From positions 32,001 to 96,000 of the forward strand of contig CAWAGQ010000011.1 in assembly GCA_963781585.1 (NCBI GenBank): a DNA stretch of 64,000 bases, given 5' to 3'. Positions 1 to 64,000 of this stretch are shown in pieces. Below the pieces are notes generated by a model that worked only from the letters and a program-made list of their open reading frames with translations, ran no database searches and was not told the DNA's origin. The first letter of the stretch is position 1; every line of letters starts with the position of its first letter. Source of the DNA: an uncultured Gemmatimonadaceae bacterium (GTDB lineage: Bacteria; Gemmatimonadota; Gemmatimonadetes; Gemmatimonadales; Gemmatimonadaceae). A program made the translations under genes and the position numbers.

Positions 1-688
1 CCGGTGGAACGCCGCGAGGGCGCGGCAGCTCGTCGACGGCGCTTCGTGGAAACGCGTCGTTTTCGTCACGCACCTCCACTCCGACCACACACTCGGGTTG
101 CCGGAGTTGATCTTCACGCTGTGGATGCAGCGACCGCGTGAGGAGATCAACCTGTATGGCCCAAGCGGCCTGCGGGCGATGACCACGCAAATCCTCGAGG
201 CCTGGACCCAGGACGTCCGGATCCGGACCACCGCCCCCGGCGACATGGCGGGGCAACCGGCCCCGCACGTGACCGTGCATGAGATCGCACCGGGGGAGGT
301 GTATCGCGACTCGCTGGTGACGGTCACCGCTTTCCTGGTGCACCATGGCTCATGGCGCCAGGCGTTCGGCTACCGCTTCAACACACCCGACAAGGTGGTG
401 GTCCTCTCAGGAGATGCCGGGCCGCCGTCCGCCATCCCGGGCCAGTGTCGGAAGTGTGACATCCTGATCCACGAAGGCGGTCTGCCTGCGGCAGCCGCCA
501 CGCCGTACTACATGGACTTCCACACGACCGCCGAAGAACTGGGTTCGATCGCCAACCAATCACGCCCGGTGTTGCTCGTGCTCACGCACCAGCGCGCGGG
601 CATCAACGAACGCGGCCTCGCGATCATCCGTTCGCAGTACGACGGGAAGGTGGTGATCGCCAGCGATCTCGATGTCTACCCGCAATAG
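1..688 (+). CDS. MBL-fold metallo-hydrolase (RNase Z/arylsulfatase AtsA-like), 5' end outside window
   Basis: Frame open from base 2. Motifs are THLHSDH (HxHxDH) just upstream of the listed ORF, HHGS, SGDA, LIHE and LTH. Confidence 0.85.
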   Translation, partial: RWNAARARQLVDGASWKRVVFVTHLHSDHTLGLPELIFTLWMQRPREEINLYGPSGLRAMTTQILEAWTQDVRIRTTAPGDMAGQPAPHVTVHEIAPGEVYRDSLVTVTAFLVHHGSWRQAFGYRFNTPDKVVVLSGDAGPPSAIPGQCRKCDILIHEGGLPAAAATPYYMDFHTTAEELGSIANQSRPVLLVLTHQRAGINERGLAIIRSQYDGKVVIASDLDVYPQ

Positions 689-815
689 TCATCCGAGTTG
701 GTACGCGTGTGGCCGTGCCCGCCTGACTGCCAGCGGATCTTCTCATTGATGCGGCGTGCCGAAAGCTCGAGTGTGTGCCTGACTGCCGGTGCCGAGTATC
801 TCAGTGTATTCCCCG

Positions 816-2075
816 CTACGCGCGGTCGCAGCCGCGCAGGCGCTTCTCCAGGAACCGGCGCTCCGTCGGATTCCGCGCGAGGACCAGGGCTGCCCGGAAA
901 CGCTCGCGCGCGCCGTCGCGATCCCCGAGGAGAAGCTCCATCTCACCCATCGCGGCGGGATAGAATGGATAACGCGCCAGCAGATTCTCGTCGCGGATCG
1001 CGTGAAGCTCCTGCAGGCCCCGCTCGGCGCCCTCGCACTGGGCGATGGCAATCGCGCGATTGAGCGAGACGACCGGCGAAGGCGCCGCGGTCATCAACCG
1101 ATCGTACAACGAGACGATGAACGGCCAGTCCGTATCCTCGAGGCTCCGGGCTCCCGCGTGCGCGGCCGCGATCGCCGCCTCGATGTGATACGGCGTCACC
1201 TCCGAGCCGGTGGCCGAGTGCTCGAGCAGATCGAGCCCGTCGGCGATCAACTGCGCATCCCATGCCGATCGGTCCTGGTCCACGAGCGCGCTCAGATCGC
1301 CCGCCGCGTCGGTTCGCGCCCGCAGTCGCGCCGCGTGGAGACACATGAGCGCAGCGAGCGCGTTGGTGGCCGGTGTCGCCGCCGGAGTGTGCTCGCGCAG
1401 CAGAGCAGTGAGCCGCATGGCCTCGTCGCACAGCTCCACCCGCACCGCGCGCTCACCGGATGCGCCGTGATAACCCTCGTTGAACAGGAGGTACAGCGCG
1501 CGCCGCACAGCTGACAGGCGCGACGCGAAATCGTCATCGGTGAGATCGAACAGGCTGGGGGAGGTTGCCAGCACCTTCTTGCCGCGTGAAATCCGCTTCT
1601 CGACCGCGGCCCGGCCGGTCAGAAACGCGCTCGCAATCTCGCCCGCGCTGAAGCCGCACAGGATGTTCAGGATGAGCGCCACCTGCGCTTCCTCCGGCAG
1701 CCGTGGGTGACAGCAGGAAAACATCATCCGGAGTTGTTCGTCCCGGATCGTGTGTGCGGCGAACGCCTCGTCGACGAACGACGTCGTCGATTCGTCCTCC
1801 AGCAACCGCCCCACCTCGGGTGCGAAGGTCCGCGCGGTGCGTTCGCGTCGGAGGACGTCCAGCGCGCGGTTCTTCGCCGTCGCCATGAGCCACGCGGACG
1901 GATCCTCCGGTACGCCGCGCGTCTTCCATACCTCGAGCGCGCGGCAGAAGGCGTCCTGTACGACGTCTTCCGCGAGACTCAGGTTGCGCACGCCGAAGAG
2001 TCGCGTGAGGGCAGCGACCAGGCGCGCCGACTCACGCCGGAAGAGATGCTCGTTCAGGTCCGGAACCGTCGCCAC
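816..2075 (-). CDS. ECF sigma-70 factor with C-terminal TPR-like extension (ECF42-like)
   Basis: Sigma2 AEDVVQDAF..AWL..AKNRALDVLRR, MFSCCHP, sigma4 region, YLLFNEGY and a ~200 aa helical extension. A DGPF/YCII gene lies in the same operon. Confidence 0.88.
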   Translation of the reverse strand: MATVPDLNEHLFRRESARLVAALTRLFGVRNLSLAEDVVQDAFCRALEVWKTRGVPEDPSAWLMATAKNRALDVLRRERTARTFAPEVGRLLEDESTTSFVDEAFAAHTIRDEQLRMMFSCCHPRLPEEAQVALILNILCGFSAGEIASAFLTGRAAVEKRISRGKKVLATSPSLFDLTDDDFASRLSAVRRALYLLFNEGYHGASGERAVRVELCDEAMRLTALLREHTPAATPATNALAALMCLHAARLRARTDAAGDLSALVDQDRSAWDAQLIADGLDLLEHSATGSEVTPYHIEAAIAAAHAGARSLEDTDWPFIVSLYDRLMTAAPSPVVSLNRAIAIAQCEGAERGLQELHAIRDENLLARYPFYPAAMGEMELLLGDRDGARERFRAALVLARNPTERRFLEKRLRGCDRA

Positions 2076-2082
2076 GATTCAG

Positions 2083-2121
2083 CTATCAGCGCTATCAGCC
2101 TATCAGCGCTATCAGCCTATC
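2083..2121. repeat. Short tandem repeat: CTATCAGC x4 plus a partial copy (17-bp higher-order unit x2)
   Basis: ctatcagc-g-ctatcagc at 2083-2099 and 2100-2116, then ctatc. It fills most of the spacer between the RibD-C gene and the sigma gene. Confidence 0.9.
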
Positions 2122-2719
2122 CGCGGGCGGGCGCATAGCGGAGCATCACGTTGCCCGACTTGTACGGCCGGGCGTCGAGGAGCTCCAGTTTCACGCTCTT
2201 CGCGAGGTCCTGCAGCAGCAGCCGGCCCGCGCCAAGGAAGATGGGGCTCACGACGAACTGAAATTCATCGATGAGTCCATGCCGAGTCAGCGCGGAGACG
2301 ATCGTCCCGCTTCCGAAGATGATCATGCCCTTGCCAGGTTGCTGCTTCATCGCCGCGATCTCGCGTGGATCGAACTCGTGCACCAGGCGCGAATTCTTCC
2401 ACGTGACCTCCTTGAGCGTTCGGGAGAACACGACCTTGGTGGACTCGTTGAGCATGGTGGCCATGGCGCGCATCTCGGAAGATCGGCGTCCTGCGTGGTG
2501 GGGGTCAGGAGATGTGGGTGAATCGTCCAGTGCGTGCGGCCAGAATCCCGCGAACATCTCGTAGGTGCGCCGGCCGAACAGGATGGTATCGTTCCCCGGC
2601 ATGTTGGTCACGGCCTGCTTCTCCAGCTCCTCTTCCTGCACCGCCCAGTTCAGATTTCCGTCCGGCGCCGCGAAGTAACCGTCCGCTGTTATGCGGTTGA
2701 ACATCATGATTCGTCGCAT
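2117..2719 (-). CDS. Dihydrofolate reductase family protein (RibD C-terminal domain)
   Basis: MRRIMMFNRITADGY, ILFGRRTYE, VFSRTL, IFGSGTIV, DEFQFVVSPIFLGAG. ATG at 2719. Confidence 0.88.
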   Translation of the reverse strand: MRRIMMFNRITADGYFAAPDGNLNWAVQEEELEKQAVTNMPGNDTILFGRRTYEMFAGFWPHALDDSPTSPDPHHAGRRSSEMRAMATMLNESTKVVFSRTLKEVTWKNSRLVHEFDPREIAAMKQQPGKGMIIFGSGTIVSALTRHGLIDEFQFVVSPIFLGAGRLLLQDLAKSVKLELLDARPYKSGNVMLRYAPARG

Positions 2720-2783
2720 GTCGACTCCCGCAGAGATCAAGGGCCTGCGCGGCCCGGGTACGTCCCGGAACCGTCGTATAGCT

Positions 2784-3140
2784 TCAGAATGCCAGCGGTT
2801 CCACGGCGCGGACCTCGACGGATCCGTCGCCATCGAGCATCGGGCAGCCCGTCGAGAGCTCCACGGCCTGCGCCAGATCTCGCGCCTGGACGATGATGAA
2901 GCCCAGGACCATGTCCTTGGCTTCGACATACGGACCATCGGTCACGAGCTTGTTCTTTCCGCGGACGACCTTGCCCCCCGGCTCGAGCGGCTGGCCCCGG
3001 TTTTTCAAATGACCGCCTGCTTCGAGTTCGTGGATCCACGCCAGCCACGCCTGCAGGCTCCGCTGTGCGCGCTCGGGCGTGCCCATGGCCTCTCGCCGTC
3101 CCGCCTCGCTGGCCCGAAAGAGGAATACGAAATCGCTCAT
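2784..3140 (-). CDS. YCII-related / DGPF-domain protein
   Basis: VTDGPYVEAKDMVLGF and terminal SVEVRA. A GAGG SD precedes ATG 3140. Confidence 0.88.
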   Translation of the reverse strand: MSDFVFLFRASEAGRREAMGTPERAQRSLQAWLAWIHELEAGGHLKNRGQPLEPGGKVVRGKNKLVTDGPYVEAKDMVLGFIIVQARDLAQAVELSTGCPMLDGDGSVEVRAVEPLAF

Positions 3141-3199
3141 CGCTATGGTCCTCTTCTTGATGTTGTGTGCGGCGCCGACATCCGGCGCTTCAATCCCCT

Positions 3200-3226
3200 G
3201 ACGTTTGAGCGTGCCGTCGCCGGACA
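3200..3226 (-). promoter_or_regulatory. Putative ECF-type promoter: -35 TGTCCG, 17-bp spacer, -10 CGTC
   Basis: The minus strand reads gaTGTCCG-gcgacggcacgctcaaa-CGTCag about 60 bp upstream of the YCII gene. This resembles the TGTC...CGTC promoters of ECF41/42-type sigmas. Confidence 0.6.
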
Positions 3227-3387
3227 TCTTTCTCGCGCGGGACCGGTGACGCACCGCGTGCGGGCTCGATGACCGCCGCTCCTGGCCCTTCCGGAGTGAT
3301 GCCCGTTGGGAACGCTGGCGTCGGGACATCGTGGTGGGAGGAACCGGACCGTATCATACGTAGCAGCGCGATCGGTCGGGGGTGAGC

Positions 3388-4104
3388 ATGGCGGACGGAA
3401 CGTATGTGACGCTTGACGTCGCGGATGGAACGCAGATGCGTGCGTTCGTCGGGCGTGGCGAGGGAGCCGGGCGACTGCCCGGGATACTCGTGTTCCAGGA
3501 AGCGTTCGGGGTGGACGTACATATTCGGGATGTTGCCGGTCGATTCGCGGCGGCGGGCTTTGTCGCCATTGCTCCCGAGCTCTTCCATCGGACGGCGCCG
3601 CCGGGTTTCGAGGGTCGCTACGACGACTTTCCCGCCGCGATGACGCACATTCAGGCGCTCACGGTCGAGGGCATGACGGCGGACATCAGAGCGGCGTACG
3701 CCTTCCTCGCGGGCGACTCAGCTGTCGACGAGGGCCGGATCGCGGCCGTGGGCTATTGCATGGGAGGACGGGCCGCGTACCTGGCCAACGCCGCGGTTCC
3801 GCTGGCCGCATCCATCTCCTACTACGGCGGCGGGATTGCCGAGGGACTGCTCGACCGCGCACCGCATCTCAGCGGACCGCAACTCTTTTTCTGGGGCGGA
3901 CGGGACAAACGCATCACGCCGGATCACCACCGCGCGATCACCGACGCGCTGCGCGCTGCCGGAAAGACGTTCGTCAATGTCGAGTTCTCGGATGCGGAGC
4001 ACGGATTCTTCAACGACCGGCGTGCGCCACATCATCCAGCGGCGGCACGCGAGTCGTGGGCCCTCGTGCTGGCGTTCCTTCGGGAGTACCTGGCTATTGC
4101 GTGA
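3388..4104 (+). CDS. Dienelactone hydrolase family protein
   Basis: QEAFGV, nucleophile GYCMGG, Asp in GRDKRI, AEHGF. Alternative start GTG 3382. Confidence 0.9.
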   Translation: MADGTYVTLDVADGTQMRAFVGRGEGAGRLPGILVFQEAFGVDVHIRDVAGRFAAAGFVAIAPELFHRTAPPGFEGRYDDFPAAMTHIQALTVEGMTADIRAAYAFLAGDSAVDEGRIAAVGYCMGGRAAYLANAAVPLAASISYYGGGIAEGLLDRAPHLSGPQLFFWGGRDKRITPDHHRAITDALRAAGKTFVNVEFSDAEHGFFNDRRAPHHPAAARESWALVLAFLREYLAIA

Positions 4105-4184
4105 CGGCCAGCGAGCGTTCGAGCCGGACACGTATTCCTGCAGCGCGGTACCGGTACCGGGCGATCGTTTGAGGCCGGTCGAGT

Positions 4185-4446
4185 CTACGCGAGTCGCCGC
4201 TGGTGTCGTAATGCACCGAGGACGAACAGGAGTACGACCGCGCCGACGAACGCCACCAGGATGGTGCCCGGCAGTCCGTCGAGCGGTACCCGAATCCCCA
4301 GTGCGGCGAAGAGCCACCCGCCGAGAACGGCGCCGACCATGCCGACGACCATGTCGCCGAGCAGGCCGTAGCCGATACCCCCGACGACGGCGCTCGCGAG
4401 CAATCCGGCGACGAGACCAACCAAGAGCCACGTGATGAGAACCATG
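4185..4446 (-). CDS. GlsB/YeaQ/YmgE (transglycosylase-associated) membrane stress protein
   Basis: WLLVGLVAGLLAS..G.GLLGDMVVGMVGAVLGG..AFVGAVVLL, three Gly-rich TM helices. Start is approximate. Confidence 0.85.
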
Positions 4447-4516
4447 ACAACCCCCGCGAAGGACAACAGATGAAACCGACAGTACTGACGCTAACGTGCA
4501 GGTATTCGTCCCCGAC

Positions 4517-5215
4517 TCATTTCATCGACACCGTGAGGGGTCCAGTGAGCGTGATCACCACCGGTGTCCCCGAGCTCACCACCACATCACGGCTCGCGGT
4601 CTGGATTGCCACCGCCGCGCCACCCACCGCACCCACCGCGCCTCCGATGACCGTGCTCTTCGTATTCTTGCCGATCACCTGGCCAGCCGCCGCTCCGACC
4701 GCGGTGCCGACGCCCACCTTCACCGCTTCCGCGGTCCCGACGCCTCGTCCCTTCAGCGAATGCACGACCGAGGTGACGTCGCCAGCAAGCGTGTACACGT
4801 GGCCGCGGATCGTTGCCGAGGTCACGCTGAGCGCCAGCGTGCCATCCGCCTGATTCCGGTTGGTGGCCGGCGCGAGCTTCGCAATGAGCAGTTCGACTGT
4901 CGAGCCGGCAGGAATCACCACGCGGCCGTTGCTGTCCTTGACGTCCTCGCCAACGCTGATGGTCACTGCCTCCCCGGCCTTGTTGGAGCGCGAACTGATT
5001 GCCGAACCCCAGGTGGCGTCGATCCGGGAACCCGTTCCGAGTGTGCGTGTGGCGGGGCTCGTGCTCGGCGGCCGATCGTTGAGGCTGCCGCCGCCGCCGG
5101 CCGGCACGAGCGCGAGGTCGCGCGCAGCGCTGTCGCCTAACGCGACGTCCCGGTTTCCGCGCCCGCAGGCCGTCAATCCGGCCAGCGCGAGCGCTGCCAG
5201 CATGGTGCGTCTCAT
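4517..5215 (-). CDS. Lipoprotein with glycine zipper and TrbI-like beta region
   Basis: Lipobox LTAC after MRRTMLAALALAG, VVIPAGSTV, and GTAVGAAAGQVIG..GGAVGAVGGAA. Confidence 0.7.
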   Translation of the reverse strand: MRRTMLAALALAGLTACGRGNRDVALGDSAARDLALVPAGGGGSLNDRPPSTSPATRTLGTGSRIDATWGSAISSRSNKAGEAVTISVGEDVKDSNGRVVIPAGSTVELLIAKLAPATNRNQADGTLALSVTSATIRGHVYTLAGDVTSVVHSLKGRGVGTAEAVKVGVGTAVGAAAGQVIGKNTKSTVIGGAVGAVGGAAVAIQTASRDVVVSSGTPVVITLTGPLTVSMK

Positions 5216-5643
5216 GATGTGCTCCATTCGTTCGATGTCCGCCGGCGGAGCGGTGCCTCGCTCCGGCGCCACGACGAAACGTGAACCTGCATCTTCGGAT
5301 CGGTCGTCCTCATCCCGGACCAGCCAGCCGTCGCAGCGTCGTGAGGGGCTTGTGCTCGGGTAAAGAGCCTCGTCCAGAGGGCCGGCAACCAGGTGGGCTG
5401 GCTCCCCTCCGGCCATCAGGAGCCAATCTGAACGTTAGGCAACGTCGCAGGCAGGCACCATCGCTCGAACGAGTGAGCGAGGGACTACAGTCGGAACGAC
5501 TCCAAGGTCGCTCGACGACTGCAGCTTCGCGGCGCCGCGCGTCCGCACGCCTCCAGGCCAGTCTGCTGCGGCGCCCGCTGGACGACGTGAACGACATTCG
5601 GCTCTGTCCTCGGCGACGGAGCGGGGCGTCGCCGTCTGTGCAC

Positions 5644-6165
5644 CTATCCCATCCCACCCTCGCTCGCCAGCGTCGCTTCGAGGCTACGGCCACGGGCTGG
5701 TTCGTGATCGCCAGGCGCGGGTCCGCGACCGATGACGCGGTCCAGGAGGTCGCGCAGCAGGGTCCATCGGTTCTGTGGATCCCAGGAGCGCATCGTCATG
5801 CCGTTGCGGATGGCGAAGACATCCACATTCCGGCTCACGAACGGGCCCAGCCGGGCGCCCGGGGCAAACACCAGGAGCCGATCGGCATTCCCTGGAACCT
5901 CCGCAAACACGGGCTGCGAGCCGGTACGCCGAAGGACCGCCTGCTCCACCAGCTCCCGCTCGGCCGCCGGAATCTGTGCCCAAACCGGCGCCCGCCAGTC
6001 CCATGGATCACACACACGGTCGAAGTCATGCTGCAGCTCTTTCTGTGTGAATCGCATCCCTCGCGGCAGTGGAGTGAGCGACTGAGGCGCATAGCCCGCA
6101 AAACCGGAGGTCCGTTCGCCACCAGACATCTTTGCTGTGCCGTTGACTCTCGCCGGCTCGCTCAT
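5644..6165 (-). CDS. Hypothetical protein
   Basis: GGAGG SD before ATG 6165 and protein-like composition. No family recognised. Confidence 0.5.
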   Translation of the reverse strand: MSEPARVNGTAKMSGGERTSGFAGYAPQSLTPLPRGMRFTQKELQHDFDRVCDPWDWRAPVWAQIPAAERELVEQAVLRRTGSQPVFAEVPGNADRLLVFAPGARLGPFVSRNVDVFAIRNGMTMRSWDPQNRWTLLRDLLDRVIGRGPAPGDHEPARGRSLEATLASEGGMG

Positions 6166-6366
6166 GTACCGCCTCCAGGCATGACGGTCCGTTGCGCCAC
6201 GGTGGACCACGCGTGCGGTTAAGGACCTGGGGATGGCGCCGCGGGTCGACCTGGTCCTGGCTGCCTTCAGGCTCCACCGGCTGGCGACTCAGCAGCGGGA
6301 TGTTAGGCGACTGGGGGAAGCAGGGCCATCGATACTTCGGATGGATCAGGCACTAGATCGGAAGGA

Positions 6367-7056
6367 CTACTCCCCGGTCTGCGCGCGTGCCTGGCGGTGA
6401 GTGCTCCGGCCCTCGGTCCGCGTAAAGGCGGCGACCTCGAGACGCGTATGCAGGGCAAGCTTCTCCAGCACGTTATGCACATGGCTCTTCACCGTGTGAA
6501 TCGCGATGTGCATCTGCGCGGCGATCTCCTTGTTGCTGCGCCCTTCGCTAATCAGATCAACCACTTGTCGCTCCCGCTGCGTCAATCGCACAGCCTCCAG
6601 CACCGGGCTCTTGCCGCCCGTCAAGGCGCGCTCGACGATCTGGCTGAACAACGAGCCGGTCAACTGGGTCGGGAGCACCCTCGTGCCGCTCGCCACCAGC
6701 CGGATGGTCTCCAGAAACTCGTCGAACGACGCGTCCTTCATGACGAAGCCCGCCGCGCCCGCCCGCACGAAGTCGGCGATGTCCTCGTGCAGGGGAAGCA
6801 GCCCCATGACGATGATTCTCGTCTCGGGCACCTCCCTGTGCAGTGTCGCGGTGAGGCGCAGGCTGTCATGAGTCTGCAACCCGAAGTCCACGAGGACCAC
6901 CCGGGGCCTGGCTTCCCGGATCTGTTTGAGCGCTTCGATTATGTTGGCTGACGCCGAGAGGACCTTGAAGCCCTGCTGCTCCCTGATCAGGTTGGCCAGA
7001 CCCTCACGCAGCATCCGATTGTCCTCGATGAGTACGAGGGAGATGGGATCGCTCAT
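6367..7056 (-). CDS. NarL/LuxR family response regulator (orphan in window)
   Basis: REC domain (IEDN, VVLVD, GFVMK) plus LuxR HTH (LTQRERQV..G.SNKEIA..TVKSHVHNVLEKL). Confidence 0.93.
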   Translation of the reverse strand: MSDPISLVLIEDNRMLREGLANLIREQQGFKVLSASANIIEALKQIREARPRVVLVDFGLQTHDSLRLTATLHREVPETRIIVMGLLPLHEDIADFVRAGAAGFVMKDASFDEFLETIRLVASGTRVLPTQLTGSLFSQIVERALTGGKSPVLEAVRLTQRERQVVDLISEGRSNKEIAAQMHIAIHTVKSHVHNVLEKLALHTRLEVAAFTRTEGRSTHRQARAQTGE

Positions 7057-7546
7057 GGCGTGAATCGTCGGGGTAGCGGACGCCGCCGCGGCGCGGCAGA
7101 CGAACGCGAACGGCCGTCCCATCGGTCATCGACGATGTGACGGCAATCGGGCCGCGGTGCGCGATGGCGATCTGCTGCGCGATAGGGCATCCCGCTCGTT
7201 CGTTCCAGGAGATCAACAATCTAGGGGTTCATGAGTGGCCGCGTGAGGGGCCCGCCCGACCCGGGAATCCGGTGGTTGCCCGTTGCGCGACAGTGAGCGC
7301 CCTGGCCGTGGTGAAGTCGACGAGCGCCTAACGCCCTGGTCACGCGAATCCGCGCTCTACCGAGGGAGCGGCGTACAGGCCCCGGCCTGCGACGCTGCCG
7401 TTGCCGAAGCGGAGTGCCGAGGGTGCCTGCCGCCTCGATGATCCCCGGTCAGAAGGTCGCGTGTGGAGGGGAGGCGATGGGTCGCCCCGCTCCAAGGATT
7501 GATAGCGCCGGCGCCGCGCGAGTCGTAGCCTTTCTGCAGAAGCGCG

Positions 7547-8413
7547 ATGCTGGAGACTCGTCACGGGGAGGTCTGTTCCTTGCGTTCGTTCATCTCGAAG
7601 GTCCGCGCGGTGCGCCAGGAGATCCCGGCGTGCCTGGCAGCATTCCTGCTCGCAGCCTGCGCCATTTCACAGCAGCAGGAAGTTCAGCTCGGCGCCCAGT
7701 CGGCCGCGCAGGTCGACACGGCGTTGCCCCTGCTCCGTGATGCCGCTGTCGTGAACTACATCAACACCCTCGGCAACCAGCTCGCGAAGGTGACCGATAC
7801 CCGCAATCTCGCGTGGCACTTTACCGTCGTCGACAGCAAGGAAGTCAATGCGTTCGCGTTGCCGGGCGGCTGGATCTACGTGAATCGCGGCCTGATCGAG
7901 CGCGCGACTGATATGAGCGAGCTGGCCGGCGTCATCGGCCATGAGATCGGCCACGTCACGCGGCGTCATTCCGTGCAGCAACTGCAGCAGGCGCAAGGTG
8001 CCGACGTCGGGGTGACGCTCCTGTGCACGCTCACGAAGGTGTGTGAAAGCGGTGCAAGCCAGGCAGCCATCAATATTGGCGGGAGCGCGCTGTTCGCGAA
8101 GTTCAGCCGCACCGATGAGGCCGAGGCGGACGCGGAAGCCGTGGCGACGACCATCAAGGCGGGCATCTCGCCGTACGGTATTCCAGCGATGTTCCGTATT
8201 CTCCTGAGCGAGCGCCAGTCGAACCCCGGCGCCTTGGATGCGTTCTTCGCGAGTCACCCGTTGGAGGAGAGTCGCATCACGGCGACCGAAGCGCAGATCG
8301 CCACGTATCCGGCAAGCCAGCTCCAGCGGTTGACGAAGGATACGCCGGCGTTTCAGACCTTTCGTCGCCGGCTGCTCGCCTTGCCGCCTTCACCGAAGCC
8401 AAAGCAGCCCTGA
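7547..8413 (+). CDS. M48 family metalloprotease, lipoprotein (BepA/YfgC-like)
   Basis: Lipobox LAAC, NAFALPGG, HEIGH, EAEAD, SHP. The start may be downstream (GTG). Confidence 0.9.
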   Translation: MLETRHGEVCSLRSFISKVRAVRQEIPACLAAFLLAACAISQQQEVQLGAQSAAQVDTALPLLRDAAVVNYINTLGNQLAKVTDTRNLAWHFTVVDSKEVNAFALPGGWIYVNRGLIERATDMSELAGVIGHEIGHVTRRHSVQQLQQAQGADVGVTLLCTLTKVCESGASQAAINIGGSALFAKFSRTDEAEADAEAVATTIKAGISPYGIPAMFRILLSERQSNPGALDAFFASHPLEESRITATEAQIATYPASQLQRLTKDTPAFQTFRRRLLALPPSPKPKQP

Positions 8414-8460
8414 GGCGCAGAGCCGCTTCATCGGCAGGGACTATCTCGACAGACGCCGCA

Positions 8461-8491
8461 CACCAGCGCGCGGTTCACCGTCGCGCTGGTG
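8461..8491. terminator. Hairpin between convergent genes
   Basis: caccagcgcg...cgcgctggtg inverted repeat between the M48 and OmpA stop codons. Confidence 0.6.
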
Positions 8492-8501
8492 CGACGCGCC
8501 G

Positions 8502-9170
8502 TCATGGATTGCGCGCACTCGCATTAGCGAAGATCGCGATTTCCACCCGCCGGTTCAACTGCCGGCCACCCTCGGTGTCATTGGTTGCGAGAGGCTCGGT
8601 CTCCCCCCGTCCTACCGCCTGCAGCCGCGCCGCATTCACGCCCTGCGCCGCGAGGTAATTCGCCGCCGCCGTGGCACGCCGCTGGGACAGCGCCTGATTG
8701 TAGTCGCTGGTCCCTACCGCGTCCGTGTGTCCAACGATGAGCAGATCTGTGTTCGGGTACTTGCCGAGACTCGCCGCGAGGCTCCGCAGGTTCTGCGCCG
8801 CCTCGGGGCGCACAACATCGGAATCGAAATCGTAGAGAAGCCCTGACGCGAACGTCACGGCGATCCCTTCGCCCACGCGAGCGACGGTGGCTCCGGGGAT
8901 GTTCTGTTGGAGTTCCTTGGCCTGCTGGTCCATCTGATGGCCAATGACGGCGCCAACCGTGCCGCCCACCACAGCGCCGATGATAGCGCCCCTGGTCGTC
9001 GAGCCGGTCTGATTGCCGATCACGCCTCCCGCGACGCCGCCTGCCGTCGCGCCGATGATCGCCCCTTTCTCCTTTCGATTGAGCGCGCATGCGGTGACGC
9101 CCAGGGCAAGCAGCACAGCGATCGCGATGCGTACGTCACGAAACCTGGTTGATCCATATGTTGCGTACAT
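8502..9170 (-). CDS. OmpA-family lipoprotein with glycine zipper (YiaD-like)
   Basis: Lipobox VTAC, glycine zipper, MDQQAKEL, GHTD, LSQRRA, NRRVEI. Confidence 0.93.
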   Translation of the reverse strand: MYATYGSTRFRDVRIAIAVLLALGVTACALNRKEKGAIIGATAGGVAGGVIGNQTGSTTRGAIIGAVVGGTVGAVIGHQMDQQAKELQQNIPGATVARVGEGIAVTFASGLLYDFDSDVVRPEAAQNLRSLAASLGKYPNTDLLIVGHTDAVGTSDYNQALSQRRATAAANYLAAQGVNAARLQAVGRGETEPLATNDTEGGRQLNRRVEIAIFANASARNP

Positions 9171-9267
9171 GAATACCTCCTCAGGCCACCGTCGATCGGG
9201 CCTGTACGTTTAGCCGCAGATTATGACTTTCCGGACTACATCCGCAGGTGCGGGGTGCGCCGGGTTC

Positions 9268-9417
9268 CTAGACGACTTTTCGTCCCTGAATCACTCGCAC
9301 CAGAAAGATTATCACGGCGATGACGAGGAGGATGTGGAGGATCCCGCCCATGGTATACGAGGTGACCATACCGAGTAGCCAGAGCGCGACGAGGATGATT
9401 GCAAGGGTCATGAGCAT
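9268..9417 (-). CDS. Small membrane protein, lmo0937/DUF5670-like
   Basis: MLMTLAIILVALWLLG..GGILHILLVIAVIIFLVRVIQGRK, with GGAG SD upstream. Confidence 0.85.
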   Translation of the reverse strand: MLMTLAIILVALWLLGMVTSYTMGGILHILLVIAVIIFLVRVIQGRKVV

Positions 9418-9742
9418 GACTGTTTCTCCGTTGTCTGGCGGCGACTCTCGCGAGTCCCGCACTTCCCGGTGCACGCGCCGAAACCCGTGGTGTCGCCCAC
9501 GAGCGCGCGTTGGTGGTTTCCGAGCCTTGTATCGCACACCATGATGGCTGTCGGCCGGGCGGTACGGCGTCGGGAGGATTCCGTGTGTCCTGCCGCAAAA
9601 GCCCGCACAGCGGCCGTTTCCGCGAGCTGGTCTCCCTGACGCGACGCCCCCTCATCGCCTGATGAGCCGGCGTCAGCCCCGCGCCCGACGCCAGGAGACG
9701 ACCAGTGCCGACTTGGCTTCCCATGCGCCTCGAATGGGAACG

Positions 9743-9774
9743 CGGGGTGTTCTGTCTTCCGACAGGACACCCCG
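9743..9774. other. Strong intergenic stem-loop / palindrome
   Basis: CGGGGTGTTCTGTC-ttcc-GACAGGACACCCCG, a 14-bp stem with one G-T pair. Confidence 0.7.
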
Positions 9775-10187
9775 ATCCGGGCGAGGCCCTTCCCTGACTC
9801 CTGTGCCGACAGCCCGGTGCCGATACACCTTATGACGTCAGCCAACAGCCTCGGCACTCAACATGACCGAGTGAGTCGAAGCGCATGGCGCGTAGCGTAT
9901 GTATCATGCCGATCGACCTGATCGGTCGATATCCCGCTTTGGAGCGCTCTTGGAACTAGTCCGCTCGATCGAGGTGCGCGGACGCGCCAGGACGGTATCA
10001 CCGGGCTGAGATCGCGGTTGCGAGCAAGTGTGTCATCGACGCTCGCCGATGGTCTGGTCAGCGTCATTCGAGCTGTGTCGCTTTCAGGGTCAGGTCGCCG
10101 GCAATGCGCTCACCCCCGCCCCTGATCGCCGGTCGCTCAGGACCGAGCAGCGGTGGGGACCAGATTCGCGGCGGCCACTCGTCCGCA

Positions 10188-12092
10188 CTACTGCCGGCGC
10201 CTCTTGGGGTTGAAGCGCTCGAAGCACGCCCGCTCGCGCGATTCGTCCTCGTTCACGCACCGCACATAGTCCCCGTAGTTGCTGTTGGGGAGCGGAAACG
10301 CGAGCTGGTCGAAGGTTTCGAGCCCGACGAAGCCGGCCGCGAGGTTTCCCGGACGGCGCAACCGCAACGACGGCGAGGGGTGCGGTGTGCACAGCAGGAT
10401 CCTGCGCCAGCACGCCTGATGGGCGACCGGCACTTGGAGCACCAGACCGCTCCGGGTCACGAAGGGCTGTGTCTCCGGGTCCGGGAGCGGCTGCAATCCA
10501 TGGTCTGGCCCGGGCTCGACGAGCAGCACCCGTTGGAGTCCCTGGTAGATCGCACTAACGCTGGGAACAGGCCTCGGCGGGTCGCTCCAGACCGCATGGA
10601 GGAGAACCGGAGCAAGGGCGCTGAAGCCCACCAGGAAAATCAACAGCGTGCGCGACAACGCGGGCCTCCACGCCCACACCATCCGCAGGAGTACCGCGCC
10701 GAGGACAGCGGCCAGCGACCACTCGAGCGCAAATCCGAAGCGGTAGGATGGGGCCGTGAAGAACCAGAAGAGGAGTCCCGTGGCGAGCGGGGCACCGAGC
10801 CACATCCACAAGGCGCCCCGGGCACCGCGCCGGACGCCCACCAGGATGATGAGCACCGCCAGCAGCAGGGACAGGACAAGAGGTTCCAGCGTGAGGCCCC
10901 ACAGATAGTAGCGCTCGGTCACCCGGTCCCAGAGGTACGGCAGCCACGACCAGCCAAGTCCGTACGCCGTGTCATCGGCGTATCGCGATCCCTGCGTGAT
11001 CCACCCGGCTTCGGCGACGGCCAGCAGGCGGGGCGCGGTCCAGGGCAGCGGCAGACCGGTCGCCGCGACGGGGTACACGAGATAGCCGCTCAACACCACG
11101 CCATGGAGCATCCATGCCGCAAGGAAGGCCGTCGGGAAAATCAGCGCGCCTGTCCACGAGCGCCATTCAGAGCGGGCTTTCACCCAGGCAAAGACCAGCA
11201 GCAGCACTCCGGCGCCGGCGACGAAACCGGCCGCGCTCGGTTTGCTTAGCAGCGTCAGGGCCAGGAGCAACGCCGTCAGCCGGAACTGCGTCGATCTCGA
11301 CCCGCTCCACTGCTGGCCGTCGTCGCGCAGAAAGTCCAGCAGGGCGACGATCGCCGCCATGAGAAAGATGGCCGTGGCGACGTCCGGCGCGGGGCTGGCG
11401 TTGTTCCTGTCGATCAACAGCTCCACGAAAGCCGGCAGCAGGAAGACGGCGAACAGTGACGATGCGCGTGGCAGCGCGCGCTCCCGGAGCACTCGACCGA
11501 CCGAGCTGAAAGCGGTGAGTGCCATGGTCACGATCAGGACGCTGTTGCAGAAATGACTCGCCCGTCCCTCCAGCCATCCCGAATCGAACAGTGCGCCCCA
11601 CAGCGACGCCACCGAATTGAACGCCATGCGCCCATGCAGGTTGGCGAGGCCCGGAACGGCGGGGTACTGCACGTACCATGCAATGACAGGAATGTGGTAC
11701 ACGGCGGAGTCGTAACGCGTGACCGGGGCCGTCGACCGGTGGGCCGCCCACAGGCAGAAGAGCGCGAACAACGCGCCAACAACTGGTCCCAGGGATCTCG
11801 TTTTCTGCTGGACAAGGTGCCACACGTCGACGCGATGCCTGACGAGACCGACCAGGCCGATGACGAGCACCGTTGCCTGTACGGCGGGACCAATGCGGAT
11901 CGCGAGGTGCGCGGCCAGGAGCACGAACAGGAGCAAGGCCAGCCCGGTCCAGAACAGCCGCGTCACCTCGCTGGGTCGCGTGGTCCGACTGATCACGAAC
12001 GGCCAGGCGAGGGCGCCCCATCCGATGACCGCGCCCACCGACACCAGCCAGACCGCAACGACGAAAGAGATCCCGGTGAGGAACTGGATCAT
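10188..12092 (-). CDS. Polytopic membrane protein, GT-C-like (LIC_10190-type)
   Basis: Many TM helices, loop YDSAVYH..W....P.VPGLANLHGRMAFNS, SGYLVYP, APSYRFG. ATGA-coupled to the upstream sulfatase-like gene. Confidence 0.7.
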   Translation of the reverse strand: MIQFLTGISFVVAVWLVSVGAVIGWGALAWPFVISRTTRPSEVTRLFWTGLALLLFVLLAAHLAIRIGPAVQATVLVIGLVGLVRHRVDVWHLVQQKTRSLGPVVGALFALFCLWAAHRSTAPVTRYDSAVYHIPVIAWYVQYPAVPGLANLHGRMAFNSVASLWGALFDSGWLEGRASHFCNSVLIVTMALTAFSSVGRVLRERALPRASSLFAVFLLPAFVELLIDRNNASPAPDVATAIFLMAAIVALLDFLRDDGQQWSGSRSTQFRLTALLLALTLLSKPSAAGFVAGAGVLLLVFAWVKARSEWRSWTGALIFPTAFLAAWMLHGVVLSGYLVYPVAATGLPLPWTAPRLLAVAEAGWITQGSRYADDTAYGLGWSWLPYLWDRVTERYYLWGLTLEPLVLSLLLAVLIILVGVRRGARGALWMWLGAPLATGLLFWFFTAPSYRFGFALEWSLAAVLGAVLLRMVWAWRPALSRTLLIFLVGFSALAPVLLHAVWSDPPRPVPSVSAIYQGLQRVLLVEPGPDHGLQPLPDPETQPFVTRSGLVLQVPVAHQACWRRILLCTPHPSPSLRLRRPGNLAAGFVGLETFDQLAFPLPNSNYGDYVRCVNEDESRERACFERFNPKRRRQ

Positions 12093-14011
12093 GGCACGGC
12101 GGGCCAGGGCCACGCGCGTGCATCCCGACGGCCAACGGATCGCCACTGCAGTCCCTCCGCGCGTACCGCGGAGTCCAGCTCGTTTGCCCAGGCCACCGTG
12201 TCGGCCCCGGGGACGACCAGGTTCTGATCCTCGAACACGTCGGTGCGATACCGGAACACCGACAGCCGCCCGTCACCGTCCCGAATGATGTGCAGCGAGT
12301 CGGTCACGACGCTTTTCATCGGGCCGTGGCTGTGCAGCAATCCCGTCGTCACGCCGATCTCCTGATCGAGTTCTGCCAGTACCGTACCGCCTGCCCGCGC
12401 CGACGGGTTGCGCCAGAGGGGCACCAGCGACGCGCCGGGGAAGGAGTCGGCGCCGGAAACGTCGGCCAGGGTAAGCAACGTACGCGGCAGGCTCCGGAGG
12501 GATACCTGCCGCTGCACTCGAGCAGGCGGTTCATCAGGGACAAAGATGACCAGGGGGACGTGCAGCACCTGCTCGTACAGACTGTTCCCGTGGAACATGC
12601 GCTGATGTTCGCCGAATTGTTCGCCATGATCCGATGTGATGACGACGATCGTATGTGCCAGCGCTCCGGAGCGATCCAGTGCCTGAAACAGGCGTTCGAG
12701 CTCGGTGTCGAGTCGTCGAATCGCGCCCTCGTACTGCGACCGGGTATTCGGCCGAGCGTCGCTCAGCGCGCCCTTGCTTGCGGGGCCGAGATAGGGAGTG
12801 TGGGCATCGAACAGGTTGAGAAACGCGAACCAGGGCCGTCCGGCCTCGAGGCGACCCTGCCAGCGCAGGAACTCGTCGATCGTTGTGTGTGCGGTAACCC
12901 GATGGTGAGTGATCTCGTTGGCGACCGGCTGAAAGTCATTTGCCCAGAGGTGACGCGCGATCTGGCGAAGAGACCGCCGGCGGGCCATGTCCTGCGCGAT
13001 GCGGAGGACGAGGTCGGCCTGCGTAACGGTCGTGTGACGCACGATCTCGGCGAGCGAGCGGCGCATGGCGCGATAGGTGATGAATCCCTGTTCGAGGCCA
13101 CTGCCGGCGCCGGTGACGATCACGTTGCCGGTGAAACCGCCGGTGGCCCACCCGTGGGCCCGAAAGACTTCAGCGAGGGTCACCGCGTCAGGTGAGAGCG
13201 GCGTGAGGAAGTTGACCCCGGTTTCGGTGGCGTTCCGTCCGGTGAAGATCGACGCGTGCGACGGCATCGTCCACGGCGCTGTGGAGTAGGCCTGCTCGAA
13301 GACTACGGCACCGGTGGCGCGCCGGGCGATCGCCGGCATCGTCAGCGGAGCGCCGCCCCCAAGGCCGGTGCTCGACTCCCGGACCGTGTCGAGTATGATG
13401 AGCAACACATTGGACACGCCTGGAGGAGCGGCGGCGAGCGCCTGGAGCGCCGCCGCCTCGCGTTGAGGCGGCACGACCGTCCGCCAGAGCCACGCGGCGA
13501 GTGCAGCGGCGCCGAGCCCGACGACGGTTACCGTGGCCCCGCGCCGCAGCAGCGCGTCGCGTCGCGCCAGTCGCGGGGCGAGAAATGCTCCAACGCCGGC
13601 CGCCAGAACCATCGACGCGTAGCCGTGCATCTGCGTGACGAGCAGCAGAATCGCAAACGTGCCGACCGCGATCCAGACCCCGGTTACTGTTTGGAGGCGG
13701 ATGCCGTCGCGACGGACTGCGGCGATCAGCGCCATCAGTGCCGCGAGCGGAAGGAACACCAGCACATACCCGGCGGGAAGCATCCACAACTCGTCAGGCG
13801 ACGCCCACGGATAGCGGAAGACGCTGTACCCGATGGGACGCAGGTGGATGAGCGCGAGATGGATCGCAGCCGTCAGGAGCGCGGACGCCGCTCCGAGAAG
13901 CAGTTGCGTTCGAGCACGCCGAAGGCCGGTCGACGTCTGCCCGTCGATGACGATGTGCTCCGTGAGCGGCGCGGAACGCGCGATCGACCGCCGCGCGTTA
14001 TCGTTATGCAT
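12089..14011 (-). CDS. Membrane-anchored sulfatase-like (alkaline phosphatase superfamily) protein
   Basis: About five N-terminal TM helices, LIILDTVR, WTMPSHASIFTG, DAHTPY, TSDHGE, HGNSLY. Confidence 0.88.
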   Translation of the reverse strand: MHNDNARRSIARSAPLTEHIVIDGQTSTGLRRARTQLLLGAASALLTAAIHLALIHLRPIGYSVFRYPWASPDELWMLPAGYVLVFLPLAALMALIAAVRRDGIRLQTVTGVWIAVGTFAILLLVTQMHGYASMVLAAGVGAFLAPRLARRDALLRRGATVTVVGLGAAALAAWLWRTVVPPQREAAALQALAAAPPGVSNVLLIILDTVRESSTGLGGGAPLTMPAIARRATGAVVFEQAYSTAPWTMPSHASIFTGRNATETGVNFLTPLSPDAVTLAEVFRAHGWATGGFTGNVIVTGAGSGLEQGFITYRAMRRSLAEIVRHTTVTQADLVLRIAQDMARRRSLRQIARHLWANDFQPVANEITHHRVTAHTTIDEFLRWQGRLEAGRPWFAFLNLFDAHTPYLGPASKGALSDARPNTRSQYEGAIRRLDTELERLFQALDRSGALAHTIVVITSDHGEQFGEHQRMFHGNSLYEQVLHVPLVIFVPDEPPARVQRQVSLRSLPRTLLTLADVSGADSFPGASLVPLWRNPSARAGGTVLAELDQEIGVTTGLLHSHGPMKSVVTDSLHIIRDGDGRLSVFRYRTDVFEDQNLVVPGADTVAWANELDSAVRAEGLQWRSVGRRDARAWPWPAVP

Positions 14012-14173
14012 GCCGAAAATGTACCGGGTGGCGGAGCGACGCCAGAGAACGCCCGAGCACGGGTGCCCGCTCTGGTCGAGCCCGCCACGACATGGTGCCG
14101 GCCATGCCGCGGCGGTGAAGGGATACGGTCCACCCGCCAGTCGTCTGCTCGACCTCCGGCGCGTGGGGCGCGC

Positions 14174-14608
14174 ATGACCGGCGGTGGGTGGCTCCTGGTC
14201 ACCGCTCTCGCCGCCGTCGCCCTCGCCTACGTCGTGTATCGCCTTCTCGAGACGCGCGCACGGCTACGGTTCGAGGAATGGAAGGCGGCCCACAGCCAGG
14301 CAATCAGTCGTGGCGCCATCAGGGGGAGTCAGGCCGCGGTTGCCGGGAGGGTCTTCGAGCGGGTCGCGCCCTACCTGCCGGACTTCGGCTACAATCCGCG
14401 AGACGTTCGCTTCATCGGGGACCCCGTTGATTTCGTGGTATTCGATGGACTGAGCGAAGGCAACGTGAGGAATGTGGTGTTCATCGAGGTGAAGACCGGT
14501 GCGGGTGATCTCAACGGCAACGAGCGCAGGGTGAAGCGCGCGATCCTCGAGCACCGGGTCGAGTGGTCGCTGTTTCGCATTCCGGACGGGCAACGCGGAG
14601 AGACATGA
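14174..14608 (+). CDS. Holliday-junction-resolvase-like PD-(D/E)xK endonuclease with N-terminal TM helix
   Basis: E.VAPYLPDF.YNPRD.RFIGDPVDFVVFDG..VFIEVKTG, typical of the Endonuc_Holl family. Confidence 0.85.
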   Translation: MTGGGWLLVTALAAVALAYVVYRLLETRARLRFEEWKAAHSQAISRGAIRGSQAAVAGRVFERVAPYLPDFGYNPRDVRFIGDPVDFVVFDGLSEGNVRNVVFIEVKTGAGDLNGNERRVKRAILEHRVEWSLFRIPDGQRGET

Positions 14609-15144
14609 CTATGCTACGTCTCGCTGTTCAGATGTTCGCCGTCGCCATCCTTCTTTCGTGCGAGGCGACCGCGCAGGGGTCACCCCTCACGCTGCTGGAC
14701 TATCACACCAGCGCGCCCGCCAACTGGGTCGCTCGCCCGCCGGCGTCCTCGTCGCGCCTCGCCCAATTCGTCGTTCCGGGACCGACGCTGGCCGACAGTT
14801 CCGAGGTCGTCGTCTTCTATTTCGGAGCCGCGCAGGGCGGGAACATCGATGTGAATCTGGAACGCTGGAGGAGTCAGTTTTCGACACCGGACGGTTCACC
14901 GGTCCCGGAGCAGGTGACACGCGACTCGACCGGCGCGTTCCCGATCACGATCGCCGAGTTCCGCGGGTCGTATCGACGGGGGATCGGCGCGGGGTCCGCC
15001 GACTCGGTGCGCACGGGGCAGACGCTGGTGGCGACGATCGTGGAGACGCCACGCGGCACGCTCTTCATTCAACTCTTCGGGCCGTCGGACCCGGTGGCGC
15101 GTGAACGCGAGCCGTTCCTGCGATTTGTCAGGGAGTTGAAGTAG
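14605..15144 (+). CDS. Exported conserved hypothetical protein
   Basis: Signal peptide, SRLAQF, VFYFG..QGG....NLERWRSQF. ATGA overlap with the upstream gene. Confidence 0.7.
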   Translation: MTMLRLAVQMFAVAILLSCEATAQGSPLTLLDYHTSAPANWVARPPASSSRLAQFVVPGPTLADSSEVVVFYFGAAQGGNIDVNLERWRSQFSTPDGSPVPEQVTRDSTGAFPITIAEFRGSYRRGIGAGSADSVRTGQTLVATIVETPRGTLFIQLFGPSDPVAREREPFLRFVRELK

Positions 15145-15273
15145 CGTCGCGGCCGCGCCGACCATGGGCGGGCGCCACACTCGGGCTGCGGTGCGATATT
15201 CTTCCCGGGAGACATGGTGGCTCCGGCGTCGGCGCGCCCGCCGGCCGGGCCACTTAACCGAGAGGAACGTTCC

Positions 15274-15981
15274 ATGCACCGCGAGAATGATTCAGGCTCA
15301 CGGCGCGATTTCGTGACGGGCGTTGGACGGCTCGCATCGGTCATGGCGCTTGGTGGCTATGCGATGCCGGAGCCGGCTGCAGCGGGCGGTGAGCGCGCGA
15401 TTCCACGATGGGTGATGGCCGAGGATTGGGATCTGTCGTGGATCGATCGCCTCGCTACCGCGACCGACCGCGCCATCTTCGATTGGCCGAGCGTCGGCAA
15501 TCCGTCGGACCCCATCGTGCTGGAGATCGCCGCGCGCTATCTCGACAACTGCGCGGCCGCGTACGGCTCCCGCCGATACGAAGCGCGTGCGGTACTGAAC
15601 ATCCGTACGACGGCCATCCCGGCCGCGCTGAACGACGAGGCATGGCATCGTCACGCGCTGGGTGTCGAGTACAAGGTCTCCGATCCGTTCACGCAGCAGC
15701 CCGCCGTTCGGAATCCGTTCTGGCATCGCGCGCCCGCTCCCTCGCCCACGGTGACGCTCCCCAGCCTCGAGGATCTGATGCAGCGCGGGTCCATCGTGCT
15801 GGTCTGCGATTTCGCGCTGGGTCATCTTGCCGCGCGGCTGGCCGGCAAGACCGGCCAATCCGCCGATGAGGTGCATCAGGATCTGCGGGGCTCGTTCGTC
15901 CCCGGCGCGTTCGCGGTGCCATCCGGCATCTTCGGCCTCGCGCGGTCGCAGAACGCCGGCTGCGCGTTCGTGCGCATGTGA
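15274..15981 (+). CDS. Tat-exported DsrE-like protein
   Basis: Twin-arginine SRRDFV signal, VLVCDFAL, C-terminal VPSGI..L...QNAGCAF. AGAGG SD. Confidence 0.7.
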   Translation: MHRENDSGSRRDFVTGVGRLASVMALGGYAMPEPAAAGGERAIPRWVMAEDWDLSWIDRLATATDRAIFDWPSVGNPSDPIVLEIAARYLDNCAAAYGSRRYEARAVLNIRTTAIPAALNDEAWHRHALGVEYKVSDPFTQQPAVRNPFWHRAPAPSPTVTLPSLEDLMQRGSIVLVCDFALGHLAARLAGKTGQSADEVHQDLRGSFVPGAFAVPSGIFGLARSQNAGCAFVRM

Positions 15982-16415
15982 CCGACTTCCACCCGAGCGA
16001 GACGATGAGCGGCTCAATAGGTCTTACGGTCGAACTTCCCGTTGGGTTTGCGGCGGCCGTCACCCGCACTCGTGAGGCGCTCAAGGCCGAGGGCTTTGGG
16101 ATACTCACCGAGATCGATCTGGCTGCGGCGTTCCGCGAGAAGCTGGGTCGCGAGTTTCGCCCGTATGTCATTCTCGGGGCGTGCAATCCGCCGCTCGCCT
16201 ATGCGGCCATCAACGCGGATCCTGCCGTGGGACTTCTGCTGCCGTGCAACGTCACGGTGGAGGCCAGCGGGGCGGATCGCGCCACGGTCCGACTGACCGA
16301 TCCCACGGCGTTGCTGGCTGGGATCACCGCAGGGCCGGAGCTGGAGCGGGTGGCGCAGGACGCGCGGACGCGGCTGCTCCGGGTGCGCGACGATCTGGTG
16401 CGGCACGCCGGCTGA
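15978..16415 (+). CDS. DUF302 domain-containing protein
   Basis: [31 protein letters not shown]. Alternative start ATG 16005. Confidence 0.9.
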
Positions 16416-16482
16416 CTCCGCTACGAAAGCCGCGACGTCGGGGGTCACGCGGTTACCTTCGGAGAAACACTCCGCTCCGGCC

Positions 16483-18903
16483 ATGCCTCAGCCCCTCACG
16501 CGAAGCCTCCTCGATCGGATGAACGCCTACTGGCGTGCCGCGAACTATCTGTCGGTGGGCCAGATCTACCTGTTCGACAACCCGCTGCTCCGCACGCCGC
16601 TCAGGCCCGCGCACATCAAGCCGCGGCTGCTGGGCCACTGGGGCACCACGCCCGGGCTCAACTTCATCTACGTCCATCTCAACCGCGTCATCACTCGTCA
16701 CGACGCGGACATGCTGCTGGTGGTGGGCCCCGGTCATGGCGGTCCCGGCATCGTGGCCAATACCTACCTCGAGGGAACCTACAGCGAGCTCTATCCGAAC
16801 GTGTCGCCCGACGAGCACGGGATGAAACGGCTCTTCACCCAGTTCTCGTTTCCCGGTGGCATTCCCAGTCACTGCGCGCCGGAAACGCCGGGGTCGATCA
16901 ACGAAGGCGGGGAGCTGGGCTACAGCCTGGCACACGCGTACGGCGCGGCGTTCGACAATCCCAACCTCCTGGTCGCGTGCATCATCGGCGACGGCGAAGC
17001 GGAGACCGGCGCCCTCGCCACCTCGTGGCACTCCAACAAGTTCCTCAACCCCGAGCGCGACGGCGCGGTGTTACCGATCCTGCATCTCAACGGCTACAAG
17101 ATCGCGAATCCAACGGTGCTGGCCCGCATCGACCGGGAGGAGCTGGGGCGGCTGCTGCGCGGCTGCGGGTACGAGCCGATCTTCATTGAAGGGCACGAGC
17201 CGGCGAAGATGCACCAGTCGATGGCGGGGGCCCTCGACAGGGCAGTGAAGCGGATCAGGACGATTCAGTCGGACGCGCGGGCCACGGGATTCCGGCACCG
17301 TCCCGTCTGGCCGGTGATCGTCCTCGCGACGCCCAAGGGGTGGACCGGTCCAAGGGTCGTCGACGGCGTGCGCGTGGAAGGGACCTTTCGCGCGCATCAG
17401 GTGCCGCTGGCCGAAGTCCGAACCAACCCGCGTCACCTCCGACTGCTCGAGCGGTGGATGAAGAGCTACCGGCCGCGCGAATTGTTCGACACGAACGGAG
17501 CGTTCCGGTCGGAGCTGGCCGCGCTCGCGCCGAAAGGCGACCGCCGACTGGGCGCCAACCCGCACGCCAACGGCGGCCGGCTGCTCCGCGATCTGCGGAT
17601 GCCCGACTTTCGTGAGTACGCGGTCGCCGTCTCCGGACCTGGCGTGGTTCGCGCCGAAGCGACGCGCATCACCGGGGCGTTCCTGCGCGACGTAATGAAG
17701 GCGAACTGGGACGACCGCAACTTCCGTGTCTTCGGCGCCGACGAGACCGCGTCCAATCGCCTCACCCATCTGTTCGACATCACCGATCGCGAATCGACCG
17801 CCGAGATCCTGAAAAGCGACGACCACGTGTCACCGGATGGCCGCGTGATGGAAGTGCTGAGCGAGCATCTGTGCCAGGGTTGGCTCGAGGGATATCTCCT
17901 GACCGGACGCCACGGCTTCTTCTCGTGCTACGAGGCCTTCATCCACATCGTCGATTCGATGTTCAACCAGCACGCGAAGTGGCTCAAGGTCACGCGGACC
18001 ATTCCGTGGCGGCACCCCATCGCGTCGCTGAACTACCTGCTCACGTCGCACGTCTGGCGACAGGACCACAACGGCTTCAGCCATCAGGATCCCGGGTTCA
18101 TCGACCACGTGGTCAACAAGAAAGCCGATGTAATCCGGGTCTACCTGCCGCCCGACGCCAACAGTCTGCTCTCGGTGGTGGACCATTGCCTGCGCAGCCG
18201 GCACTACGTCAACGTGATCGTTGCCGGGAAACAACCGGAGCTGCAATGGCTCGACATGGACCAGGCGGTCCGGCACTGCACCGCCGGGATCGGCATCTTC
18301 GAGTGGGCAAGTACCGATCGGGATGGCGAACCCGACGTGGTGATGGCGTGCGCGGGCGATGTCCCCACCCTCGAGACGCTGGCGGCGGTGGAGCTCCTGC
18401 GACTCCACTTCCCGACGCTCAAGGTGCGGGTAGTGAATGTGGTGGATCTGATGACGCTCCAGCCGCAGAGCGAGCATCCGCACGGACTGAGCGACCGGGA
18501 TTTCGACACGCTCTTTACCAGCAGCAAGCCGATCATCTTTGCCTTTCACGGCTACCCGTGGCTCATCCATCGTCTGACCTATCGCCGAACGAATCACGCC
18601 AACCTGCACGTTCGCGGCTACAAGGAAGAGGGGACGACCACGACGCCGTTCGACATGGTGGTGATGAACGATCTGGACCGGTTTCACCTCGTGGGCGACG
18701 TAATCGACCGGGTCCCTCAACTGGGGCCGCGTGCCGCCTACGTGAAGCAGTTCATCCGCGACAAGCTGCTGGACCACAAGCGCTACGTGCGGACGTACGG
18801 TCAGGACATGCCGGAGATCCGCGACTGGCACTGGAATACCGGCGTCCGCGCCCCTGTGCCTCCAGCACGTCGCCGCCGGACCACCGCGAGCCGGGCGCGC
18901 TGA
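16483..18903 (+). CDS. xfp: Phosphoketolase (xylulose-5-P/fructose-6-P)
   Basis: [25 protein letters not shown] motif [32 protein letters not shown]. Confidence 0.97.
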
Positions 18904-18904
18904 C

Positions 18905-19573
18905 GTGGATGGCGATCTGGTGTTCCTGCTCGACGTGGACAACACGCTGCTCGACAACGATGTCATCGAGCAGGACCTGCGGCGTCATCTCGATGCGGCG
19001 TTCGGCGCAGCCTGCGAAGCCGAGTACTGGCGGATCTTCGAGCAGCTGCGGACGGAACTCGGCTACGCGGACTACCTCGGCGCGCTGCAGCGGTACCGGC
19101 TGGAGCACGTCCAGGATCCGCAGATCCTGACCATCTCGCTGTTCCTGCTGGATTACCCGTTCGCGGACCGGCTGTACGCTGGAGCGATCGACGTGATCGA
19201 CCGCCTTCGCCAGCACGGCACGGTGGTCATCGTGTCCGACGGCGACGTCGTCTTCCAGCCGCGCAAGATCGAGCGATCGGGGCTCTGGAGCGCGGTGACG
19301 GGGAACGTCCTGATCTACATCCACAAGGAACAGAGGCTCGACGACATCGCGCAGCGATACCCGGCCCGCCACTACGTGATGGTCGATGACAAGCTGCGCA
19401 TCCACTCGGCGATCAAGCAGAGGTGGGGCGAGCGGGTGACGACCGTCTTTGTGCGGCAGGGTCACTACGCGCTGAATCCAGCGATCATGGCACAGTACCC
19501 GGCGGCGGACCGGACGGTGGAGCGGATCGCCGATCTGTCGTGGGACGCTACGTCGATCCCGGGTCGCCGCTGA
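18905..19573 (+). CDS. HAD family hydrolase
   Basis: LLDVDNTLLD (DxD), SDGD, MVDDK. Starts directly after xfp. Confidence 0.88.
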   Translation: MDGDLVFLLDVDNTLLDNDVIEQDLRRHLDAAFGAACEAEYWRIFEQLRTELGYADYLGALQRYRLEHVQDPQILTISLFLLDYPFADRLYAGAIDVIDRLRQHGTVVIVSDGDVVFQPRKIERSGLWSAVTGNVLIYIHKEQRLDDIAQRYPARHYVMVDDKLRIHSAIKQRWGERVTTVFVRQGHYALNPAIMAQYPAADRTVERIADLSWDATSIPGRR

Positions 19574-20768
19574 ACACCAGCCGGCGGGTGTGCCTGGCGA
19601 GGACGAGATCCTCGTTCGTTTGCATCACCCTGACGGCGACCGGGCTCGTGTCGGACGAGATGACGGCGCCGTGTGTGGCGTTTCGACTGGCGTCGATGGA
19701 GATCCCGAATCCACCCAGACCGTCGGTGATCCGGTCGCGAATGACGGGGCGGTGTTCACCGATCCCTCCGGTGAACACCAGCGTGTCAAGACCGCCGAGC
19801 GTGACGAGCAGAGAACCAAGCGCCTTCTTCGCCAGATAGCAGAACAGGGCGACGGCCGCGGCGGCGCGCGGATCGGTCGCCTCGTGCGCCAGCAGGTCGT
19901 GCATGTCGGCGGTCGTGCCCGAGACGCCCAGCAAACCCGCTTCGGCGTTCACCAGGCGATTCAGTGCCGATGCGCTTATCCGCTTCCGGCGGAGCGCGTA
20001 GAGCAGGACACCAGGGTCCAGATCACCGGTGCGCGTTCCCATCATCAGCCCGCCGGCCGGGGAGAAGCCCATCGTTGTCTCCACGCTCCGGCCGCGATGC
20101 ACCGCCGTCATGCTGGCGCCGTTGCCGAGATGCGCGATGACCAGGCGGCTGTCGGCCGCGTGTGGATCGATCGCGCGCAGCGCCGACACGATGTACTCGC
20201 ACGACAGGCCATGGAATCCGTAGCGCCGCACGCCGGCCTCCTGGAAGCGCGACGGCAGGGGGTACATCCGCGCGACCGACGGCAGCGTGCGATGGAACGC
20301 CGTGTCGAAGCACGCCACCTGCGCGACCTGCCGATAACTGCGGCCGATGGTGCGGATGGCGAGGAGGGTCTGCGGCAGGTGGTCGGGATCGACCGCGACG
20401 AGCCGGCGCAGCTCGCGCACGACATCGGACGTGATGCGCTGTGGTTCGGTGTAGTCGCCACCGTGCACCACGCGATGGGCGACCGCGTGCACGGGGTGCA
20501 GATCGGGCTCCTGGCGCACCCAGTCGAGCACGGCCTGGAGGGCCGCGGCGTGATCGACGCTGGCGAGGTCGCGATCGTTGCCGAGGGCTCCGGATCCGTC
20601 TGTGGTGCGGAGCCGGGCATTCGGTGTGCCGATGCGATCGACCTGAGCGGCCGCGAGCGGTTCGTCCGCACCGCGGGCAGCGAAGACCGCCGCCTTGAGG
20701 CTGGAGGACCCCGCGTTGAGGGTAAGAATGCGCTGCGCGCGACTCGTCGCCGACGTGGCCATTCCCAC
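19548..20768 (-). CDS. ackA: Acetate/propionate kinase
   Basis: LNAGSSSLK, HRVVHGG, FDTAFH, RRYGFHGLS, HLGNGAS, FTGGIGE, TNED. Confidence 0.95.
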   Translation of the reverse strand: MGMATSATSRAQRILTLNAGSSSLKAAVFAARGADEPLAAAQVDRIGTPNARLRTTDGSGALGNDRDLASVDHAAALQAVLDWVRQEPDLHPVHAVAHRVVHGGDYTEPQRITSDVVRELRRLVAVDPDHLPQTLLAIRTIGRSYRQVAQVACFDTAFHRTLPSVARMYPLPSRFQEAGVRRYGFHGLSCEYIVSALRAIDPHAADSRLVIAHLGNGASMTAVHRGRSVETTMGFSPAGGLMMGTRTGDLDPGVLLYALRRKRISASALNRLVNAEAGLLGVSGTTADMHDLLAHEATDPRAAAAVALFCYLAKKALGSLLVTLGGLDTLVFTGGIGEHRPVIRDRITDGLGGFGISIDASRNATHGAVISSDTSPVAVRVMQTNEDLVLARHTRRLVFSGDPGST

Positions 20769-20882
20769 ACATAATCAGGACCGGAAGAGCTACGCCAGAG
20801 CCAACGGGCGCGGCGTATGCAGCGGCGGCGGCGGCCGCGCTACGTCCCGTGCAACAGGGCCTGCTGCTCGCGGAGGGTCAAC

Positions 20883-21482
20883 TCAGACAAACGAGGTCCC
20901 GGCCTCGAAGCTCGTGCGCACCGAGGCCAACGCGACACCGGTGGCCAGCTGATAGTGCGGCAGGTCGACGAACGACTTCCAATCACCGCCCCACTCGATG
21001 CCCGGCACCTTCCCGACGGCCGCTGCCTGTGCGTACAACGGAGAGTTGCCCAGGTATTTCCCGATGTCGAAGATGCCGATGTCCCAGGCGATGCCGAAGT
21101 TGTGGTTGCTGAACCCGCCGCGGGCGTTGGTCACGATGGGGGCGGTGTTGCCGAATCGCCCTTTCCGGTACAGGGCATTCTGCTCGGCGTAGGTCCGCGT
21201 TCCGGACAGAATGCGGGCGGGGATGCCCGCCGCCAGCACCCGCCTCATGAAGGCGCGTGCCTGGCGCTGCGCCGAAGGCTGAAGGGTGCGGAGATGTCGC
21301 TCTGTCGTGCTGTCGAATTCCCCGAGCTGCGCGGCGATGGCGGCCGACACCGCCTCGAACTGGTTGACAGCGGCATCGGTCTTGGCTTCCCAGATGCCGT
21401 CGATGCGTCCGTCGTAGAAGCCCGAGCACTTCAGGAAGCGCTGCAGGAAGGTCACGTCTTCCGCGAACAGCTGCACACTCAT
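20883..21482 (-). CDS. M15-family peptidoglycan peptidase (L-Ala-D-Glu peptidase-like) with N-terminal PG-binding domain
   Basis: LQRFL..GFY.G.IDGIW..KT..AV (PG-binding), RTYAEQNALY, SNHNFGIAWD, WGGDW..F.DLPHYQ. Confidence 0.9.
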   Translation of the reverse strand: MSVQLFAEDVTFLQRFLKCSGFYDGRIDGIWEAKTDAAVNQFEAVSAAIAAQLGEFDSTTERHLRTLQPSAQRQARAFMRRVLAAGIPARILSGTRTYAEQNALYRKGRFGNTAPIVTNARGGFSNHNFGIAWDIGIFDIGKYLGNSPLYAQAAAVGKVPGIEWGGDWKSFVDLPHYQLATGVALASVRTSFEAGTSFV

Positions 21483-22585
21483 GAGCCACCTCCACTGCCT
21501 AACGGTTTGTCGAGCAGCTTTCCGACGATCGCGCGGGTCTGCCGGGCGGCTCCCACCACCTGATCGGCCTTCAGTACCCGCAGCAGGTCCACGGTGAGCA
21601 GGAGCGATTTCCGGCGCACGCCGGCGGCGTCGCGCCGCCAGAGCAGGCCGGCGGTCCCGAGCGTCGTGACCCGCACCAGCGGCCCGCGGCCGATGCGGCC
21701 ATCAGCGTCGTACGCCAGCACCCACGACGCACCGAGGTGGTGCTTCCAGCCGCTGAACCACACGGTGAAGCCGCCCGTCTCGATCGACAGCGACTGCTTC
21801 TCCCCGATCCGGTTGTCCCGGCGGGCCACCTCGACGCCGGCGAACGGATGCAGGACCACCAGATCGACTCGCGACGGATGGAATCGAGCCTCGCCCGTCC
21901 GCGCGGTCCAGCCGCGGAGGAGGCGGTTCAGGACCAGCTCGTGCATCAGCTGCCCGGGACCGTTTGCCCGATAGCGTTCCCATTCCCGCGCCAGCTCGCT
22001 GATCTCCGCCAGCGCCCCTGGCACCGTCTCGAAATTGACACCGCCTAACAAGCGACTCACCGAGCGGCCGGCCCAGCAGAGGCCTTCGGCCTCGTCCCGC
22101 TCGAGCGAGTCCGACACGACCAGCCCCAGCGGTCGGGTCGTCGCATCGACCTGGAGAATGCGCCAGGCGCCGTTCATGTCCTGAAAGGGCTCGAACTGCA
22201 GATACTCGTGCTGGTGCAGCGCCGTGGCGCGGGCCGCGAGACTCACCTGCAGCACGCCGGGCAACCGATCGAGCACCTGGCCGAGTGCATCCTGGAACGT
22301 GTGGTCGAGCGCCGTGAACTGCGGTGTCGGTCGGCGGCGTTCGAGACTGTCGAAGGTCGTGGCGATATCGCGCTGGAGCGAGCGGAGCACGTCCATCCAC
22401 TGCCTGGCCGCAATGGTCTCGCCATAGCGGGCCTCGACCCGTGCGGGATGCAGCAGGACCGCCGACGAGGCAGCGCGTGGCGGTCCGGTGTTGCACGCCA
22501 CATCCACCTGCGCAAATGCGCTGCTCGATGCGCCGAGGAACAGCAGGACACCCGCACCGGCACGTCGCGCCGCCCGGGCCATCAT
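21479..22585 (-). CDS. Exported hypothetical protein with beta-strand-rich C-terminal half
   Basis: Signal peptide ending SAFA-Q. ATGA overlaps at both ends. Confidence 0.7.
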   Translation of the reverse strand: MMARAARRAGAGVLLFLGASSSAFAQVDVACNTGPPRAASSAVLLHPARVEARYGETIAARQWMDVLRSLQRDIATTFDSLERRRPTPQFTALDHTFQDALGQVLDRLPGVLQVSLAARATALHQHEYLQFEPFQDMNGAWRILQVDATTRPLGLVVSDSLERDEAEGLCWAGRSVSRLLGGVNFETVPGALAEISELAREWERYRANGPGQLMHELVLNRLLRGWTARTGEARFHPSRVDLVVLHPFAGVEVARRDNRIGEKQSLSIETGGFTVWFSGWKHHLGASWVLAYDADGRIGRGPLVRVTTLGTAGLLWRRDAAGVRRKSLLLTVDLLRVLKADQVVGAARQTRAIVGKLLDKPLGSGGGS

Positions 22586-23694
22586 CGGCCGAAGCACGCG
22601 GTGCGTGCCTTCTCGAACGCCTTGAACACGTCAACCATCGCCACCGCAAACTCCACCGGGCCGATGGCATCGCCGCGCCCGTCCCACGCGTCCCTCAGCC
22701 GGTCTGCGTCCTTGCGCAACGCCACCAGCGCCTCTGGACACGGGTCCCCCTTCGCCCTGGCGAAATCCCGCAACGCCTTCTTCTCCGTCGCCGTGTCGAT
22801 GGTGATCCCGCACGCGGCGCGCAGAATGGGAATGTGAACCTGCGGGTGCTTCAGATACGGAACCAGGCCGTGCACGTCGACGAACTTGAGCTGCTCGAGC
22901 TCGACGTCGCGGTAGAACGCCATCGCCGGGTCCCACGATGGACGGAACATGCCGATGTGCGCCACCGGGTCGGCCACGTGATGCGCGTTCAGGAACTGCC
23001 GCACGAACGCCGGTACGCGCGCGTCTCCGGGCGCGCCGATGGGACGCACCGCCGACCCATGCGGGTTCGCGACACTCTGCAGCACCTTGCTGACGTTCGA
23101 GATCGACGCGTACAGCTGAATGTCCATGTTCGCGAAGCCACCGAACTGCTCGGGAGCCGTGAGCAGCTCGGCAAGCGTGTCGTGCAGGACGGAGGTACCC
23201 AGCGAATGGCAGATGAAGCTGCATGGCGGCAACGAACCCGCGCCGTCCGACACCAGCGCCTGCGCAATCTGCTCGCGCAGGTGAGCGCGGATGTCCCGGT
23301 CGAAGAACAGGCGATAGAACAGCACATCCACCGGGCCGTTCCAGAAGAAGGGCGCATCGGTCTTCGAGATGCCGGCGAGCTGGCTGACCCGGCCCGGACC
23401 GAGCTGGGGGAATCGCTTGTCAAACGCTGCGGCCACATTCTTCGATCCGAACTCATCCCACGCGATGAGCTCACGGATGATGATCTCGCAGTAGGACAGG
23501 GGCACGATCCGAACGCCATCGGGCCCGGGTTTGAGCGAGACATCCGCATTCGGGTCGTACTGCCGAGCCAGCGTGCTCAGCAGATCGACCACCGCTTTGG
23601 ACCACGCGGCCGCCGCGGCGGCGGGCTTGTCCGTCGCGTCGTCCGGGGCCCGCTGTCCCACTCCGTGGAGCAGGAAGAGAATACGTCGCGCCAT
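22582..23694 (-). CDS. Alpha/beta-hydrolase-fold (lipase-like) protein
   Basis: LLHGVG oxyanion motif, nucleophile elbow CHSLG, candidate Asp (ADPV) and His (VHGL..YL.HP). No signal peptide. Confidence 0.72.
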   Translation of the reverse strand: MARRILFLLHGVGQRAPDDATDKPAAAAAAWSKAVVDLLSTLARQYDPNADVSLKPGPDGVRIVPLSYCEIIIRELIAWDEFGSKNVAAAFDKRFPQLGPGRVSQLAGISKTDAPFFWNGPVDVLFYRLFFDRDIRAHLREQIAQALVSDGAGSLPPCSFICHSLGTSVLHDTLAELLTAPEQFGGFANMDIQLYASISNVSKVLQSVANPHGSAVRPIGAPGDARVPAFVRQFLNAHHVADPVAHIGMFRPSWDPAMAFYRDVELEQLKFVDVHGLVPYLKHPQVHIPILRAACGITIDTATEKKALRDFARAKGDPCPEALVALRKDADRLRDAWDGRGDAIGPVEFAVAMVDVFKAFEKARTACFGR

Positions 23695-23875
23695 GAATAC
23701 CGTCGTTCAGGTGGGCCGCATACGCTAGCGCGGCCGCGTCGGCGGCGCCAACATCGTATGAGAGTTTCCGATACATGCGGTAACCCGTCGGCTCTCGAAG
23801 TGGCCACTCGCGAGCCGGTGAAACCACGCTGACAACCAGGTCGTAGAGCGCTCAGGCACAACCCCGGGGCGCTCC

Positions 23876-26369
23876 ATGCAGGTGCTTCAGCCGCTTCGCC
23901 ACGCCTGGAGATCGCTCCAGCGCACGCCGGCATTCACGCTCACCGCCACCACCACGCTCCTGATCGGCATCGGGGCGGCCGTCGCGACGTTCGCCGTGGT
24001 GAACGGGGTGCTGCTTCGGCCGCTTCCGTACGGCCATCCGGATCGCCTGGTGGGTGCGTGGCACGATCTCGCGCCCCTTGGGCTGAAGCACGTCCAGCAG
24101 ACGTCCGCCACCTACTTCACTTACCAGAAGCTCGCCCGCACCATCGAGGGCATCGGCGTCTACCAGGAGGGCGCGGTGAACGTGGCGCCTCCCGGCGACG
24201 CGTCGCAGCCTCAACGGCTCAGAGCCTCCTGGGTCTCGGCGACGGTGATGTCGGTTCTCGAGGCGCCGCCTGCCAGGGGGCGCGGATTCACGGCGGCGGA
24301 GGACCTTCCGAACGGGCCCGACGTCGTGATCATCAGCGACGCGCTGTGGCACAACGCGTTCGGCGGCGCTCCGCACATTGTGGGCCGCACCATGGACGTG
24401 AACGGGACCACGCGGGAAATCGTGGGCGTGATGCCGCCGACGTTCCGTTTTCCTGCCGCCGAGACGCAGCTGTGGCTTCCGCTGGGTCTTGATCCGGCCA
24501 GTCCGTTCCCCGGCGGGTTCAACTACAACGGCATTGCGCGCCTGAAGCCCGGTGTCACGGTGGCCGCGGCGCAGCGTGATTTCACCGCCGTGCTCCCGCG
24601 GATCGTCGAGCTGTCGCCGAACCTGGCGCCCGGTGTCTCGACCCAGATGCTGCTCGATCAGGCCAAGCCGACTCCGCTGCTGGTGCCGTTTCGACAGGAC
24701 ATCGTGGGCGAGTTCTCGGGGACCCTCTGGACGGTGGCGGCGGCGGCCGGGCTGGTGCTCCTGGTCGCCTGCTTCAATGTCGCGAATCTCATTCTGGTTC
24801 GTGCCGACAGTCGCCAGCGCGAGCTCGCGGTTCGTGAGGCGTTAGGCGCCGGGCGGCTGCGCGTGCTGGCGCACTTCCTGGCCGAGTCGGTCGTGCTGGC
24901 GACGGTGGCCGGTGCTGACGGGCCTGGCGGTGGCCTGGGTGGCGGTGCGGCTGCTGGTAGCGCGCGGCGCGGACGCAGGGCAGGGGGTGTCGATCCCCCG
25001 ACTCGCGGAGCTGGGGATTGACGCCAGGGCGGTGCTGTTCACGCTGGCGCTGGTGGTGCTGGTGGCTGCGGTATGCAGCGTGATCCCGGCGCTCCGCATC
25101 GACCGGGGGCAGCTGGCGACCGCGTTGCGCGAGGGGGGACGCACCGGCACCGCGAGTCGTCTGCAGCACCGCATCCGCGGCGGGCTGGTGGCCGGACAGA
25201 TCGCGCTGGCCCTGGTGGTGCTGTCGGGATCGGGTCTTCTCCTGCGGACGTTCCAGCGCCTGCACGACGTGCATCTGGGGTTCGACCCGGAGCACGTTGC
25301 CACGTTCTGGCTGTCGCTGCCGCGGGCGCGCTACGCGTCCGACACGGCGATCGTCCATTTCTTCTCGGAACTCCGTGCGCGCGTCACGTCATTGCCGGGA
25401 GTCCGCGCAGCGGGACTGTCGTCGCGGCTTCCGCTGCAGGGAAACGGGATGAACCAGAATCCCTTCTACGCTGAGGGCGACGTCTCGGCGGCGTCGAAGA
25501 TTCCGCCGTTGCAGATCTACACCACGGTGGATGACGCGTACTTCCACGCGATGGGGATTCCCTTGCTGGCGGGCCGCGGGTTCGACCGCGCCGATCTCCA
25601 GCGCCCGGACGAAGCGATCGTCAGCCAGCGCACCGCCGAGCAGTTCTGGAAGGACCCCACCGGCCGCGCCGCGTTAGGCAGGCGGTTCCGCGAGCTGCCG
25701 GGCGGGCACTGGCATACGGTGATCGGCGTGGTCGCCAATGCGCGCGACACGGCCATCGCTGCGCTCCCGTCACAGGTCGTGTACTTTCCGGAAGTCATCG
25801 ATCCGGACACCACGTTCAGCCAGACGTACCGCGCGATGGCCCTGGTGGTGCGCACCACGGGCGATCCGATGGCGGTCACCGGGCCGGTACAGCGGCTGGT
25901 GCGGGAGCTCGATCCCACCCTGCCCACGTTCGACATCCGGCCCATGACCGCGGTGGTGAGTGCCTCGGTAGCCCGCCTGTCGTTCATCATGCTCATTCTG
26001 GGCGCCGCCGCGGGGGTGACCCTGCTGCTGGGCGCCGTGGGGCTGTATGGGGTGATGGCGTACCTGGTCACGCTCCGCACCCGCGAACTGGGCGTGCGGA
26101 TCGCGCTGGGTGCGCAGCCGGATGCGGTGGCGACGATGCTCACGCGACAGGGGATGTGGCTGTCGGCGATCGGCATCGGCGGCGGCCTGGCGCTGTTCGT
26201 GGGCGTCGCCCGATTCCTGCGGTCGTTCCTCTACGGGGTGACGCCAACGGACCCGGTCACGCTCGGCGCGGCGTCGCTGATGCTGATGGCGATCGCGGCC
26301 CTGGCCAGCTGGATTCCGGCGCGGCGCGCATCGCGGGTGGACCCCGCGCACACGCTTCGGACGGAGTAA
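23876..26369 (+). CDS. ADOP-type duplicated ABC permease (MacB/FtsX x2), frameshift near 24915
   Basis: LIGIGA..ATFAVVNGVLLRPLPY, ACFNVANL..R..RE.AVR.ALGA in 23876-25021. It continues in 24912-26369 with GLYGVMAY.V..RTRELGVR.ALGA and PARRASRVDP. Confidence 0.88.
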
Positions 26370-26531
26370 GGCTCGCAGTTCTGACGCGGACCCAGCCCGA
26401 CTTCACGCGTCGATTGTCCGCGGGCGCGGGGAGAGGCCCGGCGTGCAGCCAGCCCCGCGGCCGCCGCCGTCGTACGCGGAGCGGGCCTTCCGTCGCTGGA
26501 CAATCGTGACGCCCGCCGCGTGATTGCGCCC

Positions 26532-27473
26532 ATGACTTCCTCAGCCGCCGCTCGCCCCGTCATCGAGGTCAGCGGCTGCCGCAAGACCTACGGCACGCTG
26601 GTCGCGGTCGACGACGTGTCCTTCACGGTGCACGACGGGGAGATCTTCGGCCTGATCGGGCCGAACGGCGCCGGCAAGACGACGACCATGGAATGCGTCG
26701 AAGGGCTCCGCGCCCCCGACCGCGGCGCCATCTCGGTGCTGGGCCTCGATCCGTTCCGCGACGCCTAGCGCGCTGCAGGAGCGGATCGGCGTGCAACTCC
26801 AGCAGGCGCAGCTGCAGAAGCGCATCACGGTGCGCGAGGCCGTGCACCTCTGGGCCGCGCTCTACCGGCGCAAGCCGGCCGACGGCGAGCGGCTGCTCGA
26901 GCAGCTCGGCCTCGCGGAGAAGCGGCACGCCTGGTTCATGACGCTCTCCGGCGGCCAGAAGCAGCGGCTGTTCATCGCGCTCGCGCTGATCAACGACCCG
27001 GAGGTCGTGTTCCTCGACGAACTCACCACCGGGCTCGACCCGCAGGCGCGCCGCGCGATCTGGGAGCTGGTGCGCGGGATCCGCGCCCGCGGCAAGACGG
27101 TCTTCCTGACGACCCACCTGATGGAAGAGGCCGAGCGGCTGTGCGACCGGGTGGCCATCATCGAGCGCGGGCGCATCATCGACATCGACACGCCGGCGCG
27201 GCTGGTGCGCCGCCACTGCCCGGAGCGCAGCGTGGTGCTCGCGACCGGCGACGCCCGGGCCGCCGAGCGCTTCGCGCCGATCGCCGGCGTGACCGGGGTG
27301 GTGCGGCGACGGCGAGCCGCCATCACCATCCGCGGCCGCGGCGACGACCTGGTGACCGAGGTGATCCAGTGCCTCTCCGAGCACCGGATCCGCGTCACCG
27401 ACTTCCGCACCGTGCATCCCGACGCTCGAGGACGTCTTCCTCCGGCTGACCGGGCCACTCCATCCGCGACTAG
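26532..27473 (+). CDS. ABC-2 transporter ATP-binding protein (frameshifted)
   Basis: GPNGAGKTT in 26520-26768. LSGGQKQR, FLDELTTGLDP and TTHLMEEAE in 26791-27618. Indels near 26765 and 27420. Confidence 0.85.
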
Positions 27474-27482
27474 GCCGGCCGC

Positions 27483-28241
27483 ATGCTGCGGGGACTCTGG
27501 CGACTCACCTGGCTCGAGATCCGGATCTTCGTCCGCGAGCCGCTGGGCGTCATCGGTACGGTGGGGGTGCCGGTCGTCGTCTTCCTGCTGCTGGGCCGGG
27601 TGGCCGGCCGCGACCTGACGCGAGCCGGCGAGCCGGACGTGCGCGGCTTCGTGCAGGTGGGACTCCCGGTCCTGGCGGCGGTGCTCATCACCATCAGCGC
27701 CGTACTGTCGCTGGTGACGATCATCTCGATCTACCGCGAGGGCGGGATCCTCAAGCGGCTGCGCGCCACGCCGCTGCCGCCCGCAGACGATCCTCACCGC
27801 CCACGTGCTGGTGAAGCTGCTGTTCACGGCGATCACCCTGGCCGTCATGGTGCTGGCCGGGAGACGCTACTATCCGGTGGGCGTCGCACGCGCCGCGTGC
27901 TCGCCTTCACCATGGCGCTGCTGATCAGCACGGTGAGCATCATGTCGCTCGGCTTCCTCATCGCCAGCGTGGTGCCCACCGCGCGATTCGCGCAGCCGAT
28001 CGGGGCGGCCATCCTCTATCCGATGGTCGGGCTGTCGGGCCTGTTCGTTCCTGTTGACGCAGCTGCCGCGGGCGCTGCAGGGCGTGGCGCGCGTCGCTGC
28101 CGCTCACCTACGCCGTGTCGCTGCTGGAGGGGATCTGGCGCGGGGGAACCTGGTCCGCGCATCTGGGCGACGTCGGCGGCGCTGGTGGCGACGTTCATCG
28201 TCTTCACCGCGATTTCGGCGCGGGTGTTCCGGTGGGAATGA
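27483..28241 (+). CDS. ABC-2 transporter permease (compensating frameshifts)
   Basis: REP.G, YREGGILKRLRATP, LSGLFVP, terminal FRWE. Garbled internal segments are explained by indels. Confidence 0.8.
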   Translation: MLRGLWRLTWLEIRIFVREPLGVIGTVGVPVVVFLLLGRVAGRDLTRAGEPDVRGFVQVGLPVLAAVLITISAVLSLVTIISIYREGGILKRLRATPLPPADDPHRPRAGEAAVHGDHPGRHGAGRETLLSGGRRTRRVLAFTMALLISTVSIMSLGFLIASVVPTARFAQPIGAAILYPMVGLSGLFVPVDAAAAGAAGRGARRCRSPTPCRCWRGSGAGEPGPRIWATSAALVATFIVFTAISARVFRWE

Positions 28242-28253
28242 GCGTGCGTCCGG

Positions 28254-28949
28254 TCAATCTTCCTTCCATGGATTGGTGGCGAACACGGCGAGTTCCGGCC
28301 AGAGTGCCCGCCGGGGCATCTCGAGGGCCGCCATGATCGTCGCGGCGATATCGTCCGCGAACAGCTTGTTCGGATTGTTCCGGCCGGTGCGGCCGCCGAA
28401 CTCGGTCTGGACCTCGGACGGACAGACGCACACGACGCGAATGCTGTGCGGGCGCAGCTCTGCCTGCCAGCACTGACTGATCCCGCGCACCGCCCACTTG
28501 CTGCCACCGTACGCGGTCGCGCCGGGACCGCCCTTCATGCCGGACGTGGACGCGATGTTGATGATGTCGCCCTCCCCCTGCGCCTTCATCATCGGTACGA
28601 CGCGGTTGGTGATGTCGGTGAGGCCGAAGACATTGACGGCGAACATCGCGCGCATCGCGTCGAGGTCGAGCGCCCCGATCTCCCCGCGGTACGCGTACGC
28701 GGCGTTGTTCACGAGCACGTCGACGCCGCCCATGCGTTCGCGGCACGTGTCCACCGTTCGCGCGTTGTCCTCGCCGCTCGCGACGTCGGCCGTGAGGCCG
28801 TGTGCACCGGTCGCGGCCGCGACGCGCCCGATGCGCTGTACGTCGCGTCCGGTGAACACCACCTGGTGTCCGGCCGCGCGTGCGCGTTGAACCACGGCCG
28901 CGCCGATGCCCTGGCTGCCGCCGGTGACGAGAAAGCGACGGGTCTGCAT
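28254..28949 (-). CDS. SDR family oxidoreductase
   Basis: TGGSQGIG, LVNNA, NIASTSG, YGGSK (YxxxK). Confidence 0.93.
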   Translation of the reverse strand: MQTRRFLVTGGSQGIGAAVVQRARAAGHQVVFTGRDVQRIGRVAAATGAHGLTADVASGEDNARTVDTCRERMGGVDVLVNNAAYAYRGEIGALDLDAMRAMFAVNVFGLTDITNRVVPMMKAQGEGDIINIASTSGMKGGPGATAYGGSKWAVRGISQCWQAELRPHSIRVVCVCPSEVQTEFGGRTGRNNPNKLFADDIAATIMAALEMPRRALWPELAVFATNPWKED

Positions 28950-29083
28950 GATCGAAGGGGTTGTGGTGTCGGTCGCGAGGAGGCGAGCGTGGAGACATAC
29001 CTTACTCCGCACGCCGCGCGGACGCGAGCGCGCGCATCCTGACGACCTCTGGACGCACGACTGACGGCGATTCACTCTCTCTC

Positions 29084-30788
29084 ATGCCCACGCGCCGCGA
29101 ATTCGTCGCACAGGCCGCGCTGTCGGCCGTCGGGTTGACGCTGCCGGCGCCCCTCGTGATGCAGCCGGTGGTCCGGCACACCAGGGTCGCGTCGCCGCCT
29201 GGCAGCTTTCTCAATCTGATCCGTTCCCCCGACGCGGTCATGGTACAGACCGGGACCGACTACCTGCCGCTGGCACGCGAAGGCGATGGCCAGTGGTCGA
29301 AGAGCGGGATCGGCGTGACGACGACCGGGCAAAGTGGCGCACTCCAGGTCGTGCTGCGCGCGCCTCACGAGTCGATCAAGCGACTGCATCTGCGGTGGCG
29401 CGGGGCGCTGGACGGGGTGCGTCTTCTGCTCGGCGACGCCTGGGAGCGAGGCTACGGTGATCTCGAATGGCGGGGCTGGGTGCCCGACCGTGTGATGCCG
29501 TGGTACGTGGCGACGTACGATGGATCGCTCACGCATGGGTACGGGGTTCGCACCGGCGCGCGGGCGTTGTGCTACTGGCAGGTCGACCAGCAGGGGATCA
29601 GCCTCTGGACGGACGTGCGGAGCGGCGGCGTCGGCGTCGATCTCGGCGAGCGCGGGCTCGCGGTCTGCGACGTGGTCTGCCGTGCGGGGCGCGAAGGAGA
29701 ATCCGCGTTCGCCGCCGTTCACGCATTCTGCGCTCAGATGTGCGCCAGTCCCCGGCTGCCGGCGCACCCTGTCTATGGAAGCAATGACTGGTACTGGGCC
29801 TACGGGAAGAACAGCGCCGAGTCGGTCATGACCGATGCGCGCCTTATCGTGGAACTGTCGCCGGCGGGCGAGAACCGGCCGTTCGTCGTGATCGACGATG
29901 GCTGGCAACCGGTACGCGGCGCGGACAAGGCGGATCAGGGACGGTGGGATCGCGGCAACGAGAAGTTCCCGGACATGCCCGGGCTGGCTGCCGGGATTCG
30001 TCGTGCCGGCGCGCGCCCCGGCATCTGGATCCGTCCGCTTCAGGCGGCCTCCGACGCGCCCGATTCGTGGCGTCTGCCGCGTGACCGTGGGGTCCTCGAT
30101 CCCACCGTGGCCGGGGTGCGGCAGAAGGTCGCCGATGACATCGCACGGCTCCGGGAGTGGGGGTTCGAGCTGATCAAGCACGACTACACGACGTTCGACA
30201 TCTTCGGCCGGTGGGGTTTTCAGATGGGCGCGGCGCTCACGCGCGACGGGTGGAGGGTTCGCGTCAGGCAGCGATCGCACCACCGCCGAGGTGATCGACG
30301 AGCTGTACGGCTCCATTCGCGGGTCGGCGGGGGAGAGTCTGGTCATCGGCTGCAACACGGTGAGTCATCTCTCGGCGGGGCATTTCGAGATCTGCCGCGT
30401 GGGCGACGACACCAGCGGCACCGATTGGGCGCGGACGCGCAAGATGGGGGTCAACTCGCTTGCGTTCCGCGGACCGCAGCACGGCGCCTTCTACGTGGCC
30501 GATGCCGACTGCGTGGGCGTCACCAGTGCACTGCCGTGGTCGCTCAATCGGCAGTGGCTCGATCTGCTGGCGCGGAGCGGGACCATGCTGTTCGTGTCGC
30601 TCGCTCCCGATGCGTTAGGCACGGAGCAGCGGCGTGACCTGAAGGACGCGCTGGCGCTGGCGGCGATGCCGCACCCGCTCGGCGAGCCGCTCGGCTGGCT
30701 GGGGTCGGTGTACCCGTCGCGGTGGCGGGTGGTGGGCGGCGAGCGGAGGTACGACTGGGTGGGGGCGGATGGGGCGGGGCCGCCGTGA
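29084..30788 (+). CDS. Tat-exported clan GH-D (GH36-like alpha-galactosidase) glycoside hydrolase, frameshift near 30260
   Basis: TRREFV signal, GSNDWY, IDDGW, IKHDY (nucleophile). The second part (30291-30788) has IGCN and RVGDD. Confidence 0.75.
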
Positions 30789-31077
30789 GCGAGTGGATAT
30801 GTCCGTCCACGCACTGACGCCGGCGCAAGCCCCTCATCGGCTCTGGAGAACCGGCTAGCAGTTGCCGCGGTTCCTGGCTGGCGATGCGATGAGACTGCGT
30901 GCCGGCACGGTTGAGGTGAGTTTCCTGCGCTGCTGTGGCGGCGCGCCGCCGAATTTGATGCGTTGGAGTAGAGGCCCGCGCGTGATATGTTGGAGCGGGC
31001 AAACTCTGTACGCCGTGCCCGCAACTCGCCAGGGACAGGCGACATGACGTGCTCGTGACGCGCGAGACGTAGTTACC

Positions 31078-31091
31078 ATCGTTTCAACGAT
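31078..31091. promoter_or_regulatory. Palindrome ATCGTT-TC-AACGAT, possible operator
   Basis: Perfect 6-2-6 inverted repeat about 45 bp upstream of the DUF5131 start. Confidence 0.35.
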
Positions 31092-31135
31092 TCTCGCTCT
31101 CCGGCGTACGCACGTCCGATCCCACAGTAACTCCC

Positions 31136-31915
31136 ATGGGCCAGCAGTCACGCATCGAGTGGACCAACGCAACGTGGAATCCCGTCACTGGGTGCACGCA
31201 GGTAAGCGCCGGATGCGACCACTGCTACGCCTTGTCGCTCGCACATCGGCGGCTCCGCAGCCTCTACCTTCGACGTAGACCGGTCCACGCTTCGCCCGAA
31301 GCAATTGAGGACCCGTTCGCGGTGCGCCTGTGGCCGGAACGAACTGATGAACCCACGCACTGGCGAACACCGCGAATGGTCTTCGTCAACTCCATGAGCG
31401 ACTTCTTCCACGTCGACATCCCTGAGGGATTTACCCGACGCCTCTTCGAGGTGATGCTGCTCGCCGACCAGCACATCTATCAGATCCTGACCAAGCGACC
31501 CGCGCGCGCCGCACGGTTCTTCCGTCGTAACTCTGACCTGTTCGGTCGCGGTGTGGTGCCGGACCACATCTGGATCGGCACGTCTGTCGAGCTGCAGAGT
31601 GTCTCCCACCGTGTCGAGCAGCTGCGTCTGGTTCCGTGCGAGATTCGCTTCCTCTCCTGTGAGCCGCTTCTCGGTCCGCTCAGTCTCGATCTGAGCGACA
31701 TTCACTGGGTGATCGCGGGGGGCGAAAGCGGCCGAGATTATCGGCGTCTGGAGCTCGACTGGGCGAGATCGATTCGGGATCAGTGCCTCCGTGGGAAGGT
31801 TCCGTTCTTCTTCAAGCAGGTAGGGGGATACACCCCTAAGGCGGGAGGCCGACACTTTGACGGTGTCCAGTGGAACCAGTTTCCGGCCATCGCCCGCCGC
31901 ATGTGGCTCGCGTGA
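31136..31915 (+). CDS. DUF5131 / phage Gp37-Gp68 family protein (three-Cys, radical-SAM-like)
   Basis: IEWT.ATWNPVTGCTQVSAGCDHCYA, FVNSMSD.FH, QILTKRP, SCEPLLG, WVIAGGESG, FFFKQ.GG. Confidence 0.93.
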   Translation: MGQQSRIEWTNATWNPVTGCTQVSAGCDHCYALSLAHRRLRSLYLRRRPVHASPEAIEDPFAVRLWPERTDEPTHWRTPRMVFVNSMSDFFHVDIPEGFTRRLFEVMLLADQHIYQILTKRPARAARFFRRNSDLFGRGVVPDHIWIGTSVELQSVSHRVEQLRLVPCEIRFLSCEPLLGPLSLDLSDIHWVIAGGESGRDYRRLELDWARSIRDQCLRGKVPFFFKQVGGYTPKAGGRHFDGVQWNQFPAIARRMWLA

Positions 31916-32778
31916 CGAAACCGCGAAGAGAATATCTCATCGAGGCTCCGGACGATGGGTTGCCGGTGCCCGAGGTGGGCCGCTGGGCCGAAGAGAAATA
32001 CCGAAGACTTGGCATGTATGCCGAAATCTTCTCGACCGGCATGAAGAACGTGTGGCCCACGCGAGTCTACATCGATCTGTTCGCCGGCCGCGGACATGCG
32101 CTGATCACGGAAACGCATCGGCGTGTGTTGACATCCCCTTTGATCGCTTTGAGCCTACCCGACCGCTTCTCCCACTACATATTCTGCGAGAAGAAGCACT
32201 CGTTGCTTGAGGCACTCAAGAGCCGAGCAAGGGTGATGGCGAGCGAGGCGACGGTGGTATGCATCGAGGGGGATGCGAACGAGCGTATTCGCGAGATTGC
32301 AGCGATCATCCCGCAGCATACTGCCGCCAAGCGCGTCCTGGGCTTCTGCTTCATCGACCCGTTCAATCTCGGCATCCACTTCGATACGGTGCGTGCGCTC
32401 GGCAGGGGTCGACCTATGGACTTTCTCATTCTTCTCGCCTTCGGAATGGATGCCGGACGTAACTGGGCGACCTATCTCAAACCGGGAGACAAGAAAGTCG
32501 AGAGGTTTCTCGGAGCGCCTGACTGGAGGGAGCGATGGCGAACGACAGAGCGTGAAGGCATTGGTGAGACACGCTTTCTCGCCACAGAGTATGCGAGAGC
32601 GATGGAGAGCCTCGGCTACCGCACCACGTCAACCGAGCAAATGATCCCGGTGCGATCGACGGACAAGAATCTGCCGCTGTACTACCTGGCCTTCTTCAGC
32701 AGGAACGAGCAGGGGTACAAGTTCTGGCACGAGGTACAGAAGTACTCGGAAGACCAGCTGAACTTGTCTCTCGAATAG
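31912..32778 (+). CDS. tcmP: Three-Cys-motif partner protein (SAM-dependent methyltransferase-like fold)
   Basis: W...K, YIDLFAGRG, GDAN, FIDPF, LYYLAF.S. GTGA overlap with DUF5131. Confidence 0.85.
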   Translation: MTKPRREYLIEAPDDGLPVPEVGRWAEEKYRRLGMYAEIFSTGMKNVWPTRVYIDLFAGRGHALITETHRRVLTSPLIALSLPDRFSHYIFCEKKHSLLEALKSRARVMASEATVVCIEGDANERIREIAAIIPQHTAAKRVLGFCFIDPFNLGIHFDTVRALGRGRPMDFLILLAFGMDAGRNWATYLKPGDKKVERFLGAPDWRERWRTTEREGIGETRFLATEYARAMESLGYRTTSTEQMIPVRSTDKNLPLYYLAFFSRNEQGYKFWHEVQKYSEDQLNLSLE

Positions 32779-32949
32779 TGAGTGGCGGGCCCCTTGAAGC
32801 CGTGCTGCTCGGCGGAACCGAGACAGCTCGAGGAGGCAGCAATCACGGGTCAAACCCGTCTTGCAACCATCACTGTGTGCCGTGGTGACCAAGTGCAAGT
32901 CAGTCCAAGGGCATCGAGATGGGCTACAGGGAACTCGCGAGGAAGTGAC

Positions 32950-34074
32950 ATGAGGCGCCTCCATGTCGTTGCCGCAGCGCTGGCCGTCTCGGCATCGGCG
33001 GTACACGCCCAGCGATCCATCGATCTCACCGGCAAACCGGAGGCCGTGATCGCCGAACCCTTCACCATGGTCACCGGCGTGCGCGAACTGCCAGGCAATC
33101 TGGCGATCGTCACCGATCAGTTCGAACACCGGGTGTTCCTCGCGAACTTCGCCACGCGCTCCGCGGAGCAAATCGGCCGGCAGGGCGACGGGCCCGGTGA
33201 GTACCGCTTCCCCATGGCGCCTCTGCTTGCGCCGGGGAACGCAACGTGGATCCATGATGCAACGCTCCGGCGGATCGACGTCGTTTCGCCCGATGGCAGG
33301 TTCACCTCCGCTTTCAGTGCGCCGACCACCGGTATCCCCGGAGGCATTCGGGCCGCCCGCGGCACCGATCGCTCGGGCCACATCTATTTCGAGGGGAATA
33401 GTTTCGACCCGGAGACAGGGCGTTTCATCGACTCGGTCACCATCGCTCGTTGGAATCCGCAGGACAACCGGACGGACCTGCTCGGAAGGGTGTGGAGTGG
33501 CGGTCGCGTGATCGTCAACGGACCGAGTGGCAAGATGAGCATCGCGCGTGAGGCGACGCCGTTTCCGACTCTGGATGCCTGGGCCGTGCTCCCCGATGGG
33601 CGCATCGCGGTCATCGAGCACGCCCCATTCCGGATTGGATTGCTCGCACCAGGCGGCGTGATCCAGCGCGGCCCGGCGATTTCGTACGTCACCCTTCCCG
33701 TCACCCGGGCCGAGCGCGACGCATATCGCGCACGGCATGCCGCCGTGCGCTTGTCGGCGGCGATGAAGAACGGAGGCGGCGGCGCGGCAATGCGAGCCAC
33801 GCCAGTGAGCGACGCCGAGTTTCCCAATGTGATGCCGCGGTTCATCGCGAGCGCCGTCCTGACGACGCCCGAAGGCGAGATCTGGATCGGCCGGAGTCAC
33901 GCAGCGGCAGACCGCACGTGGCGCTACGACATCTTCGACGCCGGCAGCAAGCTGCTCGGCGCCGCGACACTTGGCGCGAATTCAGTGGTCGTTGGCTTCG
34001 GTGCCGGAACGGTGTACGTCGCACGCACCGACCCGGCCGATGACCTGGTCTACCTGGAGCGCTATCGGCGATAG
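32950..34074 (+). CDS. Exported six-bladed beta-propeller protein
   Basis: Signal peptide ending VHA-Q, IGRQGDGPGEYRFP, terminal D.DDLVYLERY. Confidence 0.75.
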   Translation: MRRLHVVAAALAVSASAVHAQRSIDLTGKPEAVIAEPFTMVTGVRELPGNLAIVTDQFEHRVFLANFATRSAEQIGRQGDGPGEYRFPMAPLLAPGNATWIHDATLRRIDVVSPDGRFTSAFSAPTTGIPGGIRAARGTDRSGHIYFEGNSFDPETGRFIDSVTIARWNPQDNRTDLLGRVWSGGRVIVNGPSGKMSIAREATPFPTLDAWAVLPDGRIAVIEHAPFRIGLLAPGGVIQRGPAISYVTLPVTRAERDAYRARHAAVRLSAAMKNGGGGAAMRATPVSDAEFPNVMPRFIASAVLTTPEGEIWIGRSHAAADRTWRYDIFDAGSKLLGAATLGANSVVVGFGAGTVYVARTDPADDLVYLERYRR

Positions 34075-34244
34075 TGGAGCAGGGAACGACCGTCCCGGTG
34101 CCTCCTCTTCTGCAAGCGCCGGCGACTCCGTCGTGCGAGCTAGACCGCGTACGTTCCAAGGAGCGATGGTAGCCCAAGGGCGCTTCGGCTAACGTCATTC
34201 ATGACAATTCGACCGAACCGAAGCTACGCCTCCCGGAGACGCCA

Positions 34245-34460
34245 ATGCGCATAGGCGTCATTGCAGGCATTGCGCTGCTCGTCGCCGGTGTCTTTGTGTT
34301 TTTTCGTGGCGGAAGCTTCACATCGCACCGTGACATGATGGACTTTGCCGGTATGCGTGTGTCCGTTGAGGAACAGCATCCTGTCCGTCCATGGGTTGCA
34401 GGCCTCGTCGCGCTTGCCGGAATCGCGCTTGTCGCGACGGCAGTGCGGCAAAAGGCGTAG
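34245..34460 (+). CDS. Small two-TM membrane protein
   Basis: Two hydrophobic helices, GGAG SD, followed by a terminator. Confidence 0.7.
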   Translation: MRIGVIAGIALLVAGVFVFFRGGSFTSHRDMMDFAGMRVSVEEQHPVRPWVAGLVALAGIALVATAVRQKA

Positions 34461-34478
34461 CCTTCGGCACGGCCTTTT
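34450..34478. terminator. Intrinsic terminator
   Basis: AAAAGGC-gtagccttcggcacg-GCCTTTT. Confidence 0.65.
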
Positions 34479-34609
34479 AGGCGATCTGCGCCGACTCACC
34501 CGGCATCCAGGTCAGCGCTTTCCAGGAAGTACCTGAAGCGGTGAGCATCTCGCGCAATCCCAATCGCGCCCGAAATCGAACGGCTGTGGCACTCTACCTG
34601 GGAGCACGA

Positions 34610-36082
34610 ATGATCGGGACAATCAGGTACCTCTTCTCCGGCGCCACGGTGGTGGTGGGGATGATGATGACGACCGGCTGTGCCACCAATCCGGTAACCG
34701 GCCGGAGGGAGCTGGCGCTGGTGTCGGAGTCACAGGAGATCGAGATGGGGCGTCAAGGCGCCGCTGATGTGGCGGCGACGATCGGCCTGTATCCGGATAT
34801 CGGCCTCCAGGCGTACGTGAATCGCGTCGGCCAGACGCTGGCGGCGAGGACCGAGCGTCCGAAGCTCCCGTGGGAATACCACGTGGTCGACGACGCCGCG
34901 GTGAATGCGTTTGCGCTGCCGGGAGGATTCATCTTTGTCACGCGCGGGCTGTTGACGCATATCACGAACGAGGCCGAGCTCGCATCGGTGCTGGGCCACG
35001 AAAGCGGACATGTGGCCGCACGGCACAGCGTGCAGCAGATCAGTCGCCAGGAGGTTGCGTCAATTGGCCTCGGGGTCGGGTCCGTGCTCTCTCCGGTCAT
35101 CGCGAAGTATGGTCAGGTGGCGAGCGCGGGGCTCGGACTGCTCTTTCTCAAGAACAGCCGGGACGACGAGACACAGGCCGATCAGCTCGGCTTTCGGTAT
35201 GCGCTCGCGGATGGCTATGACACGCGCCAGATGATCAACCTGTTCGAAATGCTCCAGCGCGACGAACAGCTGAGCGGCGGGGGTCGGCTCCCTGAATGGC
35301 AAGCCACACATCCGGATCCCGGGAACCGGATCAAGGATGTGCAAAGCCTGGTGGCCGCCTCGGCGCAGAACTTCAGCGCGAAGCAGATAGGTGGCGACGC
35401 GTTCCTGCAGCGCCTCGACGGCATGGTGTACGGTGAGGATCCCCGGGCGGGGTACTTCCAGGGCTCGCTCTTCCTGCACCCCGCGCTCGAGTTCCTCCTT
35501 CAGTTTCCTGACGGATGGACGACGCAGAACGCGCCCGACGCCGTGGCCGGCATGAGCAAGGCGCAGGACGCCCTTATCGAGCTGCGCGCCGCGCCAGGAA
35601 GCGCCGCAGACGCATCGACGAATTTCTTCGGTCAGCAGGGCCTGCAGTCTGGCAACACGACGCAAGGCACGATCCACGGCAATCGCTCGGTCAGCGGAGA
35701 GTTCACCGCGCAGAGCGACCAGGGGGCCTCCGTCCACGGCATCGCCACCTTCATCGAATATGGCGGGCGTACCTGGCAGATTCTGGCGTATTCGCCCGCC
35801 GACCGGTTCGCCGCCTACAGCGGAATCTTCCAGCAGTCGATCAACAGCTTTGATCGCCTCACGGATCCTGTCGCGCTGGCGGTGCAGCCGCTGCATGTTC
35901 GCCTCGAGAAGGCGCCGCGCGCGATGTCGCTCCTGCAGTTCAACGCGCAGCTGCCGTCGAGCATTTCACTTGCCGAGCTGGCACTGATCAATGGCATGGA
36001 TGAGAGTACGCCGCTCCGTGCCGGGCAGTTGGTGAAACGCGTGATCGGCACGCCGGTCGGACATATCCGCAGCACGCCCTAG
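34610..36082 (+). CDS. M48 family metalloprotease lipoprotein with C-terminal LysM-like region
   Basis: GC-ATNPVTG lipoprotein start, NAFALPGG, HESGH, THP, C-terminal LALING....LRAGQLVK. Confidence 0.9.
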   Translation: MIGTIRYLFSGATVVVGMMMTTGCATNPVTGRRELALVSESQEIEMGRQGAADVAATIGLYPDIGLQAYVNRVGQTLAARTERPKLPWEYHVVDDAAVNAFALPGGFIFVTRGLLTHITNEAELASVLGHESGHVAARHSVQQISRQEVASIGLGVGSVLSPVIAKYGQVASAGLGLLFLKNSRDDETQADQLGFRYALADGYDTRQMINLFEMLQRDEQLSGGGRLPEWQATHPDPGNRIKDVQSLVAASAQNFSAKQIGGDAFLQRLDGMVYGEDPRAGYFQGSLFLHPALEFLLQFPDGWTTQNAPDAVAGMSKAQDALIELRAAPGSAADASTNFFGQQGLQSGNTTQGTIHGNRSVSGEFTAQSDQGASVHGIATFIEYGGRTWQILAYSPADRFAAYSGIFQQSINSFDRLTDPVALAVQPLHVRLEKAPRAMSLLQFNAQLPSSISLAELALINGMDESTPLRAGQLVKRVIGTPVGHIRSTP

Positions 36083-36094
36083 AGGGGCGTGCTG
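36070..36094. terminator. Hairpin between convergent genes
   Basis: cAGCACGCCC-tagag-GGGCGTGCTg. Confidence 0.6.
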
Positions 36095-36129
36095 GGGGTA
36101 GGTGTAACCCGCGCGGAAGGAGAGACGGG

Positions 36130-36726
36130 CTACGGGACCACGACGGTCGTGCGCATCCACGGGTGAATGCAGCACTGGAAGTAGAGCGTACCGTGCTGCG
36201 TCACGATCTCCGTGTCGGTGCCGCCAGGCGGGAGGTACTCGCTTTGCGGTGCCGCGAGGCACTCGGGTGCAGGAGTTGGTGTGTTGTCGAGCTGGTTCAG
36301 TAGCGGCACAACCCCTCCACCAAAGGCCGCCACCTCCGTGAACGTGTGGACCTCACCGCCGCGGTTGATGGCGACAATCGAGCCGCCGAAGGGCAGTGTG
36401 AAGTTCTGAGGGGCGTTACGCCACGCCGGCGCCTTTTGGTGTTTCAGGAGCTGGTTGACGAAGGCGTCGAACTTGAGCCCGGGATGCGCTGACAAGCACG
36501 TTCCCGGTCCCACGGCAGCGTTGAAACTGAAAGGATCGCATTTATCGAGGAGCTGCACCGAATGTGACACGACAGCTGGCGCGTTTGCTGAGCCGGGCGA
36601 GGCAGGCGAGGCGTTGGCGGCGACGAGCGGATCCGCCGAGTCGGGCGCCGTGACGCGTGCGGAATCGGTGCAGCCCCAGAGGAGGAATGGACCAGCGGCC
36701 AGCAGGGTGGCGAGCGTGTGACGCAT
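36130..36726 (-). CDS. Cupredoxin-like lipoprotein (type-1 copper site)
   Basis: LLWGC lipobox-like sequence, EVHTF and C-terminal YFQCCIHPWM (His..Cys-x2-His-x2-Met). GGGAGG SD. Confidence 0.72.
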   Translation of the reverse strand: MRHTLATLLAAGPFLLWGCTDSARVTAPDSADPLVAANASPASPGSANAPAVVSHSVQLLDKCDPFSFNAAVGPGTCLSAHPGLKFDAFVNQLLKHQKAPAWRNAPQNFTLPFGGSIVAINRGGEVHTFTEVAAFGGGVVPLLNQLDNTPTPAPECLAAPQSEYLPPGGTDTEIVTQHGTLYFQCCIHPWMRTTVVVP

Positions 36727-36922
36727 GGGGCCTCCCGCGCGATGCGCCGTGCGCTTTGAGCGCCAATTCATCGCGCTGGTGTCGAAGGTGAAGGACGAGT
36801 TCGGGACATCGACTGCTGGTTCACCCTCGCTGGGCGCGCGCCTGGGGTCGCGGTCGAACGAGACAGAGAGAAGATAGGGCTGGTGATGAGAGACAGAAGG
36901 GGTGCCCACCCCGGTGGCAGGC

Positions 36923-37753
36923 TCAGGCGCGACCCCGGTCATACAGATGAGTGAAATCACGGCAGGCCGCGGCGACGACCGCCAGTGGATCGGCGCTCTC
37001 GGGGTGACGCATCTCAACCGACACCCAACCATTATAGCCGCTCGCGTGCAGTGCCGCGGCCAGGCCCGCGTGATCGGTACCGCCCCGGCCGAACGGAGCG
37101 AGAAAAGGTTCGCTGGCATGGACGTGCCCGAGCCAGTCCGCGCAGGTCCGTACCGCGGCAGCCGGAGATTCGCCGTTGAGCGCCAATGCGCCGCCGTCGA
37201 TCTGCACCCCGAGGCCGCGGCGACCCACGGCCGACACGAGCTTCACGGCATCACCGGTCGTCAGCACGAAGTCGCAGCCGTACTGCGCAGGATTGGGTTC
37301 CAGGCACAACGTCACGCCGTGCGACTCCGCGAGCGCCGCGGCGCGCGCGAAGAAGTCCCGCGCTTCCTCCTGAGCTTGCGCCTCGGACAGCCTTCCACGC
37401 AGGCGGTTCTTCGGTGATCCGAACACCAGCGCCGAGGCGCCCAGTCGCGCACCCAGGACACACATGCCCTCGAGGTGCGCGAGCGTGGCCGACTGCACCG
37501 GCGCGGGACCGAATACGGTGAGCTCGGGATGTCCGTAGAGGAGCGCCTGCATCGCCACCACCTGCAACCCGTCGTCGCTCCACTGCCGGCGATAGGCATC
37601 GACCTCCGACGATGGGACGGCGAGCGGTTCCTTCCACACCGCGGTCGGAGCGATCTCGACGCCACCGATGCCGGCTGCGCGCAGAATGCGCGCAGCCTCG
37701 CGGTCCGCGGGGGCGCCCCCCCACGCGATGTTGGAGAAAGCCAGCCGCTTCAT
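36923..37753 (-). CDS. Sugar phosphate isomerase/epimerase (AP-endonuclease-2 TIM barrel)
   Basis: LAFSNIAW, VEIAP, VFGSPKNR, CLEPN, HVHASEP, VSVEM. Confidence 0.88.
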   Translation of the reverse strand: MKRLAFSNIAWGGAPADREAARILRAAGIGGVEIAPTAVWKEPLAVPSSEVDAYRRQWSDDGLQVVAMQALLYGHPELTVFGPAPVQSATLAHLEGMCVLGARLGASALVFGSPKNRLRGRLSEAQAQEEARDFFARAAALAESHGVTLCLEPNPAQYGCDFVLTTGDAVKLVSAVGRRGLGVQIDGGALALNGESPAAAVRTCADWLGHVHASEPFLAPFGRGGTDHAGLAAALHASGYNGWVSVEMRHPESADPLAVVAAACRDFTHLYDRGRA

Positions 37754-38517
37754 CGCATTCCGCGCTGCGACACCACGAAATCCCGCAGCGCGGCCAGCAC
37801 GCCCTCGCGGGTGAGCAGGTAGTGGCCGCGTGCGCCGAAGAGCGCCGCGTAGCGGGTGCGAAGATCGTACTCCACCGCCCGGAGTTCCGGCCTGTCGGGG
37901 AGCTCGCGACCGAACGCCTCACGAGCTACCTCTCCCACCGACGTGCCCTCGACGGTCAGATGCACCAGCGGCAGCCCGGCGCCTGACGCGACCTCCAGGT
38001 CGCCCCAGAGCCGGTCCAGCGGGTAGAACTGGAAGACGCTCCGCGGGCAGATCGCGTCGACCATGTTGTCGTGCAGCAGGTCGTACACGACGTTCTTGCG
38101 CAGGCCCTCGCCGAACAGCGCCGGCAACCGCACGATGGTGGCGTCGAATGCGCCGCGCACCCGCTCTTCCAGCTCGAACCGGTGGCGACCGTAGGGCGTC
38201 GCCAACGATGGGTCGACCCAGGTGTCCTCGTCCACCCCGCGTGGATCGCCGAATACGTCGACCGTCGAGATCACGATCACACGCCGCGCGCGCGCTTCGC
38301 GCAGCGCGCCCCACAGCCGTTCGAGCCGCGCGACGTCCTGCTCCGGCTCGCGATTGGCCCGCCACTTCTCGGCCGGCATGCCGGCACAGACGATCAGGTC
38401 GTACTGGCGCCCGCGGATGGCGTCGATGTCGGTGGACCGGAACCGGTCGTCGAACGGCCGCTGCCGGAGCAGGGTGCCGCCCACGACGCCCGACCAGCCG
38501 ATCAGCGCGTCAGGCAT
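37750..38517 (-). CDS. NAD-dependent epimerase/dehydratase-like protein
   Basis: IGWSGVVG, KWRAN, ISTVDV, YGRHR (YxxxR variant), RLPALFG. Confidence 0.85.
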   Translation of the reverse strand: MPDALIGWSGVVGGTLLRQRPFDDRFRSTDIDAIRGRQYDLIVCAGMPAEKWRANREPEQDVARLERLWGALREARARRVIVISTVDVFGDPRGVDEDTWVDPSLATPYGRHRFELEERVRGAFDATIVRLPALFGEGLRKNVVYDLLHDNMVDAICPRSVFQFYPLDRLWGDLEVASGAGLPLVHLTVEGTSVGEVAREAFGRELPDRPELRAVEYDLRTRYAALFGARGHYLLTREGVLAALRDFVVSQRGMR

Positions 38518-39322
38518 CGGACGACGCCGCCGGAGACCGTGGCGGCGGCGGATCGAACCGGTGTCGGCTCGCGGCAACAAGCGTCCGCAGCACCAGCAGG
38601 TTTCCCCTGAGGGGACTGATCTTGGTGGGCGTCTTCCCGGTTGCCGGATACGTCCGCGTCACCGGAATCTCCTCGTGCCGGAATCCGAGCCGCGCGGCGC
38701 GGACGGCGAGGTAGTAGTGCAGCTCGTAGTACTGGAATACCGCGCGGAACGGCGCGACCCGATCGTCGAGCAGGAAGCGACGCGAGTACGCCCGGAAGCC
38801 GTTGGTCGTGTCGGTGAAGCGGGTTCCGGCGGCAAGCGAGAGCAGCGGCGCGTGGAGAATCCTGATCCCGATGAGCCGCGCCAGCGGCGTCCGCACCGCG
38901 TGTCCGCCCGGTACGAATCTCGATCCCTGCACGTGATCCACACCGCGCTCCAGCGCGTCGACGAATCGCGGAATCGCGGATGGATCGTCCTTGTCGTTCC
39001 CATCCATCGTGATGATGCCCTGGTAGCCCTGATCCAGGGCCCAGGAGAAGGCCATGCGCATCTGCGCGCTCAGCCCTCCCCGGTCGCGCTTCACCAGCAG
39101 CGCGCGCACGCCGGCTGCACGAAGAAGTTCCGGATCGGTGGAGCCGTCGGTGCTGCCGCCATCGGCCACCACCAGGTCCACGGCGGCGGCGAAGGGCCGC
39201 ATCTTCGCCAGTTGGGCGTGCAGTCGTCCGTTCTCGTTGAGAACGAAGATGGCGCAGCAGATGGAGGACCGCCCGGGTGCGAGCTCCGTCGCGTCGAAGC
39301 CCGGGATCTCGCGTGCCGCCAT
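38510..39322 (-). CDS. GT2 glycosyltransferase (DPM-synthase-like)
   Basis: DGGSTDGS, MDGNDKD, GSRF..GG, DTTNGFRAYS. Confidence 0.9.
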   Translation of the reverse strand: MAAREIPGFDATELAPGRSSICCAIFVLNENGRLHAQLAKMRPFAAAVDLVVADGGSTDGSTDPELLRAAGVRALLVKRDRGGLSAQMRMAFSWALDQGYQGIITMDGNDKDDPSAIPRFVDALERGVDHVQGSRFVPGGHAVRTPLARLIGIRILHAPLLSLAAGTRFTDTTNGFRAYSRRFLLDDRVAPFRAVFQYYELHYYLAVRAARLGFRHEEIPVTRTYPATGKTPTKISPLRGNLLVLRTLVAASRHRFDPPPPRSPAASSDA

Positions 39323-40311
39323 CAGGGGGCGATGGACTCGGAGACCACGTTGCGCTCCCGGGCCTCCCCGAGCGATGGCGTCCCCCCCAGCTCCTCGCGC
39401 ACGAAGTAGAGCGGGCGTCCGCGCGTCTCGTTCAGCAGGCGACCCAGATAGGCGCACAGAGTGCCGAGGACGAGTGCGATCACGCCGCTGACGGTGGCGA
39501 ACAGGAGTTGAGCGAACGACACCGAACCCGGTGAGGCCACCGCACGCAGGACGAGCACCCCGAGCCACGCGAAGCACACGAGCATGGCGATCCCGGCCAG
39601 CGCGGCGGCGAGAATGAGTGGCGCCAGCGAGTTGGAGATGATGATGCCGAGCGCGAGTCGTATCGCCGCGATCACCCCCATCTGCCGGGGCGGCGTGCGT
39701 CGCGCGATGGGCGTGTAGACAACGACGTCGTCTTCATACCCGACATATGCGCCCAGCGTCCGCAGATACCGGAGCTGGTCGCGGATCTGGAGTACCGCGT
39801 TCACCACTGGCCGGCTCATGGCGCGGAAGTGGGTGGAATGCGGCGGAATGTGCAGCCGCAGGACGTCGTTGCAAAGCCAGTAGAAGAGCCGCGCGCCGGT
39901 TCGCTGGATCCACGTCTGACCCTGACGGGTGGCGCGCACGCCGAACACCAGCCCGGCACCGCTCCGACCGCGCGCCACGAGGTCGGGAATCCGCGCCGGT
40001 GGATCGGTTTCGGGGAGGGCGACCACCACCACGTCGCCGATGGTGGTCTCCAGCCCGGCCGAGATCGCGATCTCGGTTCCGAAGCCGCGCGACAGGCGCA
40101 TGAGCCGTACTCCCTCGGAGCGCGGAAGCCACGCGGCCACCTTGCGCACGGTGTCGTCGGTCGAGCCATCGTCCACCAGGACCAGCTCGAAGCGCGCGTA
40201 GTTGGCGCCGAGCACCGCCAGCGTCTCCGCGATGAAGCCGTCGACGATGTCGGCGTCGTTGCGCAACGGCGCCACCACCGAGACCAGCAGGTCGCGGTCG
40301 GGCGCGGTCAT
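39322..40311 (-). CDS. GT2 GtrB/YkoT-like protein with two C-terminal TM helices
   Basis: VDDGSTD, LSRGFG.E.AI.AGL, C-terminal TM pair then YLGRL..ETRGRPLY.V.E. The canonical DxD is replaced by LPETD. Confidence 0.85.
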   Translation of the reverse strand: MTAPDRDLLVSVVAPLRNDADIVDGFIAETLAVLGANYARFELVLVDDGSTDDTVRKVAAWLPRSEGVRLMRLSRGFGTEIAISAGLETTIGDVVVVALPETDPPARIPDLVARGRSGAGLVFGVRATRQGQTWIQRTGARLFYWLCNDVLRLHIPPHSTHFRAMSRPVVNAVLQIRDQLRYLRTLGAYVGYEDDVVVYTPIARRTPPRQMGVIAAIRLALGIIISNSLAPLILAAALAGIAMLVCFAWLGVLVLRAVASPGSVSFAQLLFATVSGVIALVLGTLCAYLGRLLNETRGRPLYFVREELGGTPSLGEARERNVVSESIAP

Positions 40312-41441
40312 GGCGTCGCCTGCTCGTGATGCTGCAGCACGATGTCGAGCATGTCGTAGACGTTGTCGATCTTGGAGCCCATCACGCAGTGGAGGCCTGG
40401 AAGCTCGGCGACCTCATGCACCAGAATGGGACGACTGTCGTCCCCCTCGCTTCGCGGCAGCACCGTCTTCACTTCCCAGAGCGACTCAACGTAGCTCGCG
40501 CGGGCCAGCAGCGGAACATAACGAGCGGCATCCCGGCGCATCTCGTCGAACCGGGTGCGCCGCGCCGCGGACTCCCGGATCTGCGCCGAGTCGAGGTAGG
40601 GACTCCCATCGGCGTCGCGCCATTCCCGGTGCGGCGTGTAACGCACGTGGCTCAGCGAGTGGAGCCCGCGCGGCGGGAAGGGCATGCACGAAAAGAACGG
40701 TCCGCACATGACGGTGATGCCGATTGCCGCGAGTTCCTCCGGCGGACGCACCAGCGCCAGCTCGGTGAGTTCGTGGGTCAGCGGGAGCGGCGCCGCGCCC
40801 GACTGGATCAGCAGCCGGTTGAGACGGGAGTACGTGCAGTTGTAGACGACGTCCGCGTTCAGCGCACCGCCATGCTCTCCTTCGAGCGAAACCTGCAGGC
40901 CGCCGCCGACAAGCGGCGACACGCGCTCGGCCGTCGTGTTGCAGAGAACACTGACGCCCGCACTCGCCAGGCGCTCCTCCATGCGCGCGCGGAGCCGGCC
41001 GGCGTCGAACGCCGGCTCATCCACCTCGAACACCGCCTCGATCGCCGATTGATCCACCAGCGCACAGGCGTCCGGCGCCGCGGGCCGGATCGGGGCGCCG
41101 ATGGCGTCGGCGAACCGGCGGAACTGCGCCGCGCTCACGCTGGAGCGCCGTCGCGCGATCGCATAGAGCTTGGTGAATCCCGCATCGATGCAGTCCGCGA
41201 ATTCGCGGATGAACCGCGGTGCGTTGGCCCGCGAACGACGCGCGGTCAGTACGCTGCGCGGGTAATGATAGCCGCCGTGCACACGGGCCTGGTTGTTGTA
41301 CGAGGCGTGCGAGAGCAGCTCCGGCGAGGCCTCCACCAGCACCACCTGGCCGCGTATCCGGGCGCTGAGTTCCGCCGCCAGCATCGCGCCGTAGAATCCG
41401 CCGCCGATGACCAACACATCCGCGTCCTTCGCCTTCGGCAT
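40308..41441 (-). CDS. FAD-dependent oxidoreductase (DAO/LhgO-like)
   Basis: IGGGFYG, ASYNNQARVHGGYHYPRS, GPFFS.MPF, C-terminal GSKIDNVYD. Confidence 0.88.
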   Translation of the reverse strand: MPKAKDADVLVIGGGFYGAMLAAELSARIRGQVVLVEASPELLSHASYNNQARVHGGYHYPRSVLTARRSRANAPRFIREFADCIDAGFTKLYAIARRRSSVSAAQFRRFADAIGAPIRPAAPDACALVDQSAIEAVFEVDEPAFDAGRLRARMEERLASAGVSVLCNTTAERVSPLVGGGLQVSLEGEHGGALNADVVYNCTYSRLNRLLIQSGAAPLPLTHELTELALVRPPEELAAIGITVMCGPFFSCMPFPPRGLHSLSHVRYTPHREWRDADGSPYLDSAQIRESAARRTRFDEMRRDAARYVPLLARASYVESLWEVKTVLPRSEGDDSRPILVHEVAELPGLHCVMGSKIDNVYDMLDIVLQHHEQATP

Positions 41442-41505
41442 TGCGCTCGAGGTTGGGTCGTGGAGGAAAAGTACAGGCCCCGAACTCGCGGGAGGTAGGG
41501 AGAAG

Positions 41506-41606
41506 CGCCGATCCAGCGCGGCGCCCACCGCCGATCCACGGCGGCGCCCACCGCCGATCCAGCGCGGCGCCCACCGCCGATCCAGCGCGGCGCCCACCGC
41601 CGATCC
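41506..41606. repeat. 23-bp tandem repeat (about 4.4 copies)
   Basis: CGCCGATCCAGCGCGGCGCCCAC at 41506, 41529 (variant), 41552 and 41575, plus a partial copy at 41598. No spacers. Confidence 0.95.
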
Positions 41607-41698
41607 TTAGATTCCCCGGCGGAGCGAAACGCCCATCGCAGGGACTTTCAAGCCGGGCCGGCTGTCACGGGATCCGGCAATGGAGCAGAACAGCCACC

Positions 41699-43705
41699 GT
41701 GGCGATTCCGGATTCGCGAACGTCGTTCCCTTCCGAATACCGGTTCCGGGTCACCGAATGGATGCTGGTGTCGGTGGCCCTTCTTGCGCTCGGTGTGACG
41801 CTCCCGGTCGTACCGCGACATTTCCCCACCGATCCGTCGGTGCTGAGCGTGGCCACGGTCGAGGGATTCAGCACGCCGGTCGCGTATCGACTCGCGCTGG
41901 TGTGGTGCCTGGCACTGATTGCCGCCGGCTGGCTGGTGGCGCGCCGCCGTCAGACGCTGGAGCGACAACATGGGATGTCGGCTGGGACGTCACCGGGCGT
42001 GACGACATCGGATCCGCGCCGGCGTCGCGGCCGAGGGGAGTGGGTCGAGCTCGCGGTCGTCGCCCTGTTGACGCTGGTGGCGTTCTGGCCGCCGTTTCTC
42101 GCCATCTCCGCGCCGTACGTGGAAGACAACAACTTCCTGGTGGCGCTGCAGCGGATGCACGCGGGCATGGTGCCGTATCGCGACTTCGAGTACCTGTACG
42201 GCCCGCTGATGCTCGTTCCCGCGTCCTGGTGGATGCACCTGGCGGGCTTCGCGGGCCGCCACTACTACGAATGGCTGGCCGCGCTCGAGGTGCTGGTCGC
42301 GGTGACGGTCGTCCTGCTGGCGCAGCGCTACATCCGCGACCGGGGCACGCGCCTGGTCGCCATCGCCATCCTGCTGGCGTTGCTCGCCAATCCGCTGCTC
42401 GGACTCAACTACAACGGCATCCGCCGGCTGCTTCCCATCGGCGCGCTGCTGCTCCTGAGTCATGGCTTCGATGACACGCGGCGCCGGCTGGGGGCAGCCG
42501 CGCTGATCGGTCTCTCCATCGCATGGTCGCATGAGCAGGGGCTGGCCGCGCTCGTGGCCGCGGGGGCCATCTTCGCCCTCGCGCTGCGCGATCGCGTCGG
42601 GCCGGATCGCGGCCGAGTAATCGCCCACGGCCTCGTCTTCCTCGCTGTCGCGCTCGGCGTGTGGCTGGTGAGCGCGCTGGCCACCCTTGGGCCCGCATTC
42701 GGCGCTTACGTGGGCGAGGTGCGCACCCTGATGGCACGCTTCTCGGCCGGCGAGGCCGGCTTTCCGTTCCGATGGACGCTCAACGCCGCGGCGGTGTTCG
42801 CCCTGGTCGCGCTGGGCGCGGTATGCGTGGGGCGCGGCCTTGCGTGGCGCGCCGAACCCTCGGCCGGCGACCGGTTCGCGTTAGGCGCTCTGGTGGTGGC
42901 GATCGTGTCGCTCAAGAGCGGGCTCACCCGCGCCGACATGTTCCATCTCGACGCGGGATTGCTCGGACTGGCGATGGTCTTCCTCCTCCCCATGCGCGCC
43001 CCGCGACTGGGACCTCCTCCGCTTGTACGCCGCGTGGGGCGGGCGGCGGTGGCGGTGGCCGCCGCGACCTATGCCTTCGGGATGCTTCCCACGGTCAAGG
43101 CCGTGGCCGATGGATGGATCGCCGGCGCGCGCGCCACGCTCTCCGGCACACCCCTACTTCATCTCGCTTTCGTCCCGACAGCGCCCGCGCTGATGCGCGA
43201 GCGCGTCGCCCAGGATTCGGCCACCATGGCCGTCGCCACCTGGCTCGCCGACCCGATCCGCCGCAATCGCCCCGTCCTGTTCGCCGGTCGCCTCTGGAGC
43301 GTGGGGCTCACGGTGGGGGTGTACAAGCGTGATTTCCTCAACGACAAGTTCATCTACGGCGACGAACGCGCGGCGCGGGAGCGAAAATTTCTGGAAGCCA
43401 ACCACGACGTCCTGGTGGTCATCGAACGTGACCTGTACGATCGCATCCGCGCCGATCGCCCCGACACGGCGTTCGCCACCTGGGATGACGAACGGTCGAA
43501 CACCCTCGTGAAACGACTGGCGCAGCGGCTGTCGTCGGTGCATTTCGACGACGTGCTCGTCGAGGACCACATATTCGACCTGAAATGGCAGCGTGCGCTG
43601 GGTGACGACCTGCGCGCGCAATTCGACTCGGTGTGGGGCGTCGATCCGGTGGTCGTACTGCAGCGCCGCTCTCTCCCCACCGGTTCAGCTGCTACGGTTC
43701 CATGA
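41699..43705 (+). CDS. Polytopic membrane protein, putative GT-C glycosyltransferase
   Basis: More than ten TM helices, acidic loop VEDN..PYRDFEYLYGPL, RAD.FHL, soluble C-terminal domain. Start is GTG 41699 or ATG 41762. Confidence 0.68.
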   Translation: MAIPDSRTSFPSEYRFRVTEWMLVSVALLALGVTLPVVPRHFPTDPSVLSVATVEGFSTPVAYRLALVWCLALIAAGWLVARRRQTLERQHGMSAGTSPGVTTSDPRRRRGRGEWVELAVVALLTLVAFWPPFLAISAPYVEDNNFLVALQRMHAGMVPYRDFEYLYGPLMLVPASWWMHLAGFAGRHYYEWLAALEVLVAVTVVLLAQRYIRDRGTRLVAIAILLALLANPLLGLNYNGIRRLLPIGALLLLSHGFDDTRRRLGAAALIGLSIAWSHEQGLAALVAAGAIFALALRDRVGPDRGRVIAHGLVFLAVALGVWLVSALATLGPAFGAYVGEVRTLMARFSAGEAGFPFRWTLNAAAVFALVALGAVCVGRGLAWRAEPSAGDRFALGALVVAIVSLKSGLTRADMFHLDAGLLGLAMVFLLPMRAPRLGPPPLVRRVGRAAVAVAAATYAFGMLPTVKAVADGWIAGARATLSGTPLLHLAFVPTAPALMRERVAQDSATMAVATWLADPIRRNRPVLFAGRLWSVGLTVGVYKRDFLNDKFIYGDERAARERKFLEANHDVLVVIERDLYDRIRADRPDTAFATWDDERSNTLVKRLAQRLSSVHFDDVLVEDHIFDLKWQRALGDDLRAQFDSVWGVDPVVVLQRRSLPTGSAATVP

Positions 43706-43735
43706 ACGCCCGGCGCGCAGGGATGGCCGCGAGCG

Positions 43736-43760
43736 CACCCCGCGAGAATGCGCGGGGGTG
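43736..43760. terminator. Hairpin between convergent genes
   Basis: caccccgcg-agaatg-cgcgggggtg. Confidence 0.5.
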
Positions 43761-43766
43761 GTACCG

Positions 43767-44747
43767 CTAGGACGTCGTCGCGCCGGAGCGTGTCCGCGCG
43801 TCGGCCAGCACGTCGTCGATGATCTGCTGCAGCGACGTGCGCGGCCGGAAGCCGATCAGTTTCTCCAGCTTGCTCACATCAGGTTTCCGCCGCGGCATGT
43901 CCTCGAACCCCTCCGCATACGCCTCGTCGTAGGGAACGTGCACAATCGGCGAGGTGCTCCCGGCCGCGGTGCGCACCCGTTCCGCCAGATCGTTGATGCT
44001 CACCTCTTCGTCGGCGCCGATATTGAACACCTGACCGGCCGCCTTCGGCTCGGCGATGAGTCGGACCACCGCCTCCACCGCGTCGCGCACGTGGCCAAAG
44101 CAGCGGGTCTGCTCGCCCGAGCCGAACACGGTGATCGGTTCGTTCGCCACCGCCTGCGCCGCGAAGCGCGGCAGTACCATGCCGTAGCGGCCGGTCTGGC
44201 GAGGGCCCACCGTGTTGAAGAATCGGGCGATCACGACAGGCAGGTGCTTCTCGCGCGCGTACGCCAGCGCCAGCCACTCGTCGAGTGCCTTCGAGCACGC
44301 GTAGGCCCAGCGGGAGTGATGGGTCGGACCCAGCACCAGGTCGGCGGTCTCACGGAACGGCGTGTCGGTGCTCTTGCCATAGACTTCCGACGTGGATGCG
44401 ATAAGGACCGTCTTGCCCTTGCGCGCCACCGCATTCAGGACCACCTCGGTCCCATGCACGTTGGTCTCGATCGTGTGTACCGGCTGCTCCACGATCAGCC
44501 GCACGCCCACCGCGGCCGCCAGGTGCACCGTCACGTCGCAGCGGTCCACCAGCTCGCTCACCAGCGGCCCGTCCATCACCGAGCCGATGCGATACTCGAA
44601 TCCCGGATTCCCGATGAGGTGCTCGATGTTGGACATCGACCCCGTCGACAGGTCATCGAGCACCAGCACACGCGCCGAGCCGCTCAGCAGCCGTTCGGCC
44701 AGATGCGAACCGATGAAGCCGGCGCCGCCCGTAATCAGCACCTTCAT
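43767..44747 (-). CDS. NDP-sugar epimerase/dehydratase (UDP-glucuronate decarboxylase/GalE-like extended SDR)
   Basis: ITGGAGFIGSHL, HLAAAVG, STSEVYG, YACSK, RFFNTVGPRQ. Confidence 0.92.
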   Translation of the reverse strand: MKVLITGGAGFIGSHLAERLLSGSARVLVLDDLSTGSMSNIEHLIGNPGFEYRIGSVMDGPLVSELVDRCDVTVHLAAAVGVRLIVEQPVHTIETNVHGTEVVLNAVARKGKTVLIASTSEVYGKSTDTPFRETADLVLGPTHHSRWAYACSKALDEWLALAYAREKHLPVVIARFFNTVGPRQTGRYGMVLPRFAAQAVANEPITVFGSGEQTRCFGHVRDAVEAVVRLIAEPKAAGQVFNIGADEEVSINDLAERVRTAAGSTSPIVHVPYDEAYAEGFEDMPRRKPDVSKLEKLIGFRPRTSLQQIIDDVLADARTRSGATTS

Positions 44748-46026
44748 GCGGCACCCTCCATGGTCAAGGCCTCCACGACTCGCGTGTGTCCGCTGCGCTC
44801 CGCCGCACTCCGCATGACCTCCAGGTAGCGTGGCACCACGGCATCCTCCGTCCAGTATTGCTCGAACCCCTGTCGTGCCTTCTGGCTCAGCGTCGAACGC
44901 AGCGCCGCATCGCCCTGCAACCGGGCTATCGCGGCCAGCAATTCGTCCGGTCCACTGAACAGCAGACCCGCTCCCGCCGTGTTGACGATCTCCGGAAACG
45001 GTCCGATACGTCGGGCGATCACTGGCGTTCCCTCCCGGAAGGCCTCGATCAGGATAATGCCGAACGTCTCGTACCCGCTGGACGGGACGATCAATGCGAC
45101 CGCCTGCTCGTAGAGGACCTTCTGAGCTCCGCCCACGGAACGCGACCGAGAAAATGGATGTTGGGTGCGCCGTCCGCGAGCCGGCGAAGGGCTTCACCAT
45201 GCTCGCCATCTCCCGCGATGACCAGATCCGCCTCGGGATATCGACGGAATACCGGGATCACATCGTCGAGTCCCTTGATCCGTTCCAGCCTGCCGACGAA
45301 GAGGAAGTAGGGACGCTCACGCCTTCCCGCGCCGCCACCGCCGTCGAGAGTCGGCCCGGTCGCTGCCTCGGCTTCGCGAGGCAGGAAGTAGGGGACGACT
45401 TCCATCTCACGCGTGAATCCGAACTCGCGATGCTTCTCGCGACTGAATTCGCTCTTCGCGATGAAGGCATGCACGTGCGCGAGATTCCGCTGGAGCAGTC
45501 CCGTGTATCGCCAGAGCTGCGGCGGGCGCCGGAAGTGCAGCGCGCAGCGCACGCATTCGCGTCCCGTGCAGGGCTCGCGGTTGTGTCTCCACAGCACGTG
45601 CATCGGGCAGACCAGCCAATGCTCGTGCGCTTCGTACAGACACACTCCCCGCCCATACGCCAGCAGCGCCGGCCCGCCCACCAGCGAGATGTTGTGGAAG
45701 AACGTGACGTCGAACCGGCCTTCGTCGACGATGCTGTCGAATGCGTCGCTGATTCAGGAGGGGCCGACCGAGCTGCTGGGTGGCGAGCGGTGAGAGCACG
45801 CCGAGTCCACTGCGGAGTCGGAAGACGCGCACGTTGTCGGACTCCGGCGTTTCCGCCGGTTGCGGGCCATGGTGCAGCGCGTTGTACGCATCCATGTCGT
45901 GAACGACCGTGACTGGTGTCCACGCCGTCCGAGCGCATGCGCCAGTCGCTGGATCGCAATGCCGTCGCCGCCGAAGTTGTTCGGCGGATAGAACGTGGTG
46001 AACATGCAGATACGCAGTGCGCTCAT
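44744..46026 (-). CDS. GT4 glycosyltransferase (several frameshifts)
   Basis: N-terminus ICMFTTFYPP.NFGGDG, middle HEHWLVCP and FVGRLERIKG, C-terminus ETFGIILIEA. The pieces are spread over four ORFs. Confidence 0.82.
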
Positions 46027-46413
46027 GAGGCTCGTTGGAGGCCCGGGGGCCGCCGATCCGCGGAACCATAGCAATGCGGGTGCAATCATCGGACCGGTGG
46101 CGGCATCAGGCAATGCGAATGAACCTGTGCGACCGCGCTCCGGTCGCAAGGGCTCTCGCATGCCTGGCATCTGAGGTGTCCCAGAGGGTTAGGCTGCCGC
46201 ATCAGCCCGGCGGCGACCGGCCCCGTCCTCCTCAGACGCCGAAATGGCGCGCCCGTTTCGCCGCGGAGGGCGCCCGGGGGCCGCAATTCTTGCCAACACC
46301 CGGAATGAAGGTCAGACTCGAATTTCGCGAACGGGCCAGACGAATTTTGGGGGCTGGTCCCGCCCGCGAACGATCCTCAGCCGGAAATGACACGACTTGC
46401 ACGGAGTACTTCA

Positions 46414-47439
46414 ATGCGCCGCATGCTGCTTCTGCTCTCGACCTGCTTTGCCTCGACAGCGTTCGCCCAATCGTCGGCGACCTATCACGTCGCGCGCACC
46501 TTCCCGGTTGGCGGTGACGGCAGCTGGGATTACGTGATTCCCGATGCGCCTAACCATCGTGTGTTCATCGGACGCCAGAATCGCGTGATAGTGGTGGACG
46601 AGAACGATGGCAAGCTCCTGGGCGAGGTCACCGGGATCAACGGCGCGCACGGGGTGGCGATCGCGGCCGGGAGCGGCCACGGATTCGCAACGTCGGGGAA
46701 CGACAGCGCGGTGGTGATGTTCGACCTCAGGACCTTCAAGGCGCTCGGCCGCATCCCGGCGGCCGAGGATGCCGACGCCATCATCTTCGATCCCGTATCG
46801 AACCGCGTGTTCACGTTCAACGGTGACGCACACTCGTCTACGGTGATCGATCCTGTCGCTGGCAAGTTGATCACCAACATTCCACTAGGCGGCAAGCCGG
46901 AGTACGGACAACCGGCCGGCGACGGCATGGTGTACGCGAATCTCACCGACACGAGCGAAGTGGTGGAGATCGACGCGAAGAATCTGCGGGTGACGCGCCG
47001 CTGGTCCACGGCGCCCTGCCGCCAGCCGGTGTCGATGGGCATCGATGTGAAGAACCATCGCTTGTTCAGCGGATGCCGGAGTGGCGTGATGGCCATCTCC
47101 GACTACCAGGCGGGCAAGGTGATCACGACGCTGCCCATCGGCGCCGGCGTCGATGGTGCGGCCTACGATCCGGCGACCGGCGATGCGTTCGCGTCGAATG
47201 CCGACGGCACGCTGACCGTGGTTCACCAGGACTCGCCTGACGCGTATCACGTGGTCGAGACGGTCCAGACGGCGCAGGGATCACGGAACCTGGGGCTCGA
47301 TCCGGCCACGCACCGGCTGTACCTGCCTGGCGCGAAGTTCGGCCCAGCTCCGGCTCAGGCCACGGCTGGGAATCCGCGGCGCCGCGCGCCGATGGTGCCG
47401 GGGTCGTTCGTGCTGATGGTGGTGGAGCGGTCGCGCTGA
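46414..47439 (+). CDS. YncE-family exported beta-propeller protein
   Basis: Signal peptide ending AFA-Q, GGDGSWDY, AHGVA, repeated D.A.YDP blades. Confidence 0.85.
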   Translation: MRRMLLLLSTCFASTAFAQSSATYHVARTFPVGGDGSWDYVIPDAPNHRVFIGRQNRVIVVDENDGKLLGEVTGINGAHGVAIAAGSGHGFATSGNDSAVVMFDLRTFKALGRIPAAEDADAIIFDPVSNRVFTFNGDAHSSTVIDPVAGKLITNIPLGGKPEYGQPAGDGMVYANLTDTSEVVEIDAKNLRVTRRWSTAPCRQPVSMGIDVKNHRLFSGCRSGVMAISDYQAGKVITTLPIGAGVDGAAYDPATGDAFASNADGTLTVVHQDSPDAYHVVETVQTAQGSRNLGLDPATHRLYLPGAKFGPAPAQATAGNPRRRAPMVPGSFVLMVVERSR

Positions 47440-47634
47440 GCCGGAGGGTGGAATAAGGGGATACCTCTTCTCGGGCCCCCAGCCCTGGTCGTCGTGTGAA
47501 CTCTTCGACGGATGTGCTTGCTCGTTGCCTGCGCGGCGGTCAATACTCGCCGGAGCGGAGGCATCACCCATGTCCGCGATCAGCCACGCATCAACGGCGC
47601 AGGTACTCCACCGTCGCTCCGGGAGCGCATCCCG

Positions 47635-47841
47635 ATGATGGTCATCGCCCGCAGTCCCCTGACCCCTGCGGGGCGGGCGGTGGCTGTGTTCCTCGGCGTG
47701 GTCTGCGTTGCCGCAGGAGGCTTCGGTCTCGGGCTCGGTGTGGCGCGCCACAGCCTGCTGCTCGCGGTGCCCGGTGTCGGCGTACTGGCGATCGGCGTGC
47801 TCTACGCGGGTGCGGCATGGCGCGGGCGTCCCTGGCGCTGA
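47635..47841 (+). CDS. Small two-TM membrane protein
   Basis: Two hydrophobic segments. Start is uncertain. Confidence 0.45.
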   Translation: MMVIARSPLTPAGRAVAVFLGVVCVAAGGFGLGLGVARHSLLLAVPGVGVLAIGVLYAGAAWRGRPWR

Positions 47842-47940
47842 GGCGGGGCGTGGTGGGGAGACCACGGTGCTCCCGTCTCGACATGAACCCGGGCCAGGAC
47901 CGGACTGGCGCGTCCGTCCGTCCGGTGCGAAGCTCACAGG

Positions 47941-49171
47941 ATGCCACACCGGCTCGAGCCCGTGCGCTCGCACCCCGGGCACGTTAGGCAGCTCATCACC
48001 AAAGCTGGGACCGCCTGCGCGCGCGCCGGATTGATCCTCCTTCTCCTGGCAACCGCCCACCACGCGGATGCCCAGGGACAACCGCGCAACGCGCCGCCAA
48101 TGCTTCGCCCCATCGACAGCGTGCGCATCGCCGAGAACGATACCCTGTTGCTGGCGCGCCCCAACCGGATCGTCGTCGGCCCGCAGGGCCACTACTTCAT
48201 CTCCGACGGCGGCGAGGCGCGGGTGCTCGAGATCGCACCGTCGGGCGCCATCGTGCGAACCTTCGGGCGCCGCGGACACGGCCCAGGCGAATTCGAGGTA
48301 CCGGGGTTTCTCGCCCTCGGCGGCGACTCGTTGCTGGCGGTGATGGAAGTCGGGCCAGCGACGCGTGATCGAATTCGACCTGCGCACCGGGACATACAAG
48401 GGGAGCTACTCGCTGATCGGCTGGAGCCCCAGCTTTCGCGTGCGCGGACCCAGGATGCTCGCCGGGGTGCTCGAGCCGGACTCGGGGACAGCGCTGGTCG
48501 TGCTGTCGGCGACCGGCGATCGCGTGGGCGCCGAGGGCGTCATCCCCGCGATCGTGCGGACGCATCCCATGCTGCTGGGGGGCTTCGGCGCCGTCACGTT
48601 CACCGAGACGGACCAGGACGTGTATGCGGTCTTCGAGGTGTCGCAGTCGCTGTACCACTGGAAGCGCGGTGCACGAGACGGCGAAGAGATCCCGATCCCC
48701 GCGGTACGGCGAAAGGGCGTGCGCCAATCGCTCTTCGAGGAGCTGCTGCGCGACCCATCCAGGGCGCCGTCACTGGCCTTCGACCGATCGCTTCCGGTGC
48801 TGCTCTCCGTGATGGCGCCGCACGTGCTCGTCCTGGGCACGATGGACGGCGAGTTCGACGGGAAGACCTTCGTCGGCACCTATTCGGTGACGGTGATCGA
48901 TCTCGAGCACCGGCGGGTGTGTCCCGATCTGGAAGTGCCGGCGCCGCGCGATCCGCTCCCGCGCATCGCCGTCCAGGGCGACACGGTCGCGGTGGTGCAG
49001 CAGGGAGTAGATTCATCGGGCCAGCAGGTTGCAGCCATCCGGCGGTTCCGGATCCGCACCGACGGGTGCGACTGGAAGCCGCTTCCGCCGGCGCAGCCCG
49101 TCAGGGCGGACTTCACCACCGTTGCCGGAGACGAGAGAACGCTTTCGGCCTGGGTTCGGGCTACCCGGTAG
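47941..49171 (+). CDS. Exported six-bladed beta-propeller protein, frameshift near 48360
   Basis: Signal-like LILLLLATAHHADAQ and FGRRGHGPGEFEVP. It continues in 48365-49171. Confidence 0.65.
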
Positions 49172-49229
49172 ACACGAGGCAGCGATCGAACCCTCCGTGC
49201 GCACCATACCCAGCGATCGCACGCGCACG

Positions 49230-49487
49230 ATGCGCGCGCTGCTCGCCGCCTTCGTCACCGGTGCGGCGGTCTATCTGCTGGTCGCCCGTGCCGCGCTCCC
49301 GTACGTGTCCACGCACCTGACGGGGGACCAGATCCAGTGGCTGCGCGACGCGCTCACCCACCACCCCGTTCTGGTGATGGTCACCGTGGTGCTGATCAGC
49401 ATGGTGCTGGCGTTCCCGGTGCTCGCGGTGTTCATGTGGATCTACGGCCCGCTGCGCCGGACCGATGGTGCAGACGCCGGAGACTGA
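49230..49487 (+). CDS. Small membrane protein
   Basis: MRALLAAFVTGAAVYLLV and a second long hydrophobic helix. Confidence 0.55.
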   Translation: MRALLAAFVTGAAVYLLVARAALPYVSTHLTGDQIQWLRDALTHHPVLVMVTVVLISMVLAFPVLAVFMWIYGPLRRTDGADAGD

Positions 49488-49547
49488 TGCTGAGTCATCC
49501 GCCAGCCGGCGGCGGCCAGATGGAAACCGCCCCGGTCGGTCCCGCCG

Positions 49548-50927
49548 TCAGATCGCCCCGACGCGCCAGAGGACATACACCATCGCCATCGCCGTCACGC
49601 CGTTCACCAGCGTCACTCCGCCGTACGAGAAGAGCGCCGACCGCAAGGGCATCCGCGACAGCGACGTGCACACCCAGAAGTAGCTCGAGTTCACGTATTT
49701 CACGATGATCGACCCGGCGGCGCCGGCCAGCATCGTCGCCTCGGGACTCAGACCTAACGTGGGCATCATCGGTGCCGCGATCGACGCGGCGGTGATCACC
49801 CCCACGGTCGTCGAGCCGGTGATCATGTTCCCCACCACGCCCAGCACGAACGGCAGGAAGATCGCCGGCAGACCGGTGGACGCCATACCGCGCGCGATTG
49901 CGTCCACCGCGGGGGTTTCCCGCAGAATCTGACTCAGTGAGCCGCCCAGCCCGGTGACCATGATGATCATCGCCGAGGTGCGCAGCGCGTTCTCCACCCA
50001 CTCGCCGGTGCGGAGCTCCGCCTGCGCGCGATGCGTATTGCGGTACGCGAGCAGCACGCCGATCGACAGCGCCACCACCGGCCAGCCGAGGTAAAGCATC
50101 GCGCGGTTCACGAGGTGGCCGGGCGGCAGCGCGAAGGCCGCCACGCTCTGGCCCGCGATGAGCGCGAGCGGAATCAGAATGGGGGCATAGGCCCGCCAGG
50201 TCGTCGGCAGGTCGGCCTCGCGCCCGCGTTCCACGAACGACTGGCCGACGAACTCCGGCGACGGTGGCGAGGGCAGTCGCGGTCCAACGACAAGCGCGTA
50301 CGCCCAACCCGCCAGCGCTGACACGAACGTGATCAGGGAGCCATACAGAATCACCCGTCCGATGTCCGCGTGCACGAGCGCGACGGCGGCGAGCGGACCC
50401 GGTGTGGGCGGCACCATCGCGTGCGTGAGCTGCATGGCGCCCACGAGACCGGTGGCCATGACGCTCATGTTCACACCCGTGCCGATCGCCGCCGAGTGCA
50501 CCAGCGGATTCAGGATCACGTATCCGACGTCGGAGAAAATTGCGATGCCGATCACGTAGCCCGACAGCGTCAGCGCGAGCGGCATGTGCCTGGGCCCCAC
50601 CAGCTGGATCATCGACCGCGTTATGCGTTCGATTCCTCCCGTGTGCTTGAGCGCCTCGGCCAGCACCGAGCCCAGGACGATCACCACCGCGATGCTCTGC
50701 ACGGTCTTGCCGAAACCGGTTTCGAAGGCATCGATGAACGTCCGGCGGTCGATGCCGGGAATGAGGGCGAAGAGCAGGATGGGCGCGAGCAGCCCGAGGA
50801 AGACGTGCCAGCGCCACCGCGTGATCGCGAGAAAGAGGAACGCGATGATGCCGATCAGGCCGGCGACGGCCACCAGCGTGCTGTCGGTGATCTGCGGAGC
50901 CATGATCAGCGGCGCCGGGTGGGTCAC
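49548..50927 (-). CDS. GntP family permease
   Basis: FETGFGKT, IAIFSDVGYVILNP, HAMVPPTPGP, GSTTVG, VNSSYFW. GTGA-coupled to the crotonase gene. Confidence 0.9.
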   Translation of the reverse strand: MTHPAPLIMAPQITDSTLVAVAGLIGIIAFLFLAITRWRWHVFLGLLAPILLFALIPGIDRRTFIDAFETGFGKTVQSIAVVIVLGSVLAEALKHTGGIERITRSMIQLVGPRHMPLALTLSGYVIGIAIFSDVGYVILNPLVHSAAIGTGVNMSVMATGLVGAMQLTHAMVPPTPGPLAAVALVHADIGRVILYGSLITFVSALAGWAYALVVGPRLPSPPSPEFVGQSFVERGREADLPTTWRAYAPILIPLALIAGQSVAAFALPPGHLVNRAMLYLGWPVVALSIGVLLAYRNTHRAQAELRTGEWVENALRTSAMIIMVTGLGGSLSQILRETPAVDAIARGMASTGLPAIFLPFVLGVVGNMITGSTTVGVITAASIAAPMMPTLGLSPEATMLAGAAGSIIVKYVNSSYFWVCTSLSRMPLRSALFSYGGVTLVNGVTAMAMVYVLWRVGAI

Positions 50928-51703
50928 ATTCCCTTGAAGCGCGGGGCGCGTTTCTCCAGGAACGCGGCGACCCCCTCGGCGAAGTCGCTGCTCCCGTATG
51001 CCGCGCGAATCAGGTCGGCGTCGTCGGTGGCGCCAGGGGCCGATACCACGCGACGCACCGCTTCCTTCATGACGCGGAGAGTGATCGGAGCCAGGTGCGT
51101 GAGGCGCTCGACCAGTTCTTCCACGCGCGCGTCGAGATCCGCGACCCCGACGATCTCGTGCACGAATCCAGCCGCCCGCGCTTCCCCGGCCCCCAGCGTG
51201 CCGGCCAGCATCAGCAGACCCTTGACCCGGGAGGGGCCGAAATGCGTCACCAGGCGCGCGTGACTCGCCGTGGAGAGCGTGTTGCCCACCGTCCGCGCAA
51301 TCGGCGCGCCGAATCGCGCGTCCGGGGTGCACACGCGCACGTCACAGACTGCCGCGAGCACCAACCCCGCTCCCATCGCATCGCCTTCGACCACCGCCAG
51401 GGTGGGAAGGGGCAGGCGTTCCAGGCGCGCGACCACCGCTTCGAGGCGACGCTCGTAGGCCAGGCCGTCGTCGCCTGACGAGATGTCCCGGAGCTGCGCG
51501 ATGTCGGTGCCGGCGATGAACGTGCCGCCGGCTCCACGCAACACCGCCAGTCGAAGGTCGGCCAGGCTTTCCACGCGTTCGAGCGCGGCCGCGAGCTGGT
51601 CGTACATCGCCCAGGTCATCGCGTTGCGGGCGGCCGGGCGGTCGACCGTTATGAACGCGGTCGGCCCGCGCAGATCGAGTCGCACGTCGCCCGGCGCGCT
51701 CAC
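50924..51703 (-). CDS. Enoyl-CoA hydratase/isomerase (crotonase) family protein
   Basis: DRPAARNAM, FIAGTDI, D.R......RFG.P, DFAEGVAAFLEKRAPRF.G. Confidence 0.92.
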   Translation of the reverse strand: MSAPGDVRLDLRGPTAFITVDRPAARNAMTWAMYDQLAAALERVESLADLRLAVLRGAGGTFIAGTDIAQLRDISSGDDGLAYERRLEAVVARLERLPLPTLAVVEGDAMGAGLVLAAVCDVRVCTPDARFGAPIARTVGNTLSTASHARLVTHFGPSRVKGLLMLAGTLGAGEARAAGFVHEIVGVADLDARVEELVERLTHLAPITLRVMKEAVRRVVSAPGATDDADLIRAAYGSSDFAEGVAAFLEKRAPRFKGM

Positions 51704-52878
51704 CGCGGCGCCTTCCCGGCGACGCCCATGCCTAACGGCCCCAGAACCTCATCGGTATGCTCGCCGAGCAATGGCGGCGGGCGACGGACGGTGGGCGGCG
51801 TGTCGCTCAGCTTGATCGGGAAGCCGAGCGTGCGAATCGTGCCTTCCACCGGATGCTCGATCGTCTCGGTCATGTGCCGCGCCGCCGTGTGCGGATCCGC
51901 GAAGACCTGCGCATAGTCGTTGATCGGGCCGGCGGGGACCGCGGCCGCGAGCAGCCGCGTCACCCAGGCCGCCACGTCGCCATCCGCCAGCGCCGACTCG
52001 ATCTCCCCGGCCAGCGCGCTCACGTTCGCCAGGCGCGCCTCGTTGGTCGCGAACCGAGGGTCGCTCGTCAGGCGTTCGCGCCCGATCACCTGGCAGAGCG
52101 AGCGCCACTGTGCCGTGGTGAGGGCCGCGATGGTCAGGTGACCGTCGCGCGCGCGGAAGGCCTGATAGGGCGCGCTCAATCGATGCGCGGAACCGAGCGC
52201 ACGGGGCGCCTGGTCCGTAGCCCAGTACTCCGTGGTCTCCCACGCCGAGAGCGCCAGCGCCGACTCGAACAGCGACGTTTCGACGTGCTGTCCCGTTCCG
52301 GTGCGTTCGCGCGCGATGAGCGCAGCCATGATGCCGTTGGCCGCATAGAGTCCGGCGGCGAGATCGGCGATCGGCACGCCGCACTTCACCGGCGGTCCGC
52401 CCGGCTCGCCCGTGACGCTCATGACGCCCGACATCCCCTGCGCGATGAGATCGAAGCCCGGGCGGTCGGCGTAGGGTCCCGTCTGTCCAAATCCGGAGAT
52501 GCTGGCATAGACGAGTCGCGGATTGAGCGCCGACAGCGCCGCGTGGTCGGCGCCGAGTCGCGCCATCACACCCGGACGGAAGTTCTCCACCAGCACATCC
52601 GCATCGCGCACGAGCCGGCGCAGCGCATCGAGACCGTCGGGCGACTTGAGGTCGAGCGTCACGCTGCGCTTGTTGCGGTTGAGCGCGAGAAACGGAGCGT
52701 TGTCGCCGCCGCGCAAGCGGAGCGCGGTCCCGCCGAGGGAGCGCGACAGGTCGCCGCGCCCGGGTGGTTCGATCTTGATGACGTCAGCGCCCAGGTCGCC
52801 CAGGAGCATGGTGCAGAACGGGCCGGCCATGACCTGAGTGAGGTCGATGACGCGTACGCCATCGAGGGGCGCTGTCAC
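51700..52878 (-). CDS. Family III (CaiB/BaiF) CoA-transferase
   Basis: PLDGVRVIDLTQVMAGP, NRNKRS, ENFRPG, ISGFGQTGP, catalytic IADLAAG, PPLLGEHT. Confidence 0.94.
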   Translation of the reverse strand: MTAPLDGVRVIDLTQVMAGPFCTMLLGDLGADVIKIEPPGRGDLSRSLGGTALRLRGGDNAPFLALNRNKRSVTLDLKSPDGLDALRRLVRDADVLVENFRPGVMARLGADHAALSALNPRLVYASISGFGQTGPYADRPGFDLIAQGMSGVMSVTGEPGGPPVKCGVPIADLAAGLYAANGIMAALIARERTGTGQHVETSLFESALALSAWETTEYWATDQAPRALGSAHRLSAPYQAFRARDGHLTIAALTTAQWRSLCQVIGRERLTSDPRFATNEARLANVSALAGEIESALADGDVAAWVTRLLAAAVPAGPINDYAQVFADPHTAARHMTETIEHPVEGTIRTLGFPIKLSDTPPTVRRPPPLLGEHTDEVLGPLGMGVAGKAPR

Positions 52879-53204
52879 GGGGCGACCGGGCGTCTGGGTG
52901 CGTGGCACATGGGCGCTGGAGTATGCCGCCCTGTCACTGCAGCCGACACCCCCTGAGCCAGTCATCAGCGACTGCGACACTTCTTCATGTAGTTGCAGTT
53001 GCCCCTGCCATCCGCCAGCCTGTCGTGTTTCCAGCTCCGAGATCGTGTGTTTCCCGGTCTGCGATACCTCTCGTTAGGCGTGCGGCTCGTGAGTCGACCT
53101 GGCCGATCGGCCTCCGGCGCGTACCCGCATCGCGCAACCTCAATCTCCGCGATACCTTGAGCCTCTTGCACCGGCGCAGCACTCCAGCCGCGGCCCCTCG
53201 AAAG

Positions 53205-53627
53205 ATGACCCATAGCCTGATCCGCGCCCGCCGCATCGTCCTCGCGCTCGCCGCCCTGATCCTGCTTGCGGCCGCCTGGTGCGGTCTGAACGGCGGGCTG
53301 CGGCAGTTTCCGCAATCCAGCACAGCCGGTCAGATGGCGCAGAGCGTCTCGCAATTCGGATTCGGCATCTTCGCCGTGCTCAGTGTCGTCACCGCCCTCG
53401 ACCGCCGAGCCTGGGTGCGCTGGGTCAACTGGTGCTGGGTCGTCTCGGTCGCCGTCGCTGGCGGTCTTGCGCCGGTCGTCTGGGGCGGTGCCACGCCCTC
53501 CGAGGGCGTCATTGCGGGCGGCGCTTCGCTCCTTATCGGCCTCGGCCTCGTCTGGATGCTGCGATGGGGAGGCCGGGCACCCGCCGCACATTTTCGCTCC
53601 CGACCGCAACCCGAAGATGATGGCTGA
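53205..53627 (+). CDS. Four-TM membrane protein
   Basis: Four hydrophobic segments starting at MTHSLIRARR. Confidence 0.6.
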   Translation: MTHSLIRARRIVLALAALILLAAAWCGLNGGLRQFPQSSTAGQMAQSVSQFGFGIFAVLSVVTALDRRAWVRWVNWCWVVSVAVAGGLAPVVWGGATPSEGVIAGGASLLIGLGLVWMLRWGGRAPAAHFRSRPQPEDDG

Positions 53628-53691
53628 CCGATCCGACGACGCCATGCTGGTCCATGGCCGATTGCTCCTCGTACGCCGAAGGCGGTATGCT

Positions 53692-54258
53692 ATGGTCATG
53701 CCAGCGGGACGCGCGGAATGGACGGTGGAGATGCTCGACGCCCTGCCGGACGACGGCCAGCGCTACGAGCTCATCGACGGCGAACTCTTCGTGACGCCGG
53801 CTCACTCAGACGTTCACCAACTTGTGGTGGTCGCGCTCGCGGCAGAGCTCCGCGACTATCTGCGGGCTTCGGCTATCGGCCGCGTGCTCGTGTCACCGGC
53901 TGACGTCCGGCGCGGGGACCCCGATCGCAACCGCGTGCAACCCGATGTCTTCGTCGTCCGTCTGGCGGAGAGCCGCCGCCCGCCCTATCCGTTCGCGCTC
54001 AGCGATCTGCTGCTCGCGGTCGAGGTGGAATCGCCCGGCAGTCCGTTCCACGACCATCAGACCAAGCGCCAACTCTACCTCGGCAGTGGCGTTCCCGAGT
54101 ACTGGATTATCAATCCTGCGGCTCGAACGATCGTCCGCTGGCGCGCGCTCGTTGATGCCGGCGAAACTCTGACCACGCGACTCGAGTGGCGCCCCGCCGG
54201 CATGGCGAAGTCGTTCGTCCTCGACTTGCCGGAATTCCTTGACGAAGCGCTCGGCTGA
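53692..54258 (+). CDS. Uma2 (DUF820) family endonuclease-like protein
   Basis: LPDDGQRYELIDGEL, VQPDVFV, AVEVESP, K..LY...GVPEYWII. Confidence 0.92.
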   Translation: MVMPAGRAEWTVEMLDALPDDGQRYELIDGELFVTPAHSDVHQLVVVALAAELRDYLRASAIGRVLVSPADVRRGDPDRNRVQPDVFVVRLAESRRPPYPFALSDLLLAVEVESPGSPFHDHQTKRQLYLGSGVPEYWIINPAARTIVRWRALVDAGETLTTRLEWRPAGMAKSFVLDLPEFLDEALG

Positions 54259-54314
54259 GCATTCCCTCCGAACACGCCACGAATTCGGCGTTCCACTCCA
54301 TTCCAGGAGCAGAG

Positions 54315-54734
54315 ATGGTCGCCGCACTTGCCGGTCGTGAAACCGTCTTCAGCGTACTGGCCACGAGTGCCCGCGCTCGCGCCGGGCGATCGCTTGCGTT
54401 GCAGCTCGCGGTCTGTGTCGCCGGCGCGGGTCTCGTCCTGCTCACGGCTCCCGCATGGTGGTCGGTGGCCGCGCTGATGCTTGCCGGCGGGACACACGCC
54501 GCCTGGGGGCTGCTGGTGCGCCGGCTTTCGACGAAACCCTCGCGTACGGCCGGTGAGGCGCTCGTCGCCGTGGCCGCGCTCGGCACGGTGCTGGCCGTGA
54601 GCGGAATGGTCGGACTCGCCGCAGCGCTGTTCACGGGCAGTGGCCGGAGTCCGTACGATGCCTGCGGGGTGAACGCCAACTCTGCGTTCTGCAAGGCGAT
54701 GCGCGCACCCGCACCGGCCACCGCGATTCCCTGA
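54315..54734 (+). CDS. Membrane protein
   Basis: AGGAG SD and three hydrophobic segments. Confidence 0.6.
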   Translation: MVAALAGRETVFSVLATSARARAGRSLALQLAVCVAGAGLVLLTAPAWWSVAALMLAGGTHAAWGLLVRRLSTKPSRTAGEALVAVAALGTVLAVSGMVGLAAALFTGSGRSPYDACGVNANSAFCKAMRAPAPATAIP

Positions 54735-54756
54735 CCCTCAACGCGACGAGGTAGCC

Positions 54757-54915
54757 ATCGCGTCCTCCCTGCTCGCGATCTGGCGCCGCTCCCCCGTCCT
54801 GATTCGTGCCGTCGTGTCGGGCGTCCTGCTGGCGATCCTGGTGACAGGCACCCTGTTCGGGTTTGCGCATTTCACGAAGCCCCTGGTGTGGCAATCGGGC
54901 GCGGACCGCGCGCCT
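54757..54915 (+). pseudogene. Possible internally deleted remnant of a CAAX-protease (CPBP)-like membrane gene
   Basis: GAGGT SD followed by ATC rather than ATG. The frame reads LLAIWRRSPVLIRAVVSG..TGTLFGFAHF..LVWQSG. Confidence 0.3.
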
Positions 54916-54964
54916 GCGGCGCACCACCGGTCACGACACGTTAGGCAGGAGGTACCCCGACCCG

Positions 54965-55672
54965 ATGCGCAAGATCATCGTCCTCATCGCGACCAGCGCC
55001 GACGGCTACATCGCCCGGCCCGACGGGGGTGTCGAGTGGCTGGAACGTCCTCGACTGCGGGGCGACTACGGGATGGGTGTATTCTACCGGTCCATCGATA
55101 CGATCCTGTGGGGACGCAAGACCTATGACGTGGCGCTCGACTTCCAGCGGAAGGGCATCCCCGGCTCGAGCTTCGATCGGCGGAAGGCGCATTTCGCCTT
55201 CTCGCGCACGCCGCCCGCGGACCCGGCGCCTGGTGTCGTCTTCGTCTCGGAGCCGCTCGGCCCCTGGGTGCGACGGCTCCGTGCCCGCCGCGGAAAGAAC
55301 ATCTGGATGATGGGCGGTGCGGAACTGATCGCGTCGTTTCTCGACGAAGGACTCATCGACGAGTTCATCATCCACGTGATCCCCACCTTCATCGGCGAAG
55401 GCATCCCGCTGCTGGCGCCCCGCCATCGGCTCGTTCCGCTGAAGCTGCGCTCCACCCGTCCGTATGCGGACGGCGTGGTGCGGTTGCACTATGAAGTGAT
55501 CCGTGGGCGGACGCGGTCGGCCGCGCGCGGAACCGGCAAGCGGGGAGGAAGGGCGCCGGCCGCGGAACCGGCAAGCGCGCGAGGAAGCGCGCCGGCCGCG
55601 GCTGATCCTGTCGGATCGGCGGGGCCGGGTGGTATCATCTGTCGAAAGCTGATGGCCTGCCCCCCGGGATGA
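54965..55672 (+). CDS. Dihydrofolate reductase family protein (RibD C-terminal domain); true stop probably 55605
   Basis: IATSADGYIA, WGRKTY, MGGAELI, DEFIIHVIP..IGEGIPL. AGGAGG SD. Confidence 0.9.
   Translation: MRKIIVLIATSADGYIARPDGGVEWLERPRLRGDYGMGVFYRSIDTILWGRKTYDVALDFQRKGIPGSSFDRRKAHFAFSRTPPADPAPGVVFVSEPLGPWVRRLRARRGKNIWMMGGAELIASFLDEGLIDEFIIHVIPTFIGEGIPLLAPRHRLVPLKLRSTRPYADGVVRLHYEVIRGRTRSAARGTGKRGGRAPAAEPASARGSAPAAADPVGSAGPGGIICRKLMACPPG
55526..55601. repeat. 35/36-bp tandem duplication
   Basis: cgcggaaccggcaagc..gaggaag.gcgccggc at 55526-55560 (35 bp) and 55561-55596 (36 bp). Confidence 0.85.
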
Positions 55673-55678
55673 CATGCC

Positions 55679-55906
55679 ATGCGCGCCTACCTGAAGTCGC
55701 CGTTCGTCGCCGTCGGTCTCATTCTGCTCATCGTTGGCTCCGGGCCGCTGATCGGCTTCAACATCTACGCCGACCTCGGATTCTACGACGATCCCAATCC
55801 CAACCCGGTAGGCCTCGGCATCCTCGCCTGGCTGACCTTCTGGCCCAGCATCGGCCTCATTCTGCTGGGGATCTGGCGTGTGTACCGGCGGCGCCACGCC
55901 GGCTAG
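55679..55906 (+). CDS. Small two-TM membrane protein
   Basis: GSGPL..DPNPNPVGLGIL..LTFWP with two TM helices. Confidence 0.7.
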   Translation: MRAYLKSPFVAVGLILLIVGSGPLIGFNIYADLGFYDDPNPNPVGLGILAWLTFWPSIGLILLGIWRVYRRRHAG

Positions 55907-55924
55907 CCCGGGTTCGGGCGTCTC

Positions 55925-56364
55925 ACCTCATCGGTGGAGAATTAACCTCTTTCTCGACGTTCGGTGCGCAGCACCAGTTCAGCGGGCGCGTGGTGGTCGA
56001 GGGTGGCGAGATCAAGTCGTTCAAGCGCATCGATGTCGACCAGGAACGCAAGGTCATCGCACCGGGTCGCGCCCCGTCGGTGGTGCGGGGACCGCGGGGC
56101 CGGGTGCGCGCGGTCCGGCCCGGGCGCGGGGCGGTGGTCGCCGAGCGCACCGAGGACAAGATCGAGCAGGAAGACGAGCACACGGTGCAGTGGCTCACGA
56201 AGACCGACGATGACCTGGATGGCGTCGATGTGAAGGTGACCGACGAGGCCGTGGGACTCCGACTCGTCCTGCTGATCGACGGCAAGCCCCGCCCCGAGGA
56301 GGTGGAGGTGGGGAAGGGCAACTTCAAACCGGGCACCGATCCGGTTCGGGTGCGGATCAGGTAG
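55925..56364 (+). CDS. Hypothetical protein, 5' end unclear (possibly truncated)
   Basis: Coding-like codon usage (HQFSGRV..DDDLDGVDV..LLIDG) but no convincing start codon. Confidence 0.4.
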
Positions 56365-56391
56365 CGCCCGGCCGCGAGACCACGCGGGGAG

Positions 56392-57427
56392 ATGCTGGAG
56401 TGTGATCATCGCGGCGGTGACGCTGCCCGCCGGCCTCGCGTTCATGCAGGGACCGGCGCACCTGAATCCGGTCGTGGAACTGCTGACGCAGCGCCGGCCG
56501 GTCTTCGGCCTTTACGCACCTCGCAACCCGGGTGCAGGCGGACGCGGCGGCCTAACGTGGACACCGGAGCCCGCGCACCGGGCGCCGGCGCGCGAGGCAG
56601 CGCGACGCCTGACGCGGCTCCGCCGAAGACACCGGCGCAGCTGGCCCGCGAGGCGCTGTCGCACGATCCATCCGATTACATCTTCGACGGCTGCATGGAA
56701 GGCGATTTCGACCGCGCGTTCCCGACGTTCACCGAATTTGTCCGGGGCGCGATCGACAGCGGAACTGTCGAGCAGCGTCGCCGGCATCCGTTCGATCGTG
56801 AAGACGCACCGCATCGCCCCCGATCCTGCGCTGGCAGCCGCAGCGCATCGGCCGACAGCTCAACCTGGGCGTGAGCGGGATCGTGTTCGTGGGGGTCGAG
56901 AGCGCGCGAGGAGGTGCGAGACAGGCCTGGCGGCGATGCGTTTCAGGTCGCAGGGGGGCACGCGCCGGACGACGTCGGCGATGCGCCGGCGTACTGGGGC
57001 GATGAGCGAAGCGGAGTACCGCGGCGAAGGCGGACGTGTGGCCGCTCGACCCCAACGGCGAGCTGGTGAACTGGACGATCGTGGAGAGCAGGGAAGGGCT
57101 GGCGCACGTGCGCGAGATCGCGGCGGTGCCGGGAATCGGCGTGCTGCTTCCCGGGCGCGGGCACGTTGCGCGGCGTCTTCACGACGACCGATGTCGACCG
57201 GCCAGCGCGTGTTCGACGAGCAGGGCTGGGAAGGCGCGATCCAGCAGGTGCTGGCGGCGTGCAAGGAGTTGCAGGTGCCGTGCGGCTACCGGCCACGGAG
57301 AACGACATCGAGAAGCGCATGAAGCAGGGCTTCAGCGTGTTCGTGATCAACTGGGGCGAGCGCCGGGTTCCGCGCGGTGGACATCGGCCGTCGCGCGGCC
57401 GACCGGAGCGGCGGCTCCCGGGAGTAG
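56392..57427 (+). CDS. HpcH/HpaI aldolase/citrate-lyase-fold protein, multiple frameshifts
   Basis: Fragments in different frames: DYIFDG.MEG, AAMRFRSQGGTR, WPLDPNGEL..IVESREGL..VREIAAVPGIG, IEKRMKQGF. Confidence 0.65.
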
Positions 57428-57548
57428 CGTTAGGCGCGTGCCCGGCCGGTCGCCGCGGCATCCCGCGCGATGTCGGCGGCCGGCGACGCAAGCCACCGGA
57501 CCGCCGGTCCCCTTGCTTCCGATCGCTGCCTTGCGCTACTGATCGGGC

Positions 57549-59705
57549 ATGTCGTCCAGGCGAAGGTCGCGTCGGAAGACAGCCGTGGTGGCTGTGGTGG
57601 CGATTGCGGTCGCCTTCCTGGTCGTGCTGAAGCGGATGGTTGGCGTGAACGGCGCGATGCTTCGCCGCGCACCGCCGGCCGGCCTGACCCAGGCGAATGG
57701 CGCGACCTTCACCGGTTCGGCGGCCTGCGAACGATGCCACCCCGCCGAATACGCATCCTGGAAGTCTTCGCAGCATGCGATGGCGATGCAGGAGGCGCGC
57801 CCGGAAACCGTGCTCGGCGCCTTCGACAGCGCCACATTCTCCTATCCGGCCGTCAGTGCCACGTTTTTCCGCCGCGGTCCGCGGTACTTCGTCAACACCG
57901 AAGGGCCTGACGGCCAGCCGCACGACTTCGAGATCCGCTATACGTTCGGCGTCCTCCCGCTCCAGCAGTATCTGGTGGCCTTCCCGGGCGGTCGCCTGCA
58001 GCCGCTGCCCGTGGCCTGGGACGCGCGACCGGCGCGGGACACCGGGCAGCGCTGGTTCCCGCTGAACCCGGCCCCGCGCGTGGAGCCGCCTGACGAGTTC
58101 CACTGGACGGGACGCGATCAGAACTGGAACTACATGTGCGCGGATTGCCACTCGACCGCGGTGCGAAAGGGCTACGACGCGCAGGCCGACACCTTTCACA
58201 CCACCTGGGCGGAGATCGATGTCGCCTGTGAAGCCTGCCACGGTCCCGGTTCGCGGCACGTGCGGTGGGCTGGATACCCGGGCTGGCTGCGCCGGATCAT
58301 CTGGCGCGACGACGGGGTGCAGAACCGGCTCGCGGAACGCCAGGGCATCAGCTGGTCGAACGACCCGGCCACCGGCATCCCGATCCGCAGCACGCCGCGA
58401 TCCACCGAGCGGGAGATCGAGACCTGCGCGCAATGCCACGCGCGCCGCCAGCACATCGCCGACGGCTACACCGCGGGCCGGCCGCTGCTCGACTACTACG
58501 TCCCGCTGCTGATGACCGGCGATCTCTACTATCCCGACGGCCAGCAGCGCGACGAAGTGTACACCTACGGCTCGTTCCTGCAGAGCAGGATGAACTCCGC
58601 GGGCGTGACCTGCGCCGACTGCCACGATCCCCACACCCAGAAGCTGCGGCGTCCCGGGAACGCGGTCTGCACGCAGTGCCATCTGGCGGCAAAATACGAT
58701 ACCTCGGCGCACCACTTTCACCCGCCGGGCAGCCCCGGCGCGCAGTGCGTCTCGTGCCATCTGCCGCCCACGAACTACATGCAGGTCGATCCGCGCCACG
58801 ACCACAGCATCCGGATTCCGCGCCCCGGCTTCTCCATCAGCCTGGGCGTGCCTAACGCCTGCAACCGCTGCCACGCGGACCGCGACCCACGCTGGGCCGC
58901 CGCCCAGCTGCGCGCGCGGTACCCGAATCCGCTGCCCGTCTTCCAGCGCTTCACCCTCGCGTTCGCGGCCGACGACCGTGGCGATCCCGGAGCCGCCGAC
59001 TCGCTCGGCGCCATCGCCGCCGATGTCACCGAGCCGTGGTTCGTGCGCGCCTCGGCGCTGGCACGCCTGGGTGCACACCCGGGCGCGGTCGCGGTGGACG
59101 CCGCGCGCGCGGCGGCGACCTCGCCTGACGCGATGGTCAGGCACGCGGCGCTCCAGGCGCTGGAGACCGCCCCGGCACGCGAACGTCTGGCACTCGCGCC
59201 GCCGCTGCTGGCCGATGAAACGCGCGGCGTGAGGCAGGAGGCAGCCTGGGTGCTGGCCCCGGTGCGCGATTCGCTCTCGATGCCGGCCGAGCGTCAGGTG
59301 TTCGCGTCGGCGGCCGCCGAGCTGGAGGCCAGCTACCGGTACAACGCCGACCGGGCCGACGCGCGTCTGACCCTGGGTGCGTTCGAGACGCAGCTCGGCG
59401 AGTTGGACAGCGCGGTGGCCGAGTTCGAGGCCGCCGTGCGTTTCGCCCCCCACTCCGCGACCGGGTATCTCGCGCTCGCCGAGATCCTGCGGGCACAGGG
59501 GAAGAGCGGCGACGCCGTGCGCACGCTGCTGGATGCCCTGACCGCGCTGCCGCACGATCACGACGTGCTGGTGCGACTGGTGACGCTCTATCGCGACGCG
59601 GGGGCGCCGAACATGGCGCTGCGCTATGCGCGTGAGCTGGTGCGGGAGTATCCCCGCGACCCGCAGGCGACGGCGCTACTGCAGTCGATCCGGCGTGGGG
59701 GCTGA
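57549..59705 (+). CDS. Multiheme (8 x CxxCH) c-type cytochrome with C-terminal HEAT and TPR repeats
   Basis: N-terminal TM anchor, then CERCH, CADCH, CEACH, CAQCH, CADCH, CTQCH, CVSCH and CNRCH. VR..A..AL HEAT-like repeats and TPRs follow. Confidence 0.92.
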   Translation: MSSRRRSRRKTAVVAVVAIAVAFLVVLKRMVGVNGAMLRRAPPAGLTQANGATFTGSAACERCHPAEYASWKSSQHAMAMQEARPETVLGAFDSATFSYPAVSATFFRRGPRYFVNTEGPDGQPHDFEIRYTFGVLPLQQYLVAFPGGRLQPLPVAWDARPARDTGQRWFPLNPAPRVEPPDEFHWTGRDQNWNYMCADCHSTAVRKGYDAQADTFHTTWAEIDVACEACHGPGSRHVRWAGYPGWLRRIIWRDDGVQNRLAERQGISWSNDPATGIPIRSTPRSTEREIETCAQCHARRQHIADGYTAGRPLLDYYVPLLMTGDLYYPDGQQRDEVYTYGSFLQSRMNSAGVTCADCHDPHTQKLRRPGNAVCTQCHLAAKYDTSAHHFHPPGSPGAQCVSCHLPPTNYMQVDPRHDHSIRIPRPGFSISLGVPNACNRCHADRDPRWAAAQLRARYPNPLPVFQRFTLAFAADDRGDPGAADSLGAIAADVTEPWFVRASALARLGAHPGAVAVDAARAAATSPDAMVRHAALQALETAPARERLALAPPLLADETRGVRQEAAWVLAPVRDSLSMPAERQVFASAAAELEASYRYNADRADARLTLGAFETQLGELDSAVAEFEAAVRFAPHSATGYLALAEILRAQGKSGDAVRTLLDALTALPHDHDVLVRLVTLYRDAGAPNMALRYARELVREYPRDPQATALLQSIRRGG

Positions 59706-60365
59706 GGGCTCCCGCTGGTTCGCCTCTTCGGCCCGCGCTTCCGCCTCCTCGAAGTCGGCCCATGCGGCGTCGTCCCACTCCTGGTCTTCCTTGAGGGCGA
59801 GCGGCGGAAGAGTGACATCGTCATAGATCGCCTCGAGGTCCAACTGGAGGTCGAGGAACGGGATGGCAATCGCGCCGCTGGCGGTGTACTCCTCGCGTAC
59901 CCACTCGTCGCGGGTATCGCGGGCGCAGGCGACCACGTACCGGCGACGCTGATCAACGATCAAATAGGTTCGCAGCGAATCGATCCGGAGGTACGCGTCG
60001 AGCTTCTCGCGTCTGTCGGTGGCGCGCGTTCCAGGGGAGGTGACCTCCGCCACGAGTGACGGCTGTTCGACAACAAGGTCAACGTCCGCCGCCTTTCCAC
60101 AGGCGATCACGATGTCCGGATAGTAGATCCGATCGACGGCCGCCCGCACCTTGACGTCCGAGGCGAACACGCGGCAGCCTCGACGTCGCGCGGGATCCCG
60201 CAGGTGGTGCACCATGTTCAGCGTGATCAGGTTGTGTCGGGTCGTGCCGCCGGACATGGCATGCACCCAACCCGACACGTACTCGTGCCGGACGGGATTC
60301 CCCTCCTCGAATCGGAGGTAGTCCGTGAGCGACATGCGACGCCCTGCGCGACGCGTGTTTTCCAT
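59676..60365 (-). CDS. Uma2 (DUF820) family endonuclease-like protein
   Basis: RHEYVSG.VHAMSGG..RHN, YYPDIVI.C, AEVTSP.T...DRREK..AY. Confidence 0.92.
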   Translation of the reverse strand: MENTRRAGRRMSLTDYLRFEEGNPVRHEYVSGWVHAMSGGTTRHNLITLNMVHHLRDPARRRGCRVFASDVKVRAAVDRIYYPDIVIACGKAADVDLVVEQPSLVAEVTSPGTRATDRREKLDAYLRIDSLRTYLIVDQRRRYVVACARDTRDEWVREEYTASGAIAIPFLDLQLDLEAIYDDVTLPPLALKEDQEWDDAAWADFEEAEARAEEANQREPSAPTPDRLQ

Positions 60366-60546
60366 GTGCCGAGCGTATGCTCGGCGAGGCCGAAAAAGCA
60401 AGGGGGGGAGCGCGGTTGCTGGCGGGAGATCCCGGCACCGGGCATTCCGATTCCGGTGATCCCACGGAGTGAAGCACATCGAGGGGCGCCGGCCACACAC
60501 TGTTCGATTGGCAGGGCTGCGCCGAGGCGCAGTATACTCCGGGACC

Positions 60547-63327
60547 ATGATGTTCCGGCCGCGACACCGTGAGTACGCCCTGAGTGCGCTACTGGGCACA
60601 CTGCTCCTCACGCAGGCATCCCTCGCCCAGAACCCGCCCCCGCCCCCGCGGGCGCCCGGCGCTCCGCCGGCCGTCACACAACAGGTGTTCGACAGCGCGG
60701 CCACCACGATCCCGTGGTTCCCGTTAGGCATCTCACCGCTGGCGCTGAGCGGACCGGCCCGCCCGGGCGTCTACCTCTCGGCGGTCGGACGGCGCGCCAT
60801 CGCCATGGGCACCGAGGACGGCAGGCTCGAGCTCTGGTCCTGGCCCATCAAGTGGCTGCACGACCTGGAGCTGTCGTTCCGCGTCCCGAAGTACACTGAG
60901 CCCATTCCCGGGCACGCGGTCGCGCGTTCGGTGGTCGAACGCCCCGAAGGCGTGACGATCGAGTACGCGTACGAGCAGTTCACCGTCCGCGAGCACGTCT
61001 TCGTGCCGCTGGACCTGCCGGCAGTGGTGATCCTGCTCGAGGTGGATGCCATCCGACCGATGGACATCATCGCGCGGTTCACCCCCGACATCCACTACGC
61101 GTGGCCGGCGGGACTTGGCGGGCAATACCTGATCTGGGAACAGAACGCGCGGGCTTTTCTCTTCTCGGAAGGGAAGCGATCGATCAACGCGTTTCTCGGG
61201 TCGCCCGCGGTCACCGAAGCGAGCGACGTGCCGGCGCACATGCTGGCCGCCGCACCGCCGCAGCTCGTCCTCGCGGTCGGGAGCGGTCAGGAGCGCTACA
61301 CGGCGCCCCGGCTGGGTGAACCGCCCGGCCACAACGTCGATCTCCACGAGGCGTACATCCCGATCGTGCTCGCGGGCGGGGAGATGCCGCGCGACTCGGC
61401 GCTCGCGCTCTACCGCCGGCTGGTCGCGCCCGGCGCCGCCGAGCGCGAGTGGAAGCGGCGCGTGGCCCACGAGGACTCGCTGCGGCATACGATGTTCGCG
61501 CTGCACTCGCCCGATTCGCTGCTCGACCTGGCGGTGGAGTACGCCAAGGTGAATCTGGACGAGTCGTACGTCTGCAATCCGGATCTGGGGTGCGGGCTGG
61601 TGGCGGGATATGGATTGTCGGGAGCGGCGAGCGACCGGCCGGGGTTCGGCTGGTTCTTCGGCGGCGATGCCTCGATCAATTCGTTCGCCATGACCGGCGC
61701 CGGGCTCGGCCCGCTGGTGCGCGACGGCGTGTTCCGTTTCTTCGCGAAGTACCAGCGCGCGGACGGCAAGATCACCCACGAGATCTCGCAGGGCGCGGGG
61801 CACGTGGACTGGTTCAGCTATCCCTATCCCTTCTATCACGGCGACACCACGCCGTTCTGGATCCTCGCGTTCGGCGAATACTGGCGGCAGACGGGCGACA
61901 CGGCGCTGCTGCGTGAGTTCTGGCCGAACCTGAAGCGCGCCTGGGAGTGGTCGCGCCGCACCGACACCGACGGCGACGGCCTGATGGAGAACCCCGCCGC
62001 CGGCGCGGGCGCGCTCGAGGTGGGCGACCTGCAGATCGGCATTCTGTCGGACGTGTATCTCGGCGGCGTGTGGGTGGCGTCGCTCGACCGGTTTGCGCGG
62101 ATGGCCGACGCGTCAGGCGATGGCGCGCTCGCCGACAGCGCCCGCCGGATTCGCGCGACGGCCGTCCGGACGCTGGAGTCGAAGCTCTGGATGCCGGCAC
62201 TCGGACAGTACGCGTTCGCGCTGCTGCAGAACGGGACGGTCAACGGGAATCTCACGGCCTGGCCCGCGACCGCGATGTCGTTCGACCTGTTCGACGGCAC
62301 GCGCGGAGCGGCGATGGCGGCGCGCCTGGCATCGAGCGGCATCATGACCGACTGGGGGGCGCGGCCGCTGAGCGCCACCAGTGCGCTGTTCGATCCGCTG
62401 CACTACAACAACGGTGCGGTGTGGCCGTTCGTGACCGGTTTCGTGGCGCTGGCCGGGTACCGCTACCACAACGCGCCGGCGGCGTGGTTCGCGCTCCAGG
62501 CCATCGCGCGCACGGGCTTCGATGAGGCGCTGGGGCGGAATCCCGAAGTGATCTCCGGGCGGCTGTACAAGCCGCTCGACACCGCGGTGCCGCAGCAGTT
62601 CTTCGCCACCTCGATGGTGCTGACGCCGCTGCTGCGCGGCCTGCTTGGGATCGACGTGGACGTGCCCGCGCGCCGGGTCACCCTGTCGCCGCACCTGCCG
62701 CCCGACTGGGATTCGGTGGCGGTGGAACACGTGCCGGTTGGCAATAGTCGCTTGTCGTTACTTATTCACCGCGACCCGGGGCGGATGACCGCGACGATCC
62801 GCCGCGAAAGCCCCGGGGCTCCGGTGGAGATCGTCTTCGATCCGGCGCTGCCATTGGGCGCTCAGGTCGCGGGCGGGGCGACCGCCCGGATCACGCCCGG
62901 CGATGTGCACGCGTCGGTGCGCGGCACGCTCACCGACTCGATCACGCTCCGTGTGGCGTTCAGCGGCGGGTGGAGCATCATCCCGCCGCCGATGCAGCCG
63001 GCGATCGGGGACCGGTCACAGGCGCCGCGGGTGGTGAGCGAGCGGCTGGCGACCGCGCCACGCGGCGGCGCGGCAGCGATGCGCCCCAGCGGATATGAAG
63101 TGGCGTTGGAGGGCATCGCGGGCCGCACCTACACCTTCCGGGTTCGCGCGCCGAGCGACGCGGCAGCCCGCAGTCTCATTGCGGTGGCAGGCGCCGGCGG
63201 GCGCGCGACCCTGACACCCGGCATGACGCGGGGCGCCGAGCGCGTGGTGGAGATCTCGTTCCCGACCGGCGGCGCGAACGCCGACGGCTACACGGCCACG
63301 ACGGTGACGTTCAGCGTCGCACGTTGA
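60547..63327 (+). CDS. Exported (alpha/alpha)6 glycoside hydrolase (amylo-alpha-1,6-glucosidase/GDE-like)
   Basis: Signal peptide, RPGFGWFFGGD, GKITHE, DTTP, DTDGDGL.EN, YNNGAVWP, PE..SG, C-terminal beta domain. Confidence 0.8.
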   Translation: MMFRPRHREYALSALLGTLLLTQASLAQNPPPPPRAPGAPPAVTQQVFDSAATTIPWFPLGISPLALSGPARPGVYLSAVGRRAIAMGTEDGRLELWSWPIKWLHDLELSFRVPKYTEPIPGHAVARSVVERPEGVTIEYAYEQFTVREHVFVPLDLPAVVILLEVDAIRPMDIIARFTPDIHYAWPAGLGGQYLIWEQNARAFLFSEGKRSINAFLGSPAVTEASDVPAHMLAAAPPQLVLAVGSGQERYTAPRLGEPPGHNVDLHEAYIPIVLAGGEMPRDSALALYRRLVAPGAAEREWKRRVAHEDSLRHTMFALHSPDSLLDLAVEYAKVNLDESYVCNPDLGCGLVAGYGLSGAASDRPGFGWFFGGDASINSFAMTGAGLGPLVRDGVFRFFAKYQRADGKITHEISQGAGHVDWFSYPYPFYHGDTTPFWILAFGEYWRQTGDTALLREFWPNLKRAWEWSRRTDTDGDGLMENPAAGAGALEVGDLQIGILSDVYLGGVWVASLDRFARMADASGDGALADSARRIRATAVRTLESKLWMPALGQYAFALLQNGTVNGNLTAWPATAMSFDLFDGTRGAAMAARLASSGIMTDWGARPLSATSALFDPLHYNNGAVWPFVTGFVALAGYRYHNAPAAWFALQAIARTGFDEALGRNPEVISGRLYKPLDTAVPQQFFATSMVLTPLLRGLLGIDVDVPARRVTLSPHLPPDWDSVAVEHVPVGNSRLSLLIHRDPGRMTATIRRESPGAPVEIVFDPALPLGAQVAGGATARITPGDVHASVRGTLTDSITLRVAFSGGWSIIPPPMQPAIGDRSQAPRVVSERLATAPRGGAAAMRPSGYEVALEGIAGRTYTFRVRAPSDAAARSLIAVAGAGGRATLTPGMTRGAERVVEISFPTGGANADGYTATTVTFSVAR

Positions 63328-63337
63328 CGCGCTGCGG

Positions 63338-64000
63338 CTACTCGTTGCTCCGGCGGCGGATACCCAACAGGAGCACGAACCCGGCTACGGACATCGCCAC
63401 CGTCACGGCGCTCGCGGCCGCGAGCGTGAGTCGACGGGTGTTTCCCCTCGGCCGGCGCAGTCCGGGGATGGTGAACGTATGCATCTGGCCGGAGACCTGC
63501 TTGAACGGCGTGAGGATGTCGGTGAAACTGACCGCGGCCCACGGCGTGACGTAGGCCACTGTGCGACGGCGATCGCCGAATTGGACCCGCCAGGCAGGGA
63601 GCGCCCCGCGGTACGAACCCTCGTGCTCGCTCACCCGTACGACGCTCAGGATGGGGGGCGAGCTGCCGAGGGCCTCGCGAGCGACTTCGGGCGCCGTCGC
63701 GCTGTCGACCCGGTACGGCGTGCCCGTGCGGGCGTCGACCAGGTGCGCGTGACCGCTCGGCGGCACGATCTGGTAGAGCAGATGGCCTCCCATCATGCGC
63801 AGCGAGATGGCGCGCAGACCAGCGTCGGGGGGCAGGTCGATCGCCTGCAACGCCGCAGCCGGCGGCAGAACGTCCGGCCCGATGGCGGGCAGAGCCGGGG
63901 CGTCGCCCGCTCCTCCGGGCTGCACCGAGGGGGTGATCATCACCACGCCGGTGCAGGTCCACATCAGCACGAAGATCCCGACCGACCACGCCCCCCAGCG
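63338..64000 (-). CDS. PepSY-associated TM-helix protein, 5' end outside window
   Basis: Frame open from 64000: RWGAWSVGIFVLMWTCTG, LVDARTG, LPAWRVQF.D, MHTF. Confidence 0.7.
   Translation of the reverse strand, partial: RWGAWSVGIFVLMWTCTGVVMITPSVQPGGAGDAPALPAIGPDVLPPAAALQAIDLPPDAGLRAISLRMMGGHLLYQIVPPSGHAHLVDARTGTPYRVDSATAPEVAREALGSSPPILSVVRVSEHEGSYRGALPAWRVQFGDRRRTVAYVTPWAAVSFTDILTPFKQVSGQMHTFTIPGLRRPRGNTRRLTLAAASAVTVAMSVAGFVLLLGIRRRSNE

Follow-up and report, generated by a model that had tools for sequence, protein, structure and literature searches.

A mobile DUF5131–TcmP gene pair in a Gemmatimonadaceae genome as a candidate nucleic acid base-modifying module

The two-gene islet and its setting

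The window analyzed here, a 64,000-nucleotide stretch of contig CAWAGQ010000011.1 from an uncultured Gemmatimonadaceae bacterium, contains a variable islet on the forward strand (positions 30789 to 32949; 2161 bp, GC 0.605) that corresponds to a break in homology with C17, a collinear sister contig of the same assembly. The islet begins after the stop of a melibiase-like gene, extends to the point where a gene for a secreted protein starts, and contains only two genes. The DUF5131 (phage Gp37-Gp68) gene (31136–31915, + strand) encodes a predicted radical SAM superfamily enzyme of 259 residues and is followed by the TcmP gene (31912–32778, + strand); the underlying frames, 31136–31915 (259 residues) and 31870–32778 (302 residues), both on the + strand, are open throughout. 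The original prediction described the genes as coupled through a GTGA sequence, and positions 31912–31915 do read GTGA, with the GTG in frame with the second gene and overlapping the TGA stop of the first (a four-base overlap). An alternative GTG start is located at 31870; the 288-residue form starting at 31912 is supported by the lengths of TcmP homologues (280–290 residues) and by the best alignment, in which homologue residues 8–288 pair with residues 5–285 of the query.

A non-coding leader of 347 bp (30789–31135, + strand) precedes the DUF5131 gene. It contains neither a sigma-70-like promoter consensus nor an Rfam match, and the Rfam scan around the pair returned a single sub-threshold match, inside the upstream gene. 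The leader does contain a perfect 14-bp palindrome, ATCGTT-TC-AACGAT (31078–31091), which ends 45 bp ahead of the DUF5131 start; the pattern ATCGTT-N2-AACGAT occurs only here in the assembly, and the palindrome is a possible operator. A Cheo-type box (GAAC-N4-GTTC) was not found in the leader at up to one mismatch, nor was any word common to the leaders of the genome's own lexA and recA genes, although this was a shallow test. Downstream of TcmP, a 171-bp spacer (32779–32949, + strand) is assigned to the islet by the C17 comparison. The islet ends show no flanking direct or inverted repeats, the window contains no tRNA and no further phage gene lies near the pair, whose neighbors encode metabolic or secreted proteins, with no adjoining defense gene.

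Horizontal acquisition of the pair had been proposed on the basis of a visibly lower GC content, with spot counts of 31/60 at 32161–32220 and 48/60 at 30721–30780. These counts are exact, and the sliding-window check places the pair (1643 bp, GC 0.599) at z = −2.95 relative to same-size windows of the 5.7-Mb assembly (mean 0.670, sd 0.024), with 0.77% of 11,382 windows having a GC as low or lower. As a caveat, moderately low GC (0.61–0.66) extends downstream of the pair to approximately position 36500. Homology with C17 ends at window position 30787 and restarts at 32966, and C17 carries a PDC-M21A/B cassette exactly at this site, indicating that the DUF5131/TcmP pair is a swappable 2.16-kb islet. 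The pair is patchily distributed, being present in 5 of 40 relatives, and in the genome's second copy the TcmP gene is broken off, with an IS21-like transposase gene inside what is left of the frame. The low GC, the occurrence in 5 of 40 relatives, and the presence of another cassette in its place in C17 together support the acquisition claim.

Conserved residues and predicted folds of the two proteins

The first protein belongs to the DUF5131 family, as predicted: it matches the full PF07505 profile (residues 4–250 aligned to positions 1–243 of 243) with an E value of 6.8e-86 and 288.2 bits against a cut-off of 28.9, and it also matches PDC-M41B (E 9.4e-84) and phrog_2045. PF07505 is its sole Pfam match at E ≤ 0.01, and the Radical_SAM profile PF04055 gave none. 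The sequence CTQVSAGCDHC (codons at 31193–31225, + strand) contains Cys20, Cys27, and Cys30 in a Cx6Cx2C arrangement, which had been noted as standing in for the canonical motif. All 50 aligned homologues retain the three residues, which are at least 95% conserved in 66 sequences, and the arrangement is a documented variant, given as the motif of the DUF5131 subgroup Megacluster-5-2 in part of the RadicalSAM.org account (PMC9477430). Entries of that resource list DUF5131 as an SFLD/RadicalSAM.org subgroup and place spore photoproduct lyase (SPL) in the same megacluster. Both the conservation among homologues and the agreement with the Megacluster-5-2 motif suggest that the triad binds a [4Fe-4S] cluster.

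A structural model of the DUF5131 protein (pLDDT 84.9, with moderate values of 65–82 for residues 11–40 around the Cys loop) was compared with 48,161 solved chains. The closest is SPL (4fhc_A; Z 12.6, rmsd 2.8 Å over 196 residues), followed by lysine 2,3-aminomutase (Z 10.8), viperin (third, Z 10.6), and SuiB (Z 10.3), and most chains with Z ≥ 8 are radical SAM enzymes. The model thus appears to share the partial TIM-barrel fold of solved radical SAM enzymes. Residues 1–228 of the model align to SPL residues 71–341, a span that includes the SPL cluster motif starting at residue 90, and Cys20 is consequently placed near that motif. A sequence search of the PDB found no chain at E ≤ 1, and Foldseek returned no match at E ≤ 0.001. 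The predicted likeness to the SPL family is one of fold, with neither sequence homology nor the CX3CX2C motif of that family found in the DUF5131 protein.

The second protein matches TIGR04474 (TcmP) with an E value of 2.4e-34 and 119.5 bits, above the cut-off of 53, with residues 39–291 of the 302-residue form aligned to positions 2–260 of 263, and it matches PDC-M41A at E 1.1e-21. Its assignment to TcmP, a family with 2451 representative clusters at E ≤ 0.001, is therefore upheld. Pfam searches of 75 members at E ≤ 1 gave RlmJ in three and RsmD-like in two, none significant; the RlmJ profile PF04378 (best E 0.056 among the three) did not match the window protein, and no RlmJ was found in the window genome or 30 relatives. 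A TcmP profile yielded three chance-level matches among PDB sequences, and long TcmP forms (370–616 residues) carry additional domains that match nothing in Pfam.

The TcmP model (pLDDT 96) has a class I SAM-methyltransferase fold, in agreement with the original reading, and its top matches, Trm1 (3axs; Z 14.9, 221 residues aligned) and RlmJ (7p9o; Z 14.8, 213 residues aligned), are both exocyclic-N methyltransferases. The closest solved relatives score Z 14.5–14.9, about 1.5 above generic methyltransferases (∼13). Foldseek retrieved 314 PDB chains at E ≤ 0.001 with RlmJ first, and among the matches listed all are methyltransferases or enzymes of the same fold, such as spermidine synthase. A BFVD search with the model returned generic methyltransferases only, and the nearest named protein-atlas clusters are RlmJ-like (score 0.84), which we treat as a lead only. 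The closest solved relatives of TcmP act on RNA, an observation that runs against a DNA substrate.

Conservation was assessed across 66 diverged TcmP partners. Lys29 (codon at 31996–31998, + strand) in the N-terminal tail, Gly59, and Asp149 are each present in 66 of 66. The SAM-binding motif I, YIDLFAGRG (32068–32094, + strand), contains Asp55 (64/66, the other two having Glu), Gly59, and Gly61 (58/66), and position 93 in motif II is Glu or Asp in all 66. Both motifs named in the original prediction, IDLFAGRG and DPF, are present, the latter as IDPF. The motif IV-like element Asp149-Pro150-Phe151 (32356–32364, + strand) has a single Pro as compared with the canonical (D/N)PP(Y/F/W), and Pro150 is found in 55 of 66 partners; the invariance of Asp149 supports reading the element as motif IV. 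A DPF(G) motif is presumably present in Trm1. In RlmJ, Lys18 (motif X, catalytic) and Asp164 are needed for activity, motif IV is 164-DPPY-167 and D164A is inactive, according to part of the RlmJ study (PMC3814359), and Lys29 of TcmP may by analogy correspond to Lys18. The same excerpts describe the RlmJ active site as resembling those of DNA m6A methyltransferases and an RlmJ-type pocket as able to hold a mononucleotide such as AMP (PMC3814359). As a result of the former, the fold likeness of TcmP cannot by itself tell an RNA from a DNA substrate. Identification as a C5-cytosine methyltransferase, which a DLFAG motif with a Cys near motif IV might suggest, was rejected, as Cys146 occurs in only 7 of 66 partners.

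Partnership across cellular, plasmid, and phage loci

Related cellular loci (n = 79) were collected using DUF5131 as the anchor, and a TcmP-like ORF adjoins DUF5131 in 69 of them, as well as in 38 of 80 IMG/VR loci. In the cellular loci, the partner may be downstream of, upstream of, or convergent to DUF5131, and in two cases (L042 and L054) the two are fused in a single ORF. Partner sequences diverge along their whole length, with no separable target-recognition domain, and median identity is 21% for TcmP as compared to 54% for DUF5131, a contrast inflated by the choice of loci on DUF5131 similarity. There is no conserved third gene in the 79 loci, the largest other cluster being found in five, and with no nuclease in the islet either, the statement that the pair lacks an adjacent restriction nuclease extends well beyond the window. 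DUF5131 also occurs without TcmP: 7 cellular loci whose flanks are complete lack the partner, as do 42 of the 80 viral loci, and we conclude that DUF5131 can work on its own. Long solo forms are located in phage replication modules, among DNA methylase and replication genes, and one TcmP-less locus adjoins an Lhr repair helicase.

The occurrence of DUF5131 in phages, part of the original argument, is substantiated by 169 phage records. When the window TcmP was used as a tblastn query, no phage record was recovered, and two phage TcmP-like queries recovered only their own close kin; divergence within the family is too great for counting by BLAST, and we therefore give no pairing rate for GenBank phages. 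Two Gordonia phages, Jablanski and BaxterFox, carry the pair in the lysogeny region, where the integrase lies on one side of it and the immunity repressor on the other. DUF5131 is present on 235 plasmid records, with an adjacent TcmP in all three plasmid contexts inspected, and the pair is found on plasmids, prophages, and chromosomes of many phyla, including archaea. On Sinorhizobium meliloti pSymA it abuts a gene that matches PDC-S28 at E 0 and that, by locus-tag order, is Hna (SMa2245), described in part of one report as a phage defense system (PMC12445080). Among 120 nearest neighbors scanned, 57 have a Pfam match, of which 16 are of restriction-modification (R-M), toxin-antitoxin, or defense type and five are of mobile-element type, a tally that stands without a control set.

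A literature search returned annotation mentions of the pair and no functional study, consistent with the earlier statement that its chemistry is uncharacterized. Both window proteins match PDC-M41 models, adjacently and in operon order, and PADLOC already lists the pair among its candidates (PDC-M41/PDC-M30), making it less novel than first thought. PDC systems are ‘guilt-by-embedding’ predictions, the candidates having been defined by their position inside BREX, DISARM, or type I R-M systems, as set out in part of the source (Payne et al., bioRxiv 10.1101/2024.01.29.577857).

A proposed joint function and its precedents

The families, folds, motifs, phage occurrence, and acquisition set out in the original prediction are all supported, whereas its functional part, that the pair may modify DNA, process lesions, or defend against phage, is drawn only from fold likeness and gene context. 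Our preferred explanation, in which we place about even confidence, is that the two proteins form a joint nucleic acid base-modifying module, probably acting on DNA, that is used in phage–host conflict. The pair is a self-contained, horizontally mobile two-gene module that corresponds to candidate PDC-M41. The Cx6Cx2C triad of DUF5131 would hold a [4Fe-4S] cluster and cleave SAM to yield a 5′-deoxyadenosyl radical, and TcmP, by virtue of its motif I, acidic motif II, D-P-F/Y motif IV, and invariant N-terminal Lys, would be a catalytically competent class I SAM-dependent enzyme of the exocyclic-amine methyltransferase type. The two may cooperate, probably as a complex, on one nucleic acid base, most likely in DNA; the suggestion that they bind each other physically comes from the single-ORF fusions. 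TcmP could flip out and N-methylate, or merely hold, the amino group of a purine or cytosine, and the radical enzyme could then transform the flipped base or its neighbor. The role would lie in phage–host or mobile-element conflict, as defense or self-marking, rather than in housekeeping. For DNA as the likely substrate we argue by precedent only: SPL and the SPL-like gp53 of phage M6 are the radical SAM enzymes described as acting on DNA (PMC8989533).

Other explanations draw on parts of the same evidence. Given that the closest solved fold is a DNA-repair enzyme of the same RadicalSAM.org megacluster, and that one TcmP-less locus lies beside the Lhr helicase, an SPL-like enzyme might reverse a base lesion or cross-link, with TcmP as its lesion-recognizing, base-flipping partner in DNA-damage repair or tolerance. 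We consider this unlikely, as it leaves unexplained the rapid divergence of TcmP with invariant methyltransferase catalytic residues and the patchy, plasmid- and prophage-borne distribution, and the shallow search of the window leader showed neither a Cheo-type box nor a lexA/recA-leader word. Opposed roles are also conceivable, as in R-M: TcmP would mark the host's own DNA as self by methylating specific sites, and the radical SAM effector would damage unmarked phage DNA by radical chemistry, replacing a nuclease. A variable TcmP beside a conserved effector (at the median identities above), the lack of a conserved nuclease nearby, the single-chain fusions, the lysogeny-region and defense-island settings, and, in the partial account drawn on above, the definition of PDC candidates by embedding in BREX, DISARM, or type I R-M all fit such a division of labor. 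We nevertheless rate it as rather improbable, since TcmP diverges over its whole length and not in a separable target-recognition domain, and a solo DUF5131 in lytic phages would be self-toxic. Moreover, we know of no radical SAM enzyme that serves as a restriction effector.

RNA is an alternative substrate, with TcmP methylating a tRNA or rRNA purine and the radical enzyme elaborating the same nucleotide, for example to confer resistance to toxins or antibiotics that target the ribosome or tRNA. Wybutosine synthesis combines methyltransferase and radical SAM enzymes, and TYW2, Trm5, and TYW1 are found further down the match lists; in addition, every top structural relative of TcmP is an RNA methyltransferase, and the nearest named atlas clusters, as a lead only, are RlmJ-like. 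We are doubtful of this explanation, and find it quite unlikely, because the nearest fold to the radical partner acts on DNA, solo phage DUF5131 genes have DNA methylase and replication genes around them, the pair is patchily distributed and mobile, and RlmJ itself, in the excerpts cited, has an active site like that of DNA m6A methyltransferases (PMC3814359). The rank of viperin among the DUF5131 matches, the defense-type contexts of the pair, and the capacity of RlmJ-type pockets, on the same partial account, to hold a mononucleotide such as AMP (PMC3814359) raise the prospect that the pair methylates or dehydrates a free nucleotide to give an antiviral chain terminator. This is a highly improbable solution: SPL scores some 2 Z units above viperin, and neither a nucleotide kinase nor a comparable gene is linked. 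An enzyme dedicated to one small substrate is usually conserved, whereas TcmP partners are only ∼21% identical. Lastly, the naming of the family after phage proteins, its 169 phage records, and the disrupted second copy with its broken-off TcmP and IS21-like transposase gene could be taken to indicate a functionless prophage remnant or a purely selfish addiction cassette without an enzymatic role for the host. We give this hardly any credence, in that the two window genes are undamaged and match their profiles over the full length, with catalytic residues conserved, and the islet consists of them alone, with neither a tRNA nor another phage gene nearby.

The joint base-modifying module that we favor admits a bolder version, which we put forward as speculative and unlikely to hold: a radical-SAM-based analogue of R-M or DNA hypermodification, the first in cellular genomes. 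Here, a fast-evolving RlmJ-like N-methyltransferase would pick and mark a DNA purine, and the SPL-like enzyme would hypermodify the marked base or attack unmarked DNA. If true, this would amount to a new chemical principle for distinguishing self from non-self. If the pair acts on DNA at all, it would constitute a large new class beside the two radical SAM enzymes so described in a paper on thymidine hypermodification (PMC8989533), and might bring a new DNA modification or a new mechanism of defense. Residues for mutagenesis are Cys20, Cys27, and Cys30 of DUF5131 and Lys29, Asp55, Gly59, and Asp149 of TcmP, and tractable hosts are available in Gordonia terrae lysogens of phage BaxterFox and in S. 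meliloti with pSymA. The window copy is an ordinary family member whose special value lies in the natural cassette swap against C17.

Comparison with type II and type IIG R-M systems shows a shared architecture, namely a mobile two-gene or fused cassette with a methyltransferase-type enzyme, often beside defense genes; the single-chain DUF5131–TcmP fusions resemble type IIG enzymes. The pair differs in having a radical SAM-type second enzyme and no nuclease domain, and a linked endonuclease was found neither as a domain in the islet nor as a conserved third gene in the 79 loci. TcmP shares with RlmJ and Trm1 the class I fold over 213–221 residues (Z 14.8–14.9) and a helical insertion, and with RlmJ an invariant N-terminal Lys and motif IV Asp (Lys18 and Asp164 in RlmJ). 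Motif IV is D-P-F/Y in TcmP as opposed to DPPY in RlmJ, and the insertion spans residues 177–233, after strand 5, in TcmP and residues 47–98 in RlmJ, as given in part of the RlmJ study (PMC3814359). RlmJ is a solitary housekeeping gene, whereas TcmP is mobile, occurs patchily, and always goes with a linked radical SAM gene.

The DUF5131 protein resembles SPL (SplB, 4fhc) in its predicted radical SAM partial-barrel fold and its RadicalSAM.org megacluster, yet it carries Cx6Cx2C in place of CX3CX2C, is ∼80 residues shorter, and has a methyltransferase-fold partner that SPL lacks. Phage M6 gp53, an SPL-like DNA-hypermodification isomerase, acts on DNA as SPL does. With respect to the PF07505 and TIGR04474 families, the window proteins score above both curated cut-offs and lie adjacent to each other, as the TcmP name implies, a name that denotes partnership with a three-Cys-motif protein and has no activity attached. 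The closest known counterpart is PDC-M41 (DUF5131 with a short TcmP, as distinct from PDC-M30, DUF5131 with a long TcmP-like protein). The window copy, unlike the PDC-defining loci, is not embedded in a known defense system, but the gene content of PDC-M41 is the same in plasmid, phage, and chromosomal copies, and there is no structural difference between it and the window pair.

The gene pair and the islet that holds it

In the window, the DUF5131 gene (ORF1, 31136-31915, 259 aa) and the TcmP gene (ORF2, 31870-32778, 302 aa as an open frame) both lie on the forward strand, and the bases GTGA at 31912-31915 combine the ORF1 stop with an overlapping GTG in the reading frame of ORF2. Because homologues of protein 2 are mostly 280-290 aa and the best match pairs query residues 5-285 with its own residues 8-288, a 288-aa form starting at 31912 is the likely product. 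The original prediction had placed this coupled pair correctly, and the motifs that it named are all present: protein 1 carries the Cx6Cx2C motif (C20-x6-C27-x2-C30) and protein 2 has IDLFAGRG and the DPF motif, as IDPF. Both of its GC spot counts are exact, and the low GC extends to the assembly-wide comparison, in which the pair has a value of 0.599 against a mean of 0.670 (sd 0.024; z -2.95) for 1643-bp windows; 0.77% of the 11,382 assembly windows are as low or lower. GC is still somewhat low (0.61-0.66) downstream to about 36500. A perfect palindrome, ATCGTT-TC-AACGAT, at 31078-31091 ends 45 bp ahead of the DUF5131 start; no other ATCGTT-N2-AACGAT occurs in the assembly, and the site is a possible operator.

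The assembly (5.7 Mb, 17 contigs, estimated 93.5% complete and 7.2% contaminated) includes the window on contig C11. The nearest named DUF5131 homologues are from Gemmatimonadota, and TcmP was found in five of 40 relatives searched; it was not found in the sole same-genus genome among these, which is 64% complete. A sister contig of the same assembly, C17 (82 kb), is 75% covered by collinear megablast matches to C11:584-81196 at 80-97% identity; it represents a co-binned contig of a close relative, or else a large duplication. Its identity to the window is 95% over 28253-30787 and 85% over 32966-34069, with the pair situated between these blocks. At the same site, C17 (locus L017:6847-8074) instead has a winged-helix gene and a 235-aa gene, which match the PADLOC phage-defence candidate models PDC-M21A (E 7.9e-38) and PDC-M21B (E 1.9e-28). 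The islet at 30789-32949 (2161 bp, bounded by the stop of one backbone gene and the start of the following one) thus hosts alternative candidate cassettes. Flanking repeats, a tRNA and an integrase were sought at the islet and none was found.

Two further indel islets distinguish C11 and C17: C17 alone has a LuxR-type regulator and a DUF4199 membrane protein (L017 2925-4229), and at the site of a C17 sulfatase, window 34070-36952 instead encodes a small membrane protein, an M48 peptidase and a 329-aa protein. Upstream of the islet, a melibiase-like (alpha-galactosidase-like) gene at 28961-30788 is broken over two frames (28961-30637 and 30291-30788) because of one extra A at about 30254 relative to C17, where a single ORF of 614 aa covers it; the split gene is a pseudogene, unless the break is an assembly error. 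The source genome also has a second DUF5131 gene on contig C8:4800-6300 (L004:1009-2507; 252 aa, PDC-M41B E 7.3e-91), which has a 4-base overlap with a TcmP-like ORF. Since the TcmP match is confined to roughly the N-terminal 64-80 residues of that ORF and the rest of its frame holds, on the opposite strand, the start of an IS21-family transposase (NF033546, E 1.9e-17), this partner gene looks disrupted by an insertion sequence.

Linkage and genomic contexts

Among 79 cellular loci retrieved with a DUF5131 alignment, an adjacent TcmP partner was detected in 52 with a profile built on the TcmP subfamily to which the window protein belongs, and one profile iteration raised this to 69. The partner lies downstream or upstream on the same strand, or is convergent, and in two loci both domains are fused in a single ORF (L042, 634 aa; L054, 534 aa). 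Three of the ten partner-less loci (L037, L039 and L077) have less than 800 bp of downstream DNA. In another, from a Coleofasciculus MAG, the usual position of TcmP is taken by a TIR-domain protein (L076:6644-7162; PF13676, E 2.2e-26; ThsB-like in PADLOC) whose coding region overlaps the end of DUF5131, and in L056 DUF5131 adjoins an Lhr helicase. All-against-all clustering of 822 ORFs yielded no third family in more than five of the 79 loci; the listed members of the five-locus cluster lie, by their coordinates, on the opposite strand inside or right beside DUF5131 genes, and we therefore read them as antisense ORFs. In IMG/VR, a partner is present at 38 of 80 DUF5131 loci.

A Pfam scan of nearest neighbours covered 120 of 138 ORFs from 67 loci, and 57 of these had a match. 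By our own classification, made with no control set, 16 of the 57 are of restriction-modification, toxin-antitoxin or defence type and five are mobile-element genes. The first group comprises HsdS (twice), HsdR, MmeI, an Eco57I-like protein, an N6/N4 methylase, GmrSD-HNH, Uma2, AbiEii, RelE, HipA, RES, an AAA_15/21 ATPase, a ResIII helicase, TCAD9 and a SLOG domain.

A search of 50,697 phage records detected DUF5131 in 169, mainly from Mycobacterium and Gordonia phages. In Gordonia phage Jablanski, gp42 (DUF5131) is convergent with gp43, which is annotated as a methyltransferase and is a TcmP by iterated profile (E 4.3e-60); the two are flanked by the integrase and immunity repressor, with a RelBE pair nearby. 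BaxterFox has a similarly convergent DUF5131 frame and gp42 (TcmP, E 2.5e-61), with integrase and repressor on either side. This DUF5131 frame (L099, NC_031226.1, locus 4222-5247, + strand) is full-length (E 6.2e-107) and unannotated in the record, which instead shows gp40 and gp41, two small hypothetical genes, over it on the opposite strand. Longer, solo forms of DUF5131 reside in phage replication modules: in Bakery the gene is directly 3' of one for a DNA methyltransferase, and in Squirty it lies roughly 1 kb from a gene with a DNA methylase note.

DUF5131 is also found in 235 plasmid records, and a PGAP-annotated TcmP adjoins it in all three that were inspected. On S. meliloti pSymA (L184, NC_003037.1:1254083-1259879), a long TcmP-like gene (PDC-M30A) comes after DUF5131 and is convergent with a short TcmP (PDC-M41A), so that one radical enzyme has two different TcmP-type neighbours. 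The short TcmP is directly downstream of an 844-aa helicase matching PDC-S28 (E 0). SMa2245 (Hna, there called a phage defense system) and SMa2243 (TcmP) are listed together among genes grouped as putative transcriptional units (PMC12445080), and locus-tag order suggests that the PDC-S28 helicase is probably Hna.

Conservation, predicted folds and proposed activity

The two partners were compared in 66 pairs (the window, and 65 loci with each of the two domains covering 220 residues or more). Identities have a median of 54% for DUF5131 versus 21% for TcmP, and DUF5131 is the more conserved in 99.8% of the 2145 comparisons, a contrast exaggerated because the loci were selected by DUF5131 similarity. 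In TcmP, K29, G59 and D149 are each invariant (66/66), D55 is present in 64 with Glu in the other two, position 93 is Glu or Asp throughout, and G61 and P150 are found in 58 and 55 sequences, respectively. C20, C27, C30 and C217 of DUF5131 are each conserved in at least 95% of the set.

An AlphaFold2 model of TcmP (75-sequence alignment, pLDDT 96) retrieved RlmJ as the top Foldseek match (E 2.7e-6, TM about 0.5), followed by Trm1. The nearest structures in VIA were Trm1 (3axs, Z 14.9 over 221 residues), RlmJ (7p9o, Z 14.8 over 213 residues) and an RlmJ homologue (2oo3, Z 14.3), with generic methyltransferases at about 13. RlmJ is an m6A methyltransferase that is described as requiring motif X (N-terminal Y4, H6 and K18) and the motif-IV residue D164, and as having an active site that resembles those of DNA m6A methyltransferases (PMC3814359). 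The invariant K29 and D149 of TcmP would fit this catalytic pattern. In contrast to RlmJ, TcmP shows just one Pro in motif IV, carries its helical insertion at 177-233 rather than at 47-98, and is not matched by the Pfam RlmJ model. RlmJ (PF04378) was detected in none of the 31 genomes searched (the source genome and 30 relatives); a control search was positive in four of 14 well-known genomes.

The DUF5131 model (pLDDT 84.9, weaker round the Cys loop) gave no significant Foldseek match. An exhaustive VIA comparison against 48,161 chains placed spore photoproduct lyase (SPL) at the top (Z 12.6, rmsd 2.8 Å, 196 residues), with model residues 1-228 aligned to chain residues 71-341. Next come lysine 2,3-aminomutase, viperin and SuiB, together with numerous further radical SAM enzymes. 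RadicalSAM.org is described as assigning DUF5131 to Megacluster-5-2, with motif CX6CX2C, adjoining SPL in Megacluster-5-3 (PMC9477430). SPL and the SPL-like phage M6 gp53 are presented as the radical SAM enzymes for which action on DNA is known (PMC8989533).

The reading that best fits the evidence is that the two enzymes would act jointly on a nucleic-acid base. One would be a SAM-dependent amine methyltransferase-type protein, with a strongly constrained catalytic core and a fast-diverging remainder, and the other a highly conserved, SPL-like radical SAM enzyme, the two travelling together as a minimal mobile cassette found in settings of the conflict type. By analogy, the precedent of SPL and M6 gp53 and the phage replication-module context would favour DNA as the substrate. 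The nearest folds of the TcmP model would favour RNA, and we regard modification of RNA by the pair as improbable. Repair of lesions, possibly SOS-linked, is unlikely, a shallow check for an SOS link at this locus having given it no support, and we are slightly more doubtful of a division of labour between the two proteins like that of restriction-modification. Antiviral nucleotide synthesis by the pair would be a distinctly improbable role, and we give scarcely any credence to an inert remnant. The functional part of the original prediction, a base-modification or anti-phage module, is a reasonable proposal.

Relation to catalogued systems

Protein 1 is a full-length match to PF07505 DUF5131 (E 6.8e-86), corresponds to phrog_2045, and matches PDC-M41B and PDC-M30B; it faintly resembles TIGR04471 (radical SAM mobile pair protein A; 43 bits, far under the cut-off of 355). 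Protein 2 exceeds the TIGR04474 TcmP cut-off (119.5 bits versus 53) and matches PDC-M41A, with no match in Pfam or PHROG profile searches. Given the PDC-M41 matches, the pair is already catalogued as a PADLOC candidate, a system that is predicted rather than experimentally established. PDC systems are described as predicted via 'guilt-by-embedding' in BREX, DISARM and type I restriction-modification systems (bioRxiv 10.1101/2024.01.29.577857). Literature searches for a functional study of DUF5131, TcmP, PDC-M41, PDC-M30, PDC-M21 or Gp37Gp68 returned bare annotation mentions, PDC-M30 listings and genome papers, and no such study. The pair in the window is thus a further member of a known, uncharacterised candidate system, to which the present analysis adds the cassette swap relative to C17, the invariant Lys/Asp/motif-I core of TcmP, the DUF5131-TcmP fusions, and the occurrence of the pair in phage lysogeny modules and adjacent to the probable Hna gene on pSymA.
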